DNA of 41,798 nucleotides from positions 1 through 41,798 of IMG/VR virus record IMGVR_UViG_2563366805_000010, one strand, 5' to 3'. This document shows positions 1 through 41,798 of the stretch, piece by piece. The notes under the pieces were generated by a model. The model did not search any database. It saw only the letters and a program-made list of their open reading frames with translations, and was not told the origin of the DNA. Both the position numbers and the translations under genes were made by a program. Every line of letters starts with the position of its first letter. Positions within the stretch are counted from its first letter, which is position 1. This stretch comes from a virus. Lineage: Duplodnaviria; Heunggongvirae; Uroviricota; Caudoviricetes.

Positions 1-1194
1 ATGATCACCGACACAAAGCTCAGGAAGGCGCTCGGCAAGAAAAGAGATGATATCGAGATTATTTCTGATTCGCACGGGCTCAACGCCAGAATCAGCCAGG
101 CCGGAAAAATATCATTTTTCTATCGGTATCGCTGGGCCGGTAAAGCGGTAAAACTCAATGTTGGTGATTATCCTGCAATGAGTATCACCCAGGCAAGAGA
201 GCGTCGCCAACAATTCAGAAACTGGTTAACTGAGGGACTGGATCCGCGAGAGCAGGTGAAGCTGGATAAGCAGACCCGACAGGAAGCGATGTCCGTTGCC
301 GAAGCGTTCAATTACTGGATTGAAAGGCACTGTATCGCTAACGGGCTAGTTAAAGTCGATTACTATCGCCAGGTGTTTGAGAAACATATCGCCGAACCGA
401 TGAAGAATGTCAAAGTCGATAACACAGCGAAAATGCACTGGATCAACGTCTTCGATTCTATAGAAAGCAGGGTGATGGCTCATTACATGCTTTCGCTGTG
501 CAAACGGGCGTTTAGGTTCTGCGTTAACAGAAGTGTGATCGCCTCAAACCCACTCGAGGGATTACTGCCATCTGATGTCGGGCAAAAGCCTAAAAAGAGA
601 ACTCGCAGGATGGACGATGACGATCTGCGCAAAATCTATCAGTGGTTGAAAAGCCATATGTCGATAGAGTCCGTTTTCCTGGTGAAATTTATTATGCTTA
701 CCGGATGCCGTACGGCTGAGATTCGACTTAGTGAGAGATCATGGTTTCGATTGGATGATAATGAGTGGGTCGTGCCTGCGGGCAGTTATAAAACTCGGGT
801 ACATATTAGAAGGGGACTCTCAGACGCCGCCGTTAACCTGGTCAGAAATCACCTCAAGAAAATAAACACCAATCACCTGGTGACTTCACAACGTAAAATT
901 GATGGCGGGATCAAAGATTCGCCCGTTCATTCACCTGTGGCATCCAATTACGCCCGTTCTATTTGGAATGGAACAGGTATGGCAGAGTGGTCGCTTCATG
1001 ATATGAGGCGGACGATAGCCACAAATCTCTCTGAGTTAGGTTGCCCGCCGCACGTAATTGAAAAGCTGCTCGGGCATCAGATGGTGGGGGTTATGGCGCA
1101 TTACAACCTTCATGACTATATCGATGATCAGAAACACTGGCTCCGCGTTTGGCAGAGCCATCTTGAAGAGATCATCGGAGAGCCCTTCAGTTAA
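1..1194 (+). CDS. int: Tyrosine recombinase / phage integrase (P4-type)
   Basis: 397-aa ORF starting at window position 1; N-terminus [10 protein letters not shown]...YRYRWAGK typical of P4-family integrases; C-terminal catalytic region with HDMRRT and GHQ...AHYNLHDY motifs (R-H-R-Y signature). Confidence 0.9.
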
Positions 1195-1433
1195 TTTATC
1201 TTCTTTTTATCCTCCCACTCTTTGATTGACTCAGAGCGCCAGCGGTTAGGGTTGCCGGGCCAGTCAGGGGGTGGGAACGGGCATACGAAGCCCCGAGGCA
1301 TTGTGTCTGCACTTTGCCATGACCAAAGGGTTTTGCGTGAAATTTTGTAGCGACTGGTCAGGTCTGACGTTACCAAAATATCATCCATAGCTCTCTCCAG
1401 TTGCCCGTTCGGGCCATTCAAAATCTTTTTCAA
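1191..1433 (-). CDS. AlpA/excisionase-like small DNA-binding protein
   Basis: 80-aa ORF convergent with int, overlapping its stop; C-terminal [10 protein letters not shown] resembles the AlpA/Xis motif; an internal Met (MDDIL) may be the true start. Confidence 0.7.
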
Positions 1434-1675
1434 CCAACCTGCCCGGGCAGGGAGCGGAGACGGCGCATGCCGGTCATCGCTGTGGCCACGTAGCTCGCCT
1501 TTCGGTTCACCACCTCCACCCAGACTTTCACGCCTTCAACCTTCACCGTATAAGTCTCTTTCATCTTGCTTCGCCCATAGTCGCCATATGTTTGCAAGTG
1601 AGCTGCCAGCGCAACATCGCAAGCGCGGCGACCAATAGGTGATTGCTTACTGCGATTAATCAGCTTCATCATCAC
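1430..1675 (-). CDS. Hypothetical protein (81 aa)
   Basis: ORF overlaps upstream and downstream genes by 4 nt, consistent with translational coupling in the leftward operon; no recognisable motif. Confidence 0.45.
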   Translation of the reverse strand: MMMKLINRSKQSPIGRRACDVALAAHLQTYGDYGRSKMKETYTVKVEGVKVWVEVVNRKASYVATAMTGMRRLRSLPGQVG

Positions 1676-2544
1676 TGCACTCCCAAAGTGGCTACGACAT
1701 CACTCGCTGTTTCGCGGGTACTGCCTTTGCTGGATATAGCCCGGCGAGCACTGACGCGGTGCAGCGTGAAGCCGTGCTGTTCGTAAAGTTCAATTACGCG
1801 AGGAGCGGTAGAATTGCTGATCACCACTTTTGCCCCCCGCTGGTGGGCTGCCACACAGCTTTCCGTAAGTTCTACCTGGCTATCCCATGAGAACCCACCA
1901 GCCGCGTAGTTAGTGAAACCAGCGGTGCCGGGCAGCGGTTCATAAGGCGGATCGCAGTAAACGACGTCACCATCACCTGCCAGCGCGATCGTGCGCCTGA
2001 AGCCTGCATTCATGAATACGCATGCGTGAGCCTTCCGCTTAAATGCCCTGATCTCTTCTTCCGGGAAATATGGCGCTTTATATTTCCCAAAGCCGACGTT
2101 AAAAAAACCGTCCAGGTTATAACGGATCAGCCCGTTGAAGCAGTGCCGGTTGAGGTAAAGGAGCGCTGCTGCGCGCTCAACCGCATCCAGCCGCTGCGCG
2201 TTGAATGCTTCACGAATTACCGTGTAGTTTTCGGCATCATTCAGATGCCTGAATGCCTTCATTGCCTCATAGATCACCGAGTCGGGGACCACCGCCAGCA
2301 TCTGATACAGGTTAATCAGGTCAGCGTTGACGTCAGCCAGAAGAAAGCGTTCGTGCTTGTCTGAGTTAAGGAACACCGAGCCGCCACCCACAAAAGGCTC
2401 AATAAGGCGTTTACCTGCGGGGATCAAACGATCCAGTTCCGGCAGCAGCGAATATTTGCCTCCAGCCCATTTAAGGAACGGGCGCTGCCAAGTGCGCGGC
2501 TCTGTTTCCGTCTCTTGGCGCGATATCTCCGCACAATAACTCAT
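1672..2544 (-). CDS. dam: DNA adenine methyltransferase, Dam family (GATC-type N6-adenine MTase)
   Basis: 290 aa; motif I FLKWAGGK and catalytic motif IV DPPY (VVYCDPPYEPL); no adjacent restriction endonuclease, so an orphan MTase. Confidence 0.9.
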   Translation of the reverse strand: MSYCAEISRQETETEPRTWQRPFLKWAGGKYSLLPELDRLIPAGKRLIEPFVGGGSVFLNSDKHERFLLADVNADLINLYQMLAVVPDSVIYEAMKAFRHLNDAENYTVIREAFNAQRLDAVERAAALLYLNRHCFNGLIRYNLDGFFNVGFGKYKAPYFPEEEIRAFKRKAHACVFMNAGFRRTIALAGDGDVVYCDPPYEPLPGTAGFTNYAAGGFSWDSQVELTESCVAAHQRGAKVVISNSTAPRVIELYEQHGFTLHRVSARRAISSKGSTRETASDVVATLGVQ

Positions 2545-2699
2545 GCAGCCACCTGCTTTTCGTTAAGTTCTTCTGCCAGTCGTTGCGCCTTCAGTGGGTT
2601 GGTAACGACATCATCCCACGGTAGCAACCACCCGTTTTTCTCTTTGAGCCAGGGAAGGCGCACCGCGCCAACCCTGATTTCGTCCTGTGTGTGCGTCAT
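2541..2699 (-). CDS. Small hypothetical protein (52 aa)
   Basis: Not in the ORF track (under 60 aa); ATG overlaps the upstream stop as ATGA and its stop overlaps the dam start as ATGA. Confidence 0.3.
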   Translation of the reverse strand: MTHTQDEIRVGAVRLPWLKEKNGWLLPWDDVVTNPLKAQRLAEELNEKQVAA

Positions 2700-3427
2700 A
2701 ACGCATAGATAGAGTGAGAAGGGAATGGAAGACCGATCGGCGCAAACGGGATATCGTCGTCAAAGTCTACCGGTGGCTGACCGCTGTTCTGCTGCAAGCG
2801 AGACTGTGGTGCGCCTCCAGTCTGATTTGCATAAGGGTTACCGCCATGTTGGGCATTGCGCGGACCAGAGAACTGCGTGCCGCCGTGGATACGTTCGTCC
2901 TTATCCTTCATCGACAGTTCAAGCGCGGCGATCGCTTCTGCCGGGGCATTTTCAGCGTGCTCGGCGTAGGTTTTACGCGTTCCCGGCTGGAAAACGTGGC
3001 GCACTTCGAACTTGTAGCCGTCACCGCCGTCGTTTTTGGTGTACAGCACTTTCTGGAGGAACAGGCCCACCTTTTTGCCAACCAGTGCCGGGCAGTGCCA
3101 TTCGATGCCGTTTTGACCCTGTACCTGTTGCGGTTGCGCCTGTTTGACCTGGGCGACCCACATCAGCGCTGACACCAGCCCCATGCCGAAAGTCTGCTGG
3201 CCGTCTTTGCCGAGGAAGTTAATGCGCAAGTAATTTGCTTTTGCCCCGTTCGAGTCCAGGCTGAGTTCGAGCGCCTGGGATTGGCTGCCATCTTTCCCGA
3301 AGGTGTACACCGCAGAAACGATTTCGCCCTCGTAAGCGCCGGTTTCGCTGATCCCGCCTGTTGCGCCAGCTTTCTTCGCCATCTCAGCCGTTTCGTTGTT
3401 CCACATAAAAGTCATTGGTTGGTTCAT
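2696..3427 (-). CDS. SSB-like ssDNA-binding protein (Sak4-associated)
   Basis: 243 aa immediately downstream of Sak4; contains the SSB acidic tail motif DFDDDIPF followed by 15 more residues; Gly/Gln-rich linker before it; OB-like segment IEWHCPALVGKKVGLF. Confidence 0.55.
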   Translation of the reverse strand: MNQPMTFMWNNETAEMAKKAGATGGISETGAYEGEIVSAVYTFGKDGSQSQALELSLDSNGAKANYLRINFLGKDGQQTFGMGLVSALMWVAQVKQAQPQQVQGQNGIEWHCPALVGKKVGLFLQKVLYTKNDGGDGYKFEVRHVFQPGTRKTYAEHAENAPAEAIAALELSMKDKDERIHGGTQFSGPRNAQHGGNPYANQTGGAPQSRLQQNSGQPPVDFDDDIPFAPIGLPFPSHSIYAL

Positions 3428-3443
3428 CGTTAAATCCTCAAAG

Positions 3444-4115
3444 TTACAATTCGGTCATAAATTCGGTGATAGCCACGTCTACGGCGTGGAGGTCGTTGTC
3501 CATTTCCGTCTGGTCCGGGAACAGGTCGGGCGGCGCTTTGGCGGTGTCGTTGTCATCGCCTTTGATGAGAAAAACGTGTTTACCGTCCTTCTTGATGGCG
3601 CGCAGCACGATGGAGAAATAGCCCTCTGGAGTCAGCTTTTCGTTGAGCATCTTCCCGGTGGTCTTCATGCGGATCTTTCCCTCGGTCTCTTCGGTGTGAG
3701 CCAGGAAATAAACGCGGAAGTCGTCCGGCAGCTCGGTGGCCGCCATGATGATTCGCCAGATGTGATCTGCCATTTCGGTGAATTTGGCATAGCCGGTCTG
3801 GTACGCGCGGTTCATGTTCTCGTGCTGCATGACCACCTGGAAATCGTCGATGATCAGGACGCGGCGCGTTTTCGACTGCACCATGCGATAGATGGTGTCC
3901 AGCACCGTTTCCCAGTTATCCGAGCGCAGAACGTTACCGCGCTGTTTGCTTCCGTCTGGCAGCAGCTTGCCGTGAAGTTTCCAGCCCGCAGACTTGAACG
4001 GCAGCATTTTGGGAATGCACTGGAGCAGCATCACATCGTCCGGATTGAAGTTGCGCAGGCTGTAGGACTTGCCCGCGCCAGAGTCACCTAGGATCAGCAC
4101 TGGAGTACCCATCAT
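3444..4115 (-). CDS. Sak4-like RecA-fold recombination ATPase
   Basis: 223 aa; Walker A GDSGAGKS near N-terminus, Walker B VLIIDD; position next to exonuclease and SSB-like genes. Confidence 0.8.
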   Translation of the reverse strand: MMGTPVLILGDSGAGKSYSLRNFNPDDVMLLQCIPKMLPFKSAGWKLHGKLLPDGSKQRGNVLRSDNWETVLDTIYRMVQSKTRRVLIIDDFQVVMQHENMNRAYQTGYAKFTEMADHIWRIIMAATELPDDFRVYFLAHTEETEGKIRMKTTGKMLNEKLTPEGYFSIVLRAIKKDGKHVFLIKGDDNDTAKAPPDLFPDQTEMDNDLHAVDVAITEFMTEL

Positions 4116-4783
4116 TTACCCCCGTTCAGCCAGTGTTCAGCCGTAAACAGCACGTCTTCGTCTTCGCTGTTGGCAACGAGCCAGCGCAGGTAACCCGGTT
4201 CTGTTTTTGCCAGCTCTGCGAACGAGACGCCTTTATGCTTACCGAAGCGGAGCGCATGCAGCAGGGAAGGGTTATTGGAGATGGCGCGCATTTCGCCCAT
4301 CGTCCATTTCGCCAGGCGGCCCATATAGAGCAGCAATTCGGCGGTGACGTAGCAGTCATACAGCGCTCGGTGAGCGTAAAGCCCTTCAGGTACTTCCGGT
4401 TTCAGTCCGAGGCTGTAACGCAGGTACTGGTTGCTGTGGCTCTTGTGATCCGGCAGGAGCGAACGCGCCAGCTTAGCGGTACAGATCCACGGGGCGTTCA
4501 TTGCAGGAAGTTTGGCTTTATCGAACTTCGCGTTGTGGGCGACGTAGGCATCTGCCCCCAGATAGCGGCCAATTACTTCACTGAGCAGCGGCGCGCCTTC
4601 CACCATGTCTTCGGTGATATGGTGAATAGCCATGGCCTCAAAACCGATCGCCACGCCTGGCTTAACGAGGTCGCTCATTGGATTGCAGATCACCCCGTCG
4701 ACGATATCGACGCTGGCAATTTCCACCACGGTTTCCGGACCGCCTTCCAGCCCAGTCGTTTCGGTATCAATGACACGCAGCAT
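4112..4783 (-). CDS. DEDDh 3'-5' exonuclease (DnaQ/ExoX-like)
   Basis: Exo I motif VIDTETTG, Exo II HNAKFD, Exo III HRALYDCYVTAEL; start placed at internal ATG 4783 preceded by AGGGGA SD (track ORF extends to 4852). Confidence 0.8.
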   Translation of the reverse strand: MLRVIDTETTGLEGGPETVVEIASVDIVDGVICNPMSDLVKPGVAIGFEAMAIHHITEDMVEGAPLLSEVIGRYLGADAYVAHNAKFDKAKLPAMNAPWICTAKLARSLLPDHKSHSNQYLRYSLGLKPEVPEGLYAHRALYDCYVTAELLLYMGRLAKWTMGEMRAISNNPSLLHALRFGKHKGVSFAELAKTEPGYLRWLVANSEDEDVLFTAEHWLNGGK

Positions 4784-4934
4784 TGTTAATCCCCTGTGTT
4801 CTGTAATCACAAACTGCATCGAAGTGCGCGAGCTGGTGGGCAATAGCCTCAAGGTCAGCTGGCGATAAGTTGTACATCAGGCACAGAAGCGCGATAAGGT
4901 TCATCGCCTGCTGCTGTTTGGTCGTAGCCTGCAT
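4767..4934 (-). CDS. Small hypothetical protein (55 aa)
   Basis: Below track size cutoff; ATG preceded by AGAGGA; 3' end overlaps the exonuclease start. Confidence 0.3.
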   Translation of the reverse strand: MQATTKQQQAMNLIALLCLMYNLSPADLEAIAHQLAHFDAVCDYRTQGINNAACH

Positions 4935-5013
4935 ATCCATTCCTCTGAAAAAGGTTGTAAGAATCCCGGCACCATAATGGCTGCCTGTATTTGATTAATT
5001 GAAAATTTGCTTT

Positions 5014-5604
5014 TTAATTATCGAAGAAAAAAACTATTCGAATATTTTCAGGGATAATATTTTTCTCTAACCACCATAATTCCAGAGCTCTGCTCTCCAG
5101 CGATTCATGAATATTTTTTAAAGCATCTACCGTATCTTCCCATTCCCGGAAAACAAAGCCTGGCATGCTTGTCCACCCACACCATGAATCGGGTTTAATA
5201 CCCTTATCAAGATCTGCCGCTTGTTTTTCTGAAATCATTCCTTTGAATGGCATTGGAGTAAGGTTGGTTCTGAACTCCCGAATTTCGGCAAGACTGACGT
5301 AACTGTGAGAATGTCCATCACACCCCCATTCTTCTGATACCTGCTTGGTGTAATCACAAGCATCGTCAGGTATACCGCGTGGTTCGGATATCTTAGGCGT
5401 TTCGTCAGCGTATGCTCTTACTCCGCAGAGTTGGGAGAATGCTGCATAATTACGAGAACTCTCTAAATCAATACGTTCAAATTCCCGTTCGCCATCGTCA
5501 TTTCCATACCATAGGTTTTTACGGAAATGATCATAATTAACCCATTTTTCTTCACCGTTAATTGAGCGTTTAACCTCAACCATCATATGAATATCGCAGC
5601 CCAT
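5014..5604 (-). CDS. Hypothetical Cys/His-rich protein (196 aa) in AT-rich cassette
   Basis: ATG preceded by AAGGA SD; segments GCDIH, CDY, GCDGHSHSY, WCGW suggest metal binding; visibly lower GC than flanking genes; no family recognised. Confidence 0.6.
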   Translation of the reverse strand: MGCDIHMMVEVKRSINGEEKWVNYDHFRKNLWYGNDDGEREFERIDLESSRNYAAFSQLCGVRAYADETPKISEPRGIPDDACDYTKQVSEEWGCDGHSHSYVSLAEIREFRTNLTPMPFKGMISEKQAADLDKGIKPDSWCGWTSMPGFVFREWEDTVDALKNIHESLESRALELWWLEKNIIPENIRIVFFFDN

Positions 5605-5643
5605 AGCTATTTCCTTTATAACTGATTGATAGTCAAAATACCG

Positions 5644-5916
5644 TTAAACTTGAGATTCACCGCAGAACGGGCAGAAACTCATTTTTACGTTGGTTTCTAG
5701 GCGGTTCAGGTTTTTAGCCATTTCGCCGTTTTTCTTTTTGGCCCGGTACGCCAGTTTGTATTTCAGCATCATAAACAGTTTGCCTTCGGAAAGAGAAAGA
5801 ACCTGATTATCCCAACCGGTATCAAAAGTGCTTTCGCTTACTTCAGCACCTTCCGGAACCTTCTCTTTCAGTCGCGCTTCGATATGAGCACCGACCTCAT
5901 TAATGCAGTTGCACAT
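5644..5916 (-). CDS. Hypothetical protein (90 aa) with terminal Cys pairs (possible zinc ribbon)
   Basis: ATG preceded by GAGGG SD; N-terminal CNC and C-terminal CPFCG; same AT-rich block as the 196-aa gene. Confidence 0.55.
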   Translation of the reverse strand: MCNCINEVGAHIEARLKEKVPEGAEVSESTFDTGWDNQVLSLSEGKLFMMLKYKLAYRAKKKNGEMAKNLNRLETNVKMSFCPFCGESQV

Positions 5917-5926
5917 CCCTTATCCC

Positions 5927-6124
5927 TCAAAATTTCGCGTCATAACCCGCTGGCGTTTCGTCAGCGTGAATGATGCCTTCGACTGGATAGCAGTTAGTGA
6001 CGCCCATTTGCTCACTCGCTGCCGCTTCACATTGCTGCTGATTGTCGATAATACCGACAACAGCGTCCTGGTAATCACCGTTCGTCATGGTGATGGTCAG
6101 CACTAATGCGTACAGGGCTCCCAT
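5927..6124 (-). CDS. Small hypothetical protein (65 aa)
   Basis: Start chosen at internal ATG that overlaps the upstream stop as ATGA; the longer 108-aa track ORF would overlap the upstream gene out of frame. Confidence 0.4.
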   Translation of the reverse strand: MGALYALVLTITMTNGDYQDAVVGIIDNQQQCEAAASEQMGVTNCYPVEGIIHADETPAGYDAKF

Positions 6125-6324
6125 CAGTGAGTCCCCGCAGGCACAAGATTTGGTTCGATGGTGCGTGAGGCATAAGGGCGTCGAATGTTGCGCAGGTTGC
6201 CCTGCGGTTCGTGCCAGTAGGTGCCGTCGCGGTAGTCGTAGGAAACCTGCCATGCTGCGCCGGTGCGGCTGTTGCGCATTACGACAGCACGACCGTTATT
6301 TGGTACTGGGTTAGCAGCTTTCAT
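6124..6324 (-). CDS. Small hypothetical protein (66 aa)
   Basis: ATG preceded by GGAGG SD; early position in the PL transcript. Confidence 0.5.
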   Translation of the reverse strand: MKAANPVPNNGRAVVMRNSRTGAAWQVSYDYRDGTYWHEPQGNLRNIRRPYASRTIEPNLVPAGTH

Positions 6325-6410
6325 GAAATAGCCTCCACGAATTCTGCGAAGCTGAGCGCTACTTCACCTTCAGCCAGACTTTCGAAATATTCCTCGTATG
6401 CCTTTTCCAT
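6321..6410 (-). CDS. Very small acidic ORF (29-31 aa)
   Basis: MEKAYEEYFESLAEGEVALSFAEFVEAIS; stop overlaps next ATG as ATGA; first ORF after the predicted PL; weak evidence. Confidence 0.2.
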   Translation of the reverse strand: MEKAYEEYFESLAEGEVALSFAEFVEAIS

Positions 6411-6490
6411 TCTCATCCCCTTGCCGTCTTCCCGGCTGCCAGAACTTTTACCCGGGCATTCGCGTTTGAATGCGTTGTTTGGATGAGCTA

Positions 6491-6554
6491 ACAATAGCTA
6501 AAGCGATTATTTGAGTCAATCGCTTAAACGATAATTTATTTAGCTAAAGCGATA
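6491..6554 (-). promoter_or_regulatory. Leftward early promoter PL with operator cluster OL
   Basis: On minus strand TTGACT-17 nt-TATTGT; overlapped and flanked by three sites with ATCGC half-sites (atagctaaagcgatt, atcgcttaaacgat, ttagctaaagcgat) matching the OR operators. Confidence 0.5.
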
Positions 6555-6652
6555 ATTTTATGATTTATAAGATTATTTATTTGATTGGGAAATGTGCGAT
6601 GAAATGATATTAGCGAAGGAATTGGGGGAATTTTAATCAGGTCAGGAACAAT

Positions 6653-6672
6653 AAAAAACCCGGCAAGCCGGG
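6653..6672 (-). terminator. Rho-independent terminator downstream of cI
   Basis: GC hairpin CCCGG-CAAG-CCGGG followed on minus strand by a T-run, directly after the cI stop; A-run on the other side could make it bidirectional. Confidence 0.6.
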
Positions 6673-6673
6673 T

Positions 6674-7366
6674 TTATGCGAAGCGCTTGTACTCTATTGA
6701 TTGTCTTAGTAGCACTTTAGCCATTACGTAGAACTGATCTTCGTCTTCTGACTCAACATACCATTTCTCGTAGATAGGGTTGTCTGAGATGACAGCAAGC
6801 CGATCTCTTTGCATCTGAAGTCTTTTGACGTGCAGAGTTTTTCCGAACACAAATACGTAAACGCCATCACCATCAAAATGAGTCACGCCAGTATCAACAA
6901 AAATTTGATCTCCTGGTGAGATGGTTCCATCCATGCTGTCGCCGTTAACAGTGATAACTTTTACATTATCTGCGGGGCGGTTTCCGAAAAGTGCGCGAGC
7001 CTGTTCAGTTGTGTATTCGATTGCTCTTATGGTTTCGATAAAATCACTGGTAACTAGCGAGCCAGGACCGGCGCTGGCCTTAACGTCAAGCACATCCACG
7101 CGGTAAACCTCATTCATAACTGGTTTAATTTGGCATAGCGTGTTTGCTTCGCGAATGCCAGATTCCAACATCTCACCTTGCCCCGTTGAAAGCCATTCAG
7201 GACGCACACCCAGAACAGATGCGATCTCTACTGTTTTTCGTGAGCCGTTCGCACCTTTAAGTAACTTATTTACGCTGGACTGAGCCATGCCTACATCTTT
7301 CGCCAGCCTAGCCTGCGTGTATCCAGCGACGTCCATTGCGTGCCCTAAGCGTTCTGAGAATCCCAT
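6674..7366 (-). CDS. cI: CI-type phage repressor (HTH + S24 LexA-like peptidase domain)
   Basis: 230 aa; N-terminal HTH (TQARLAKDVGMAQSSVNKL); C-terminal autocleavage domain with GDSM serine and KRL lysine; AAGAGG SD; divergent from cro. Confidence 0.9.
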   Translation of the reverse strand: MGFSERLGHAMDVAGYTQARLAKDVGMAQSSVNKLLKGANGSRKTVEIASVLGVRPEWLSTGQGEMLESGIREANTLCQIKPVMNEVYRVDVLDVKASAGPGSLVTSDFIETIRAIEYTTEQARALFGNRPADNVKVITVNGDSMDGTISPGDQIFVDTGVTHFDGDGVYVFVFGKTLHVKRLQMQRDRLAVISDNPIYEKWYVESEDEDQFYVMAKVLLRQSIEYKRFA

Positions 7367-7393
7367 AAAAGCCTCTTTTTAAGTCCTCTTTAA

Positions 7394-7467
7394 ATAGTAT
7401 CGCCAAGGCGATTGTTTGGCAAAGAATCGCATAGGCGATTGACAATCGCTAAAGTGATATACATAAT
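7394..7467. promoter_or_regulatory. OR region: divergent PRM and PR with three palindromic operators
   Basis: PR TTGACA (7439-7444)-17 nt-CATAAT rightward; PRM on minus strand TTGCCA-17 nt-TACTAT leftward; operators ATCGCCAAGGCGAT (7399-7412), ATCGCATAGGCGAT (7426-7439), ATCGCTAAAGTGAT (7445-7458). Confidence 0.6.
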
Positions 7468-7494
7468 CGCTTTAAACTGATAGCTGAGGTGATT

Positions 7495-7728
7495 ATGAAG
7501 AACCCCGCAGTAGAAAAAGCGATTGCCCTTGTCGGTAGTCAGAAAGAGTTAGCTAAACGCTGTGGAAAGGCTCAATCAACGATCTGTGATTGGTTGAACG
7601 GGAAGAAGCGTATTTCTCCTGTTCATGTCCCAGACCTTGTTAATGCCGTTAACGGAGAGATTCAGGCATACGAATTTCGGCCTGATCTTCCATCCATTTT
7701 TCCACATCCAAATAACCACGCCATTTAG
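7495..7728 (+). CDS. cro: Cro-like HTH repressor
   Basis: 77 aa; HTH segment QKELAKRCGKAQSTICDWLNGKK; GAGG SD; first gene of the PR transcript. Confidence 0.8.
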   Translation: MKNPAVEKAIALVGSQKELAKRCGKAQSTICDWLNGKKRISPVHVPDLVNAVNGEIQAYEFRPDLPSIFPHPNNHAI

Positions 7729-7769
7729 TCAAACCAGTGGCGTAACTCACTTTATGAGGATTATCACCC

Positions 7770-8090
7770 ATGGAGAACGCAATCGCACGAAAGTTAGACC
7801 CGCCAGTTATCAATCCGGTTGAGATCGAAAGCGTCCTGCTCAACCGGCTTGCATCAGTGGGCCAGAAGTCTTACGCCGAGCATATGGGCATCAGCGAGTC
7901 GACAGCCAGCAGGCGTAAAGCCGAAGGGCATTTCAGCACCATGGCGAAAGAGCTGGCCTTCCTGGGGATTCAGGCCGCACCACCGGAAGCAGTGCTGGTA
8001 TCGCGTGAATATCTGGCCTCAGTCGAAACGCTCGCTGATATCGGGCTGAAAGCCGAACGGGCAAGGCCGGGGCCGCTGGGGTGGGATTAA
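7770..8090 (+). CDS. cII: CII-like transcriptional activator
   Basis: 106 aa; IESVLLNRLASVGQKSYAEHMGISESTASR resembles lambda CII (IESALLNKIAMLG...); position after cro. Confidence 0.8.
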   Translation: MENAIARKLDPPVINPVEIESVLLNRLASVGQKSYAEHMGISESTASRRKAEGHFSTMAKELAFLGIQAAPPEAVLVSREYLASVETLADIGLKAERARPGPLGWD

Positions 8091-8093
8091 ACC

Positions 8094-8349
8094 ATGAACC
8101 ATATCGAATTCATCGAAAAGCATGTGCGTGAAGAACTGCTGAAGCTCGGTTTCTCTCTGGGTGTGGCTCAGGGGGGGGGCGTTCCAGGCTATCGACATGT
8201 ACAAGCGCATGAGCCAGGCAAGCAGAAAGGGGAAGATTTTTGATGATGTTTTACGGCACGCAAAACTGTGGGCGGAGAAGCAGCAGTTACCCGCTGACCG
8301 CTTTGAGAAGCGAAAAGTTAAACGGAACGCCCAGCCGGGCCTGTTCTGA
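8094..8349 (+). pseudogene. Hypothetical gene split by a G9 homopolymer frameshift
   Basis: ATG 8094 opens a 49-aa frame that passes through nine G at 8171-8179 and stops at 8241-8243; the +1 frame continues to 8349; loss of one G gives a continuous ~84-aa ORF. Confidence 0.4.
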
Positions 8350-8427
8350 AAAGGCGAAAGCCGCTGTGCACGAACACAAGCGGCTCTCAGGTGCAACAAA
8401 CGTCAGTAAATTGCGAGGTTAATTCTA

Positions 8428-8592
8428 ATGCCAAAGAGCAAAAAGTACCAGGAAAATGAGGAACGACGCCTTCAGGATTCCCCTGACGGGCTGGTGGTTG
8501 CCGCGTCAAAAAACAGGGCGTTCGCCGAACGTCTTGTTGGCGTGATCCGTCTGGCTCTCGCTACGTCGGGAGTGAAAAATGGGCGTCGTTAA
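8428..8592 (+). CDS. Small hypothetical protein (54 aa)
   Basis: Below track cutoff; ATG with GAGG upstream; 3' end overlaps the O-like gene start. Confidence 0.3.
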   Translation: MPKSKKYQENEERRLQDSPDGLVVAASKNRAFAERLVGVIRLALATSGVKNGRR

Positions 8593-9469
8593 GTTAGCAG
8601 ACTACAGGCCGCCGCTGGAGGTCGTGGAGCATCGCGTGGCGCAGCTGGAAGATGGTTTTACTCGTGTTGCTAATGAGCTTCTCGATGCTGTCATGGCATC
8701 CGGACTAAGCGAAACAGAGCTGTGTGTCGTCCTCGCTGTTTGGCGCAAGACGTACGGCTACAACAAGAAGATGGACTGGGTTAGCAATGACCAGCTTGAG
8801 CAGATGATTGCCAAGCATCACACACACTGTTCGACTGCAAAAAATCAGCTTGTTGCCAAAAAAGTCTTGGTCCAGGAGGGGCGTAGCGTGGGTATGAATA
8901 CCAGCATCATCGAGTGGAAAACAAAGATTAACGGATTCTGCAAAACATTAGCTAAACCTGCTAAGGATTCTTTAGCGGAAGTTGCTAATAAAAACTTAGC
9001 TGAAAGTGCTAAGGAAACATTAGCGGAAGGTGCTAAGGATGATGGTGAAACCTTAGCAGAATCTGCTTTTGAAACTAAGCAGGATCTGCTAACCACAAAA
9101 GACAATATACAAAAGACAATAAACAATACCCCCCTACCCCCAGAGGGGGAGTGTGTCGGGCAGGAAGAAAAACCTGTCACAAAGAAAACTCAGATCGACT
9201 ACCAGGCGGTGCTGTCTGCATACAACACCACCCTGGGAGACCGCCTTCCCCAGGCAGAGGCACTAAACGACAAACGTCGCCGTGCTATCAAACGCCTGCT
9301 GACCGAACTGAAAGAGCCAACCGTCGAGGCGGTGGAGAATTACTTCGCCGCTTTCGCTGAGCGAGCACCAAAGTTTTACTTCGGTGAGAACGACAGAGGC
9401 TGGCGCGCCAGTTTCGATTATCTGTTGCGCTCTGACACCCTGCTGAAAACCAGGGAGAAAGCGCTATGA
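8579..9469 (+). CDS. Replication initiator (lambda O-like replisome organiser)
   Basis: N-terminal EDGFTRVANELLDAVMASGLSETELCVVLAVWRKTYGYNKK typical of the phage replisome-organiser N-domain; iteron-like repeats inside the gene; followed by helicase. Confidence 0.8.
   Translation: MGVVKLADYRPPLEVVEHRVAQLEDGFTRVANELLDAVMASGLSETELCVVLAVWRKTYGYNKKMDWVSNDQLEQMIAKHHTHCSTAKNQLVAKKVLVQEGRSVGMNTSIIEWKTKINGFCKTLAKPAKDSLAEVANKNLAESAKETLAEGAKDDGETLAESAFETKQDLLTTKDNIQKTINNTPLPPEGECVGQEEKPVTKKTQIDYQAVLSAYNTTLGDRLPQAEALNDKRRRAIKRLLTELKEPTVEAVENYFAAFAERAPKFYFGENDRGWRASFDYLLRSDTLLKTREKAL
8946..9067 (+). repeat. Iteron array (putative origin) inside the O-like gene
   Basis: About five tandem ~24-bp units with core TTAGC(G/T)GAA..GCTAAGGA encoding LAExAK repeats; followed by an A-rich stretch and a CCCCC-AGAG-GGGGG hairpin at ~9129-9150. 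Confidence 0.55.
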
Positions 9470-10863
9470 CCGACATGAACATGATCCCGCAGAACATCGA
9501 AGCCGAACAAAGTGTGCTGGGCGGCATGATGCTGGATAGCGGTAGCGATCGCTGCCAGACCGCCATGTCGATGCTCAAACCAGAATCGTTCTACATCCGC
9601 CCCCACCAGGTGATTTTCGCCGAGATGCGGGAGCTGGCAGCCAACCAGAAGCCTATCGACCTGATCACCCTGATTGAGTCGCTGGAATCTAAAGGGCTTG
9701 GCGAGCAGGCTGGTGGCTTCGCTTACATGGCCGAGATATCCAAAAACACTCCCAGCGCGGCGAACATCGTTCACTACGCCATGCTGGTGCGCGAGAAAGC
9801 CATGGAGCGTTACGGCATTGACAAGCTGAACAGCGCCACCGAGCTGCTGTATTCCCGCAACGGGATGACCACCAGCCAGAAGTTTGACGCTATTCAGACC
9901 CTGTTCACTGATATCGCTGACTACGCGAAAACCGGTAACCGCCGGGGGCTCCGCGAGTTTTCGGAAGTGATGGGCGACTGGGTGGACGAGGTGGAAGCGC
10001 GCTGGAGCGACTCAGACGCAACGCGTGGACTGTCGACGGGGATTGGCTCGCTGGATGACCTGCTGCAACCGAAAGGACTGGTTAAAGGCGCTCTGATGGT
10101 GATCGGCGCACGTCCGAAGATGGGTAAAACCACGCTGTATAGCCAGCTGGCCGTCAACTGTGCCGAAGTTGAGCAGCTCCCCGCGCTGATGTTTAGCCTC
10201 GAAATGCCGGATAAGCAGATTGTGGAGCGCATGGTGGGGCAGGTGAGCCGCGTAAATACCGATGTGTTTTATGGCGATCGGTACGACGACACAAAAGTCG
10301 CAATGGCCTTTGCTGCCGCTGGACGGCTGGCCCAGAACGGAAACCTGTACGTCGACGACACGCCCGGGATCACGCTGGCGCATATCGTCGCAGAGTCACG
10401 TCGCATCAAACGCGAACGCGGCGCTGTCGGCATGGTGCTGGTGGACTATCTGACCCTGATGACCGCCGACAAGGCTGACCGTAACGACCTGGCCTACGGG
10501 ATTATCACGAAGGGGCTGAAGAACCTGGCGAAGGAACTGAACTGCATCGTGGTGCTGCTTACCCAGCTGAACCGTGATCTGGAGAAGCGCACTAACAAAC
10601 GCCCGATGCCGAGTGATTCCCGCGACACCGGGCAGATTGAGCAGGATTGTGATTACTGGATCGGCATCTACCGCGAAGGCGCATACGACGAAAACGCAGA
10701 TCAGGCGGCTACCGAATTGCTGTTGCGCCTGAACCGCCACGGCCCGACCGGCGTTGTGTATTGCGACCAGCGCAACGGTGCGATCTACGACTGTGACCAG
10801 GCTGCTGCTGAGCAGAAACGCCGCGCGAATGATGCCAGACCCAACAAAAAGAGGGAATTTTGA
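9466..10863 (+). CDS. dnaB: DnaB-family replicative helicase
   Basis: 465 aa; Walker A GARPKMGKTT, Walker B region VLVDYLTLM; N-terminal DnaB-like domain. Confidence 0.9.
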   Translation: MTDMNMIPQNIEAEQSVLGGMMLDSGSDRCQTAMSMLKPESFYIRPHQVIFAEMRELAANQKPIDLITLIESLESKGLGEQAGGFAYMAEISKNTPSAANIVHYAMLVREKAMERYGIDKLNSATELLYSRNGMTTSQKFDAIQTLFTDIADYAKTGNRRGLREFSEVMGDWVDEVEARWSDSDATRGLSTGIGSLDDLLQPKGLVKGALMVIGARPKMGKTTLYSQLAVNCAEVEQLPALMFSLEMPDKQIVERMVGQVSRVNTDVFYGDRYDDTKVAMAFAAAGRLAQNGNLYVDDTPGITLAHIVAESRRIKRERGAVGMVLVDYLTLMTADKADRNDLAYGIITKGLKNLAKELNCIVVLLTQLNRDLEKRTNKRPMPSDSRDTGQIEQDCDYWIGIYREGAYDENADQAATELLLRLNRHGPTGVVYCDQRNGAIYDCDQAAAEQKRRANDARPNKKREF

Positions 10864-11153
10864 TGAAAATTTACATTGCTGGGCCAATGACCGGCATCCC
10901 GAAATTTAACCGCCCTGCGTTCCATTTTGAGGCTATGCGCCTGTCGTCGGAAGGCCATGTGGTGTTAAACCCTGCGACGCTTCCCGATGGCCTGAGCCAG
11001 CCAGAGTACATGGATATTTGTCTCGCTATGCTCCGCTGCGCTGACGGCATTTTCCTGCTGTCCGGCTGGCAGAAATCAGCAGGCGCAAAAGCGGAACACG
11101 CTCTGGCTCAAAAGCTGGATCTGGAAATCATTCATCAGGAGAACGCGGCATGA
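10863..11153 (+). CDS. Hypothetical protein, DUF4406-like
   Basis: MKIYIAGPMTG N-terminus; ATGA overlap with dnaB stop; family assignment from memory, not searched. Confidence 0.55.
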   Translation: MKIYIAGPMTGIPKFNRPAFHFEAMRLSSEGHVVLNPATLPDGLSQPEYMDICLAMLRCADGIFLLSGWQKSAGAKAEHALAQKLDLEIIHQENAA

Positions 11154-11665
11154 CCAACAAAACCAAAGAACTCGTAGCTGCCGGGCATGCGTTGGCTTCG
11201 GAACTGAAAGCAGAATGTGGTGCCGTTGATATGCGCAGTGTGGCAAAGCTGATCAGCGATTTGGCAACGCAACTGGAAGTGCAATTGGTGCGTGCTAATG
11301 CGCTGGCAGCGGAGAATGCGGGGCTGAAGGCTGGAATACTGCATGCCTCAGAAGATATGGAAGCACACCATGATGACTATGCCCTATTCAGCTATGACGC
11401 TGACGGCGAGCAAATGGACGCGCTATTACGGCTTTGTGATGCTCAGGATTCAATAGCATCGTTGGAGAATGCCAAAACACCAGCCACCGATGTTTTCCTG
11501 GCTGAAGTACGGGCGCAGGGCGTGGAGATGTTTGAACAGTGGTGTAGAGGTGAGCGCGATTTTACTCTCATTGATGAGGATGTTGCTGATGCAGCGGCTT
11601 ATGAAGAATGCGTAAAAAGAGCGGAATATTTCGCCGCCCAGCTTCGCAAAGGAGGCAACCAGTGA
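11150..11665 (+). CDS. Hypothetical protein (171 aa)
   Basis: ATGA-coupled to upstream gene; acidic, Ala-rich; no motif recognised. Confidence 0.55.
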   Translation: MTNKTKELVAAGHALASELKAECGAVDMRSVAKLISDLATQLEVQLVRANALAAENAGLKAGILHASEDMEAHHDDYALFSYDADGEQMDALLRLCDAQDSIASLENAKTPATDVFLAEVRAQGVEMFEQWCRGERDFTLIDEDVADAAAYEECVKRAEYFAAQLRKGGNQ

Positions 11666-12291
11666 GCAAGATTGACTATCAGGCACTGCGTGAGGCGGCA
11701 GAGCGTGCAATTCCGGCAATGGAACGCCTGTTAATGTTGCCAGTTGATGATGCTCTGATAAGCGAACAGGAACTTAAAGATAGCGGTGTTGATATTGATG
11801 CCCTCAACGCCTTCAAATTTCTGGCCGGACCAGAAACCGTGCTGGCACTACTGGATGAACGGGAAAGAAACCAGCAATACATCAAATCACGCGACCAGGA
11901 GAACGAGGATATTGCTCTTACGGTAGGGAAGCTGCGTGTTGAGCTTGAAGCAGCAAAATCAAAACTCAACGAGCAGCGTGAATATTACGAGGGAGTAATC
12001 GCGGATGGAAGTAAGCGCATTGCAGAACTGGAAGCACGGGAAATAAAACCAGCCAAAGGTGAAGTTCTTGTCGTTGTTTCTGGTTTTACTGGTTGCGGAA
12101 AAAGCGCCATTGCCGGGGAAATAGAAATCGCGATGAAGGCTATTGGTGTACCGGTTCAGTGGACTAATGGCGATGCGGAAAAGCGCATGACAGGAGCTGA
12201 CTGGCTGACAGCGATTGAGATGTACAAACCAACAGTGCGCATCGTGGAAGTTAATGTGCCACGCGCCGCTGGCATCGGTAAGGGGGAGTGA
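11662..12291 (+). CDS. Hypothetical coiled-coil protein with C-terminal P-loop-like motif
   Basis: GTG start overlapping upstream stop (GTGA) with GGAGG SD; coiled-coil centre; GFTGCGKS matches a Walker A pattern but the domain is short. Confidence 0.5.
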   Translation: MSKIDYQALREAAERAIPAMERLLMLPVDDALISEQELKDSGVDIDALNAFKFLAGPETVLALLDERERNQQYIKSRDQENEDIALTVGKLRVELEAAKSKLNEQREYYEGVIADGSKRIAELEAREIKPAKGEVLVVVSGFTGCGKSAIAGEIEIAMKAIGVPVQWTNGDAEKRMTGADWLTAIEMYKPTVRIVEVNVPRAAGIGKGE

Positions 12292-12722
12292 TGCTTCAAC
12301 ATCAAATGCAGCCAACATTTAACACCTGCATGGCTACCTGCGTTGCAATGGTTGCCGGTCAACCTGTCGATGAGGTAGTGGAACGCTGGCATCAGAAATT
12401 CCACGACAAAACAGACTGGCTCGACGACGCGCTGGATTATTACAAAATCCCGTATTTTTACGGAAGCCAGCGCAAGGCCGAATTGCTTTACGGGTTTATT
12501 TACTTCCTGACCGTTCCGTCACTGAACATCAAAGGCGGCCTGCATCAGATTCTGATGTCGTTAACGGCAGAACGCGGCATAGAAGTATTTGACCCGGCAA
12601 TGGGTCGGCCAGGATCAAAATATTACGTTTGTGGTGAAGCGCAGAACGATGATCAATTCGGCGTTATCTCCTGGTGCGTCGATTTATCGGTTCCGGTAGT
12701 GCAACAGAAAGGTGAGGACTAA
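12291..12722 (+). CDS. Hypothetical protein, possible papain/C39-like cysteine peptidase
   Basis: Q-x4-NTCMATCVAMVAG resembles the Gln...Cys active-site segment of C39-type peptidases; downstream His (GLHQIL); weak. Confidence 0.45.
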   Translation: MLQHQMQPTFNTCMATCVAMVAGQPVDEVVERWHQKFHDKTDWLDDALDYYKIPYFYGSQRKAELLYGFIYFLTVPSLNIKGGLHQILMSLTAERGIEVFDPAMGRPGSKYYVCGEAQNDDQFGVISWCVDLSVPVVQQKGED

Positions 12723-12725
12723 CCC

Positions 12726-13595
12726 ATGAGCACTATTACCAAAGAACGTATTGAATTGTTCATTAAAAATCCGCTTGAAAACGGGCTTACCCGTGGTGAA
12801 CAAATGGAACTGGCACGGATTGCGCTGGCATCGCTCGAAGCGGAGGCTGTGGCGTATATGCATCACAGCGGGCAGGTTGTGACGCGGGAAGAGTGCTGTG
12901 ACGACAAGATATTCGCCATTTGCTGTAAAGTCGAAACTCCCCTCTACGCAGCACCACAGTTACCGCAGCCAGTGGTGGCAATAACTCAGCATTTCGACAC
13001 AATCGCACTTGATACGGCAAAGATGGTTATGTGCGATGTGAATCGCCGCGATGAGTTTTTTGGCGGTGATATCCAGTTGCTATCCCGCATTCAATGCCGC
13101 ATTGACGAAGCCTGCCGCGCAGCCATGCTTCAGGGTAGCCAACCTGTAAGTAAGCGCGAACAGGTTCGCCGTGAACACGCTGAATGGTCAGATAAGACTT
13201 TCGGCGATGTTGGTCCCGTTGGCCCGCTTAAACACCTGTCGAAAGAGGCGCTGGAAGCTGCCGCAGAACCTGACGACCTCAGCGAGTGGGCTGACATGCA
13301 GTTCCTGTTATGGGACGCCCAGCGGCGCGCCGGTATCAGTGACGGTGAAATCACAGCTGCGATGGAAGAAAAGCTGAAAGTGAACATGGCGCGCCAGTGG
13401 CCGGAGCCGAAGGACGGAGAGCCGCGCCAGCATCTTAAGCCAGCGCCGCAGACAGTGCCTGATTCTGTGATCAGCGCAGCAGTAAATGGAATTATGGCAA
13501 CTTATGCCGACAATGCGGAAGATTGCCGGGAAATGGTACGCACACATGTTGAACAAGCCTGTCGTGCCGCTATTCAGGAGTCCGGTCATGGCTAA
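12726..13595 (+). CDS. MazG-like NTP pyrophosphohydrolase domain protein (DUF550-like)
   Basis: C-terminal FGDVGPVGPLKHLSKEALEAAAEPDDLSEWADMQFLLWDAQRRAGISD has the MazG EExxE...D pattern; N-terminal ~130 aa unassigned. Confidence 0.6.
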   Translation: MSTITKERIELFIKNPLENGLTRGEQMELARIALASLEAEAVAYMHHSGQVVTREECCDDKIFAICCKVETPLYAAPQLPQPVVAITQHFDTIALDTAKMVMCDVNRRDEFFGGDIQLLSRIQCRIDEACRAAMLQGSQPVSKREQVRREHAEWSDKTFGDVGPVGPLKHLSKEALEAAAEPDDLSEWADMQFLLWDAQRRAGISDGEITAAMEEKLKVNMARQWPEPKDGEPRQHLKPAPQTVPDSVISAAVNGIMATYADNAEDCREMVRTHVEQACRAAIQESGHG

Positions 13596-13926
13596 ATCTG
13601 CCGCTGAACGCAAAGCCGCCCAGCGAGCCCGGCAAGCTGCTGCTGGTGGTCGTAAATTTGAGCTCATGCTTGATACGCAGGAACTGGAGATGCTGGAGCG
13701 CAATTGTGCATCACGCCGCCCGGGGCGAGCGCCGTATGAAATGAGCGAATACGTCGCGATGCTGATCCGCCAGGACGATGCCCGCGTTCGTGGTCGCATT
13801 AAGTCAATCAGCGCGAACCGCTGCGGTAAATGCGGAGATGCGCTGCCGGTTAAGTCGTGTCCGTGCGACGGTGATTCGAAATGCTGGGTTACGCGTGGCT
13901 GGCATGAAACTAAATTAGCATTGTGA
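13588..13926 (+). CDS. Hypothetical zinc-ribbon protein (112 aa)
   Basis: Start overlaps upstream stop; CGKCG...CPCDG; basic N-terminus. Confidence 0.5.
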   Translation: MAKSAAERKAAQRARQAAAGGRKFELMLDTQELEMLERNCASRRPGRAPYEMSEYVAMLIRQDDARVRGRIKSISANRCGKCGDALPVKSCPCDGDSKCWVTRGWHETKLAL

Positions 13927-13955
13927 CATGTCACAATGTAATCAATAACATACAA

Positions 13956-13976
13956 GCCTCTTCGGAGGCTTTTTTT
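13956..13976 (+). terminator. Rho-independent terminator
   Basis: GCCTC-TTCG-GAGGC hairpin followed by seven T. Confidence 0.6.
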
Positions 13977-14071
13977 GTCGGCGTTAAATTGCTTTTGCCA
14001 CAATGCCCATCCATAATATCCCTGTCAGCCTGAACAACTGACACCCGGACATTCGCGCCACGGAGAACACC

Positions 14072-14170
14072 ATGGCGCAGCACCACCAGCTTAAACACAT
14101 TCGCCTGACGTTATCCGACGTCAGCGATTTGTCGTATCTGTCGCTTAACCTCTTCGGGGGTGACGCGTGA
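14072..14170 (+). CDS. Small leader ORF (32 aa) upstream of ninB
   Basis: GGAG SD; stop overlaps the ninB GTG start (GTGA); may be regulatory. Confidence 0.2.
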   Translation: MAQHHQLKHIRLTLSDVSDLSYLSLNLFGGDA

Positions 14171-14619
14171 GCCAACAATTCCACCTCGTTAACGAAAGCG
14201 TTAAGCAGAACGCTATCAACTACATTCGTCAGTTGCCAGTCGACAGTAAGCGCCCGCTGATACTCGACGTCAAAGAGTCGACGCGCACCGCTATTCAAAA
14301 TCGCAAGATGTGGCCGCTACTGAAAGATCTTTCCGACCAGGTTCTCTGGTTCGGCAATAAATACGATTCCGACGACTGGAAAGACCTCATCACCGCGCTG
14401 GTGGCGAAGACCAAAAAGCAGGAACAGCGAATGGCCCCCGGGCTTGATGGCGGCGTCGTGATGTTCGGCCAGCGCACCAGCAAAATGACCATTCCCCAGA
14501 TGGTAGAGGTCATCGAGGCGATTTACTGGTTCGGCACCCAGCAGGGCGTCACATTCAGCGAACAATCCCGCAATGAAATCGAGTGGGCAAAGCGCTGGGG
14601 GAACAGCAATGCGAAATAA
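14167..14619 (+). CDS. ninB: NinB (Orf) recombination mediator
   Basis: Matches lambda NinB pattern: QNRKMWPLL, GQRTSKM, EWAKRWG. Confidence 0.8.
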   Translation: MSQQFHLVNESVKQNAINYIRQLPVDSKRPLILDVKESTRTAIQNRKMWPLLKDLSDQVLWFGNKYDSDDWKDLITALVAKTKKQEQRMAPGLDGGVVMFGQRTSKMTIPQMVEVIEAIYWFGTQQGVTFSEQSRNEIEWAKRWGNSNAK

Positions 14620-14908
14620 CCCCAGTCAGAAAACCTACCGCAGCAAAAAATGGCTCGCCGCTGTCGGGCAGATCGAGCAGTGCGTGTTATGCGGTTCGTG
14701 GGGGACACAGGTAGCGCATCGCAATGAAGGCAAAGGCATGGGCCTGAAAGCCGATGATTGCGCCACGGCGGCGATCTGCGTTTGCTGCCACGACAGCATC
14801 GACAACGGCAGCAAGCTATCGCGAGACGAACGCCGCCAGCTGATGGACCGCGCTATCGTTCTGACCGTTATCCAGATAGCCCGCCTTGGGCTGGTGGTGC
14901 CAGCATGA
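14609..14908 (+). CDS. Cys-rich nin-region protein (DUF1364-like, zinc-binding)
   Basis: CVLCGSWG...CVCCHD; start overlaps the ninB stop. Confidence 0.5.
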   Translation: MRNNPSQKTYRSKKWLAAVGQIEQCVLCGSWGTQVAHRNEGKGMGLKADDCATAAICVCCHDSIDNGSKLSRDERRQLMDRAIVLTVIQIARLGLVVPA

Positions 14909-15264
14909 AAATTTACGACATCACGCCGATCGGCAAGCCCCGTATGACCCGCGCCGACAAATGGAAAACACGGCCTGCGGTCATGCGTTACCGCGCATTC
15001 TGCGATGAAGCACGTCTGCGCAAAATCAATCTCCCTGAGTCCGGCGCGCATATCACCTTCGTTATGCCAATGCCTCCGAGCTGGAGCAAAAAGAAGCGTG
15101 AACAGCTCAACGGCAAGCCGCACCAGTCAAAACCAGACTGCGACAACATGCTTAAAGCACTGATGGATGCCCTGTTTGATGATGATTCCAGTGTCTGGGA
15201 TTGTCGCATTACAAAGCTATGGGGCGAGAAAGGCCAGATCATCATTCGGGAGAACGGACAATGA
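14905..15264 (+). CDS. rusA: RusA-family Holliday junction resolvase
   Basis: 119 aa; KPDCDNMLKALMDALFDD catalytic acidic cluster; ATGA coupling; nin-region position. Confidence 0.8.
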   Translation: MKIYDITPIGKPRMTRADKWKTRPAVMRYRAFCDEARLRKINLPESGAHITFVMPMPPSWSKKKREQLNGKPHQSKPDCDNMLKALMDALFDDDSSVWDCRITKLWGEKGQIIIRENGQ

Positions 15265-15944
15265 CACGCACCGATATTAACAATTACCAGAAAGCGTCTG
15301 TTGAGCGTACCAACCCGCAAAACGCCTGGGTGACGCTGGCAGCAGCACCACGCAGATCTTACCTGGGGAAATACCGCCGACTGACACCATCGCAAAGCCG
15401 TTGGGTTCGTTCGTTGCTGAACAACTGGGGCGGCATGTATGGAGGCAGCGGAATAGAACACCTTTCAGGTGGCGGTGGTATGTGGTCAATGATATTGACC
15501 GGCTGGACTGGCGAACAGCAGGAGCGGATCGCTACCGTACTGTCTGGTCTGCGTAAAATTGGCTATACCGGAGATGCGTTGTTTGAGCAGGCTAAAGCCA
15601 TCATCTGGCCGAAGAAATCACTTTCTGACCTGATCGGCAACGCCGGGGATCAAGAGGAAGCTGCATTCATGGAGGCTATCATCCTGAAGTCCTTCAAGCC
15701 GGGGAATCCCGTGTATGAGATAGGGAAGGACTATTACACCTGGAGGAAAACCATTAATGACATGGCACGGTGGATGCAATATTACTACGCGCCGTTTCTG
15801 ACCGAAAAGCAATGTATTGACCGCGTGCGCTGGTGTATTGAGTTGTTTAATTCTGCTGTCTTCTTCACGTTAAAAGATGAATTTGGCTTCGAAAATGCAA
15901 AAACTTGCGAAAAAGACTTGAAAACGAGTTTTGAAACTGCATAA
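15261..15944 (+). CDS. Putative late antiterminator (Q-like)
   Basis: 227 aa immediately upstream of the predicted late promoter and terminator and the lysis cassette; no similarity to lambda Q, call rests mainly on position. Confidence 0.5.
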   Translation: MTRTDINNYQKASVERTNPQNAWVTLAAAPRRSYLGKYRRLTPSQSRWVRSLLNNWGGMYGGSGIEHLSGGGGMWSMILTGWTGEQQERIATVLSGLRKIGYTGDALFEQAKAIIWPKKSLSDLIGNAGDQEEAAFMEAIILKSFKPGNPVYEIGKDYYTWRKTINDMARWMQYYYAPFLTEKQCIDRVRWCIELFNSAVFFTLKDEFGFENAKTCEKDLKTSFETA

Positions 15945-15946
15945 TT
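15918..15946 (+). promoter_or_regulatory. Candidate late promoter PR'
   Basis: TTGAAA-17 nt-ATAATT overlapping the 3' end of the Q-like gene, about 80 nt upstream of a strong terminator. Confidence 0.35.
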
Positions 15947-16028
15947 CAGATATGCTCGGACGTCAAAGGCGAAAGAGCTTACCCACCAGCGGAGATGCCT
16001 TGCGCGGAGCGGTGTGAACCACATTTAA

Positions 16029-16055
16029 GCCCTTGCAGAAATGCAGGGGCTTTTT
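16029..16055 (+). terminator. Rho-independent terminator (tR'-like)
   Basis: GCCCTTGCA-GAAA-TGCAGGGGC hairpin with GNRA loop followed by TTTTT. Confidence 0.6.
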
Positions 16056-16062
16056 GCATTCA

Positions 16063-16137
16063 GGGTCAGAAGCACAGAGGTTGTGAGATCGGCTGTTAAC
16101 CGATTGGTCGAAGGTTCGAATCCTTCCTGTCCCGCCA
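16063..16137 (+). tRNA. tRNA-Asn (anticodon GTT)-like gene
   Basis: Hand-folded cloverleaf: acceptor GGGTCAG/CTGTCCC (one T-T mismatch), D-stem 3 of 4 pairs with GG in loop, anticodon stem ATCGG/CCGAT with loop CTGTTAA, 5-nt variable loop, T-arm GAAGG-TTCGAAT-CCTTC, discriminator G and encoded CCA. Confidence 0.5.
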
Positions 16138-16187
16138 AATACCTACCAGGACCATAAGAGCAAAAGCTCAACGCACTACCCTCTATT

Positions 16188-16211
16188 GCCCACCGCGCCG
16201 TGGGCTTTTTT
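16188..16211 (+). terminator. Rho-independent terminator
   Basis: GCCCAC-CGCGCC-GTGGGC hairpin followed by six T. Confidence 0.6.
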
Positions 16212-16319
16212 ATTGCAGGCCGCAGATATCATTTTCAGATGCCATGTAGCAATCAGAGTCTGACGGCCTTTCCCCTACAAACACACACAGCACCATCCGG
16301 AAAATCGGAGGTGAGGCCT

Positions 16320-16643
16320 ATGAAAATGCCATACAAACAAGATTTCATCGCTGCGCTACTTGCCGCCAAGGAGCAGGGTATTGGTGCAATGCTGGCTTTT
16401 ATCATGGCGTATCTGCGTGGTCGCTATAACGGCGGCGCGGTAACAAAAACGCTAATTGATGCGCTGATGTGCGCGATGATTGCCTGGTTCGTTCGTGACC
16501 TTCTGGACTTTATCGGCCTGAGCAGCAACCTCGCCTACATAGCCAGCGTCTTTATTGGATACATCGGCACCGATTCGATCGGCAATCTGATTAAAAAACT
16601 TGCAGCAAAAAAGGCGGGAGTTGACGATGCAAACCAGTCCTGA
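16320..16643 (+). CDS. S: Class I holin (lambda S-like)
   Basis: Near-collinear with lambda S (MKMP...AKEQGIG...[10 protein letters not shown]...SNLAYI...[13 protein letters not shown]); MKM dual-start motif; GGAGGTGAGG SD. Confidence 0.9.
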
Positions 16644-17076
16644 CGGAATTGCTCTGATAAAAAAATTTGAAGGTTGTCGGCTGACTGCTTACCCCGACCC
16701 CGGAACGGGAGATGCGCCGTGGACCATCGGCTATGGCTGGACCCATCCGGTTGACGGAAAGCCAGTAAAGCGCGGTATGACTATCGACCAGCAAACCGCT
16801 GACAGGCTTCTGAAAACAGGGCTTGTTGGTTATGAGAATGACGTGCTGAAAGTTGTCAGGGTGAAGCTGACACAAGGCCAGTTCGATGCCCTGGTGTCGT
16901 TCACGTATAACCTCGGTGCGCGGTCATTGTCGACATCGACTCTCCTGCGAAAACTCAACGCCGGAGATTACGCTGGTGCAGCCGATGAGTTCCTGCGCTG
17001 GAATAAAGCTGGTGGGAAGGTGCTGAATGGGCTGACACGTCGGCGGGAGGCAGAGCGAGCTCTGTTCCTGTCATGA
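16627..17076 (+). CDS. Endolysin (GH24 lysozyme, P22 gp19-like)
   Basis: [18 protein letters not shown]...TIGYG and C-terminal [12 protein letters not shown] resemble P22 lysozyme; overlaps holin 3' end. Confidence 0.85.
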
Positions 17077-17540
17077 TTAGCGCACTGGTTAAGCGTTACT
17101 GGCTGCAGTTGCTGGTGCTGGCGTTAATCGGCGCACTGGCTTTCTTCGTGAACCACTACCGCGACAACGCCATCACTTACAGAGACCAGCGCGATAAGGC
17201 CACTGAGAAACTCCTCCTGGCGACCGCCACCATTAAAGACATGCAGACCCGCCAGCGTGATGTCGCTGCACTGGATGCCAAATACACCGGAGAACTGGCT
17301 GATGCGAAAGAAACCATTGAGCGTCTGCATAGCGATGTCATTGCTGGCCGTAAGCGGCTGCAAGTCGCCGCCACCTGTGCAAAGTCAACGACCGGAGCCA
17401 GCAGCATGGGCGATGGAGAAAGCCCAAGACTTACAGCAGATGCTGAACTCAATTATTACCGTCTCCGAAGTGGAATCGACAGGATAACCGCGCAGGTTAA
17501 CTACCTGCAGGAATACATCAGGACGCAATGCCTGAAATAA
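17073..17540 (+). CDS. Rz: Rz i-spanin
   Basis: N-terminal TM helix then [10 protein letters not shown]...[13 protein letters not shown] as in lambda Rz. Confidence 0.8.
17302..17487 (+). CDS. Rz1: Rz1 o-spanin lipoprotein, embedded in Rz in +1 frame
   Basis: [20 protein letters not shown] lipobox followed by Pro-rich segment; entirely inside Rz. Confidence 0.7.
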
Positions 17541-17572
17541 TTTTTTTGCAAATCACAAAGTCAATTTAATGA

Positions 17573-17595
17573 GCCTCGCGATGCGGGGCTTTTTT
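17573..17595 (+). terminator. Rho-independent terminator after lysis cassette
   Basis: GCCTCGC-GAT-GCGGGGC hairpin (one G-T pair) followed by six T. Confidence 0.55.
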
Positions 17596-17738
17596 ATGTC
17601 CGCAGTAAACGCGCATCTCACGCGCATATTAACGAGAGCCTTTCAGTAAGCGAGCCTGAGAAATGCCGTTATAGGTGGCGACCTCTCTCGGGCGGCTTTT
17701 CTGTGAGACAGGCTCACTTTCTAAAAGGTAAAGACGCT

Positions 17739-18257
17739 ATGAATAATCCGTCAGTTATTCCGGCCTTCGACTTCCGCGAAATGGTCACGACCCTCGACAA
17801 CAAGATAATCACCACATCACTCAAGGTGGCGGATTACTTTGGCAAGCGACACAAAGACGTTTTGCGTGCCATACGTAACCTGAAATGCTCCGATGACTTC
17901 ACCCAGCGCAATTTTGCGCCCATTGATTTCATTGATAAAAATGGCGATGTTCAGCCTATGTATAACATCACCCGCGACGGATGCATGATGCTAGTGATGG
18001 GATTCACTGGCAAAACAGCTGCCGCAGTGAAGGAGTGTTACATCAATGCCTTCAACTGGATGGCCGAGCAGCTAAACCGGCGCATGGCGATGGGTGAAGA
18101 ATTGCAGCATCGCTACGCCATCAAAGAAACGCGCTCAAAGCTGAAAGGCACGATCGGAAGCCGTTTGATGAACGAGCGGAAGAAAGAGAAGCGCGTCCTG
18201 GAGCTCGAACATGAGCACATCATGCAGGTAACGCAGCCGGAATTACTTATTGGCTGA
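17739..18257 (+). CDS. rha: Rha-family phage regulatory protein
   Basis: ITTSLKVADYFGKRHKDVLRAIRNL is the conserved Rha core; AAAGG SD. Confidence 0.7.
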   Translation: MNNPSVIPAFDFREMVTTLDNKIITTSLKVADYFGKRHKDVLRAIRNLKCSDDFTQRNFAPIDFIDKNGDVQPMYNITRDGCMMLVMGFTGKTAAAVKECYINAFNWMAEQLNRRMAMGEELQHRYAIKETRSKLKGTIGSRLMNERKKEKRVLELEHEHIMQVTQPELLIG

Positions 18258-18317
18258 TCGCGGCATTACAGAAGCCCTTCATTGAGGGGCTTCGATAATG
18301 GAGCACTGGAATTATTC

Positions 18318-18938
18318 ATGAACAGACCACACCCACCAGCGCATTTTACGATGCCACCTGACCCGAAGCCGTACATCAGCATTATGCCCGCTAATGACGT
18401 TGGCGAGTGGCTGAATCAGCACATCCTGAGCGATGAGGGTGACCTCTACAACCATGACCACCAGCATTTGCTTGAAGCGGATCTGTGCTTTCTCTGGGCG
18501 TCTAACGCTTTCGAGAAGAAAGGGCGTTCCGTGCTGGGGCAGGCGGAAGAAGTGGCAATGCGGGCTGGAGGCTGGCAGAAAGCGCGGATGGAGCAGCAGA
18601 TGTATGAATGGTTCGGCAGGGTGCCGCAGTTCATCATCACGCTGGCCGCTGATTACTGCTCGCAATGTTCCGATCTGGAATTCTGTGCGCTGATAGAGCA
18701 CGAGCTTTATCACATCTGCCAGGCGACAGATGAATTTGGCGCGCCGAAGTTCACGCAGGAAGGGCAGCCAAAGCTGAAGCTGCGCGGCCATGACGTGGAA
18801 GAGTTTGTGGGCGTGGTTCGCCGTTACGGTGCAAGCCGGGACGTGCAGGAAATGATTGATGCGGCGAATCAGCCAGCGGAGGTTGCTCATCTCGATATTG
18901 CCAGAGCGTGCGGGACGTGCATGCTGCGACTGGCTTAA
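18318..18938 (+). CDS. Hypothetical HExxH-motif protein (putative zinc metallopeptidase)
   Basis: IEHELYHICQ followed by acidic residues; Cys cluster CSQCSDLEFC and C-terminal CGTC; start uncertain (track begins at TTG 18282). Confidence 0.5.
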   Translation: MNRPHPPAHFTMPPDPKPYISIMPANDVGEWLNQHILSDEGDLYNHDHQHLLEADLCFLWASNAFEKKGRSVLGQAEEVAMRAGGWQKARMEQQMYEWFGRVPQFIITLAADYCSQCSDLEFCALIEHELYHICQATDEFGAPKFTQEGQPKLKLRGHDVEEFVGVVRRYGASRDVQEMIDAANQPAEVAHLDIARACGTCMLRLA

Positions 18939-18969
18939 ATACTGGACTGTATAAGACGAATGGTGATTT

Positions 18970-19443
18970 ATGGCTGCATTAAAACCTGATGTGAAAGCCT
19001 TCATCATTCAGTCGCTTGCGTGCTATGACACGCCATCGCAGGTGGTCGAGGCTGTCCAAAAAGAATTCGGGATCAAGATTACCCGCCAGCAGGCTGAATC
19101 TCACGACCCCACGAAGGCCAGCGGTAAGACGCTCGCCAAAAAGTGGATCGAGATGTTCCACGCGACGCGCGAACGGTTCCTGACCGAAACCAGCGACATT
19201 CCGATAGCGAACAAATCCTATCGCCTCCGCGTGCTTGACCGCATGGCAACCAAAACCGAGGGGATGAAAAACTTCTCCCTGACGGCGCAGCTTATCGAAC
19301 AGGCCGCGAAAGAGGTTGGCGACGCTTACACCAATAAGCTGAAGGTTGAGAGCACTGGCAAGGATGGCGGCCCGATCAAGACCGAGACGACCAACCTCAC
19401 CGCAGATCAGGCCGCAGAGATTTACCGCAAGATGATGGGGTGA
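18970..19443 (+). CDS. Putative terminase small subunit
   Basis: 157-aa gene directly upstream of and overlapping the large terminase; basic, HTH-like N-terminus; assignment by position. Confidence 0.45.
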
Positions 19444-19445
19444 TC

Positions 19446-21068
19446 ATGCCTCTCCCGTTTGAATTCGATTTCAGAAACCCTGATTACCAGATGGTTTTTG
19501 AATGGCGGATGGAGCGCTTACAGCGCATTCGCCAGAACCCTGAAATGCTGCCAGCGCTAAAGCAGTTTTATCGCACCAACCCGGCACAGTTCATCATCGA
19601 CTGGGGTATGACTACTGACCCGCGTAACATCGATTATGGCCTGCCGGTCACCATCCCTTTTCTGCTGTTCCCGAAACAGGAAGAGTGGATTCACTGGATC
19701 ATGGAGCGGCGCGAACGACTGGAGAACGGCATCACCGAAAAGAGCCGCGAAATGGGGCTCAGTTGGACCGCGATCGGGCTGGCCTGCTCGCTTTGTCTCT
19801 TCAACAAAGAAATGGTTATCGGTTTCGGCTCCCGTAAAGAGGAATACGTCGACAGCACCGGTGACCCGAAGGCGCTGTTCTGGAAGGCGCGAAAGTTCGT
19901 GGAAACACTGCCCATCGAGTTTCGTGGTTCGTGGGACGAGAAGAAGCATGCGCCGTATATGCGCGTTGAGTTTCCAGATACTGGCGCGGTTATCAAAGGC
20001 GAGGCTGGCGACAATATCGGACGTGGTGACCGTACCACGCTCTACCTGGTGGATGAAGCTGCATTCCTCCAGCGTCCTCTGTTGATTGATGCGGCGCTGT
20101 CGCAAACCACCCGTTGCCGTATTGACCTGAGCTCGGTTAATGGCATGGCGAACCCGTTCGCGCAGAAGCGTCACGGCGGGAAGATACCGGTATTCACATT
20201 CCACTGGCGGGATGATCCTCGCAAGGATGAAGAGTGGTATCGCAGGGAGTGCGAGAAAATCGACAATCCGGTGGTGGTGGCGCAGGAACTTGACCTGAAC
20301 TACAGCGCATCTGCGGAAGGCGTCCTGATCCCGTCCGACTGGGTACAGGCTGCCGTCGACGCGCATATCAAACTTGGTATTCAGCCAACGGGCAAGCGAC
20401 TGGGCGCGATGGACGTCGCCGACGAAGGCCGGGACAAAAACGCCTTTTCGACCCGTCACGGCTTCCTCCTGGAGAACGTGCGGGAATGGTCCGGCGTGGG
20501 CAGCGACATTTACCAGTCCGTTGAGAAGGTCTTCGGCTTTTGCGAACAGGACAACCTCGAAGAATTTCGCTTCGACGAGGACGGCCTGGGCGCTGGCGTT
20601 CGCGGCGATGCACGCGCCATCAACGAACTGCGTAACGCTGCGCGCCGACCGTCAATACTCGCCACACCGTTTCGCGGTAGCGGCGCGGTGTTTGATCCGG
20701 ACGACGAAGCGGTGCGCGGCGACAACGGACAGGCCGCCCGCCTGAACAAGGACTTCTTTGCTAACGCCAAGGCCCAGAGCTGGTGGCAATTACGCAAGCT
20801 TTTCCAGAACACCTGGCGCGCCGTGGTTGAGGGAATGGCCTACAACCCGGACGAAATTATCTCAATCAGCAGCGCCATGGCGAGCAAAGACAAACTCATC
20901 ATCGAGCTGTCGCAACCGACCTATTCCATTAACGGTGTGGGGAAAATCGTTGTTGATAAACAGCCTGACGGCACCAAGTCGCCGAACCTCGCCGACTCGG
21001 TGATGATCAGCTACGCGCCAATGAATTCAGCCCTGAACATCTGGGAGCTGCTAGGGAGACAGGCCTGA
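19446..21068 (+). CDS. Terminase large subunit
   Basis: 540 aa; ATPase then nuclease halves; acidic segment LYLVDEAAF resembles a Walker B; followed by portal. Confidence 0.8.
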
Positions 21069-22537
21069 TGGCACGAAACAAGCAAGCCTCTCAGCGAACG
21101 GCGCAGGCCACCGCTGATGGCTATGAAAACTTTGTCGCCCGCGTGGGGATGCAGACGCCTAACCAGCATTCAGCATCGACCTACCGGGCGAACTTCACCA
21201 GCCGCAACCGCATGCTGGTGGAATGGTCATATCGCGGATCGTGGGTTATCGGCGAAGCGGTCGACGCTATCCCGGACGATATGACCCGGAAAGGCATTCG
21301 CATCACTTCGGAGATTGACGCCAAAGACCGTGGCACCCTGGAAGCGCAGCTGGATGAGTTGCAGATCTGGGATGCGCTGAACGACGTGCTGAAATGGTCG
21401 CGTCTCTACGGCGGCGCGGTGGGCTTCATCATGATTGAGGGGCAGGCACCAATGACCCCGTTGCGGCTCGAAACCATTGGAGAAGGCAAGTTTAAGGGCA
21501 TTCTCCCGCTCGACCGCTGGATGATTAACCCGGTGCTGACCCGCCGCATTAAAGATATGGGGCCGGACCTCGGCAAGCCTGAGTTTTACGACGTGGTGAC
21601 CACTGCAACGGGCATCCCGGCCTGGCGCATCCATCACAGCCGCCTGATTCGCTTCGACGGGGTGACGCTGCCATTCCAGCAGAAGATGACCGAAAACGAA
21701 TGGGGAATGTCGGTTGTAGAGCGTATCTGGGATCGGCTTACTGCGTTCGATAGCGCTACTGTCGGCGCGGCGCAGCTGGTCTATAAAGCGCATCTGCGTA
21801 CCTATAGCGTGGAGAAGTTGCGCGAGCTTATCGCGCTTGGAGGCCCGGCGTTCGAAGCGTTGCTGAAGAACATCGACCTGATCCGCCAGTTCCAGAGCAA
21901 TGAAGGTATGACGCTCATGGACTCGCGGGATAAGTTCGAAACCCACCAGTACAGCTTTAGTGGTCTGGATGACATTCTTTCGCAGTTTGCTGAGCAGATC
22001 AGCGGTGCCGTTGGTATCCCGCTGGTACGCCTGTTCGGTCAATCCCCGAAAGGCTTCTCTACTGGTGATGCAGACCTCGCCAACTATTACGACCGGGTGA
22101 GCTCATTGCAGGAGCGCCGCTTACGGCTGCCGATGCGCCGGATACTGGACATTATGCACCGCTCGGAACTCGGAAAGCCGCTGCCGGACGATTTCACGTT
22201 TGAGTTTAACCCGCTATGGCAAATGTCAGACGTTGACCGATCAACGGTGGCCGTAAACACCACCAACGCGATCAGTACCGCGCTGGGCGACGGATTGATG
22301 ACGCGTAAGGCGGCGATGACCGACCTGCGCGAAAACTCTGACGTCACCGGCATCGGGGCATCCATTACCGACGAGGATATCGAGAATGCCGAAGACGAAG
22401 CGCCGCCAGGCATCGGCGAACTTGGCGACAAACCGCCAGAGCCGCCAGGCGGAGATCCGATATCGAACGAGTCTACGGCAGATAGCGCGGGCGGTCGGGG
22501 ATATCGTAAATGGTCGCTACGATGGTTCAAACGATAG
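21068..22537 (+). CDS. Portal protein
   Basis: 489 aa directly after terminase, acidic low-complexity C-terminus; start overlaps terminase stop. Confidence 0.75.
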   Translation: MARNKQASQRTAQATADGYENFVARVGMQTPNQHSASTYRANFTSRNRMLVEWSYRGSWVIGEAVDAIPDDMTRKGIRITSEIDAKDRGTLEAQLDELQIWDALNDVLKWSRLYGGAVGFIMIEGQAPMTPLRLETIGEGKFKGILPLDRWMINPVLTRRIKDMGPDLGKPEFYDVVTTATGIPAWRIHHSRLIRFDGVTLPFQQKMTENEWGMSVVERIWDRLTAFDSATVGAAQLVYKAHLRTYSVEKLRELIALGGPAFEALLKNIDLIRQFQSNEGMTLMDSRDKFETHQYSFSGLDDILSQFAEQISGAVGIPLVRLFGQSPKGFSTGDADLANYYDRVSSLQERRLRLPMRRILDIMHRSELGKPLPDDFTFEFNPLWQMSDVDRSTVAVNTTNAISTALGDGLMTRKAAMTDLRENSDVTGIGASITDEDIENAEDEAPPGIGELGDKPPEPPGGDPISNESTADSAGGRGYRKWSLRWFKR

Positions 22538-23159
22538 CGTCACCGAAATAATGGATGCGCTGGAGCGCTACAGCGAAATCATCACCCCCTGGGCGACTAA
22601 GGTTGCTGAGAGCTTCACCGCCGACATTGCGCGCCAGAATGAAAAGCAGTGGCGTCAGCACAGTCGGAACATCAGCGCAGAACTACGCAACATGGTCGAC
22701 CGCGCCCCGGTAGGCCAGGTGATGAAATCCATCGTCGCCGAGCAAATTAAGTACATCAAATCTCTGCCTCTTGAGGCCGCCGATCGGGTGTATGACATTC
22801 AGAACAAGGCCATCGAGGCTGTAGTAACTGGTGGCCGCGCTGAGCCATTCGCGAAAGAGATAGCTGCTTCCGGTGACGTGTCACGCTCACGAGCGAACCT
22901 TATCGCCCGGACTGAGCTTGGGCGCGCAACCGGTGCATTGGATCAGGCGCGTGCGCTGTCAATCGGCTCGAATGGTTATATCTGGCGTACAGCCGAAGAT
23001 GGCGACGTCCGGCATTCTCATCGGGAGATGGAAGGTAAGTTTGTCGAATGGGGCCGACCTCCAACGCTTGACGGTATGACCGGTCACGCTGGTGAGCTGC
23101 CGAACTGCCGCTGTTACAAAGAAATCGTCTTCCCCAACCCTCATTCTTATCTCGCCTGA
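22386..23159 (+). CDS. Head morphogenesis protein (Mu F / SPP1 gp7-like)
   Basis: C-terminal RTAEDGDVRHSHREMEGK...PNCRCY matches the F-like minor head protein signature; 5' 152 nt overlap the portal ORF, an in-frame ATG at 22548 is an alternative start. Confidence 0.7.
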   Translation: MPKTKRRQASANLATNRQSRQAEIRYRTSLRQIARAVGDIVNGRYDGSNDSVTEIMDALERYSEIITPWATKVAESFTADIARQNEKQWRQHSRNISAELRNMVDRAPVGQVMKSIVAEQIKYIKSLPLEAADRVYDIQNKAIEAVVTGGRAEPFAKEIAASGDVSRSRANLIARTELGRATGALDQARALSIGSNGYIWRTAEDGDVRHSHREMEGKFVEWGRPPTLDGMTGHAGELPNCRCYKEIVFPNPHSYLA

Positions 23160-23173
23160 ATCGCAGGTAAACC

Positions 23174-24406
23174 ATGAAATATTTTTTCAATACCCGGCTG
23201 GGGGAAACCCGCTATCAGCTGGCTGACGGCTCGCTGTTGTGTAAAGACGTGCCGATAGGTCGAACGGGTAAGCAGCTCTACGGCGCTGCCGATCTGCCAA
23301 ACCTCAAACCCGACAAGCTCGGTGAGATAGTCGTAACGCGTTCTCCTGAGCAGGTACTCCATCCGGCCACGCTCGCCTCATTCGAAGGGATGAGCATCAC
23401 GATCCTGCATCCTGAAGATGAAAACGGGAATGTGCGGCTGGTAAATCCCGAGAACTGGAAAGAGCTTGCGGTCGGGCATCTTCAGAACGTTCGGCGCGGG
23501 ACTGGTGACCAGTCTGATTTGATGCTGGCAGACCTTATCGTCAAAGACGAAAGCGCCATTCAGCTTATCGAAGATGGTCTGCGCGAAGTGTCGTGCGGCT
23601 ATGACGCGGAGTACGAGCAGACCGAGCCAGGTAAAGCCGAGCAGGTCGATATTACCGGAAACCATGTGGCTCTTGTCCCTAAAGGCAGAGCCGGAAATCG
23701 TTGTGCAATTGGAGACAGAGACACAATGGCAAATCAAAAGAAAAGCTGGTGGACCCGCATGCGCACGGCCATCAAAACGGGTGACGCTGACACCATGAAC
23801 GAACTGCTGGACTCTGCGCCAGCGGCGGTAACGGGTGACGAAGGGGATCTGCCGAGCGGCGTTAACCTCAACATTAACCTTTCACCGCAGCAACCATTGC
23901 CGGACAAAAAGCCGGAAATGGGCGGAGATCCAACCGGCGACGGCGAGGACGATATCAAAACCTTGCTCAAAGCCCTGCTGGCTAAGCTCGAAGGAACTGC
24001 GACGGGCGATAACGACAATAAGCCTGACGAAAAAGACAAAAAAGATCCGACCGGCGACGGCGAGGACGACGAAGAGGAAACCACGATTACCGGTGACTCT
24101 GCCTATCGTGCCGAGGTTATCGTCCCGGGTATCGATCTGAGCCGTAAGGTGAAACCGACCGCGTTCAAACGTGATGTGCTGGCTGCCGCTGACAAAACAC
24201 TGGTTCGCCAGGTTGTCGGTGATGCGGATATCCGCAAATTGCCCAAGCAATCGGTAGATATGGCGTTTAACGCCGTGTCAGAGATTGCCAAAGGGCGAAA
24301 CACCCGCAGCACCACGGGCGATGCACAACGTCCAAATATGGGCATGACCAGCATCGCTTCCCTGAACAAACAAAACGCCGACTTCTGGTCTAACCGCAAA
24401 GGATAA
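23174..24406 (+). CDS. Putative scaffolding/head maturation protein
   Basis: 410 aa; acidic repeat-containing central region (DPTGDGEDD twice); position between head morphogenesis and capsid genes. Confidence 0.45.
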   Translation: MKYFFNTRLGETRYQLADGSLLCKDVPIGRTGKQLYGAADLPNLKPDKLGEIVVTRSPEQVLHPATLASFEGMSITILHPEDENGNVRLVNPENWKELAVGHLQNVRRGTGDQSDLMLADLIVKDESAIQLIEDGLREVSCGYDAEYEQTEPGKAEQVDITGNHVALVPKGRAGNRCAIGDRDTMANQKKSWWTRMRTAIKTGDADTMNELLDSAPAAVTGDEGDLPSGVNLNINLSPQQPLPDKKPEMGGDPTGDGEDDIKTLLKALLAKLEGTATGDNDNKPDEKDKKDPTGDGEDDEEETTITGDSAYRAEVIVPGIDLSRKVKPTAFKRDVLAAADKTLVRQVVGDADIRKLPKQSVDMAFNAVSEIAKGRNTRSTTGDAQRPNMGMTSIASLNKQNADFWSNRKG

Positions 24407-24410
24407 TCCA

Positions 24411-24914
24411 ATGACTGCATATCTGTACCGGATGCCTGTTGGCATTGCCGGGGCTATCTCTCGCCCGCAGGACTTAACCGTCGAACCGGTGATCCTTAAA
24501 TCCGCTAACGCCTTCGCTGCCTATGGTCTGGCTGGCAAATATGACGCTGACGGCTTTTTCGTGCCGCTGGCGGACGGTGACACCGCCGACAAGGTGAAGG
24601 GGATCTACGTTCGTCCGTATCCGACCACATCGCAGCCAGACATGGTTCGCCAGGTGGGGACGGATAAGAACTTCCCGGGTGACGCCATGAAGCGTGGCTA
24701 CATGACCGTTAATCTCGGTTCTGATTTTGATGCCAGCACCATCAAAAAAGGCGACCCGGTATACGTTGTCGTCTCCACTGATGAATCCATAAAAGTGCCG
24801 CTGGGCGGCTTCATGTCCACGTCCGTCAGTGGCAAAAACGTGGCGCTGACCAACGCCGAATTCACAGGGGCCGGTGACGCTAACGGCAATGTAGAAATCT
24901 CCTGGAAGATTTAA
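24411..24914 (+). CDS. Putative head structural protein
   Basis: 167 aa with AAGGA SD immediately upstream of major capsid gene; beta-rich composition. Confidence 0.4.
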   Translation: MTAYLYRMPVGIAGAISRPQDLTVEPVILKSANAFAAYGLAGKYDADGFFVPLADGDTADKVKGIYVRPYPTTSQPDMVRQVGTDKNFPGDAMKRGYMTVNLGSDFDASTIKKGDPVYVVVSTDESIKVPLGGFMSTSVSGKNVALTNAEFTGAGDANGNVEISWKI

Positions 24915-24925
24915 GGAACAGACAA

Positions 24926-25867
24926 ATGATTACTTTTGATCAGGCAACCGTAGATAGCTCCGGTGCCTTTCTCATCGGGGAGCTGGAGCGACTCGACCAG
25001 ACGCTGAACCTGCCTCTGGTGGGGTACACCTGGACCCGAGATATTCAACTGCGTGAAGACGTGTCTATCGCAGATGACATTTCCAGCTGGACGAATACCA
25101 GCTTCGCCGCTGCGGGTACTGGTGCAAATCCGAATGGTAAAAACTGGGTAGGCAAAGACTCCACCGCTATTGCTGGCGTGAACGTGGATATCAGCAAAGA
25201 CGGCAATCCACTGAACCTCTGGGGTATGGAACTGGGCTGGACCGTTGTAGAGCTGGCAGCTGCTCAGCAGGTAGGCCGCCCGATTGATACCCAGAAGTAC
25301 GACGGGATGCAGCTCAAATGGCAGATGGACAACGACGAGCAGGTTTACATCGGTGATGACGCACTCGGCCTGAAAGGTCTGGCAAACCTCGTCGGTGTGA
25401 CGCTGAACAACGCGCCGAAGACCTGGGCGAACTCAACCAACGACGAGATCCTCGATAGCGTGAACAGCATTCTGTCTAATGCCTGGGCAGCATCCGGTTA
25501 TTCCATCGTGCCTTCTGATCTGCGCATTCCGCCAGAGCAGTATTCACTGCTGGCGAGCCGTAAGGTTTCCGAAGCGGGTAACCAGTCACTGCTGACCTAT
25601 CTGGCTGTGAACACTATCGCTTTCCACCAGAACGGCGTTCCGCTTGAAATCAAAGCGGTCAAATGGCTGAAAGGGCGTGGGGTTGGCGGTAAAGACCGTA
25701 TGATCGCCTACACCAACGACAAGAAATACGTGCGCTATCCGCTGGTGCCGTTGCAGAGCGTTCCTGTCCAGTATCGCGGTCTGTATCAGATTGCGACCTA
25801 CTACGGCAAGCTCGGTGCGGTTGAGCCAGTGTACAAAGAAACCCTGTCCTACGTGGACGGTATCTGA
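24926..25867 (+). CDS. Major capsid protein
   Basis: 313 aa, AAGGA SD, central position in head module; assignment by size and context. Confidence 0.6.
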   Translation: MITFDQATVDSSGAFLIGELERLDQTLNLPLVGYTWTRDIQLREDVSIADDISSWTNTSFAAAGTGANPNGKNWVGKDSTAIAGVNVDISKDGNPLNLWGMELGWTVVELAAAQQVGRPIDTQKYDGMQLKWQMDNDEQVYIGDDALGLKGLANLVGVTLNNAPKTWANSTNDEILDSVNSILSNAWAASGYSIVPSDLRIPPEQYSLLASRKVSEAGNQSLLTYLAVNTIAFHQNGVPLEIKAVKWLKGRGVGGKDRMIAYTNDKKYVRYPLVPLQSVPVQYRGLYQIATYYGKLGAVEPVYKETLSYVDGI

Positions 25868-25908
25868 TAACCAGAACGGCCCCGAAAGGGGCCAGAAGGG
25901 AACTGAAA

Positions 25909-26298
25909 ATGGCGAAAGAAAAGCTGGTTACCATCCATGTTCACACCCCGTTTACGCTGACGCTCGGCGATCAGTCAAAAAGGGAGTTTGGCCGGGGACG
26001 GCATAACGTACCGGAAGAGGTCGCGTCGCACTGGTTCACCCAGGCGCACTCCGAGCTTTCCGAAAGCGTGATTAGCGACACCGATGATCTGCAACCCATT
26101 ATCGACAGCCTGCAAGCTCAGATTGCCGACAAAGATAAGCAGATTATCGATAAAGATCAGTTGATTGCCGATCTGCGAGAAGCGCTGCTCAAGCTGCAAG
26201 AGCAGAACGACAGCCTGCAAGCGCAGATTGCTGCCGCCCAGACTGGCGGTAATGGGGCGAAAGATGCCAAAGAATCAAAGCCTGCCAACAGTAAGTGA
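25909..26298 (+). CDS. Hypothetical coiled-coil protein
   Basis: 129 aa; heptad-like [44 protein letters not shown]. Confidence 0.5.
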
Positions 26299-26671
26299 TT
26301 TTCGGCGCGACTTTCCACAGTTTGCTGACCCTGCCAAATATCCCGAAGCACAAATCCAGTTTCGTCTGAATCTGGCTGATGTGCTGCTGAGCGAAAACGT
26401 CACCGGCAAAGAGTTGTTTCCGTACTTTGTCGAGTTGTTCGTGGCTCACTACATGACGCTCTGGGCGGCAGATAGCCGGGCAATGCTCGTCGGCGGCCCG
26501 GGTGGCTCAACCAATGGTGTTCAGTCCTCCAAGTCCGTTGACAAGGTAAGCGTCAGCTATGACACCAGCGCGACGCTAAACCCTGACGCAGGCTTCTGGA
26601 ATAACACCCGATATGGCGCTGAATTTTATCAGTTGATCACGATGTTTGGTGCAGGCGGTCGCCAGCTATGA
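26264..26671 (+). CDS. Hypothetical virion protein (head-tail connector-like)
   Basis: Start chosen at in-frame ATG 26264 (26252 also possible); overlaps previous gene 3' end. Confidence 0.45.
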
Positions 26672-27222
26672 GTTTCAAAAGCGGTGTAACAACGAGGGTG
26701 GATAACGCTAAGGCCATTCTGGATGCGCTCAGGTCGTTAACCAAAAAAGATGTGCTGGTCGGCATCCCTTCGGAAGACAGCGAGCGGGATGATGTTCCGT
26801 TTGGTAATGCGGGCATCGGTTACCTCAACGAATACGGCTCACCAGAGCAGAACATCCCGCCACGACCTCACCTGGTCCCCGGCGTTAAATCGGCAGAAGA
26901 GCAGACGGTGCCGCAGCTCAAAACCGCGGCGCAGGCTGCTCTTGATGGTAATGCTGCGGGAGCAGAACGCGCACTCAACCGTGCCGGAACGCTGGCCGCT
27001 AATGGCGTCAGGCGTTACATGACTATTACCGACTTTACGCCGCTTGCTGACAGCACTGTTGAAGCCCGGGCTCGTCGGGGGCGCAAGGGGGCAACACTGG
27101 AACTTGCCCGGCGTGTTGCTGGCGAATCTCCCGGAACCGATCTGGCGAAACCATTAATTGACACCGGGCAATATCGCAGAGCTATTACCCATGTAGTGAG
27201 GGATAAAGATGCCGACTCTTGA
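26668..27222 (+). CDS. Hypothetical virion protein
   Basis: 184 aa, coupled start and stop in the late operon. Confidence 0.5.
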
Positions 27223-37001: not shown

Positions 37002-38201
37002 ATGGCTTTGAACCTCGACACGCTGGGGCTATCGGCAACGGTAACCGCCCAGGGGATTAGTGCGCCTGATTACCAGACAATCCTAGATACACTGACCAGC
37101 TATTTCAGGCAGATTTACGGTAGTGATGCCTACCTCGAACCAGACAGCAAAGATGGGCAAATGGTCGCGCTGGTGGCTCTTGCGGTGCATGACGCTAACA
37201 ATACCGCTATCGAGATCTACAACTCTTTTTCACCGACGACAGCGCAGGCCGCAGCGCTTAGCAACAATGTGAAAATTAACGGGATCACGCGAAAAGTAGC
37301 GACAAACTCTACTGCTGACCTTCTGTTAACCGGTACGGCAGGCACGACTATCACGAATGGCTCCGCACGGGATAAAAACGGCATTATCTGGAATTTTCCA
37401 GCGAGTGTGGCGATCGGCGTTGATGGTACTGTGCTGGTGACGGCCACATGTGCGAATAGCGGTTCGGTTGCGGCGCTGGCCGGGACTATCACCACCATTA
37501 ACACACCGACTCGCGGATGGGTATCAGTCACCAACCCAGCAGCGGCTACGGTTGGTTCTCCGGCCGAGACAGACGCGGAGCTTCGCATCCGGCAGGGCCA
37601 GAGCGTCGCGCTACCGTCAATCACCCCGTTTGAAGGTGTCGACGGTGCTATTGCTAATGTTAATGGCGTGACACGTCACAAACTGTACGAGAATGACACT
37701 GGCTCGACAGATAGCAACGGGCTGCCGCCTCATTCCATTTCTGCGATTGTTGACGGCGGTGATGTGACAGAAATCGCCCAGACCATCAGGGGGAATAAAG
37801 GGCAGGGAACCGCAACTTACGGTAAAACTTCTGTCACAGTGCCGGATACTTATGGTAATCCTCACGTCATCAGTTTTTCGCGCTCTACCGATGTGCCAAT
37901 TTTCGTAGCCATTACCCTGAAAGTTTTTACCGGCTATACCTCTCAAATCGGCGAGCAGATTAAACAGGCTGTTGCCGATTATATAAATGGCCTGACAATT
38001 GGCGACGACGTTCTGCTGAGCCGTATTTATTCCCCGGCAAACCTCGGCGTTGTGAGCGGCGGGAATGCCCGCTATTACGATATTACCGACCTGCTGATCG
38101 GTAAGTCGTCTGGCAGCGTATCGGCATCAAACATTGATATTGCCTATGATGCTTCTGCGTCCTGTAGCACCGCGAATATCAGTATCACGGTGACCTCATG
38201 A
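37002..38201 (+). CDS. Baseplate J-like protein
   Basis: 399 aa; AETDAELRIRQ and C-terminal beta-rich region typical of the baseplate J family; order as Mu gp47 and e14 jayE. Confidence 0.7.
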   Translation: MALNLDTLGLSATVTAQGISAPDYQTILDTLTSYFRQIYGSDAYLEPDSKDGQMVALVALAVHDANNTAIEIYNSFSPTTAQAAALSNNVKINGITRKVATNSTADLLLTGTAGTTITNGSARDKNGIIWNFPASVAIGVDGTVLVTATCANSGSVAALAGTITTINTPTRGWVSVTNPAAATVGSPAETDAELRIRQGQSVALPSITPFEGVDGAIANVNGVTRHKLYENDTGSTDSNGLPPHSISAIVDGGDVTEIAQTIRGNKGQGTATYGKTSVTVPDTYGNPHVISFSRSTDVPIFVAITLKVFTGYTSQIGEQIKQAVADYINGLTIGDDVLLSRIYSPANLGVVSGGNARYYDITDLLIGKSSGSVSASNIDIAYDASASCSTANISITVTS

Positions 38202-38878
38202 GCAAATACACCGAACTGATCACTAACTACCACGCTACCAAGCCACTCTTTTTTGACCATATAGATCTGAGCACCCGCCCGCTGATTGATGTGTCCAGCA
38301 CTATGTCAGGGCTTATAACAGCCTTCGATATCGATACTGCTGTCGGTGTACAGCTCGACATCCTCGGTCTGTGGATCGGACGCAGTCGCATAGTCAGCCA
38401 GCCAATTAGCGGAGTTTATTTCAGCTGGGACACTGACGGGCTTGGGTATGACCAGGGCATCTGGCAAGGGCCATATGATCCTGATTCTGGCTATACGACG
38501 CTAAGCGATGAGACGTACCGCATCATTCTGAAAGCGAAAATCGCTATCAACAACTGGGACGGTCGGAACGACTCTCTGCCTCCCATCCTTGACGCTGCTA
38601 CCGCAGGCTCAGGCCTGAGGATGCAGATCGTCGACAACCAGGACATGACGATTTCGGTCTGGGTTTTCCCTGAAACTGATATTTCTGATGCGTCTCTCGA
38701 ACTGATCGCCGCTATCAAACAGGGCTATCTCACCGTTAAATCAGCTGGCGTATGGGCCGGTGATGTTGAAACGCCTTCGGTAGAAACACCGTCAGAAGGC
38801 TCTAAATTCTTTGGGTTTGATATGGATAACGAATACATCGGCGGGTTCGATGTTGGAGCATGGGGGACAATACTCTAA
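38198..38878 (+). CDS. Tail protein (Mu gp48 / YmfQ-like, DUF2313)
   Basis: 226 aa directly upstream of tail fibre, as ymfQ in e14. Confidence 0.6.
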   Translation: MSKYTELITNYHATKPLFFDHIDLSTRPLIDVSSTMSGLITAFDIDTAVGVQLDILGLWIGRSRIVSQPISGVYFSWDTDGLGYDQGIWQGPYDPDSGYTTLSDETYRIILKAKIAINNWDGRNDSLPPILDAATAGSGLRMQIVDNQDMTISVWVFPETDISDASLELIAAIKQGYLTVKSAGVWAGDVETPSVETPSEGSKFFGFDMDNEYIGGFDVGAWGTIL

Positions 38879-39819
38879 TGGCAATAAACAACTTTAAACC
38901 TTTCGCGCTTGATCCGAACGCTAACGTCACCTCACAAGCTGACTGGGAAGCACTTCCGGCTCTGCTTTCAGGGTTTACGGCAGGTAAAGCATCCAGCGCA
39001 CAGGTCAACAAAGCTATTCGGCAAGCCAGCTTTATCGCGGCAGCGTTGGCGCAGTACACCGCCAACAAAAGCGGGCTGGATGTGCTTGATGATGGAGACC
39101 TGAACGGGTTTATATCCAAAATGAGGACCGCTTTCGGGAAAGATTTCCAGGCGCTTGATGCCACGCTGTCGGCATTAGCTGGGCTCGCAACAGGTGCAAA
39201 TAAACTCCCATATTTCACTGGAAATGATACAGCAGCGCAGACTGATTTAACTTCTGTTGGCCGTGACATTATTGGGAAAAATACTATTGCTGACATTCTC
39301 ACATACCTTGGTTTAGGAGAAGGCTCAGCATTGCCTGTTGGCGTACCTGTTCCGTGGCCCTCAGCCACTCCGCCAACAGGCTGGCTAAAATGCAACGGAG
39401 CAGCTTTTTCTGCTGAAGAATACCCAGAACTGGCAAAGGCTTACCCGACAAATAAATTGCCTGATTTACGTGGTGAGTTTATTCGTGGCTGGGATGACGG
39501 ACGTGGTATGGATACGGGGAGGGCAATATTATCAGCTCAGGGCGATGCCATACGTAATATCTATGGTGAGTTCAAGACTGTAAACACCGAAAATTATTCA
39601 ATATGGGAATCAGTAGACTCGTTTAAGGGGGCAGTGGTGCCTTTGAATCCCTCAACGAACAATAGTTATTTCTCCTTAATCAGAAGTATGGTGACTGAAA
39701 GAGCAGATGGCGCTGTTTACCCAAAAGTGATTGGCCTTGATGCTTCAAGAATTGTTCCAACTGCAAACGAAAACCGTCCTCGTAACATTGCCTTTAATTA
39801 TATCGTGAGGGCTGCCTGA
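38878..39819 (+). CDS. Tail fibre protein (currently expressed variant)
   Basis: 313 aa; constant N-terminal part, crossover site at codons for ILTYLGLGEG, C-terminal receptor-binding part with PWPSATPPTGW...LPDLRGEFIRGWDDGRG. Confidence 0.8.
   Translation: MAINNFKPFALDPNANVTSQADWEALPALLSGFTAGKASSAQVNKAIRQASFIAAALAQYTANKSGLDVLDDGDLNGFISKMRTAFGKDFQALDATLSALAGLATGANKLPYFTGNDTAAQTDLTSVGRDIIGKNTIADILTYLGLGEGSALPVGVPVPWPSATPPTGWLKCNGAAFSAEEYPELAKAYPTNKLPDLRGEFIRGWDDGRGMDTGRAILSAQGDAIRNIYGEFKTVNTENYSIWESVDSFKGAVVPLNPSTNNSYFSLIRSMVTERADGAVYPKVIGLDASRIVPTANENRPRNIAFNYIVRAA
39296..39321. repeat. Left recombination site of the invertible segment
   Basis: TTCTCACATACC-TT-GGTTTAGGAGAA; its right half matches the reverse complement of the right site 11 of 12. 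Confidence 0.55.
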
Positions 39820-40421
39820 TGAATAAAGCCGTATTAAATAACGAACTCATTGCCACAAAGACGGGAGATATTACCGTTTATAATTATGATGGTGAAACGC
39901 GGGAATATATTTCTACATCAACTGAATATCTTGCTGTTGGCGTCGGTATCCCGGCATGTTCTTGTTTAGATGCGCCAGTTACACATAAAGCTGGTTATGC
40001 TATCTGCCGCTCAGCAGATTTTAACTCATGGGAATATGTGCCAGACCATCGCGGTGAAGTTGTCTATAACACCGAAACGGGAGAATCAAAAGAAATCACA
40101 GCTCCGGGTGATTATCCTGAAAACACGACCACTATCGCCCCGTTAACGCCATACGATAAATGGGATGGTGAGAAATGGGTAACAGATACTGAGGCACAGC
40201 ATAGCGCAGCAGTCGAAGCGGCAGAAGCACAGCGTCAGTCACTGATTGATGCTGCAATGGCTTCCATTAGTCTGATTCAACTGAAATTACAGGCCGGGCG
40301 GAAGCTGACGCAGGCAGAAACAACCCGCCTTAACGCTGTGCTGGATTACATTGACGCGGTGATGGCAACAGATACCAGCACAGCGCCGGATGTCATCTGG
40401 CCTGAACTGCCGGAGGCGTAG
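39819..40421 (+). CDS. Tail fibre assembly protein (Tfa)
   Basis: 200 aa; stop/start coupled to fibre gene; C-terminal [10 protein letters not shown]. Confidence 0.75.
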
Positions 40422-40812
40422 GCCATTCAATATCGAGTGCTGTTGAAGTATTAATACGCATCAATAGCACTCGATATTTTTTCCATGCCAGTAACAGTTT
40501 CGTTTCATCATTTGTTGCCATACCTAAATCAACCGCATCCTGAAGCGGAGCTATTACATTCGTTGCCTCTGCTATCAGTGCAGATTTCTTTTCATCATTT
40601 ATTAAGGCTAATTGTTCTGGTGTTGGAGAAGGACGGTCAACAATGACAGGATGACCGTTCTCACCACAGGTAATCATTTTTGTTACACTCTGTGCATTAA
40701 TCAGTGTTTTCCACTCTGATTCCGAGATTTCCACTGCATCATCAGGAATATTGGTGCCGTGAAATTCAGTCGAATAAAATCCGTTTGTCGATGCAGAATA
40801 AAAATATGACAT
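40393..40812 (-). CDS. Alternative tail fibre assembly protein (Tfa')
   Basis: 139 aa on minus strand; C-terminal DIEWPTPP parallels the plus-strand Tfa; start 5 nt after the minus-strand fibre cassette stop. Confidence 0.6.
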
Positions 40813-40816
40813 TTTG

Positions 40817-41177
40817 TTAATATCCCATTGCAATGTAATACGCATCAGCAGATGAACCGTATCCTGAACCGGGCGATACTGTAATATCAAATCCAGTGTT
40901 ATGGACATTTGTCGCCGATACAGTCGGCTGCCCTGACGCGCCAGTAACGTTCAATGTAACTGTGACAGCAAGGACTCTTGAGAATGTCATCGGGAACCTC
41001 ATCCCGTATATTGAAGATACATTCGGGGAGCCATTCAACTGACCGCACTGTAAAATTAATCCAGACGGAAATTTTTGCGCAGCAGCCGTTGCGGTATTAC
41101 TTGACGCGAACAGGCTCATATCAGGTATCTGATTCGCCCCTGTACCTACATTCCTTTTAGCTGCTTCTCCCAAACCA
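40817..41177 (-). other. Silent alternative tail-fibre C-terminal cassette
   Basis: Minus-strand frame open from the right crossover site (codons for VGLGEAAK) to TAA at 40817; no start codon or SD of its own. Confidence 0.6.
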
Positions 41178-41190
41178 ACCTTTTTTATAA
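41165..41190. repeat. Right recombination site of the invertible segment
   Basis: TTCTCCCAAACC-AA-CCTTTTTTATAA, resembling gix/hix-type sites (memory-based comparison), about 60 bp upstream of the invertase gene. Confidence 0.55.
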
Positions 41191-41220
41191 CCATCAAAAA
41201 TCTGGTGATGCTTCGCCGTT

Positions 41221-41243
41221 TCTCCTGTTTTCATAACAGGAGA
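41221..41243 (+). promoter_or_regulatory. Perfect 9-bp-stem hairpin containing the invertase Shine-Dalgarno
   Basis: TCTCCTGTT-TTCAT-AACAGGAGA; the 3' arm holds AGGAGA located 7 nt upstream of the pin ATG. Confidence 0.35.
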
Positions 41244-41249
41244 AATCCC

Positions 41250-41798
41250 ATGATTTACGGTTATGCCCGAGTATCAACAAACCACCAGGACACTGAATTG
41301 CAACTAACGGCGCTCAAGTCAGCGGGTTGTGAGAAAATTTTTGAAGAGCATGCCAGCGGGAGGAAATCGAATCGGCCGGTTCTAAAACGGCTGATCGCCA
41401 CTATGCAGCCGGGGGATGAACTGGTGGTCTGGAAGCTGGACAGGATAGGCCGCAACGTTCTGCATGCGCTGTTGATGTTCCAGCAGTTACAGGAAAAGGG
41501 TATCAACTTCCGCAGTATTACCGATGGCGTGGATCTCAAAACAGCCAGCGGCCGCTATAACTTTCGTAACATCCTTTCCGCAGCACAATATGAATCTGAT
41601 CTTAATAGCGAACGTACCTTAGCAGGGCTGGCCGTAGCCAGGGCAAAAGGGCGAGTTGGTGGTCGCAGGCCTAAGTTCACGGATGAGCAATGGCGGGAAA
41701 TGGGGGAGCGGATGGCAACCGGTGAATCACGACAAAGCGTATCAAAAACGTATGGAGTAGGGCTCTCAACTCTGTATAAAAAGTTTCCAGCTAGCTGA
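41250..41798 (+). CDS. pin: Serine-recombinase DNA invertase (Pin/Gin/Hin family)
   Basis: MIYGYARVSTNHQD with catalytic Ser, resolvase-type catalytic domain and C-terminal HTH (GESRQSVSKTYGVGLSTLYKK); stop codon is the last triplet of the window. Confidence 0.9.
   Translation: MIYGYARVSTNHQDTELQLTALKSAGCEKIFEEHASGRKSNRPVLKRLIATMQPGDELVVWKLDRIGRNVLHALLMFQQLQEKGINFRSITDGVDLKTASGRYNFRNILSAAQYESDLNSERTLAGLAVARAKGRVGGRRPKFTDEQWREMGERMATGESRQSVSKTYGVGLSTLYKKFPAS

Follow-up and report, generated by a model that had tools for sequence, protein, structure and literature searches.

A structured RNA leader ahead of rha and a putative PF18894 metallopeptidase ahead of the terminase genes: two candidate modules in a lambdoid late operon

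Gene content between lysis and packaging

What do a Rha-family gene and an adjacent gene for an HExxH protein do between the lysis and packaging genes of a lambdoid phage, and do they act together? The window analysed here, the whole stretch of 41,798 nucleotides, corresponds at 100% identity to the lambdoid Citrobacter phage Omnitron. Its initial annotation treated the two genes as one unit behind the lysis terminator. The location was correctly described, as holin, lysozyme, Rz and Rz1 genes lie upstream and the genes for DUF2280 and the large terminase subunit (TerL) downstream, and the terminator is present after Rz. The grouping of the genes is another matter. The interval is better explained, with a probability of about 0.72 for the explanation as a whole, as two independent modules of a mosaic late operon, namely a leader-cargo cassette that includes rha and a packaging-linked gene for a zincin-like protein (Table 1).

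Table 1. Features of the region, in positions of the window
Feature	Position	Strand	Basis or remark
Intrinsic terminator after Rz	17571..17598	+	hairpin GAGCCTCGC/GCGGGGCTT (17571-17591) and T-run
Direct repeat ACGCGCAT-N3-ACGCGCAT, leader hairpin P0	17609..17627	+	GCGC 17611-17614 pairs with GCGC 17622-17625
Structured RNA leader, ~125 nt	17609..17733	+	covariance model, covariation
Pseudoknot-type complementarity in leader	17633-17638 with 17685-17690	+	at least 6 complementary variants
Leader helix P1	17639-17650/17717-17728	+	AAAGG Shine-Dalgarno within 3' strand
Leader helix P2	17652-17658/17709-17715	+	
Leader helix P3	17659-17663/17698-17702	+	
Leader helix P4	17665-17668/17693-17696	+	
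Leader helix P5	17673-17676/17681-17684	+	
rha, 172 aa, cassette cargo	17739..18257	+	PF09669, TIGR02681, phrog_518; start at ATG 17739
Hairpin without U-run between rha and metallopeptidase gene	18264..18300	+	precedes the metallopeptidase gene whatever its upstream neighbour (window's lineage)
PF18894 zincin-like metallopeptidase, 206 aa	18318..18938	+	PF18894 profile match
H48/H50	18459-18467	+	
HELYH, residues 128-132	18699-18713	+	
H158/D159	18789-18794	+	
C198xxC201	18909-18920	+	
DUF2280 protein, small terminase subunit	18970..19443	+	PF10045, E=5e-50
Large terminase subunit (TerL)	19440..21068	+	phrog_2, E=4e-32; no Pfam match

The assignment of the first gene to the Rha family was borne out by matches to PF09669 (E=6e-31, 107.3 bits, cut-off 29.9) and TIGR02681 (103.3 bits, cut-off 45.95). 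By sequence, this Rha is a copy of the PF09669 prototype from phage phi80 (protein 100% identical, DNA 98.5%), and as a member of a known family it is a routine finding. The phi80 gene has the same leader and terminator upstream; its downstream neighbour differs, since in phi80 the identical rha is followed by other genes with no metallopeptidase among them. A passage of PMC4936722, citing Mozola and Friedman (1985), states that the rha products of phi80 and P22 (orf201) harm lytic growth in IHF-defective hosts. The interval first assigned to the locus, starting at 17596, does contain the gene, but it also takes in the leader. In the ORF listing, as in the annotation of phi80, rha begins at GTG 17703; the conserved leader stops just short of ATG 17739, and the corresponding ATG is where unrelated cargo genes begin. 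The start was therefore placed at ATG 17739, which suggests that the annotated GTG start is wrong.

The two genes are adjacent and co-oriented, and there is precedent for pairs of an HExxH protease and a DNA-binding regulator, as in IrrE/DdrO (PMC6868357). Rha and the HExxH protein could thus be a pair like ImmR/ImmA or DdrO/IrrE, in which the protease would cleave a repressor or Rha itself and switch the state of the phage. However, Rha lies upstream of the metallopeptidase gene in just 9 of 83 related loci, a DUF2280 gene lies directly downstream in all 83, and the identical rha of phi80 does without the metallopeptidase. Identity to phi80 is 98.5% through the rha segment as far as window position 18300, and the sequences diverge beyond it, so that a mosaic joint at about 18300 separates the genes; both belong to the late operon, outside the immunity region; and the HExxH protein matches PF18894, with no Peptidase_M78/ImmA family reported. 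A regulator/protease pair is thus largely refuted by synteny, and we regard it as highly improbable. Membership of the ImmA/IrrE (M78) antirepressor proteases was rejected as well, on the lack of an M78 match and the rarity of Rha as a neighbour. A Pfam scan of the antisense ORF at 18312-19007 returned no family.

The structured leader and its cargo

The Rz terminator bounds the leader-cargo cassette on its 5' side, and 25 of 27 leader copies have a terminator hairpin with U-run 0-16 nt 5' of them. Behind it stands the direct repeat that had been reported upstream of rha, with copies at 17609-17616 and 17620-17627 spaced 11 bp start to start. Its 8-mer alone is not enriched in the window (5 copies, 3.1 expected), and the pairing of the repeat as hairpin P0 gains significance only because the pattern 'GCGC(A) N5-8 GCGC(A)', and likewise the P0 stem, is found in every one of the 24 distinct homologous leaders. 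Three of them (L034, L051 and L071) show a lengthened or compensated pairing; elsewhere the stem is nearly invariant, so that a direct repeat and a hairpin are indistinguishable in most copies. The suggestion that the repeat is an operator for Rha or CI did not survive, because the same leader and repeat precede KilA-N, T5orf172/GIY-YIG, HNH and other unrelated genes in phages whose immunity regions differ.

Downstream of P0, the leader is predicted to fold into a long irregular hairpin (helices P1 to P5). With its covariance model the + strand obtains 138.7 bits and the - strand 23, and the orientation is strongly strand-specific, always on the strand of the late operon. In the model-fitted alignment, from which all covariation counts were taken, 90.1% of paired cells are complementary compared with 35-45% when partners are slid, and 25 of 34 pairs have changed on both sides, a number matched in 0 of 500 shuffles. 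Leaders that came from the model search, not from manual alignment, are 54-63% identical and preserve 30-32 of 33-34 pairs. In 26 copies the distance from the leader to the cargo ATG is 0-7 nt. Compensatory structure, strand specificity and a fixed distance to the start codon are the properties expected of a cis-regulatory mRNA leader, and sequence comparison points to all three here. The comparative data also show that the Shine-Dalgarno sequence would be paired within the leader hairpin.

A further helix of pseudoknot type may form in the leader. Counted by column it is 67% paired against up to 57% with slid partners, a count blurred by register shifts, and its support was therefore taken from the register-free count of complementary variants given in Table 1. 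This helix is incompatible with the full stem and disfavoured in nested folding (-36.1 vs -47.9 kcal/mol), and folding of successive prefixes did not reveal it as a co-transcriptional intermediate. Two other interpretations of the leader were rejected: an intrinsic terminator made of P3/P4 and a U-tract, as the 'U-tract' covaries as a helix strand, and a leader peptide from GTG 17703, of which neither frame nor codon is conserved. In the Rfam scan of the window only a tRNA passed the gathering threshold, and at E<=10 the leader obtained only spurious matches (19-22 bits, cut-offs 70-86). A literature search for a previously described leader or sRNA gave nothing relevant. Both this leader RNA and the metallopeptidase-terminase linkage discussed below appear undescribed in the searched literature and databases.

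The first module (17571-18257) would accordingly be organised as a promoter-less accessory cassette comprising terminator, GCGC hairpin, leader and cargo gene. A scan for sigma-70 promoters yielded no more matches than chance would, and rha had none upstream; the cassette is probably transcribed only when Q-antiterminated late RNA polymerase reads through the terminator. By pairing the Shine-Dalgarno sequence, the leader hairpin would hold down translation of a potentially toxic DNA-binding protein of Rha, KilA-N or T5orf172 type, which may be freed once the hairpin is opened, cleaved or refolded.

The conserved element could instead act as DNA, either as a recombination 'linker' for cargo swaps or as an operator for a protein that binds the GCGCA repeat. 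Exchange of the cargo exactly at the ATG fits such a role, as does the near-invariant P0, which leaves repeat and hairpin undistinguished in most copies, and a WATCAA-like core was spotted by eye between P0 and the next helix. However, conservation at the DNA level is insufficient to account for the double-sided compensation in 25 of 34 pairs and for the 30-32 pairs kept by leaders of 54-63% identity, nor does it fit the strong strand specificity, always on the late-operon strand. We therefore consider a DNA element quite unlikely and favour a leader that acts as RNA. Such a leader resembles phage mRNA leaders that sequester the Shine-Dalgarno sequence, for example the lambda N-leader with its RNase III site or the P1 c4/ant control region, in having a long irregular hairpin that pairs the ribosome-binding site upstream of a regulatory or toxic gene and a conserved internal asymmetric loop. 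There is no sequence or Rfam relation to these systems, and the present leader differs in being portable, in its position behind a terminator, in serving many cargo genes and in its additional covarying helix of pseudoknot type.

At least six cargo families follow the leader, including Rha, KilA-N, T5orf172/GIY-YIG and HNH, one being swapped for another precisely at the start codon. The leader is carried by 155 phage records and by 641 of 5426 complete E. coli genomes (12%), and it is also found in many Shiga-toxin phages. Its significance would lie in this distribution, that of an unannotated structured RNA ahead of interchangeable, potentially toxic DNA-binding genes; as proteins, Rha and the HExxH protein are unremarkable representatives of known families.

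The HExxH protein as a putative zincin

The second gene had been described as encoding a HELYH protein of about 207 residues, close to the 206 found. Searches with sequence profiles and structures, which had been proposed as a check, gave a PF18894 match, a predicted zincin-like fold and structural matches to proteases. The match to PF18894 ("putative phage metallopeptidase") covers profile positions 2-134 of 134 (E=3.6e-43, 147.3 bits, gathering 23.7), and that to PHROG 513 is full-length (E=8.6e-97). On this profile evidence the protein is a member of PF18894, a family without a characterised member, and it shares the HExxH...HD...CxxC pattern of PF18894 and PHROG 513. The initial annotation would have been contradicted by membership of a well-known family whose HExxH has no catalytic role; the family encountered was the uncharacterised PF18894. 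The family has thousands of members.

Conservation was assessed in 131 representatives of at most 50% pairwise identity. H128 and E129 are present in 100%, H132 in 99%, H48 in 97% and H50 in 95%, and the candidates for a third zinc ligand are H158 (99%), D159 (93%) and E161 (96%). The several cysteine clusters noted earlier hold in part: there are seven cysteines, among them CSQC (114-117) and CGTC (198-201), but only the C-terminal CxxC is a feature of the family, as conserved cysteines are limited to C198 (98%), C201 (88%) and C123 (76%) and CSQC occurs in about 20%. The AlphaFold2 (AF2) model built from a diverse alignment (pLDDT 90.3, pTM 0.80), which superseded one from a shallow alignment (pLDDT 74.7, with a poor C-terminus), displays the elements of a minimal zincin fold, with a mixed beta-sheet, a backing helix and an active-site helix; helix 119-131 carries the HExxH at its C-terminal end. 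The protein is thus probably a cytoplasmic zinc metallohydrolase of PF18894, in which, judging from conservation, His128, His132 and His158 (or Asp159) would bind the catalytic zinc and Glu129 would act as general base. Another metal site, of structural function, may be made up of His48, His50, Cys198 and Cys201.

A zincin fold need not imply a peptidase, and the protein might be a nuclease similar to YbeY or an accessory of the terminase that binds DNA in a zinc-dependent manner, for example to help in pac recognition or cleavage. Its position beside the terminase genes fits, neighbouring genes often encode HNH or Vsr endonucleases, and the conserved HxH and CxxC could form a DNA-binding zinc module. 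However, the invariant Glu of HExxH (100%) is a peptidase signature that the YbeY motif, HxxxHxxxxxH, does not contain, and the best structural matches of the model are proteases. We judge a non-peptidase unlikely and retain the putative peptidase.

Comparisons with described metalloproteases pointed to resemblance in fold only. The minigluzincins (projannalysin, proabylysin and selecase) and M48 proteases (BepA and HtpX) share 10-15% identity with no relation at sequence level; the third ligand of gluzincins is Glu, in place of the probable His158/Asp159 here, and the present protein is extended at both termini by elements that carry HxH and CxxC. The DNA-dependent metalloproteases SprT, Spartan and Wss1 and the protease domain of ArdC likewise resemble it in fold, with no sequence homology detected. 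Membership of SprT-like/WLM families was rejected, with Pfam reporting PF18894 alone, no PDB sequence match and BFVD SprT-like matches at E>0.3, as was the transposase label of PHROG 513, with no transposase match in Pfam or NCBIfam and a zincin fold instead. Neither the protein nor a profile of 140 sequences found a match among PDB sequences, BFVD gave only one family member besides the weak SprT-like matches, the metallopeptidase and DUF2280 had no match in NCBIfam or PADLOC, and a Pfam scan of the N-terminal extensions of longer family members found no extra domain.

Linkage of the metallopeptidase to DUF2280 and packaging

The constant neighbour of the metallopeptidase gene is DUF2280, in 83 of 83 related loci and at a distance of 30-33 bp in 83 of 84; this coupling is not part of the description of PF18894 as found. 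The large terminase is far more variable: the TerL of the window recurs in 8 of 83 loci, and five BLASTP-unrelated TerL groups occur among the loci. DUF2280 itself is conserved over residues 1-135, while its last ~20 residues switch with the TerL, giving five types of C-terminal tail that match the five TerL groups. This tail, together with the position before TerL, whose start overlaps the DUF2280 stop codon (19440-19443), identifies the DUF2280 protein as a probable small terminase subunit. Position and switching tail recall P22 gp3 and Sf6 gp1, which bind DNA through an N-terminal domain and TerL through a C-terminal tail; DUF2280 has no solved structure and no sequence link to them, and a PDB search with it gave chance matches only. 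Some GenBank records label the DUF2280 protein as terminase small subunit.

In the phage database, counts by genus are equal for the two genes (Acinetobacter 62/62, Pseudomonas 44/44, Vibrio 8/8 and Burkholderia 7/7), and the same gene order is seen in ZF40, JBD44, an Acinetobacter phage and Sphingomonas and Sinorhizobium prophages, so that the linkage spans gamma- and alpha-proteobacterial phages. There are exceptions on either side. DUF2280 occurs without the metallopeptidase in 181 Salinibacter phages, and DUF2280 is missing beside a distant member of PF18894 in Bordetella phage PHB04 and beside one in a Brevundimonas prophage. The divergences of the two proteins correlate weakly (Spearman 0.27), which gives no sign of tight co-evolution. 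Synonymous-site diversity in both genes revealed no dip at an embedded cis site (pac), a weakly informative result.

The second module (from 18318) would then begin with the metallopeptidase as the conserved first gene of DUF2280-type packaging modules, co-expressed with DUF2280. A late-expressed protease might act with the initiation of packaging, conceivably by clearing or processing DNA-bound proteins in a manner similar to Spartan/SprT, or by processing the small terminase; we put forward each of these roles with low confidence. Literature searches on PF18894, DUF2280, metallopeptidases with terminases and phage anti-defence metalloproteases found nothing functional, and the packaging role and substrate are therefore drawn from synteny alone. 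To our knowledge, no terminase system has a dedicated zincin or protease gene as constant upstream partner.

The metallopeptidase could also be an accessory protein unrelated to packaging, such as an anti-defence or host-takeover protease, in a slot tolerant of insertions ahead of the small-terminase gene, with its DUF2280 linkage reflecting shared ancestry of the block and not function. The gap between lysis and packaging genes is known as a hotspot for accessory genes, and Rha and KilA-N cassettes are found there; the weak divergence correlation, the Salinibacter phages and PHB04 agree with such an origin. However, the true accessory genes of this region are variable, whereas the metallopeptidase is constant in every related locus, at its fixed gap, across five TerL types and phages of two proteobacterial classes. 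The lack of a PADLOC match also speaks against it, weakly, since PADLOC covers defence and not anti-defence proteins. We regard an accessory role as possible, though not the probable one, and prefer the link to packaging. For the orphan family PF18894, a lead lies in its almost invariable association with a single family of small terminases, whichever of the unrelated large terminases is present.

A more ambitious joint proposal, which we hold to be doubtful, is that the PF18894 zincin is an obligatory third component of DUF2280-type packaging, perhaps a DNA-associated protease stripping or processing proteins at the packaging start site or one maturing the small terminase, and that terminator, hairpin and leader together form a portable riboregulator of a new kind, switched through a pseudoknot or a change of conformation, that gates Rha, KilA-N, T5orf172 and HNH cargo in lambdoid, P22-like and Shiga-toxin phages. 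If true, the zincin would represent a new class of terminase accessory factor.

A smaller element also accompanies the metallopeptidase gene. The hairpin that separates it from rha is present in the related loci L005-L009 despite their different upstream genes, and in L005 it carries a compensatory change, from GCCC/GGGC to GCCA/TGGC.

Gene order around rha and the metallopeptidase gene

Window positions 17500-19000 are 100% identical to Citrobacter phage Omnitron (CP115737), a lambdoid phage without annotation, and both genes of interest are of already known kinds. The first belongs, as initially proposed, to the Rha family (PF09669, 6e-31; also TIGR02681), and its product is a copy of the prototype phi80 Rha (100% identity); the second encodes an HExxH protein of Pfam family PF18894. 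The initial annotation had placed them in one unit, which comparisons of gene order did not bear out. Among 83 loci, 80 of them from viral contigs in which a related HExxH protein is encoded and the other three from annotated phages (Pectobacterium ZF40, Pseudomonas JBD44, and one Acinetobacter phage), Rha lies upstream in just nine, whereas a gene of the small-terminase family DUF2280 lies directly 3' in all 83. Similarity to phi80 spans Rz through rha and ends at position 18300, and the phi80 rha is followed by genes unrelated to those of the window. The rha cassette and the metallopeptidase-DUF2280 block are two separable modules, and a role for the HExxH protein as an ImmA-like partner of Rha, its neighbor here and in those nine loci, has very little probability. 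No earlier description was found either of the coupling between zincin and small terminase or of a portable terminator-hairpin-leader cassette; the interest of the region rests on these two, both directly testable.

Features of the late region (window positions)
Feature	Position	Strand	Family or remark
tRNA-Asn (GTT)	16063-16137	+	
S-type holin	16320-16643	+	
Lysozyme	16600-17076	+	
Rz	17073-17540	+	
Rz1	17302-17487	+	embedded in Rz
Intrinsic terminator	17571-17591 (+ T-run)	+	after Rz
Non-coding stretch, 150 nt	between Rz terminator and rha	+	
rha	after non-coding stretch, before HExxH gene	+	PF09669, TIGR02681
HExxH gene (metallopeptidase), 206 aa	18318-18938	+	PF18894
DUF2280 gene	18970-19443	+	
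Large terminase (TerL)	19440-21068	+	phrog_2

TerL is recognized by PHROG 2 alone, with no Pfam match at E<0.01, and a 231-aa antisense ORF across the HExxH gene gave no family match. The tRNA gene, directly upstream of the holin and within the late region, is flanked by two terminator-like hairpins. Another hairpin, lacking a U-run, is found 5' of the metallopeptidase gene (18264-18300); relatives with other upstream genes retain it and show a compensatory change. The Shine-Dalgarno sequence of this gene, GGAG, is poorly spaced, 14 nt upstream of the start codon.

The metallopeptidase and its coupling to the small terminase

The HELYH motif, reported in an ORF of ~207 aa, occupies residues 128-132 of a 206-aa protein that is a full-length member of PF18894, ‘putative phage metallopeptidase’ (3.6e-43), and that also falls in PHROG 513, labeled ‘transposase’. 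The family is large, forming more than 3,400 clusters when grouped at 90% identity and having 903 representatives at the 50% level; no paper on its function was found in the literature. Among 131 mutually distant representatives, conservation extends over the active-site motif (H128 100%, E129 100%, H132 99%), the residues downstream of it (H158 99%, D159 93%, E161 96%), and H48 (97%) and H50 (95%). As for the several Cys clusters first described, seven cysteines are present and C198 (98%), C201 (88%), and C123 (76%) are conserved, but the CSQC cluster and the remaining cysteines are not. No solved structure related by sequence was found, even in a profile search. The C-terminus was poorly resolved in a first AlphaFold model based on close relatives; a second, based on a diverse alignment of 140 sequences, reached a pLDDT of 90.3 and a pTM of 0.80. 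Motif conservation, family membership, and modeled fold together uphold the zincin-like reading, and the modeling establishes the product as a predicted zincin-fold protein of PF18894. Judging by conservation, H158 or D159, where the next helix begins, probably provides the third metal ligand, and a second metal site might be made up of H48/H50 and C198/C201. That the protein is instead a non-peptidase zinc enzyme or a DNA-binding helper appears improbable.

At the N-terminus, an RPxPP motif (residues 3-7; window 18324-18338) is 85-89% conserved in the family, and the model is highly confident there (pLDDT about 90). Among the structural matches of the protein, the best are zymogens whose cleft is blocked by their own tail, and by analogy its N-terminus might be an autoinhibitory plug.

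The position of the metallopeptidase gene before the DUF2280 small terminase is constant, with a gap of 30-33 bp in 83 of 84 loci when the window is counted as the 84th. The TerLs that follow form five groups without mutual BLASTP similarity, and the type found in the window occurs in only eight of the 83 loci. In DUF2280, residues 1-135 are conserved and the last ~20 are hypervariable, every TerL group pairing with its own tail type, as would be anticipated for a small terminase whose tail binds TerL. Wherever the phage database lists both genes their coordinates adjoin, and their counts per genus are equal (Acinetobacter 62/62, Pseudomonas 44/44, Vibrio 8/8, Burkholderia 7/7); in alphaproteobacterial prophages of Sphingomonas and Sinorhizobium, too, the metallopeptidase gene is followed in order by those for DUF2280, TerL, and portal. 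Exceptions were a Brevundimonas prophage with another small ORF in place of DUF2280, a member in Bordetella phage PHB04 (32% identical) located elsewhere, and 181 Salinibacter phages in which a membrane protein, not the metallopeptidase, precedes DUF2280. The rule is therefore one-way: in Proteobacteria the zincin goes with DUF2280, and DUF2280 sometimes occurs without it.

Given this constant linkage, the most economical idea is that the zincin, which would be a late, cytoplasmic zinc protease, acts at the initiation of packaging, where it could act on DNA-bound proteins in the manner of Spartan/SprT proteases, removing or processing them, or alternatively process the small terminase. A packaging-related role is held tentatively, with a probability of about 0.35. 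An accessory protease unrelated to packaging, for example in anti-defense, is considered only slightly less likely. The divergences of the two genes are weakly correlated (0.27), and synonymous-site diversity revealed no conserved cis site embedded in either gene.

In the 181 Salinibacter phages, the gene preceding DUF2280 (L085 2932-3450 in phage 4_20) encodes a 172-aa multi-pass membrane protein. In one Sphingomonas prophage (L089 7514-9460), the portal downstream of the block has Pfam hits to Phage_portal_3 and Acb1 (precomputed PF23474, anti-CBASS phosphodiesterase), and may be a portal-Acb1 fusion.

The leader RNA of rha and other cargo genes

The direct repeat noticed upstream of rha is present (ACGCGCAT at 17609-17616 and 17620-17627), although its five copies in the window do not amount to enrichment (3.1 expected), so the pair alone carries no statistical weight. 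As GCGC is self-complementary, the repeat reads as a predicted GC hairpin, P0, followed by a long irregular hairpin (P1 to P5). The Rz terminator-to-rha stretch is 99-100% identical in HK106 and phi80, and at the exact equivalent of ATG 17739 a T5orf172/GIY-YIG-type gene begins in HK106 and a KilA-N gene in Salmonella phage S107. BLASTN located the leader in 155 phage records, including 77 Shiga-toxin phages as well as HK620, CUS-3, Sf101, g341c, and SPN3UB. Of 5,426 complete E. coli genomes, 641 also carry it. None of these records or genomes annotates it as RNA, and no Rfam family matched it.

Compensatory changes were obvious among the leaders, and a covariance model built from 12 copies found 27 in the sequences compared, all on the late-operon strand, including one in the window (138.7 bits on the + strand vs 23 on the - strand), two in phi80, and two in locus L071. 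In the model-fitted alignment of 24 distinct sequences, 90.1% of cells were paired, vs 35-45% with slid partners, and 25 of 34 pairs changed on both sides, values reached by none of 500 shuffles. The more divergent leaders recovered by the model search, 54-63% identical to that of the window, nevertheless retained 30-32 of 33-34 pairs and showed 7-11 compensatory ones. An intrinsic terminator lies 0-16 nt upstream in 25 of 27 copies, and in each of 26 copies examined the cargo ATG falls 0-7 nt beyond the point where the model ends, the cargo families being Rha, KilA-N (with ORF11CD3 or P63C), T5orf172/MUG113, HNH, a small membrane protein, and an N15 gp59-like protein. The only Shine-Dalgarno-like sequence sits in the 3' strand of P1; in the predicted, covarying RNA structure, which lies behind a terminator, the ribosome-binding site of the exchangeable cargo genes is paired.

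No promoter was detectable for the rha cassette, which would be expressed only by Q-modified polymerase reading through the terminator, and the leader would hold down translation of Rha-type proteins until the hairpin is opened, cut, or refolded. Such tight control fits a passage of PMC4936722, citing Mozola & Friedman 1985, in which phi80 Rha, the identical protein, is detrimental to lytic growth without IHF. At the annotated GTG start of rha, leaders carry GTG, ATG, or ACG, with indels and no conserved frame, and unrelated cargo genes begin at the equivalent of ATG 17739; the 12 annotated N-terminal residues are therefore probably not translated. The GTG start in the phi80 GenBank record (window 17703-17738 region) falls within the conserved structured leader, and RefSeq E. 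coli Rha annotations appear to reach the same start.

Segments 17633-17638 and 17685-17690 provide a sixth complementarity, found in at least six sequence variants. It is pseudoknotted and lies directly against P1, with no linker between them, and is therefore incompatible with the full stem; nested folding disfavors it by about 12 kcal/mol. It may represent an alternative conformer or belong to a bent tertiary fold. At the P2/P3 junction (17659-17662), UGAG on one strand is almost invariant while the flanking helices covary; opposite it (17703-17708) lies a 6-nt bulge, GUGAGA, or GYGCGA in other copies, and the motif may serve protein or RNase recognition or form a kink.

Four related loci (L023, L026, L039, L069) carry a terminator and a P0-like hairpin (GCGC N7 GCGCA) about 60 nt upstream of the metallopeptidase gene, without the P1-P5 part, so P0 seems tied to the terminator and not to the long hairpin. 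Leader-cargo cassettes also occur in tandem: phi80 (L004 4704-4812) has a second, diverged leader before PHI80_66 (N15 gp59-like), and L071 has two full cassettes (1757-1879 and 2621-2749), HNH then KilA-N/P63C, each with its own terminator.

Follow-up and report, generated by a model that had tools for sequence, protein, structure and literature searches.

At its right-hand end, the window (the whole stretch of DNA that was analysed, 41,798 nucleotides) holds a tail-fibre gene, a fibre fragment without a start codon on the opposite strand, two tail-fibre assembly (tfa) genes and a DNA invertase gene, and the question that this locus raises is whether these parts form a working genetic switch. 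We consider it very probable that they make up a host-range switch with two states, which works by site-specific inversion in the manner of Mu G, P1 C and e14 P. The switch belongs to a known type, and its only unusual point is the clade of the invertase. Pipelines annotate the startless fibre fragment and the second tfa gene as independent 'phage tail protein' genes; such a switch explains why both are present. The coordinates of all features are collected in Table 1.

Table 1. Features of the fibre region and invertase gene, in window coordinates.
Feature	Position	Strand	Description and evidence
Tail-fibre gene, current form	38878..39819	+	ORF, 313 aa; constant N-terminus fused to collar-type C-terminus
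Constant fibre part	38878..39307	+	~143 codons; outside the invertible segment
Left 26-bp crossover site	39296..39321	+	TTCTCACATACC TT GGTTTAGGAGAA; core TT at 39308-39309, inside the fibre gene
Invertible segment	39308..41178		1,871 bp core to core; alignment to the inverted G3/10 copy
Variable fibre C-terminus A	39308..39819	+	Collar type (Pfam Collar); predicted receptor-binding part now used
Tfa-A, tail-fibre assembly chaperone	39819..40421	+	200 aa; Pfam Caudo_TAP, E=2e-32
Tfa-B, chaperone for the alternative tip	40393..40812	-	139 aa; Pfam Caudo_TAP, E=5e-31
Hairpin and U-tract at segment centre	40429..40482	+	Inverted repeat I2, 18 nt, 94%
Silent fibre C-terminus B, startless	40817..41176	-	gp53-like / H-type lectin-like; Pfam Gp53-like_C, E=8e-14
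Right 26-bp crossover site	41165..41190	+	TTCTCCCAAACC AA CCTTTTTTATAA; core AA at 41177-41178
Two conserved hairpins in invertase leader	41204..41246	+	Fold energy -22.7 kcal/mol, z=-4.6
Serine DNA invertase, complete	41250..41798	+	182 aa; Pfam Resolvase, E=4e-39, plus HTH_7
Codons 8-13 of invertase gene	41271..41288	+	Position of the first Fis site in Hin/Gin enhancers

A preliminary description of this DNA, made from its letters alone, had placed two 26-bp crossover sites here, and both placements proved correct to the base. The left site overlaps the fibre codons I-L-T-Y-L-G-L-G-E, within which the LGLGEG codons had already been pointed out, and its inverted partner ends 60 bp upstream of the invertase ATG (41250). 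As a pair they have the form of Hin/Gin/Cin/Pin-type sites: 26 bp each, in inverted orientation, with imperfect 12-bp half-sites and a matching 2-bp core. Taken strictly, the inverted repeat spans just 15 nt, of which 14 match (39308-39322 and 41164-41178), and would by itself be unremarkable. The inner half-site with its core, TTCTCCYAAACCAA, has exactly two copies in the window, one on each strand, against 0.05 expected. Furthermore, a weight matrix trained solely on sites from other loci scored the two sites at 29.9 and 28.1 bits, compared with 10.9 bits for the next best position and a background of -30 ± 9. Taken together, the motif count and the independent matrix argue that the inverted repeat is not a product of chance. 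Read on the plus strand, the core is TT on the left and AA on the right, an arrangement that is compatible only with inversion. The outer half-sites depart from the family consensus, reading CACATACC on the left and having CC, not GG, beside the core on the right; in other genera, the invertase genes of the same clade are preceded by a conserved AAACC-AA-CCTTT motif. The 41.8-kb window contains no other such site, and a search of it for a third site, as in Min-like or shufflon-like multi-inversion systems, found none. A look-alike at 40618-40632, TGGTGTTGGAGAAGG, was rejected as an extra site because it has no partner half-site.

Upstream of the constant fibre part lie the baseplate genes J (37002-38201) and DUF2612 (38198-38878). 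In its current form the fibre gene matches the Collar domain (PF07484, E=2e-15), and its product is exactly WP_016243576.1 / EOW08430.1 of E. coli KTE100, a singleton in a 15-billion-protein collection. The segment bounded by the two cores contains two convergent cassettes, each made of a fibre C-terminus with its own Tfa chaperone, as is typical of invertible host-range cassettes. From the crossover site on, C-terminus A is ~91% identical in nucleotides to the C-terminal part of HK97/HK106 stf. The tfa-A start codon overlaps the fibre stop codon (TGATG), and tfa-A and tfa-B meet tail to tail with a 29-nt overlap. The central hairpin, which falls inside tfa-B, at the 3' end of its coding sequence, folds at -35.8 kcal/mol (z=-8.1) and is likely the intrinsic terminator of the plus-strand operon. 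The small ORFs at 34.9-35.7 kb had no Pfam match.

The second Tfa that had been reported on the minus strand is indeed there and carries the Caudo_TAP domain. The minus-strand C-terminus beginning VGLGEAAK had been called startless, and it has no proper start; the description needs one qualification, an in-frame TTG-ATG just upstream (41197-41192), which has no obvious ribosome-binding site and whose product would be a fibre lacking its N-terminal portion. When the segment was flipped in silico, the constant part joined C-terminus B in an uninterrupted, in-frame fibre of 263 aa, with L-G-L-G-E encoded at both the native and the flipped junctions. The crossover therefore falls inside the fibre ORF and serves two in-frame C-termini, as in the Mu G, P1 C and e14 P regions. 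All five ORFs are intact, the silent cassette having neither frameshift nor stop codon, and the alternative tips differ in domain family (Collar versus Gp53-like_C / H-type lectin).

We propose that late transcription of the baseplate operon would run into the fibre gene, through the ~143 fixed codons at its start, and cross the 26-bp site at the L-G-L-G-E codons into the 1.87-kb segment. In the sequenced orientation it would read the collar-type receptor-binding domain, then Tfa-A, then the terminator hairpin. The adjacent invertase would bind both sites as dimers, bring them into synapsis and cut at the central AA/TT, and a 180-degree rotation of one subunit pair would leave the segment inverted. 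In the flipped state the constant N-terminus would run on into the gp53-like receptor-binding domain, with Tfa-B next. Virions of two receptor specificities would then come from one lysogen population, and the switch would double the receptor range available to the lysogen's progeny.

Homologous segments have inverted naturally at exactly these positions. In the yciI-locus prophage of G3/10, window positions 39308-41178 align on the minus strand (94.4% identity, 1,872 nt) between flanks that both match on the plus strand, and the homology breakpoints fall exactly at 39308 and 41178; the tfa genes of this copy are frameshifted. WEM25 has a collinear, 98% identical constant fibre region fused to a gp53-like tip. 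EC12 and EC15, with flanks that are 100% identical for 4 kb to either side, carry a 1,877-bp cassette in opposite orientations that is 93.6% identical to the cassette of the window. Since the local invertase gene of EC12/EC15 is truncated, this flip must have been made in trans, and the polymorphisms of relatives thus do not strictly prove the adjacent invertase to be the one at work. RSHH22 and M8 likewise have 100% identical flanks around a 100% identical, inverted cassette of 1,827 bp, next to an intact invertase that is 79% identical to the enzyme of the window and has the same helix-E motif. Among E. coli genomes that carry the invertase of the window, both arrangements adjoin it. The proposal that inversion would swap the tip together with its chaperone thus agrees with the frame kept in the in-silico flip and with the inverted forms of G3/10, EC12/EC15 and RSHH22/M8.

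The exact prophage, from E. coli KTE100, is represented by a single assembly in one orientation, so we infer its own inversion, as we do its rate, the receptors of the two tips and any need for host Fis. The predicted 263-aa flipped fusion protein is absent from the 15-billion-protein collection. When complete E. coli genomes were searched with the window orientation, none covered at least 80% of the query; with the in-silico flipped query one genome, G3/10, reached this coverage; and native and flipped queries of the closest prophage, TOK-001, revealed no genome with the flipped form at coverage of at least 80%. The diversity of the cassette alleles defeats a simple count of orientations.

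The comparison with Mu G, P1 C and e14 P, which the preliminary description had suggested, uncovers the same logic throughout. The e14 P region of E. coli K-12 (stfP-tfaP / tfaE-stfE / pinE) has the gene order of the window, that is, constant fibre part, tip and tfa, inverted tfa and startless tip, invertase, and its segment likewise measures ~1.8 kb. Both e14 pix sites share the inner half-site and core of the window, TTCTCCCAAACC-AA, whereas the outer half-sites differ, and the tfa gene is annotated tfaE in relatives of the window. The invertase is 55% identical to PinE. In contrast to e14, which is defective and has an stfE pseudogene, the prophage in the window (int to pin, 41.8 kb) and both of its cassettes look intact. 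The Mu G region (S/U versus S'/U') follows the same plan, with Sc outside, Sv and U inside and the invertase adjacent on the outside; moreover, the fibre gene of the window comes after Mu gp47/gp48-type baseplate genes, and Gin is the best structural match of its enzyme, at 52% identity. The Mu segment spans 3 kb between identical gix sites, TTATCCAAAACC-TC-GGTTTACAGGAA, with a TC/GA core, whereas that of the window spans 1.87 kb between imperfect sites with an AA/TT core. Gin depends on the sis enhancer and Fis.

The P1/P7 C segment with Cin and the Min system of p15B also combine an invertible tip and chaperone with an adjacent serine invertase, and the exact Tfa-B of the window occurs in P1-like plasmid prophages beside a Cin-like gene. 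P1 has long inverted repeats (~0.6 kb) and Min has multiple sites, whereas the window has just two short ones, and its enzyme is 52% identical to Cin. The invertases of phi80 (PinL), HK225 (gp30) and mEp237 are the same enzyme, at 93-99.8% nucleotide identity, with the same leader hairpins (IR3) and the same position by attP and the yciI attachment site. In those siphoviruses the gene is an orphan, accompanied only by what is left of a right-hand site and by part of a collar-domain gene, whereas the window retains the full substrate. Complete switches with window-like architecture and a same-clade invertase (79%) are found in Escherichia phage SKA5 and in the dusA prophage of RSHH22/M8. Their right-hand sites have the AA-CCTTT form of the window, but they differ in backbone, integration site, constant region (YmfQ-type, not DUF2612-type) and cassette alleles.

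The invertase gene adjoins the segment on the outside, as in Hin/Gin/Cin/Pin-type systems, and its stop codon is the final codon of the window. Its product, a small serine recombinase, combines a catalytic domain at the N-terminus, Ser9 within the motif GYARVS(9)T and a DRIGR motif with a C-terminal helix-turn-helix; residues 1-181 match the Gin structures 3UJ3/4M6F (E=1e-56). The protein is 100% identical to the mEp237 invertase and occurs in identical form on at least 1000 contigs, and it is 46-55% identical to Hin, Gin and Pin. Among complete E. coli genomes, roughly 146 carry this invertase. By sequence, it is of the phi80 PinL type, a conserved clade of its own within the Hin/Gin family that ranges over Escherichia, Citrobacter, Kluyvera, Trabulsiella, Morganella, Erwinia and others. 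A search of the literature on pinL returned annotations and no functional study. The clade departs from Hin in the regulatory helix E, where the enzyme of the window has Y103, N104, F105, R106, I108 and A111 in place of F104, F105, F106, H107, M109 and L112, keeping only the equivalent of the essential F106. This helix-E motif, YNFRNILSAAQYESDLNSERT, is invariant across 14 homologues of 62-88% identity. The numbering of Hin residues agrees with the residue numbers in PMC3798978.

The divergent clade is the sole point of wider mechanistic interest, and it bears on how inversion might be controlled. The switch had been called complete, which holds for its sites, cassettes and invertase gene and does not extend to a Fis-bound enhancer, as none was identified with confidence. 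In enhancers of the Hin/Gin type, which classical members need, the 5' part of the invertase gene contains two Fis sites with a spacing of ~48 bp, and the distance to the nearer crossover site is ~100 bp. A canonical two-site enhancer is not recognisable at this position, and a crude Fis-site score brought out no alternative pair at 48-bp spacing in the 5' end of the gene. Because that score failed to rank even the accepted gin and hin sites cleanly, we used positional homology and synonymous-site conservation instead. Codons 8-13, which lie ~100 bp from the right-hand core, show a synonymous-codon identity of 0.80 versus 0.41 elsewhere (14 homologues, p=0.0003), marking them as a candidate remnant of an enhancer or another cis element. 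The site II homologue is CAGCGGGTTGTGAGA; gin and pinE keep a flanking G and C that are missing from it, and it has no extra synonymous conservation. The residues for contact with Fis and the enhancer, conserved among Fis-dependent invertases, are changed as well: Q151, R154 and L155, which contact Fis in Hin, are E, E and R, at positions that vary within the clade, and of the basic residues 47, 48 and 51 of Hin the enzyme keeps K46 and R47, the third being Ala50.

Upstream of the gene, the second leader hairpin (41218-41246) pairs the Shine-Dalgarno sequence AGGAGA (41238-41243). Both hairpins are kept in L010, L011, L012, L019 and L021 and are annotated as IR3 in phi80; a promoter scan near the invertase gave nothing above shuffled expectation. 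The pairing probably keeps invertase synthesis, and hence the flipping rate, low. An Asn at the Phe105 position makes Hin partly Fis-independent, and the PinL-type clade has Asn at the equivalent position. From the changed helix-E 'phenylalanine switch', the lost Fis-contact patch and the lost second Fis site comes a speculative reading, to which we give a low but appreciable probability: the clade may invert DNA without the classical Fis/enhancer invertasome, relying on low expression through the Shine-Dalgarno-sequestering hairpin and possibly on a single cis element at codons 8-13. If so, PinL-type invertases would be natural counterparts of the engineered hyperactive mutants of Hin and Gin.

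The most resilient alternative is that the architecture is a frozen relic that no longer inverts, owing to degenerate sites, a lost enhancer or a weak enzyme, and that the minus-strand cassette is a silent fossil. The single sampled orientation of the exact prophage would fit this, as would the missing canonical enhancer and Fis-contact patch, and decayed versions are common (invertase with remnant site in phi80 and HK225, truncated invertase in EC12/EC15, frameshifted tfa genes in G3/10). We nevertheless find a relic improbable, given five intact ORFs with an undamaged silent cassette and a same-clade invertase and AA-CCTTT right-hand site beside the very recent RSHH22/M8 flip; in addition, the identity of the invertase in many genomes and its invariant helix-E motif across genera point to purifying selection. 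Less probable still, and in our view very unlikely, is that another host invertase, such as e14 Pin, inverts the segment in trans while the adjacent gene is dispensable or serves another target. Hin/Gin-family invertases can substitute for one another, the EC12/EC15 flip lies beside a truncated gene and the inner half-sites equal the e14 pix sites, but across genera the invertase gene adjoins the AAACC-AA-CCTTT right-hand site, and an intact, strongly conserved enzyme is encoded 60 bp from that of the window. The notion that the repeat is a chance match, arising where two convergent modules were acquired horizontally and owing nothing to site-specific recombination, can appeal to the short match, the many similar-length repeats in the 3-kb region and the high mosaicism of fibre modules, but it deserves almost no credence, being effectively refuted by the motif counts, the matrix that picks exactly both positions and the inverted copies of G3/10 and RSHH22/M8. 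Both sites also lie in frame at the same G-L-G-E motif, and the homology breakpoints with the inverted relatives (G3/10, EC12/EC15 and RSHH22/M8) fall at the core dinucleotides.

Under the preferred reading, a two-state inversion switch, assemblies of the fibre region are orientation-dependent. The crossover sites also lie exactly where horizontally exchanged fibre modules begin and end, so the switch would be a docking point for module exchange as well as a device for phase variation. The cassette circulates among P1-like, P2-like, Mu-like and e14-like contexts and the lambdoid-regulated, myovirus-type prophage of the window, and the exact Tfa-B protein is found in all four of the former.

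The preliminary description had proposed, from sequence alone, a complete invertible tail-fibre switch framed by two 26-bp crossover sites. Our analysis confirmed this observation and supports its interpretation as an inversion switch. A sequence check of the window recovered both 26-bp sequences where they had been placed, with the left site lying within the fibre gene at the L-G-L-G-E codons and its inverted partner just upstream of the invertase. The strict inverted repeat is short, with 14 of 15 nt matching (39308-39322 and 41164-41178). A chance match was ruled out by copy number and weight-matrix scores. For TTCTCCYAAACCAA, which joins the inner half-site to the core, 0.05 matches would be expected in 41.8 kb; the window has exactly two, one on each strand. 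A weight matrix derived solely from sites at other loci (e14, EC12, TOK-001, and RSHH22) scored the two sites at 29.9 and 28.1 bits, compared with 10.9 for the next best position in the window and a background of -30 +/- 9. Scanning the 41.8-kb window with the motif and the weight matrix revealed no third crossover site, and the switch is therefore a simple two-state one. On the plus strand, the central dinucleotides are TT (left) and AA (right), so the sites match only if aligned as inverted repeats, as serine-recombinase inversion requires.

Features of the invertible tail-fibre region and the baseplate genes ahead of it
Feature	Position	Strand	Details
Spike/gpV-like gene	35863-36648		Baseplate gene ahead of fibre region
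W-like gene	36648-37001		Baseplate gene ahead of fibre region
Baseplate_J gene	37002-38201		Ahead of fibre region
DUF2612 gene	38198-38878		Directly before fibre region
Constant fibre N-terminus	38878-39307		
Left site	39296-39321		TTCTCACATACC-TT-GGTTTAGGAGAA; within tail-fibre ORF 38878-39819, at codons I-L-T-Y-L-G-L-G-E
Collar-type fibre C-terminus	39308-39819		Pfam Collar
Tfa-A	39819-40421		200 aa; Caudo_TAP; ATG overlaps fibre stop codon
Tfa-B	40393-40812	minus	139 aa; Caudo_TAP
Hairpin + U-tract	40429-40482		Centre of invertible segment; -35.8 kcal/mol, z = -8.1; inside 3' end of minus-strand tfa-B
Start-less fibre C-terminus	40817-41176	minus	Gp53-like_C; weakly H-type lectin
Right site	41165-41190		TTCTCCCAAACC-AA-CCTTTTTTATAA; 60 bp 5' of recombinase ATG (41250)
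Serine invertase	ATG 41250, ends at window's last codon		182 aa; Resolvase + HTH_7

Pfam matches bore out the start-less fibre C-terminus and the second assembly chaperone (Tfa-B) described on the minus strand. When 39308-41178 was inverted in silico, the reading frame ran on from the constant region into the gp53-like domain, yielding a 263-aa fibre, and the flipped junction again encodes L-G-L-G-E because the sole repeat mismatch is a silent TTA/TTG change. This in-frame flip, together with inverted cassettes in relatives, supports the proposed swap of fibre tip and chaperone. In the orientation sequenced, transcription of the fibre operon should, by prediction, stop downstream of tfa-A at the central hairpin and U-tract, which look like a terminator serving one orientation only; a homologous hairpin is also present in the cassettes of G3/10, EC12, and EC15. 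ORF finders call a 126-aa protein at the silent tip (40817-41197) because of an in-frame TTG-ATG (41192-41197, minus strand) five codons 5' of the gp53-like C-terminus. No ribosome-binding site is evident for this TTG-ATG, and a product begun there would lack the fibre N-terminal part.

Cassettes in opposite orientations were found among related prophages. In E. coli G3/10, the same locus is occupied by a prophage whose invertase matches the window's exactly; window positions 39308-41178 align to its minus strand (94.4% over 1,872 nt) and both flanks to its plus strand, with breakpoints at the predicted core dinucleotides. In WEM25, the same constant region (98% identity) is joined to the gp53-like tip, and the silent collar tip adjoins the invertase. 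EC12 and EC15, from one hospital study, share a P2-like prophage that matches at 100% identity for 4.0 kb to either side of a 1,877-bp cassette, which is inverted between the two and 93.6% identical to the window cassette. Beside it, a truncated invertase gene of just 201 nt remains in both strains, so the flip was made in trans, implying catalysis by another invertase of the genome. Similarly, the mouse E. coli isolates RSHH22 and M8 share a prophage integrated at dusA. Its flanks are 100% identical between the two, as is its 1,827-bp cassette apart from orientation, which is opposite. Here the invertase is intact, 79% identical to the window's, with the helix-E motif common to both, and the right-hand site has the AA-CCTTT form, as in the window. 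Overall, approximately 146 of 5,426 complete E. coli genomes carry the window invertase, and both arrangements, with either the gp53-like or the collar tip adjoining, are found beside it. Since the KTE100 prophage was sampled in one orientation only, we infer its own inversion.

Comparison with the Mu G/Gin, P1 C/Cin, and e14 P/Pin regions, suggested in the preliminary description, showed the same gene order and logic. Both e14 crossover sites (pix; TTCTCCCAAACC-AA-CGTTTATGAAAA and TTCTCCCAAACC-AA-GGTTTTCGAGAG) have an inner half-site and core identical to the window's, whereas the Mu sites (gix) differ in sequence and have a TC/GA core. A systematic survey found "DUF2612 domain-containing protein" and "tail fiber assembly protein" strongly enriched beside genes hit by programmed inversions (PMC9881135), and the whole architecture, including an invertase from the same clade, also occurs in the deposited phage SKA5. 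The window switch therefore belongs to a known kind of system; the type is ordinary and well understood, though not previously described in this prophage.

The invertase aligns end to end with Mu Gin crystal structures (E = 1e-56) and has GYARVS(9)T as its catalytic motif. Phage mEp237 encodes the same protein (100% identity, named "DNA invertase"), and that of HK225 differs by a single residue; the window enzyme is also the full-length form of phi80 PinL. The identical protein occurs on at least 1000 contigs. On sequence identity, it forms a clade apart from Hin, Gin, and PinE, being 46-55% identical to these enzymes, which are 65-78% identical among themselves (the Hin sequence used is consistent with the residue numbering of the cited papers). 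Among 50,697 phage records, an identity gap separates the window clade (at least ~60%) from the rest (at most 55%), including P1 Cin and D108 Gin.

In Hin, the regulatory residues of helix E are F104, F105, F106, H107, M109, and L112; F105 and M109 act as a lock on the inactive dimer, inversion in vivo becomes independent of Fis with F105N, F106 is indispensable, and no change hyperactivates more strongly than H107Y (PMC4513852). The corresponding residues of the window enzyme are Y, N, F, R, I, and A; it thus keeps only the equivalent of the essential F106, and its helix-E segment SGRYNFRNILSAAQYESDLNSERT is invariant in 14 homologues from nine genera that are 62-88% identical overall. Hin residues Q151, R154, and L155 contact the host protein Fis and are described as uniquely conserved among Fis-dependent invertases (PMC3798978); the window enzyme has E, E, and R there, and these positions vary within the clade. 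At codons 8-13, which correspond to the first Fis site, conservation of synonymous positions was markedly raised (0.80 vs 0.41, p = 0.0003). No such excess was seen for the counterpart of the second site, CAGCGGGTTGTGAGA, where the G and C that flank this site in gin and pinE are absent. Judged from these comparisons, dependence on Fis and an enhancer is unproven for the clade; the reading of the locus as an inversion switch stands regardless. Novelty is confined to the modestly interesting question of how this divergent invertase is regulated.

Two hairpins in the invertase leader (41204-41246) are conserved. In the second (41218-41246; z = -4.6), the Shine-Dalgarno AGGAGA is base-paired. This hairpin is kept in Trabulsiella, Kluyvera, Pseudocitrobacter, Shimwellia, and Apirhabdus homologues and carries no phi80 annotation beyond "IR3". 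It probably acts to brake translation of the invertase, plausibly limiting its synthesis and hence the switching rate.

Matches to the fibre genes of HK97, HK106, and P2-like phages begin at 39290-39308, and those to SfI, SfII, SfIV, and SfV stop at 41184. Homology with unrelated phages thus begins or ends within the crossover sites, which, with their G-L-G-E motif, therefore also bound horizontally exchanged modules. All these phages are without the switch. The exact Tfa-B protein was found in P2-like, P1-like (beside LydB/DarA), Mu-like, and e14-like elements (loci L028-L037), where it usually adjoins a different invertase. In 38 of the 56 blocks carrying it, the protein lies solely on contigs shorter than 2 kb, which would fit assemblies breaking at invertible repeats.

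The window comprises one whole prophage, beginning at the ATG of the integrase gene (1-1194) and ending with the stop codon of the invertase gene, and its fibre protein is a singleton of E. coli KTE100 (WP_016243576.1 / EOW08430.1). Among complete genomes, the nearest relative is TOK-001, with 99.98% identity across the initial 11.2 kb. In relatives, TOK-001 included, the prophage is integrated at the phi80 attachment site, flanked by kch and yciI; in TOK-001 the invertase lies at its attR end. Its regulation and lysis genes are lambdoid and are combined with genes for a contractile tail and baseplate; a tRNA-Asn gene lies at 16063-16137. The constant fibre N-terminus (38883-39299) is itself mosaic: it is 98% identical to that of WEM25, and megablast gave no match to it in TOK-001, in other respects the closest prophage, where the constant part is shorter by ~57 codons. 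Among the tail genes, a ~1-kb stretch (34911-35884; G+C 0.46 vs 0.53) is missing from TOK-001, whose prophage is near-identical elsewhere and has a DUF4236 gene in that place. The small ORFs of this stretch gave no Pfam matches; one of them, of 136 aa (34892-35302), has a signal-peptide-like N-terminus. The stretch may be a moron.

Follow-up and report, generated by a model that had tools for sequence, protein, structure and literature searches.

A perfectly paired hairpin lying just upstream of a serine DNA invertase gene, close to the end of a 41,798-nt phage sequence (the whole of which we refer to as the window), probably acts at the mRNA level as a translational throttle that keeps the invertase scarce. 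On the basis of sequence comparison and modelled folding energies, we put the probability of this reading at roughly two in three (0.68). Transcripts spanning 41218-41246 would fold into a 12-pair hairpin, in which an upstream arm resembling the anti-Shine-Dalgarno (anti-SD) sequence, UUUCUCCUGUU, would pair with the strong Shine-Dalgarno (SD) sequence, AACAGGAGAAA. Access of the 30S subunit would then be possible only through rare opening of the stem or from a standby position, so that very little invertase would be produced and inversion of the adjoining tail-fibre segment would be infrequent. Late-operon transcripts that read through into the invertase gene would be silenced in the same manner, and what translation is left could arise from breathing of the stem, a standby site or the action of a helicase.

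The hairpin is formed by a perfect inverted repeat at 41219-41245, with 11-nt arms that are 100% complementary (TTTCTCCTGTT / TTCAT / AACAGGAGAAA; Table 1). The original prediction had described a perfect hairpin at 41221-41243 with a stem of 9 bp; its sequence is as described, but the stem is 11 bp, two pairs longer than proposed. In RNA form, an extra closing pair between G41218 and U41246 brings the total to 12 pairs, with an energy of -15.4 kcal/mol at 37 °C, and as single-stranded DNA the hairpin has an energy of -10.2 kcal/mol (z = -8.4). When the leader RNA was folded in contexts of 109 nt and 251 nt, the stem was present every time with the SD retained in its 3' arm, which bears out the earlier proposal that the ribosome-binding site is sequestered: AGGAG at 41238-41242 lies within a stem of 11-12 pairs in all folds. 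Among perfect hairpins with loops of 3-8 nt, it is the longest in the entire window. Across 200 dinucleotide-preserving shuffles of the whole window, any hairpin of at least 11 bp appeared in 8% (mean of 0.1 per shuffle), a count made before demanding any overlap with a ribosome-binding site. A search of 40900-41798 with the Rfam 15 covariance models returned zero matches at E ≤ 1.

Table 1 Positions of the invertase, its leader elements, the invertible tail-fibre segment and a comparison leader. Positions refer to the window unless an accession is given.
Feature	Position	Strand	Details
Tail-fibre S	38860-39819	+	
Left crossover site, 26 bp	39296-39321	+	TTCTCACATACC TT GGTTTAGGAGAA; within the tail-fibre gene, at the ...YLGLGE... 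junction
Tail-fibre assembly U	39819-40421	+	
U'	40908-40393	-	
Sv'	41197-40817	-	
Right crossover site, 26 bp	41165-41190	+	TTCTCCCAAACC AA CCTTTTTTATAA; hix/gix/pix type
hp1	41204-41217	+	GGTGA-TGCT-TCGCC; -5.2 kcal/mol (range to -7.1); abuts the main hairpin
Hairpin 5' arm	41219-41229	+	TTTCTCCTGTT; includes CUCCU, the 16S rRNA anti-SD sequence
Hairpin loop	41230-41234	+	TTCAT
Hairpin 3' arm	41235-41245	+	AACAGGAGAAA; SD AGGAG at 41238-41242, 7 nt 5' of the ATG
Serine DNA invertase gene, 182 aa	41250-41798	+	MIYGYARVSTNHQDTELQ...; phi80 PinL type; stop codon forms the final three bases of the window
L384 leader	ATG at position 211 of JACCDZ010383531.1	reverse complement	

The gene downstream had originally been called pin, a name that does not hold, as the invertase is not that of e14 and belongs instead to the PinL type of phi80. 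Its ATG at 41250 is the same start as that given in the NCBI PGAP annotation of an E. coli prophage, and an identical database protein (P0001) carries the Pfam domains PF00239 (resolvase) and PF02796 (HTH_7). The invertase is 100% identical to that of mEp237 and approximately 52% identical to Gin and Cin, alignment with which revealed that the catalytic-domain motifs are kept. PinL of phi80 is a close relative, with 92.7% DNA identity over the region.

Exposing the invertase SD carries a far higher predicted cost than exposing the others in this phage. We defined opening energy as the free-energy cost of unpairing the SD within a 70-nt context, and calculated it for the 42 window ORFs bearing a recognisable SD: the invertase ranked first, at 12.4 kcal/mol, against a median of approximately 2.6. 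Within a 75-nt context the opening cost was 14.9, compared to 5.6 ± 2.1 when the upstream part was shuffled, and none of 200 shuffles reached the native value. The SD:anti-SD duplex is worth -7.4 kcal/mol, about half of what the hairpin itself provides. Swapping out the 5' arm in silico relieved 12.2 kcal/mol. A rough estimate from these energies gives a reduction of about 240-fold with a Boltzmann factor of 0.45, the empirical value of Salis-type models, and a far larger one at strict equilibrium; as a counterpoint, a stem of such stability would leave almost no translation at equilibrium. The highest opening energy of the 42 ORFs, the failure of all 200 shuffles to match it and the conservation of the arm described below together argue for the original proposal that the hairpin limits translation of the invertase, which we regard as probably correct.

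Within the clade of PinL-type invertases, the ten-pair core of the stem (TTCTCCTGTT/AACAGGAGAA) is conserved without change across approximately 30 distinct leaders, with a single exception that has one mismatch. The hairpin was found at 75 of 80 IMG/VR loci encoding invertases 79-100% identical to that of the window. Aligning the stem across 77 sequences (the window, phi80 and the 75 IMG/VR loci) yielded 16 distinct leaders of 65 nt, in which nine of the 12 pairs are invariant. The outermost T:A pair is replaced by C:G in variant B, with both sides altered and pairing compensated, and a T>C singleton is present in the 5' arm of L019. The loop differs among relatives (TTCAT, TTCAC, TTTAC, TTTAT), as do most of the 30 nt upstream. 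A metagenome scan anchored on the coding sequence alone recovered the unchanged stem core in 16 of 17 distinct leaders. In a scan of an IMG/VR sample anchored on MIYGYARV, the hairpin preceded every 'MIYGYARVSTNHQDTELQ' invertase of the clade, and was absent from unrelated recombinases that share these first eight residues. It is likewise absent from the invertase orthologues of Morganella and Kluyvera (71-74% identical), and these distant sequences are therefore of no use for covariation.

Covariation is accordingly limited to the single compensatory pair, in a stem that otherwise hardly varies, so that from the alignment alone, base pairing in RNA and a symmetric site in DNA look the same. 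Since the 5' arm encodes nothing and the upstream ORF in frame with the invertase is unconserved, pairing is the simplest reason for the conservation of this arm. The hairpin also accompanies the invertase gene into lambdoid phages that lack an invertible segment (phi80, HK225 and mEp237).

SD occlusion is recurrent in the invertase family, and it is not universal. One locus (L384; Table 1) encodes an invertase of the same clade, 84% identical to that of the window, and has the same crossover site, together with a leader unrelated to the window's. Its own anti-SD hairpin (ACAUCACUUC / 15-nt loop / GGAGUGAUGU, the arms also being given as ACATCACTTC / 15-nt loop / GGAGTGATGT) comprises 10 pairs including one G·U, with an energy of -11 kcal/mol. 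Opening of its SD costs 8.9, compared to 3.1 ± 1.8 for shuffled sequences, of which one in 300 matched the native value. P2-like leaders display another arrangement, with the start codon (AUGCU) held by GGCAU and the SD by UCC(G/U)G, and a single pair altered on both sides; their opening energies are 7-12 kcal/mol, attained by 0-1 of 200 shuffles. The leader of P1 cin is borderline (0.035), and in the leaders of Mu/D108 gin, Fels-2 and relatives from Morganella, Cedecea and Pantoea, SD occlusion was no better than chance.

The leaders of mEpX1-type invertases pair UUCACC(UG) with (YU)GGGUGA by means of wobble pairs across a 17-nt loop; their opening energies were not significant (0.25 and 0.065), the automatically picked SD window lying upstream of GGGUGA. 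These invertases (L089, which is mEpX1 itself, L056, L061-L064 and L093) are chimeras with a leader of their own, the first ~60 residues being Gin/Cin-like (MQIGYVRVSTNDQNTDLQ...) and the remainder nearly identical to the PinL type, with 99% DNA identity from approximately codon 54. We also observed a conserved motif, TGGCATCAT, located 50 nt 5' of the invertase ATG in the P2-like leaders (L177-L249), with related motifs (TGGCATGAT) in the leaders of Mu/D108 gin and Fels-2.

Because the occluding leaders are non-homologous and include long loops and G·U pairs, they favour a throttle acting on RNA over an operator acting on DNA. In the latter case, a dimer, either of the invertase itself or of a phage or host regulator, would occupy the 25-27 bp palindrome and prevent transcription of the invertase gene. 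Such an operator would fit a perfect palindrome with an invariant stem whose sole observed change is symmetric. Both arms begin with TTCTCCT, three of the four genuine crossover half-sites have TTCTC as their outer bases, and the first six or seven bases of the arm match the two inner half-sites; TTCTCC, however, simply complements the SD. We scored the arms using a matrix built from 21 inner half-sites, with TTNTC...AAACC in a 26-bp, 12+2+12 arrangement as the site model. The better arm scored -2.5, next to -2.4 for the degenerate outer half of the right crossover site, but approximately 4% of all window 12-mers score equally well. Moreover, half-site positions 8-12, which read AAACC in the model (A8 in 21 of 21, A9 in 20 of 21), read GTTTT or GTTAT in the hairpin, and the spacing is 12+1+12 instead of 12+2+12. 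The window holds no second palindromic copy, other occurrences of TTCTCCTGTT being single SD complements, and other invertase leaders carry unrelated anti-SD stems in its place, with G·U pairs and loops of 12-17 nt, a replacement that is sensible only as RNA. We therefore consider an operator improbable, and with it the protein-binding palindrome that the original prediction offered as its alternative. A hix/gix/cix/pix crossover site was rejected outright, the two arms scoring -2.5 and -5.7 compared to 17.5-18.5 for true inner half-sites.

A second, smaller hairpin, hp1, abuts the first on its upstream side. Pairing holds in 97.5% of its cells across the 16 distinct leaders, the loop varies and U·G exchanges with C:G, and hp1 is lost or weakened in three leaders (L403, L380 and L421) in which the main hairpin is kept. 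It is thus less constrained than the main hairpin, and the candidate roles for it are a weak attenuator, a stabiliser of the 5' end or part of a promoter. A consensus scan for sigma-70 promoters between 41165 and 41219 revealed no convincing match. By eye, two weak candidates can be seen: a -10-like TATAAC at 41186-41191, in the outer half of the right crossover site, which may be an element of the invertase promoter, and TTTATA-N17-GATGCT, which would start transcription at approximately G41218, right where the hairpin begins. Either candidate would place the whole hairpin in the transcript, in the latter case at its extreme 5' end. By inference, the mRNA includes the 5' arm, and both translation and the rate of inversion are reduced.

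These leader elements could instead serve transcription or mRNA stability, with hp1 and the U-rich 5' arm forming a leaky terminator or attenuator, or with the main hairpin shielding the 5' end of the mRNA from RNase E. In a terminator scan, hp1 plus TTTCTCCTGT indeed scored as terminator-like, hp1 is mostly conserved apart from its loop, and a start at G41218 would leave the hairpin at the very 5' end of the message. Yet hp1 is weak, its U tract is interrupted, it can be lost or damaged while the main hairpin stays, and the main hairpin is without a U run on either strand. Neither an attenuator nor a protected 5' end would explain why the SD is constantly included in the stem, or why it is also paired in unrelated leaders, and we regard such a role as quite unlikely. 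That the palindrome is neutral and merely rides along with the invertase gene is scarcely credible: close relatives are near-identical across the region, so that part of the conservation reflects relatedness, but the 8% shuffle figure already makes a chance origin unlikely, and the invariance of the stem columns against differing loop and leader columns, over 16-17 distinct leaders with invertases 79-100% identical, practically rules it out.

Several other identities were considered for the stem and rejected. An intrinsic terminator does not fit, as no U tract comes after the stem, where the sequence reads AAATCCCATG on the + strand and ACGGCGAAGC on the - strand, and the terminator scan lists only hp1. 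Nor does an RNA thermometer of the fourU or ROSE type, the stem being perfectly Watson-Crick paired with energies of -17.3 at 30 °C, -13.9 at 42 °C and -11.7 kcal/mol at 50 °C.

We also looked for elements that could open the stem. Ahead of the invertase ATG, its reading frame stays open as far as 41133, with a GTG at 41205 and an ATG at 41208, and this open frame explains the N-terminally extended invertases found in some databases (P0001, 211 aa; P0002, 201 aa). A stem-melting upstream ORF or N-terminal extension from either codon was rejected: neither has a usable SD, most variants lack the start codons and variant B has a disrupted frame. Such extended proteins, arising from an in-frame upstream GTG or ATG, should therefore not be annotated. 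Translational coupling to a tail-fibre ORF was also rejected, since none reads into the leader on the + strand in the window orientation, and the gene layout suggests that the inverted orientation likewise offers no coupling ORF. An alternative partner for the 5' arm, in the style of a riboswitch or attenuator, was found neither by eye nor in longer folds.

The invertase adjoins a tail-fibre segment that inverts in nature, since a related prophage (L021) carries the core-to-core block 39308-41178 in the opposite orientation, at 94.5% identity, with 41164-41250 direct. Overall, the window is similar to Citrobacter phage Omnitron (94.8% identity), and the invertase region was matched in 162 of 5,426 complete E. 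coli genomes, at a chromosomal site. In E. coli LR-33 (L371, NZ_AP027523), a member of this set, the prophage lies at yciI-tonB, the attachment locus of phi80, and the invertase is its last gene, adjoining the attachment site; the structural genes of this prophage are of the Omnitron-like myovirus type, not lambdoid. Homology breakpoints between phages fall within the right crossover site, with HK225 and Omnitron matching from 41164-41167 onward and SfI, SfII, SfIV and SfV matching the inverted Sv' as far as 41184. The position of these breakpoints indicates that the leader and invertase move as a unit. No invertible tail-fibre segment is annotated beside the invertase in phi80, mEp237 or HK225, and phi80 retains a tail-collar remnant only.

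Further repeats were observed inside the segment. At 40429-40484, an 18-nt inverted repeat (AATATCGAGTGCTGTTGA ... TCAATAGCACTCGATATT, 94% complementary, with a 14-nt loop) is followed by TTTTTT; it begins 8 nt past the stop codon of U (40421) and lies inside the inverted U' coding region. This looks like a + strand terminator that would be active in one orientation only, in which case late read-through toward the invertase may differ between the two orientations. Another two inverted repeats of 11 nt, both perfect and with arms 27-30 nt apart, are present at 39333-39381 and 40334-40385, within the coding regions of S and U, respectively (GCCTGTTGGCG/CGCCAACAGGC; CGCTGTGCTGG/CCAGCACAGCG).

A wider claim can be built on the translational throttle, namely that hiding of the SD or AUG is a selected and repeatedly reinvented rate-limiter of tail-fibre invertases, such that the stability of the stem, and not the strength of the promoter, would mainly set the frequency of inversion, with the stem perhaps opened by a trigger. 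The set on which such convergence would draw consists of the PinL type, the L384 type, the P2-like leaders, cin and possibly the mEpX1 type, for which the statistic is not significant. We hold this to be possible but doubtful; if true, a specific stem-opening trigger would make host-range switching conditional. More doubtful still is that the palindrome doubles as a non-catalytic binding site through which the invertase represses its own synthesis.

DNA invertases must be kept at very low levels if host-range switching is to be rare, and how this is achieved is only partly understood. A conserved stem that hides the SD would offer a simple control point for the level of invertase, one that seems to recur in several lineages. 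For engineering, removal of the 5' arm should raise invertase output from these cassettes.

In its overall layout, the locus resembles the Gin, Cin, Pin and Hin systems, which likewise combine an invertase of resolvase and HTH_7 domains with 26-bp inverted sites, an S/U - U'/S' cassette and an invertase gene just outside it. The perfect SD hairpin, in contrast to Gin and Cin, is restricted to the PinL clade, and the literature searched, with the phi80 genome paper outside its scope, yielded nothing relevant on translational control of Gin-family invertases. For phi80, a phage familiar as a laboratory contaminant, the GenBank record (JX871397) carries the same 11-bp repeat, IR3, at 23919-23945, in the same position 5' of pinL. 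There IR3 is labelled as a repeat only, its function unstated, as are IR1, IR2 and IR4, and the leader stem would account for it; of the tail-fibre segment, phi80 retains no more than a remnant, whereas that of the window is intact and invertible.

A more distant parallel is provided by the resolvases of Tn3 and gamma-delta, in which accessory res sites permit autoregulation. Here, too, a palindrome precedes a serine recombinase gene, and its half-sites recall that of the crossover site but are spaced in a way unsuited to catalysis, a layout that would permit autorepression. In a comparison made by sequence alone, however, the hairpin matches only the outer 5-7 nt of the half-site, and the inner AAACC is absent.

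The closest likeness is to leader hairpins that sequester the SD, in which a pyrimidine-rich upstream arm likewise pairs with the SD a few nucleotides before the start codon, with a stability well above that of the SD:anti-SD duplex. De Smit and van Duin reportedly studied such a structure in the initiator hairpin of the MS2 coat gene, and the early transcripts of phage T4 e (lysozyme) and soc carry SD-sequestering leader hairpins. In T4 a second, internal promoter yields an unlocked transcript, whereas the window shows no evidence of one. Taken together, these comparisons place the hairpin within the ordinary SD-sequestering type, to which the established mechanisms apply, as a refinement of known biology that calls for no new principle.
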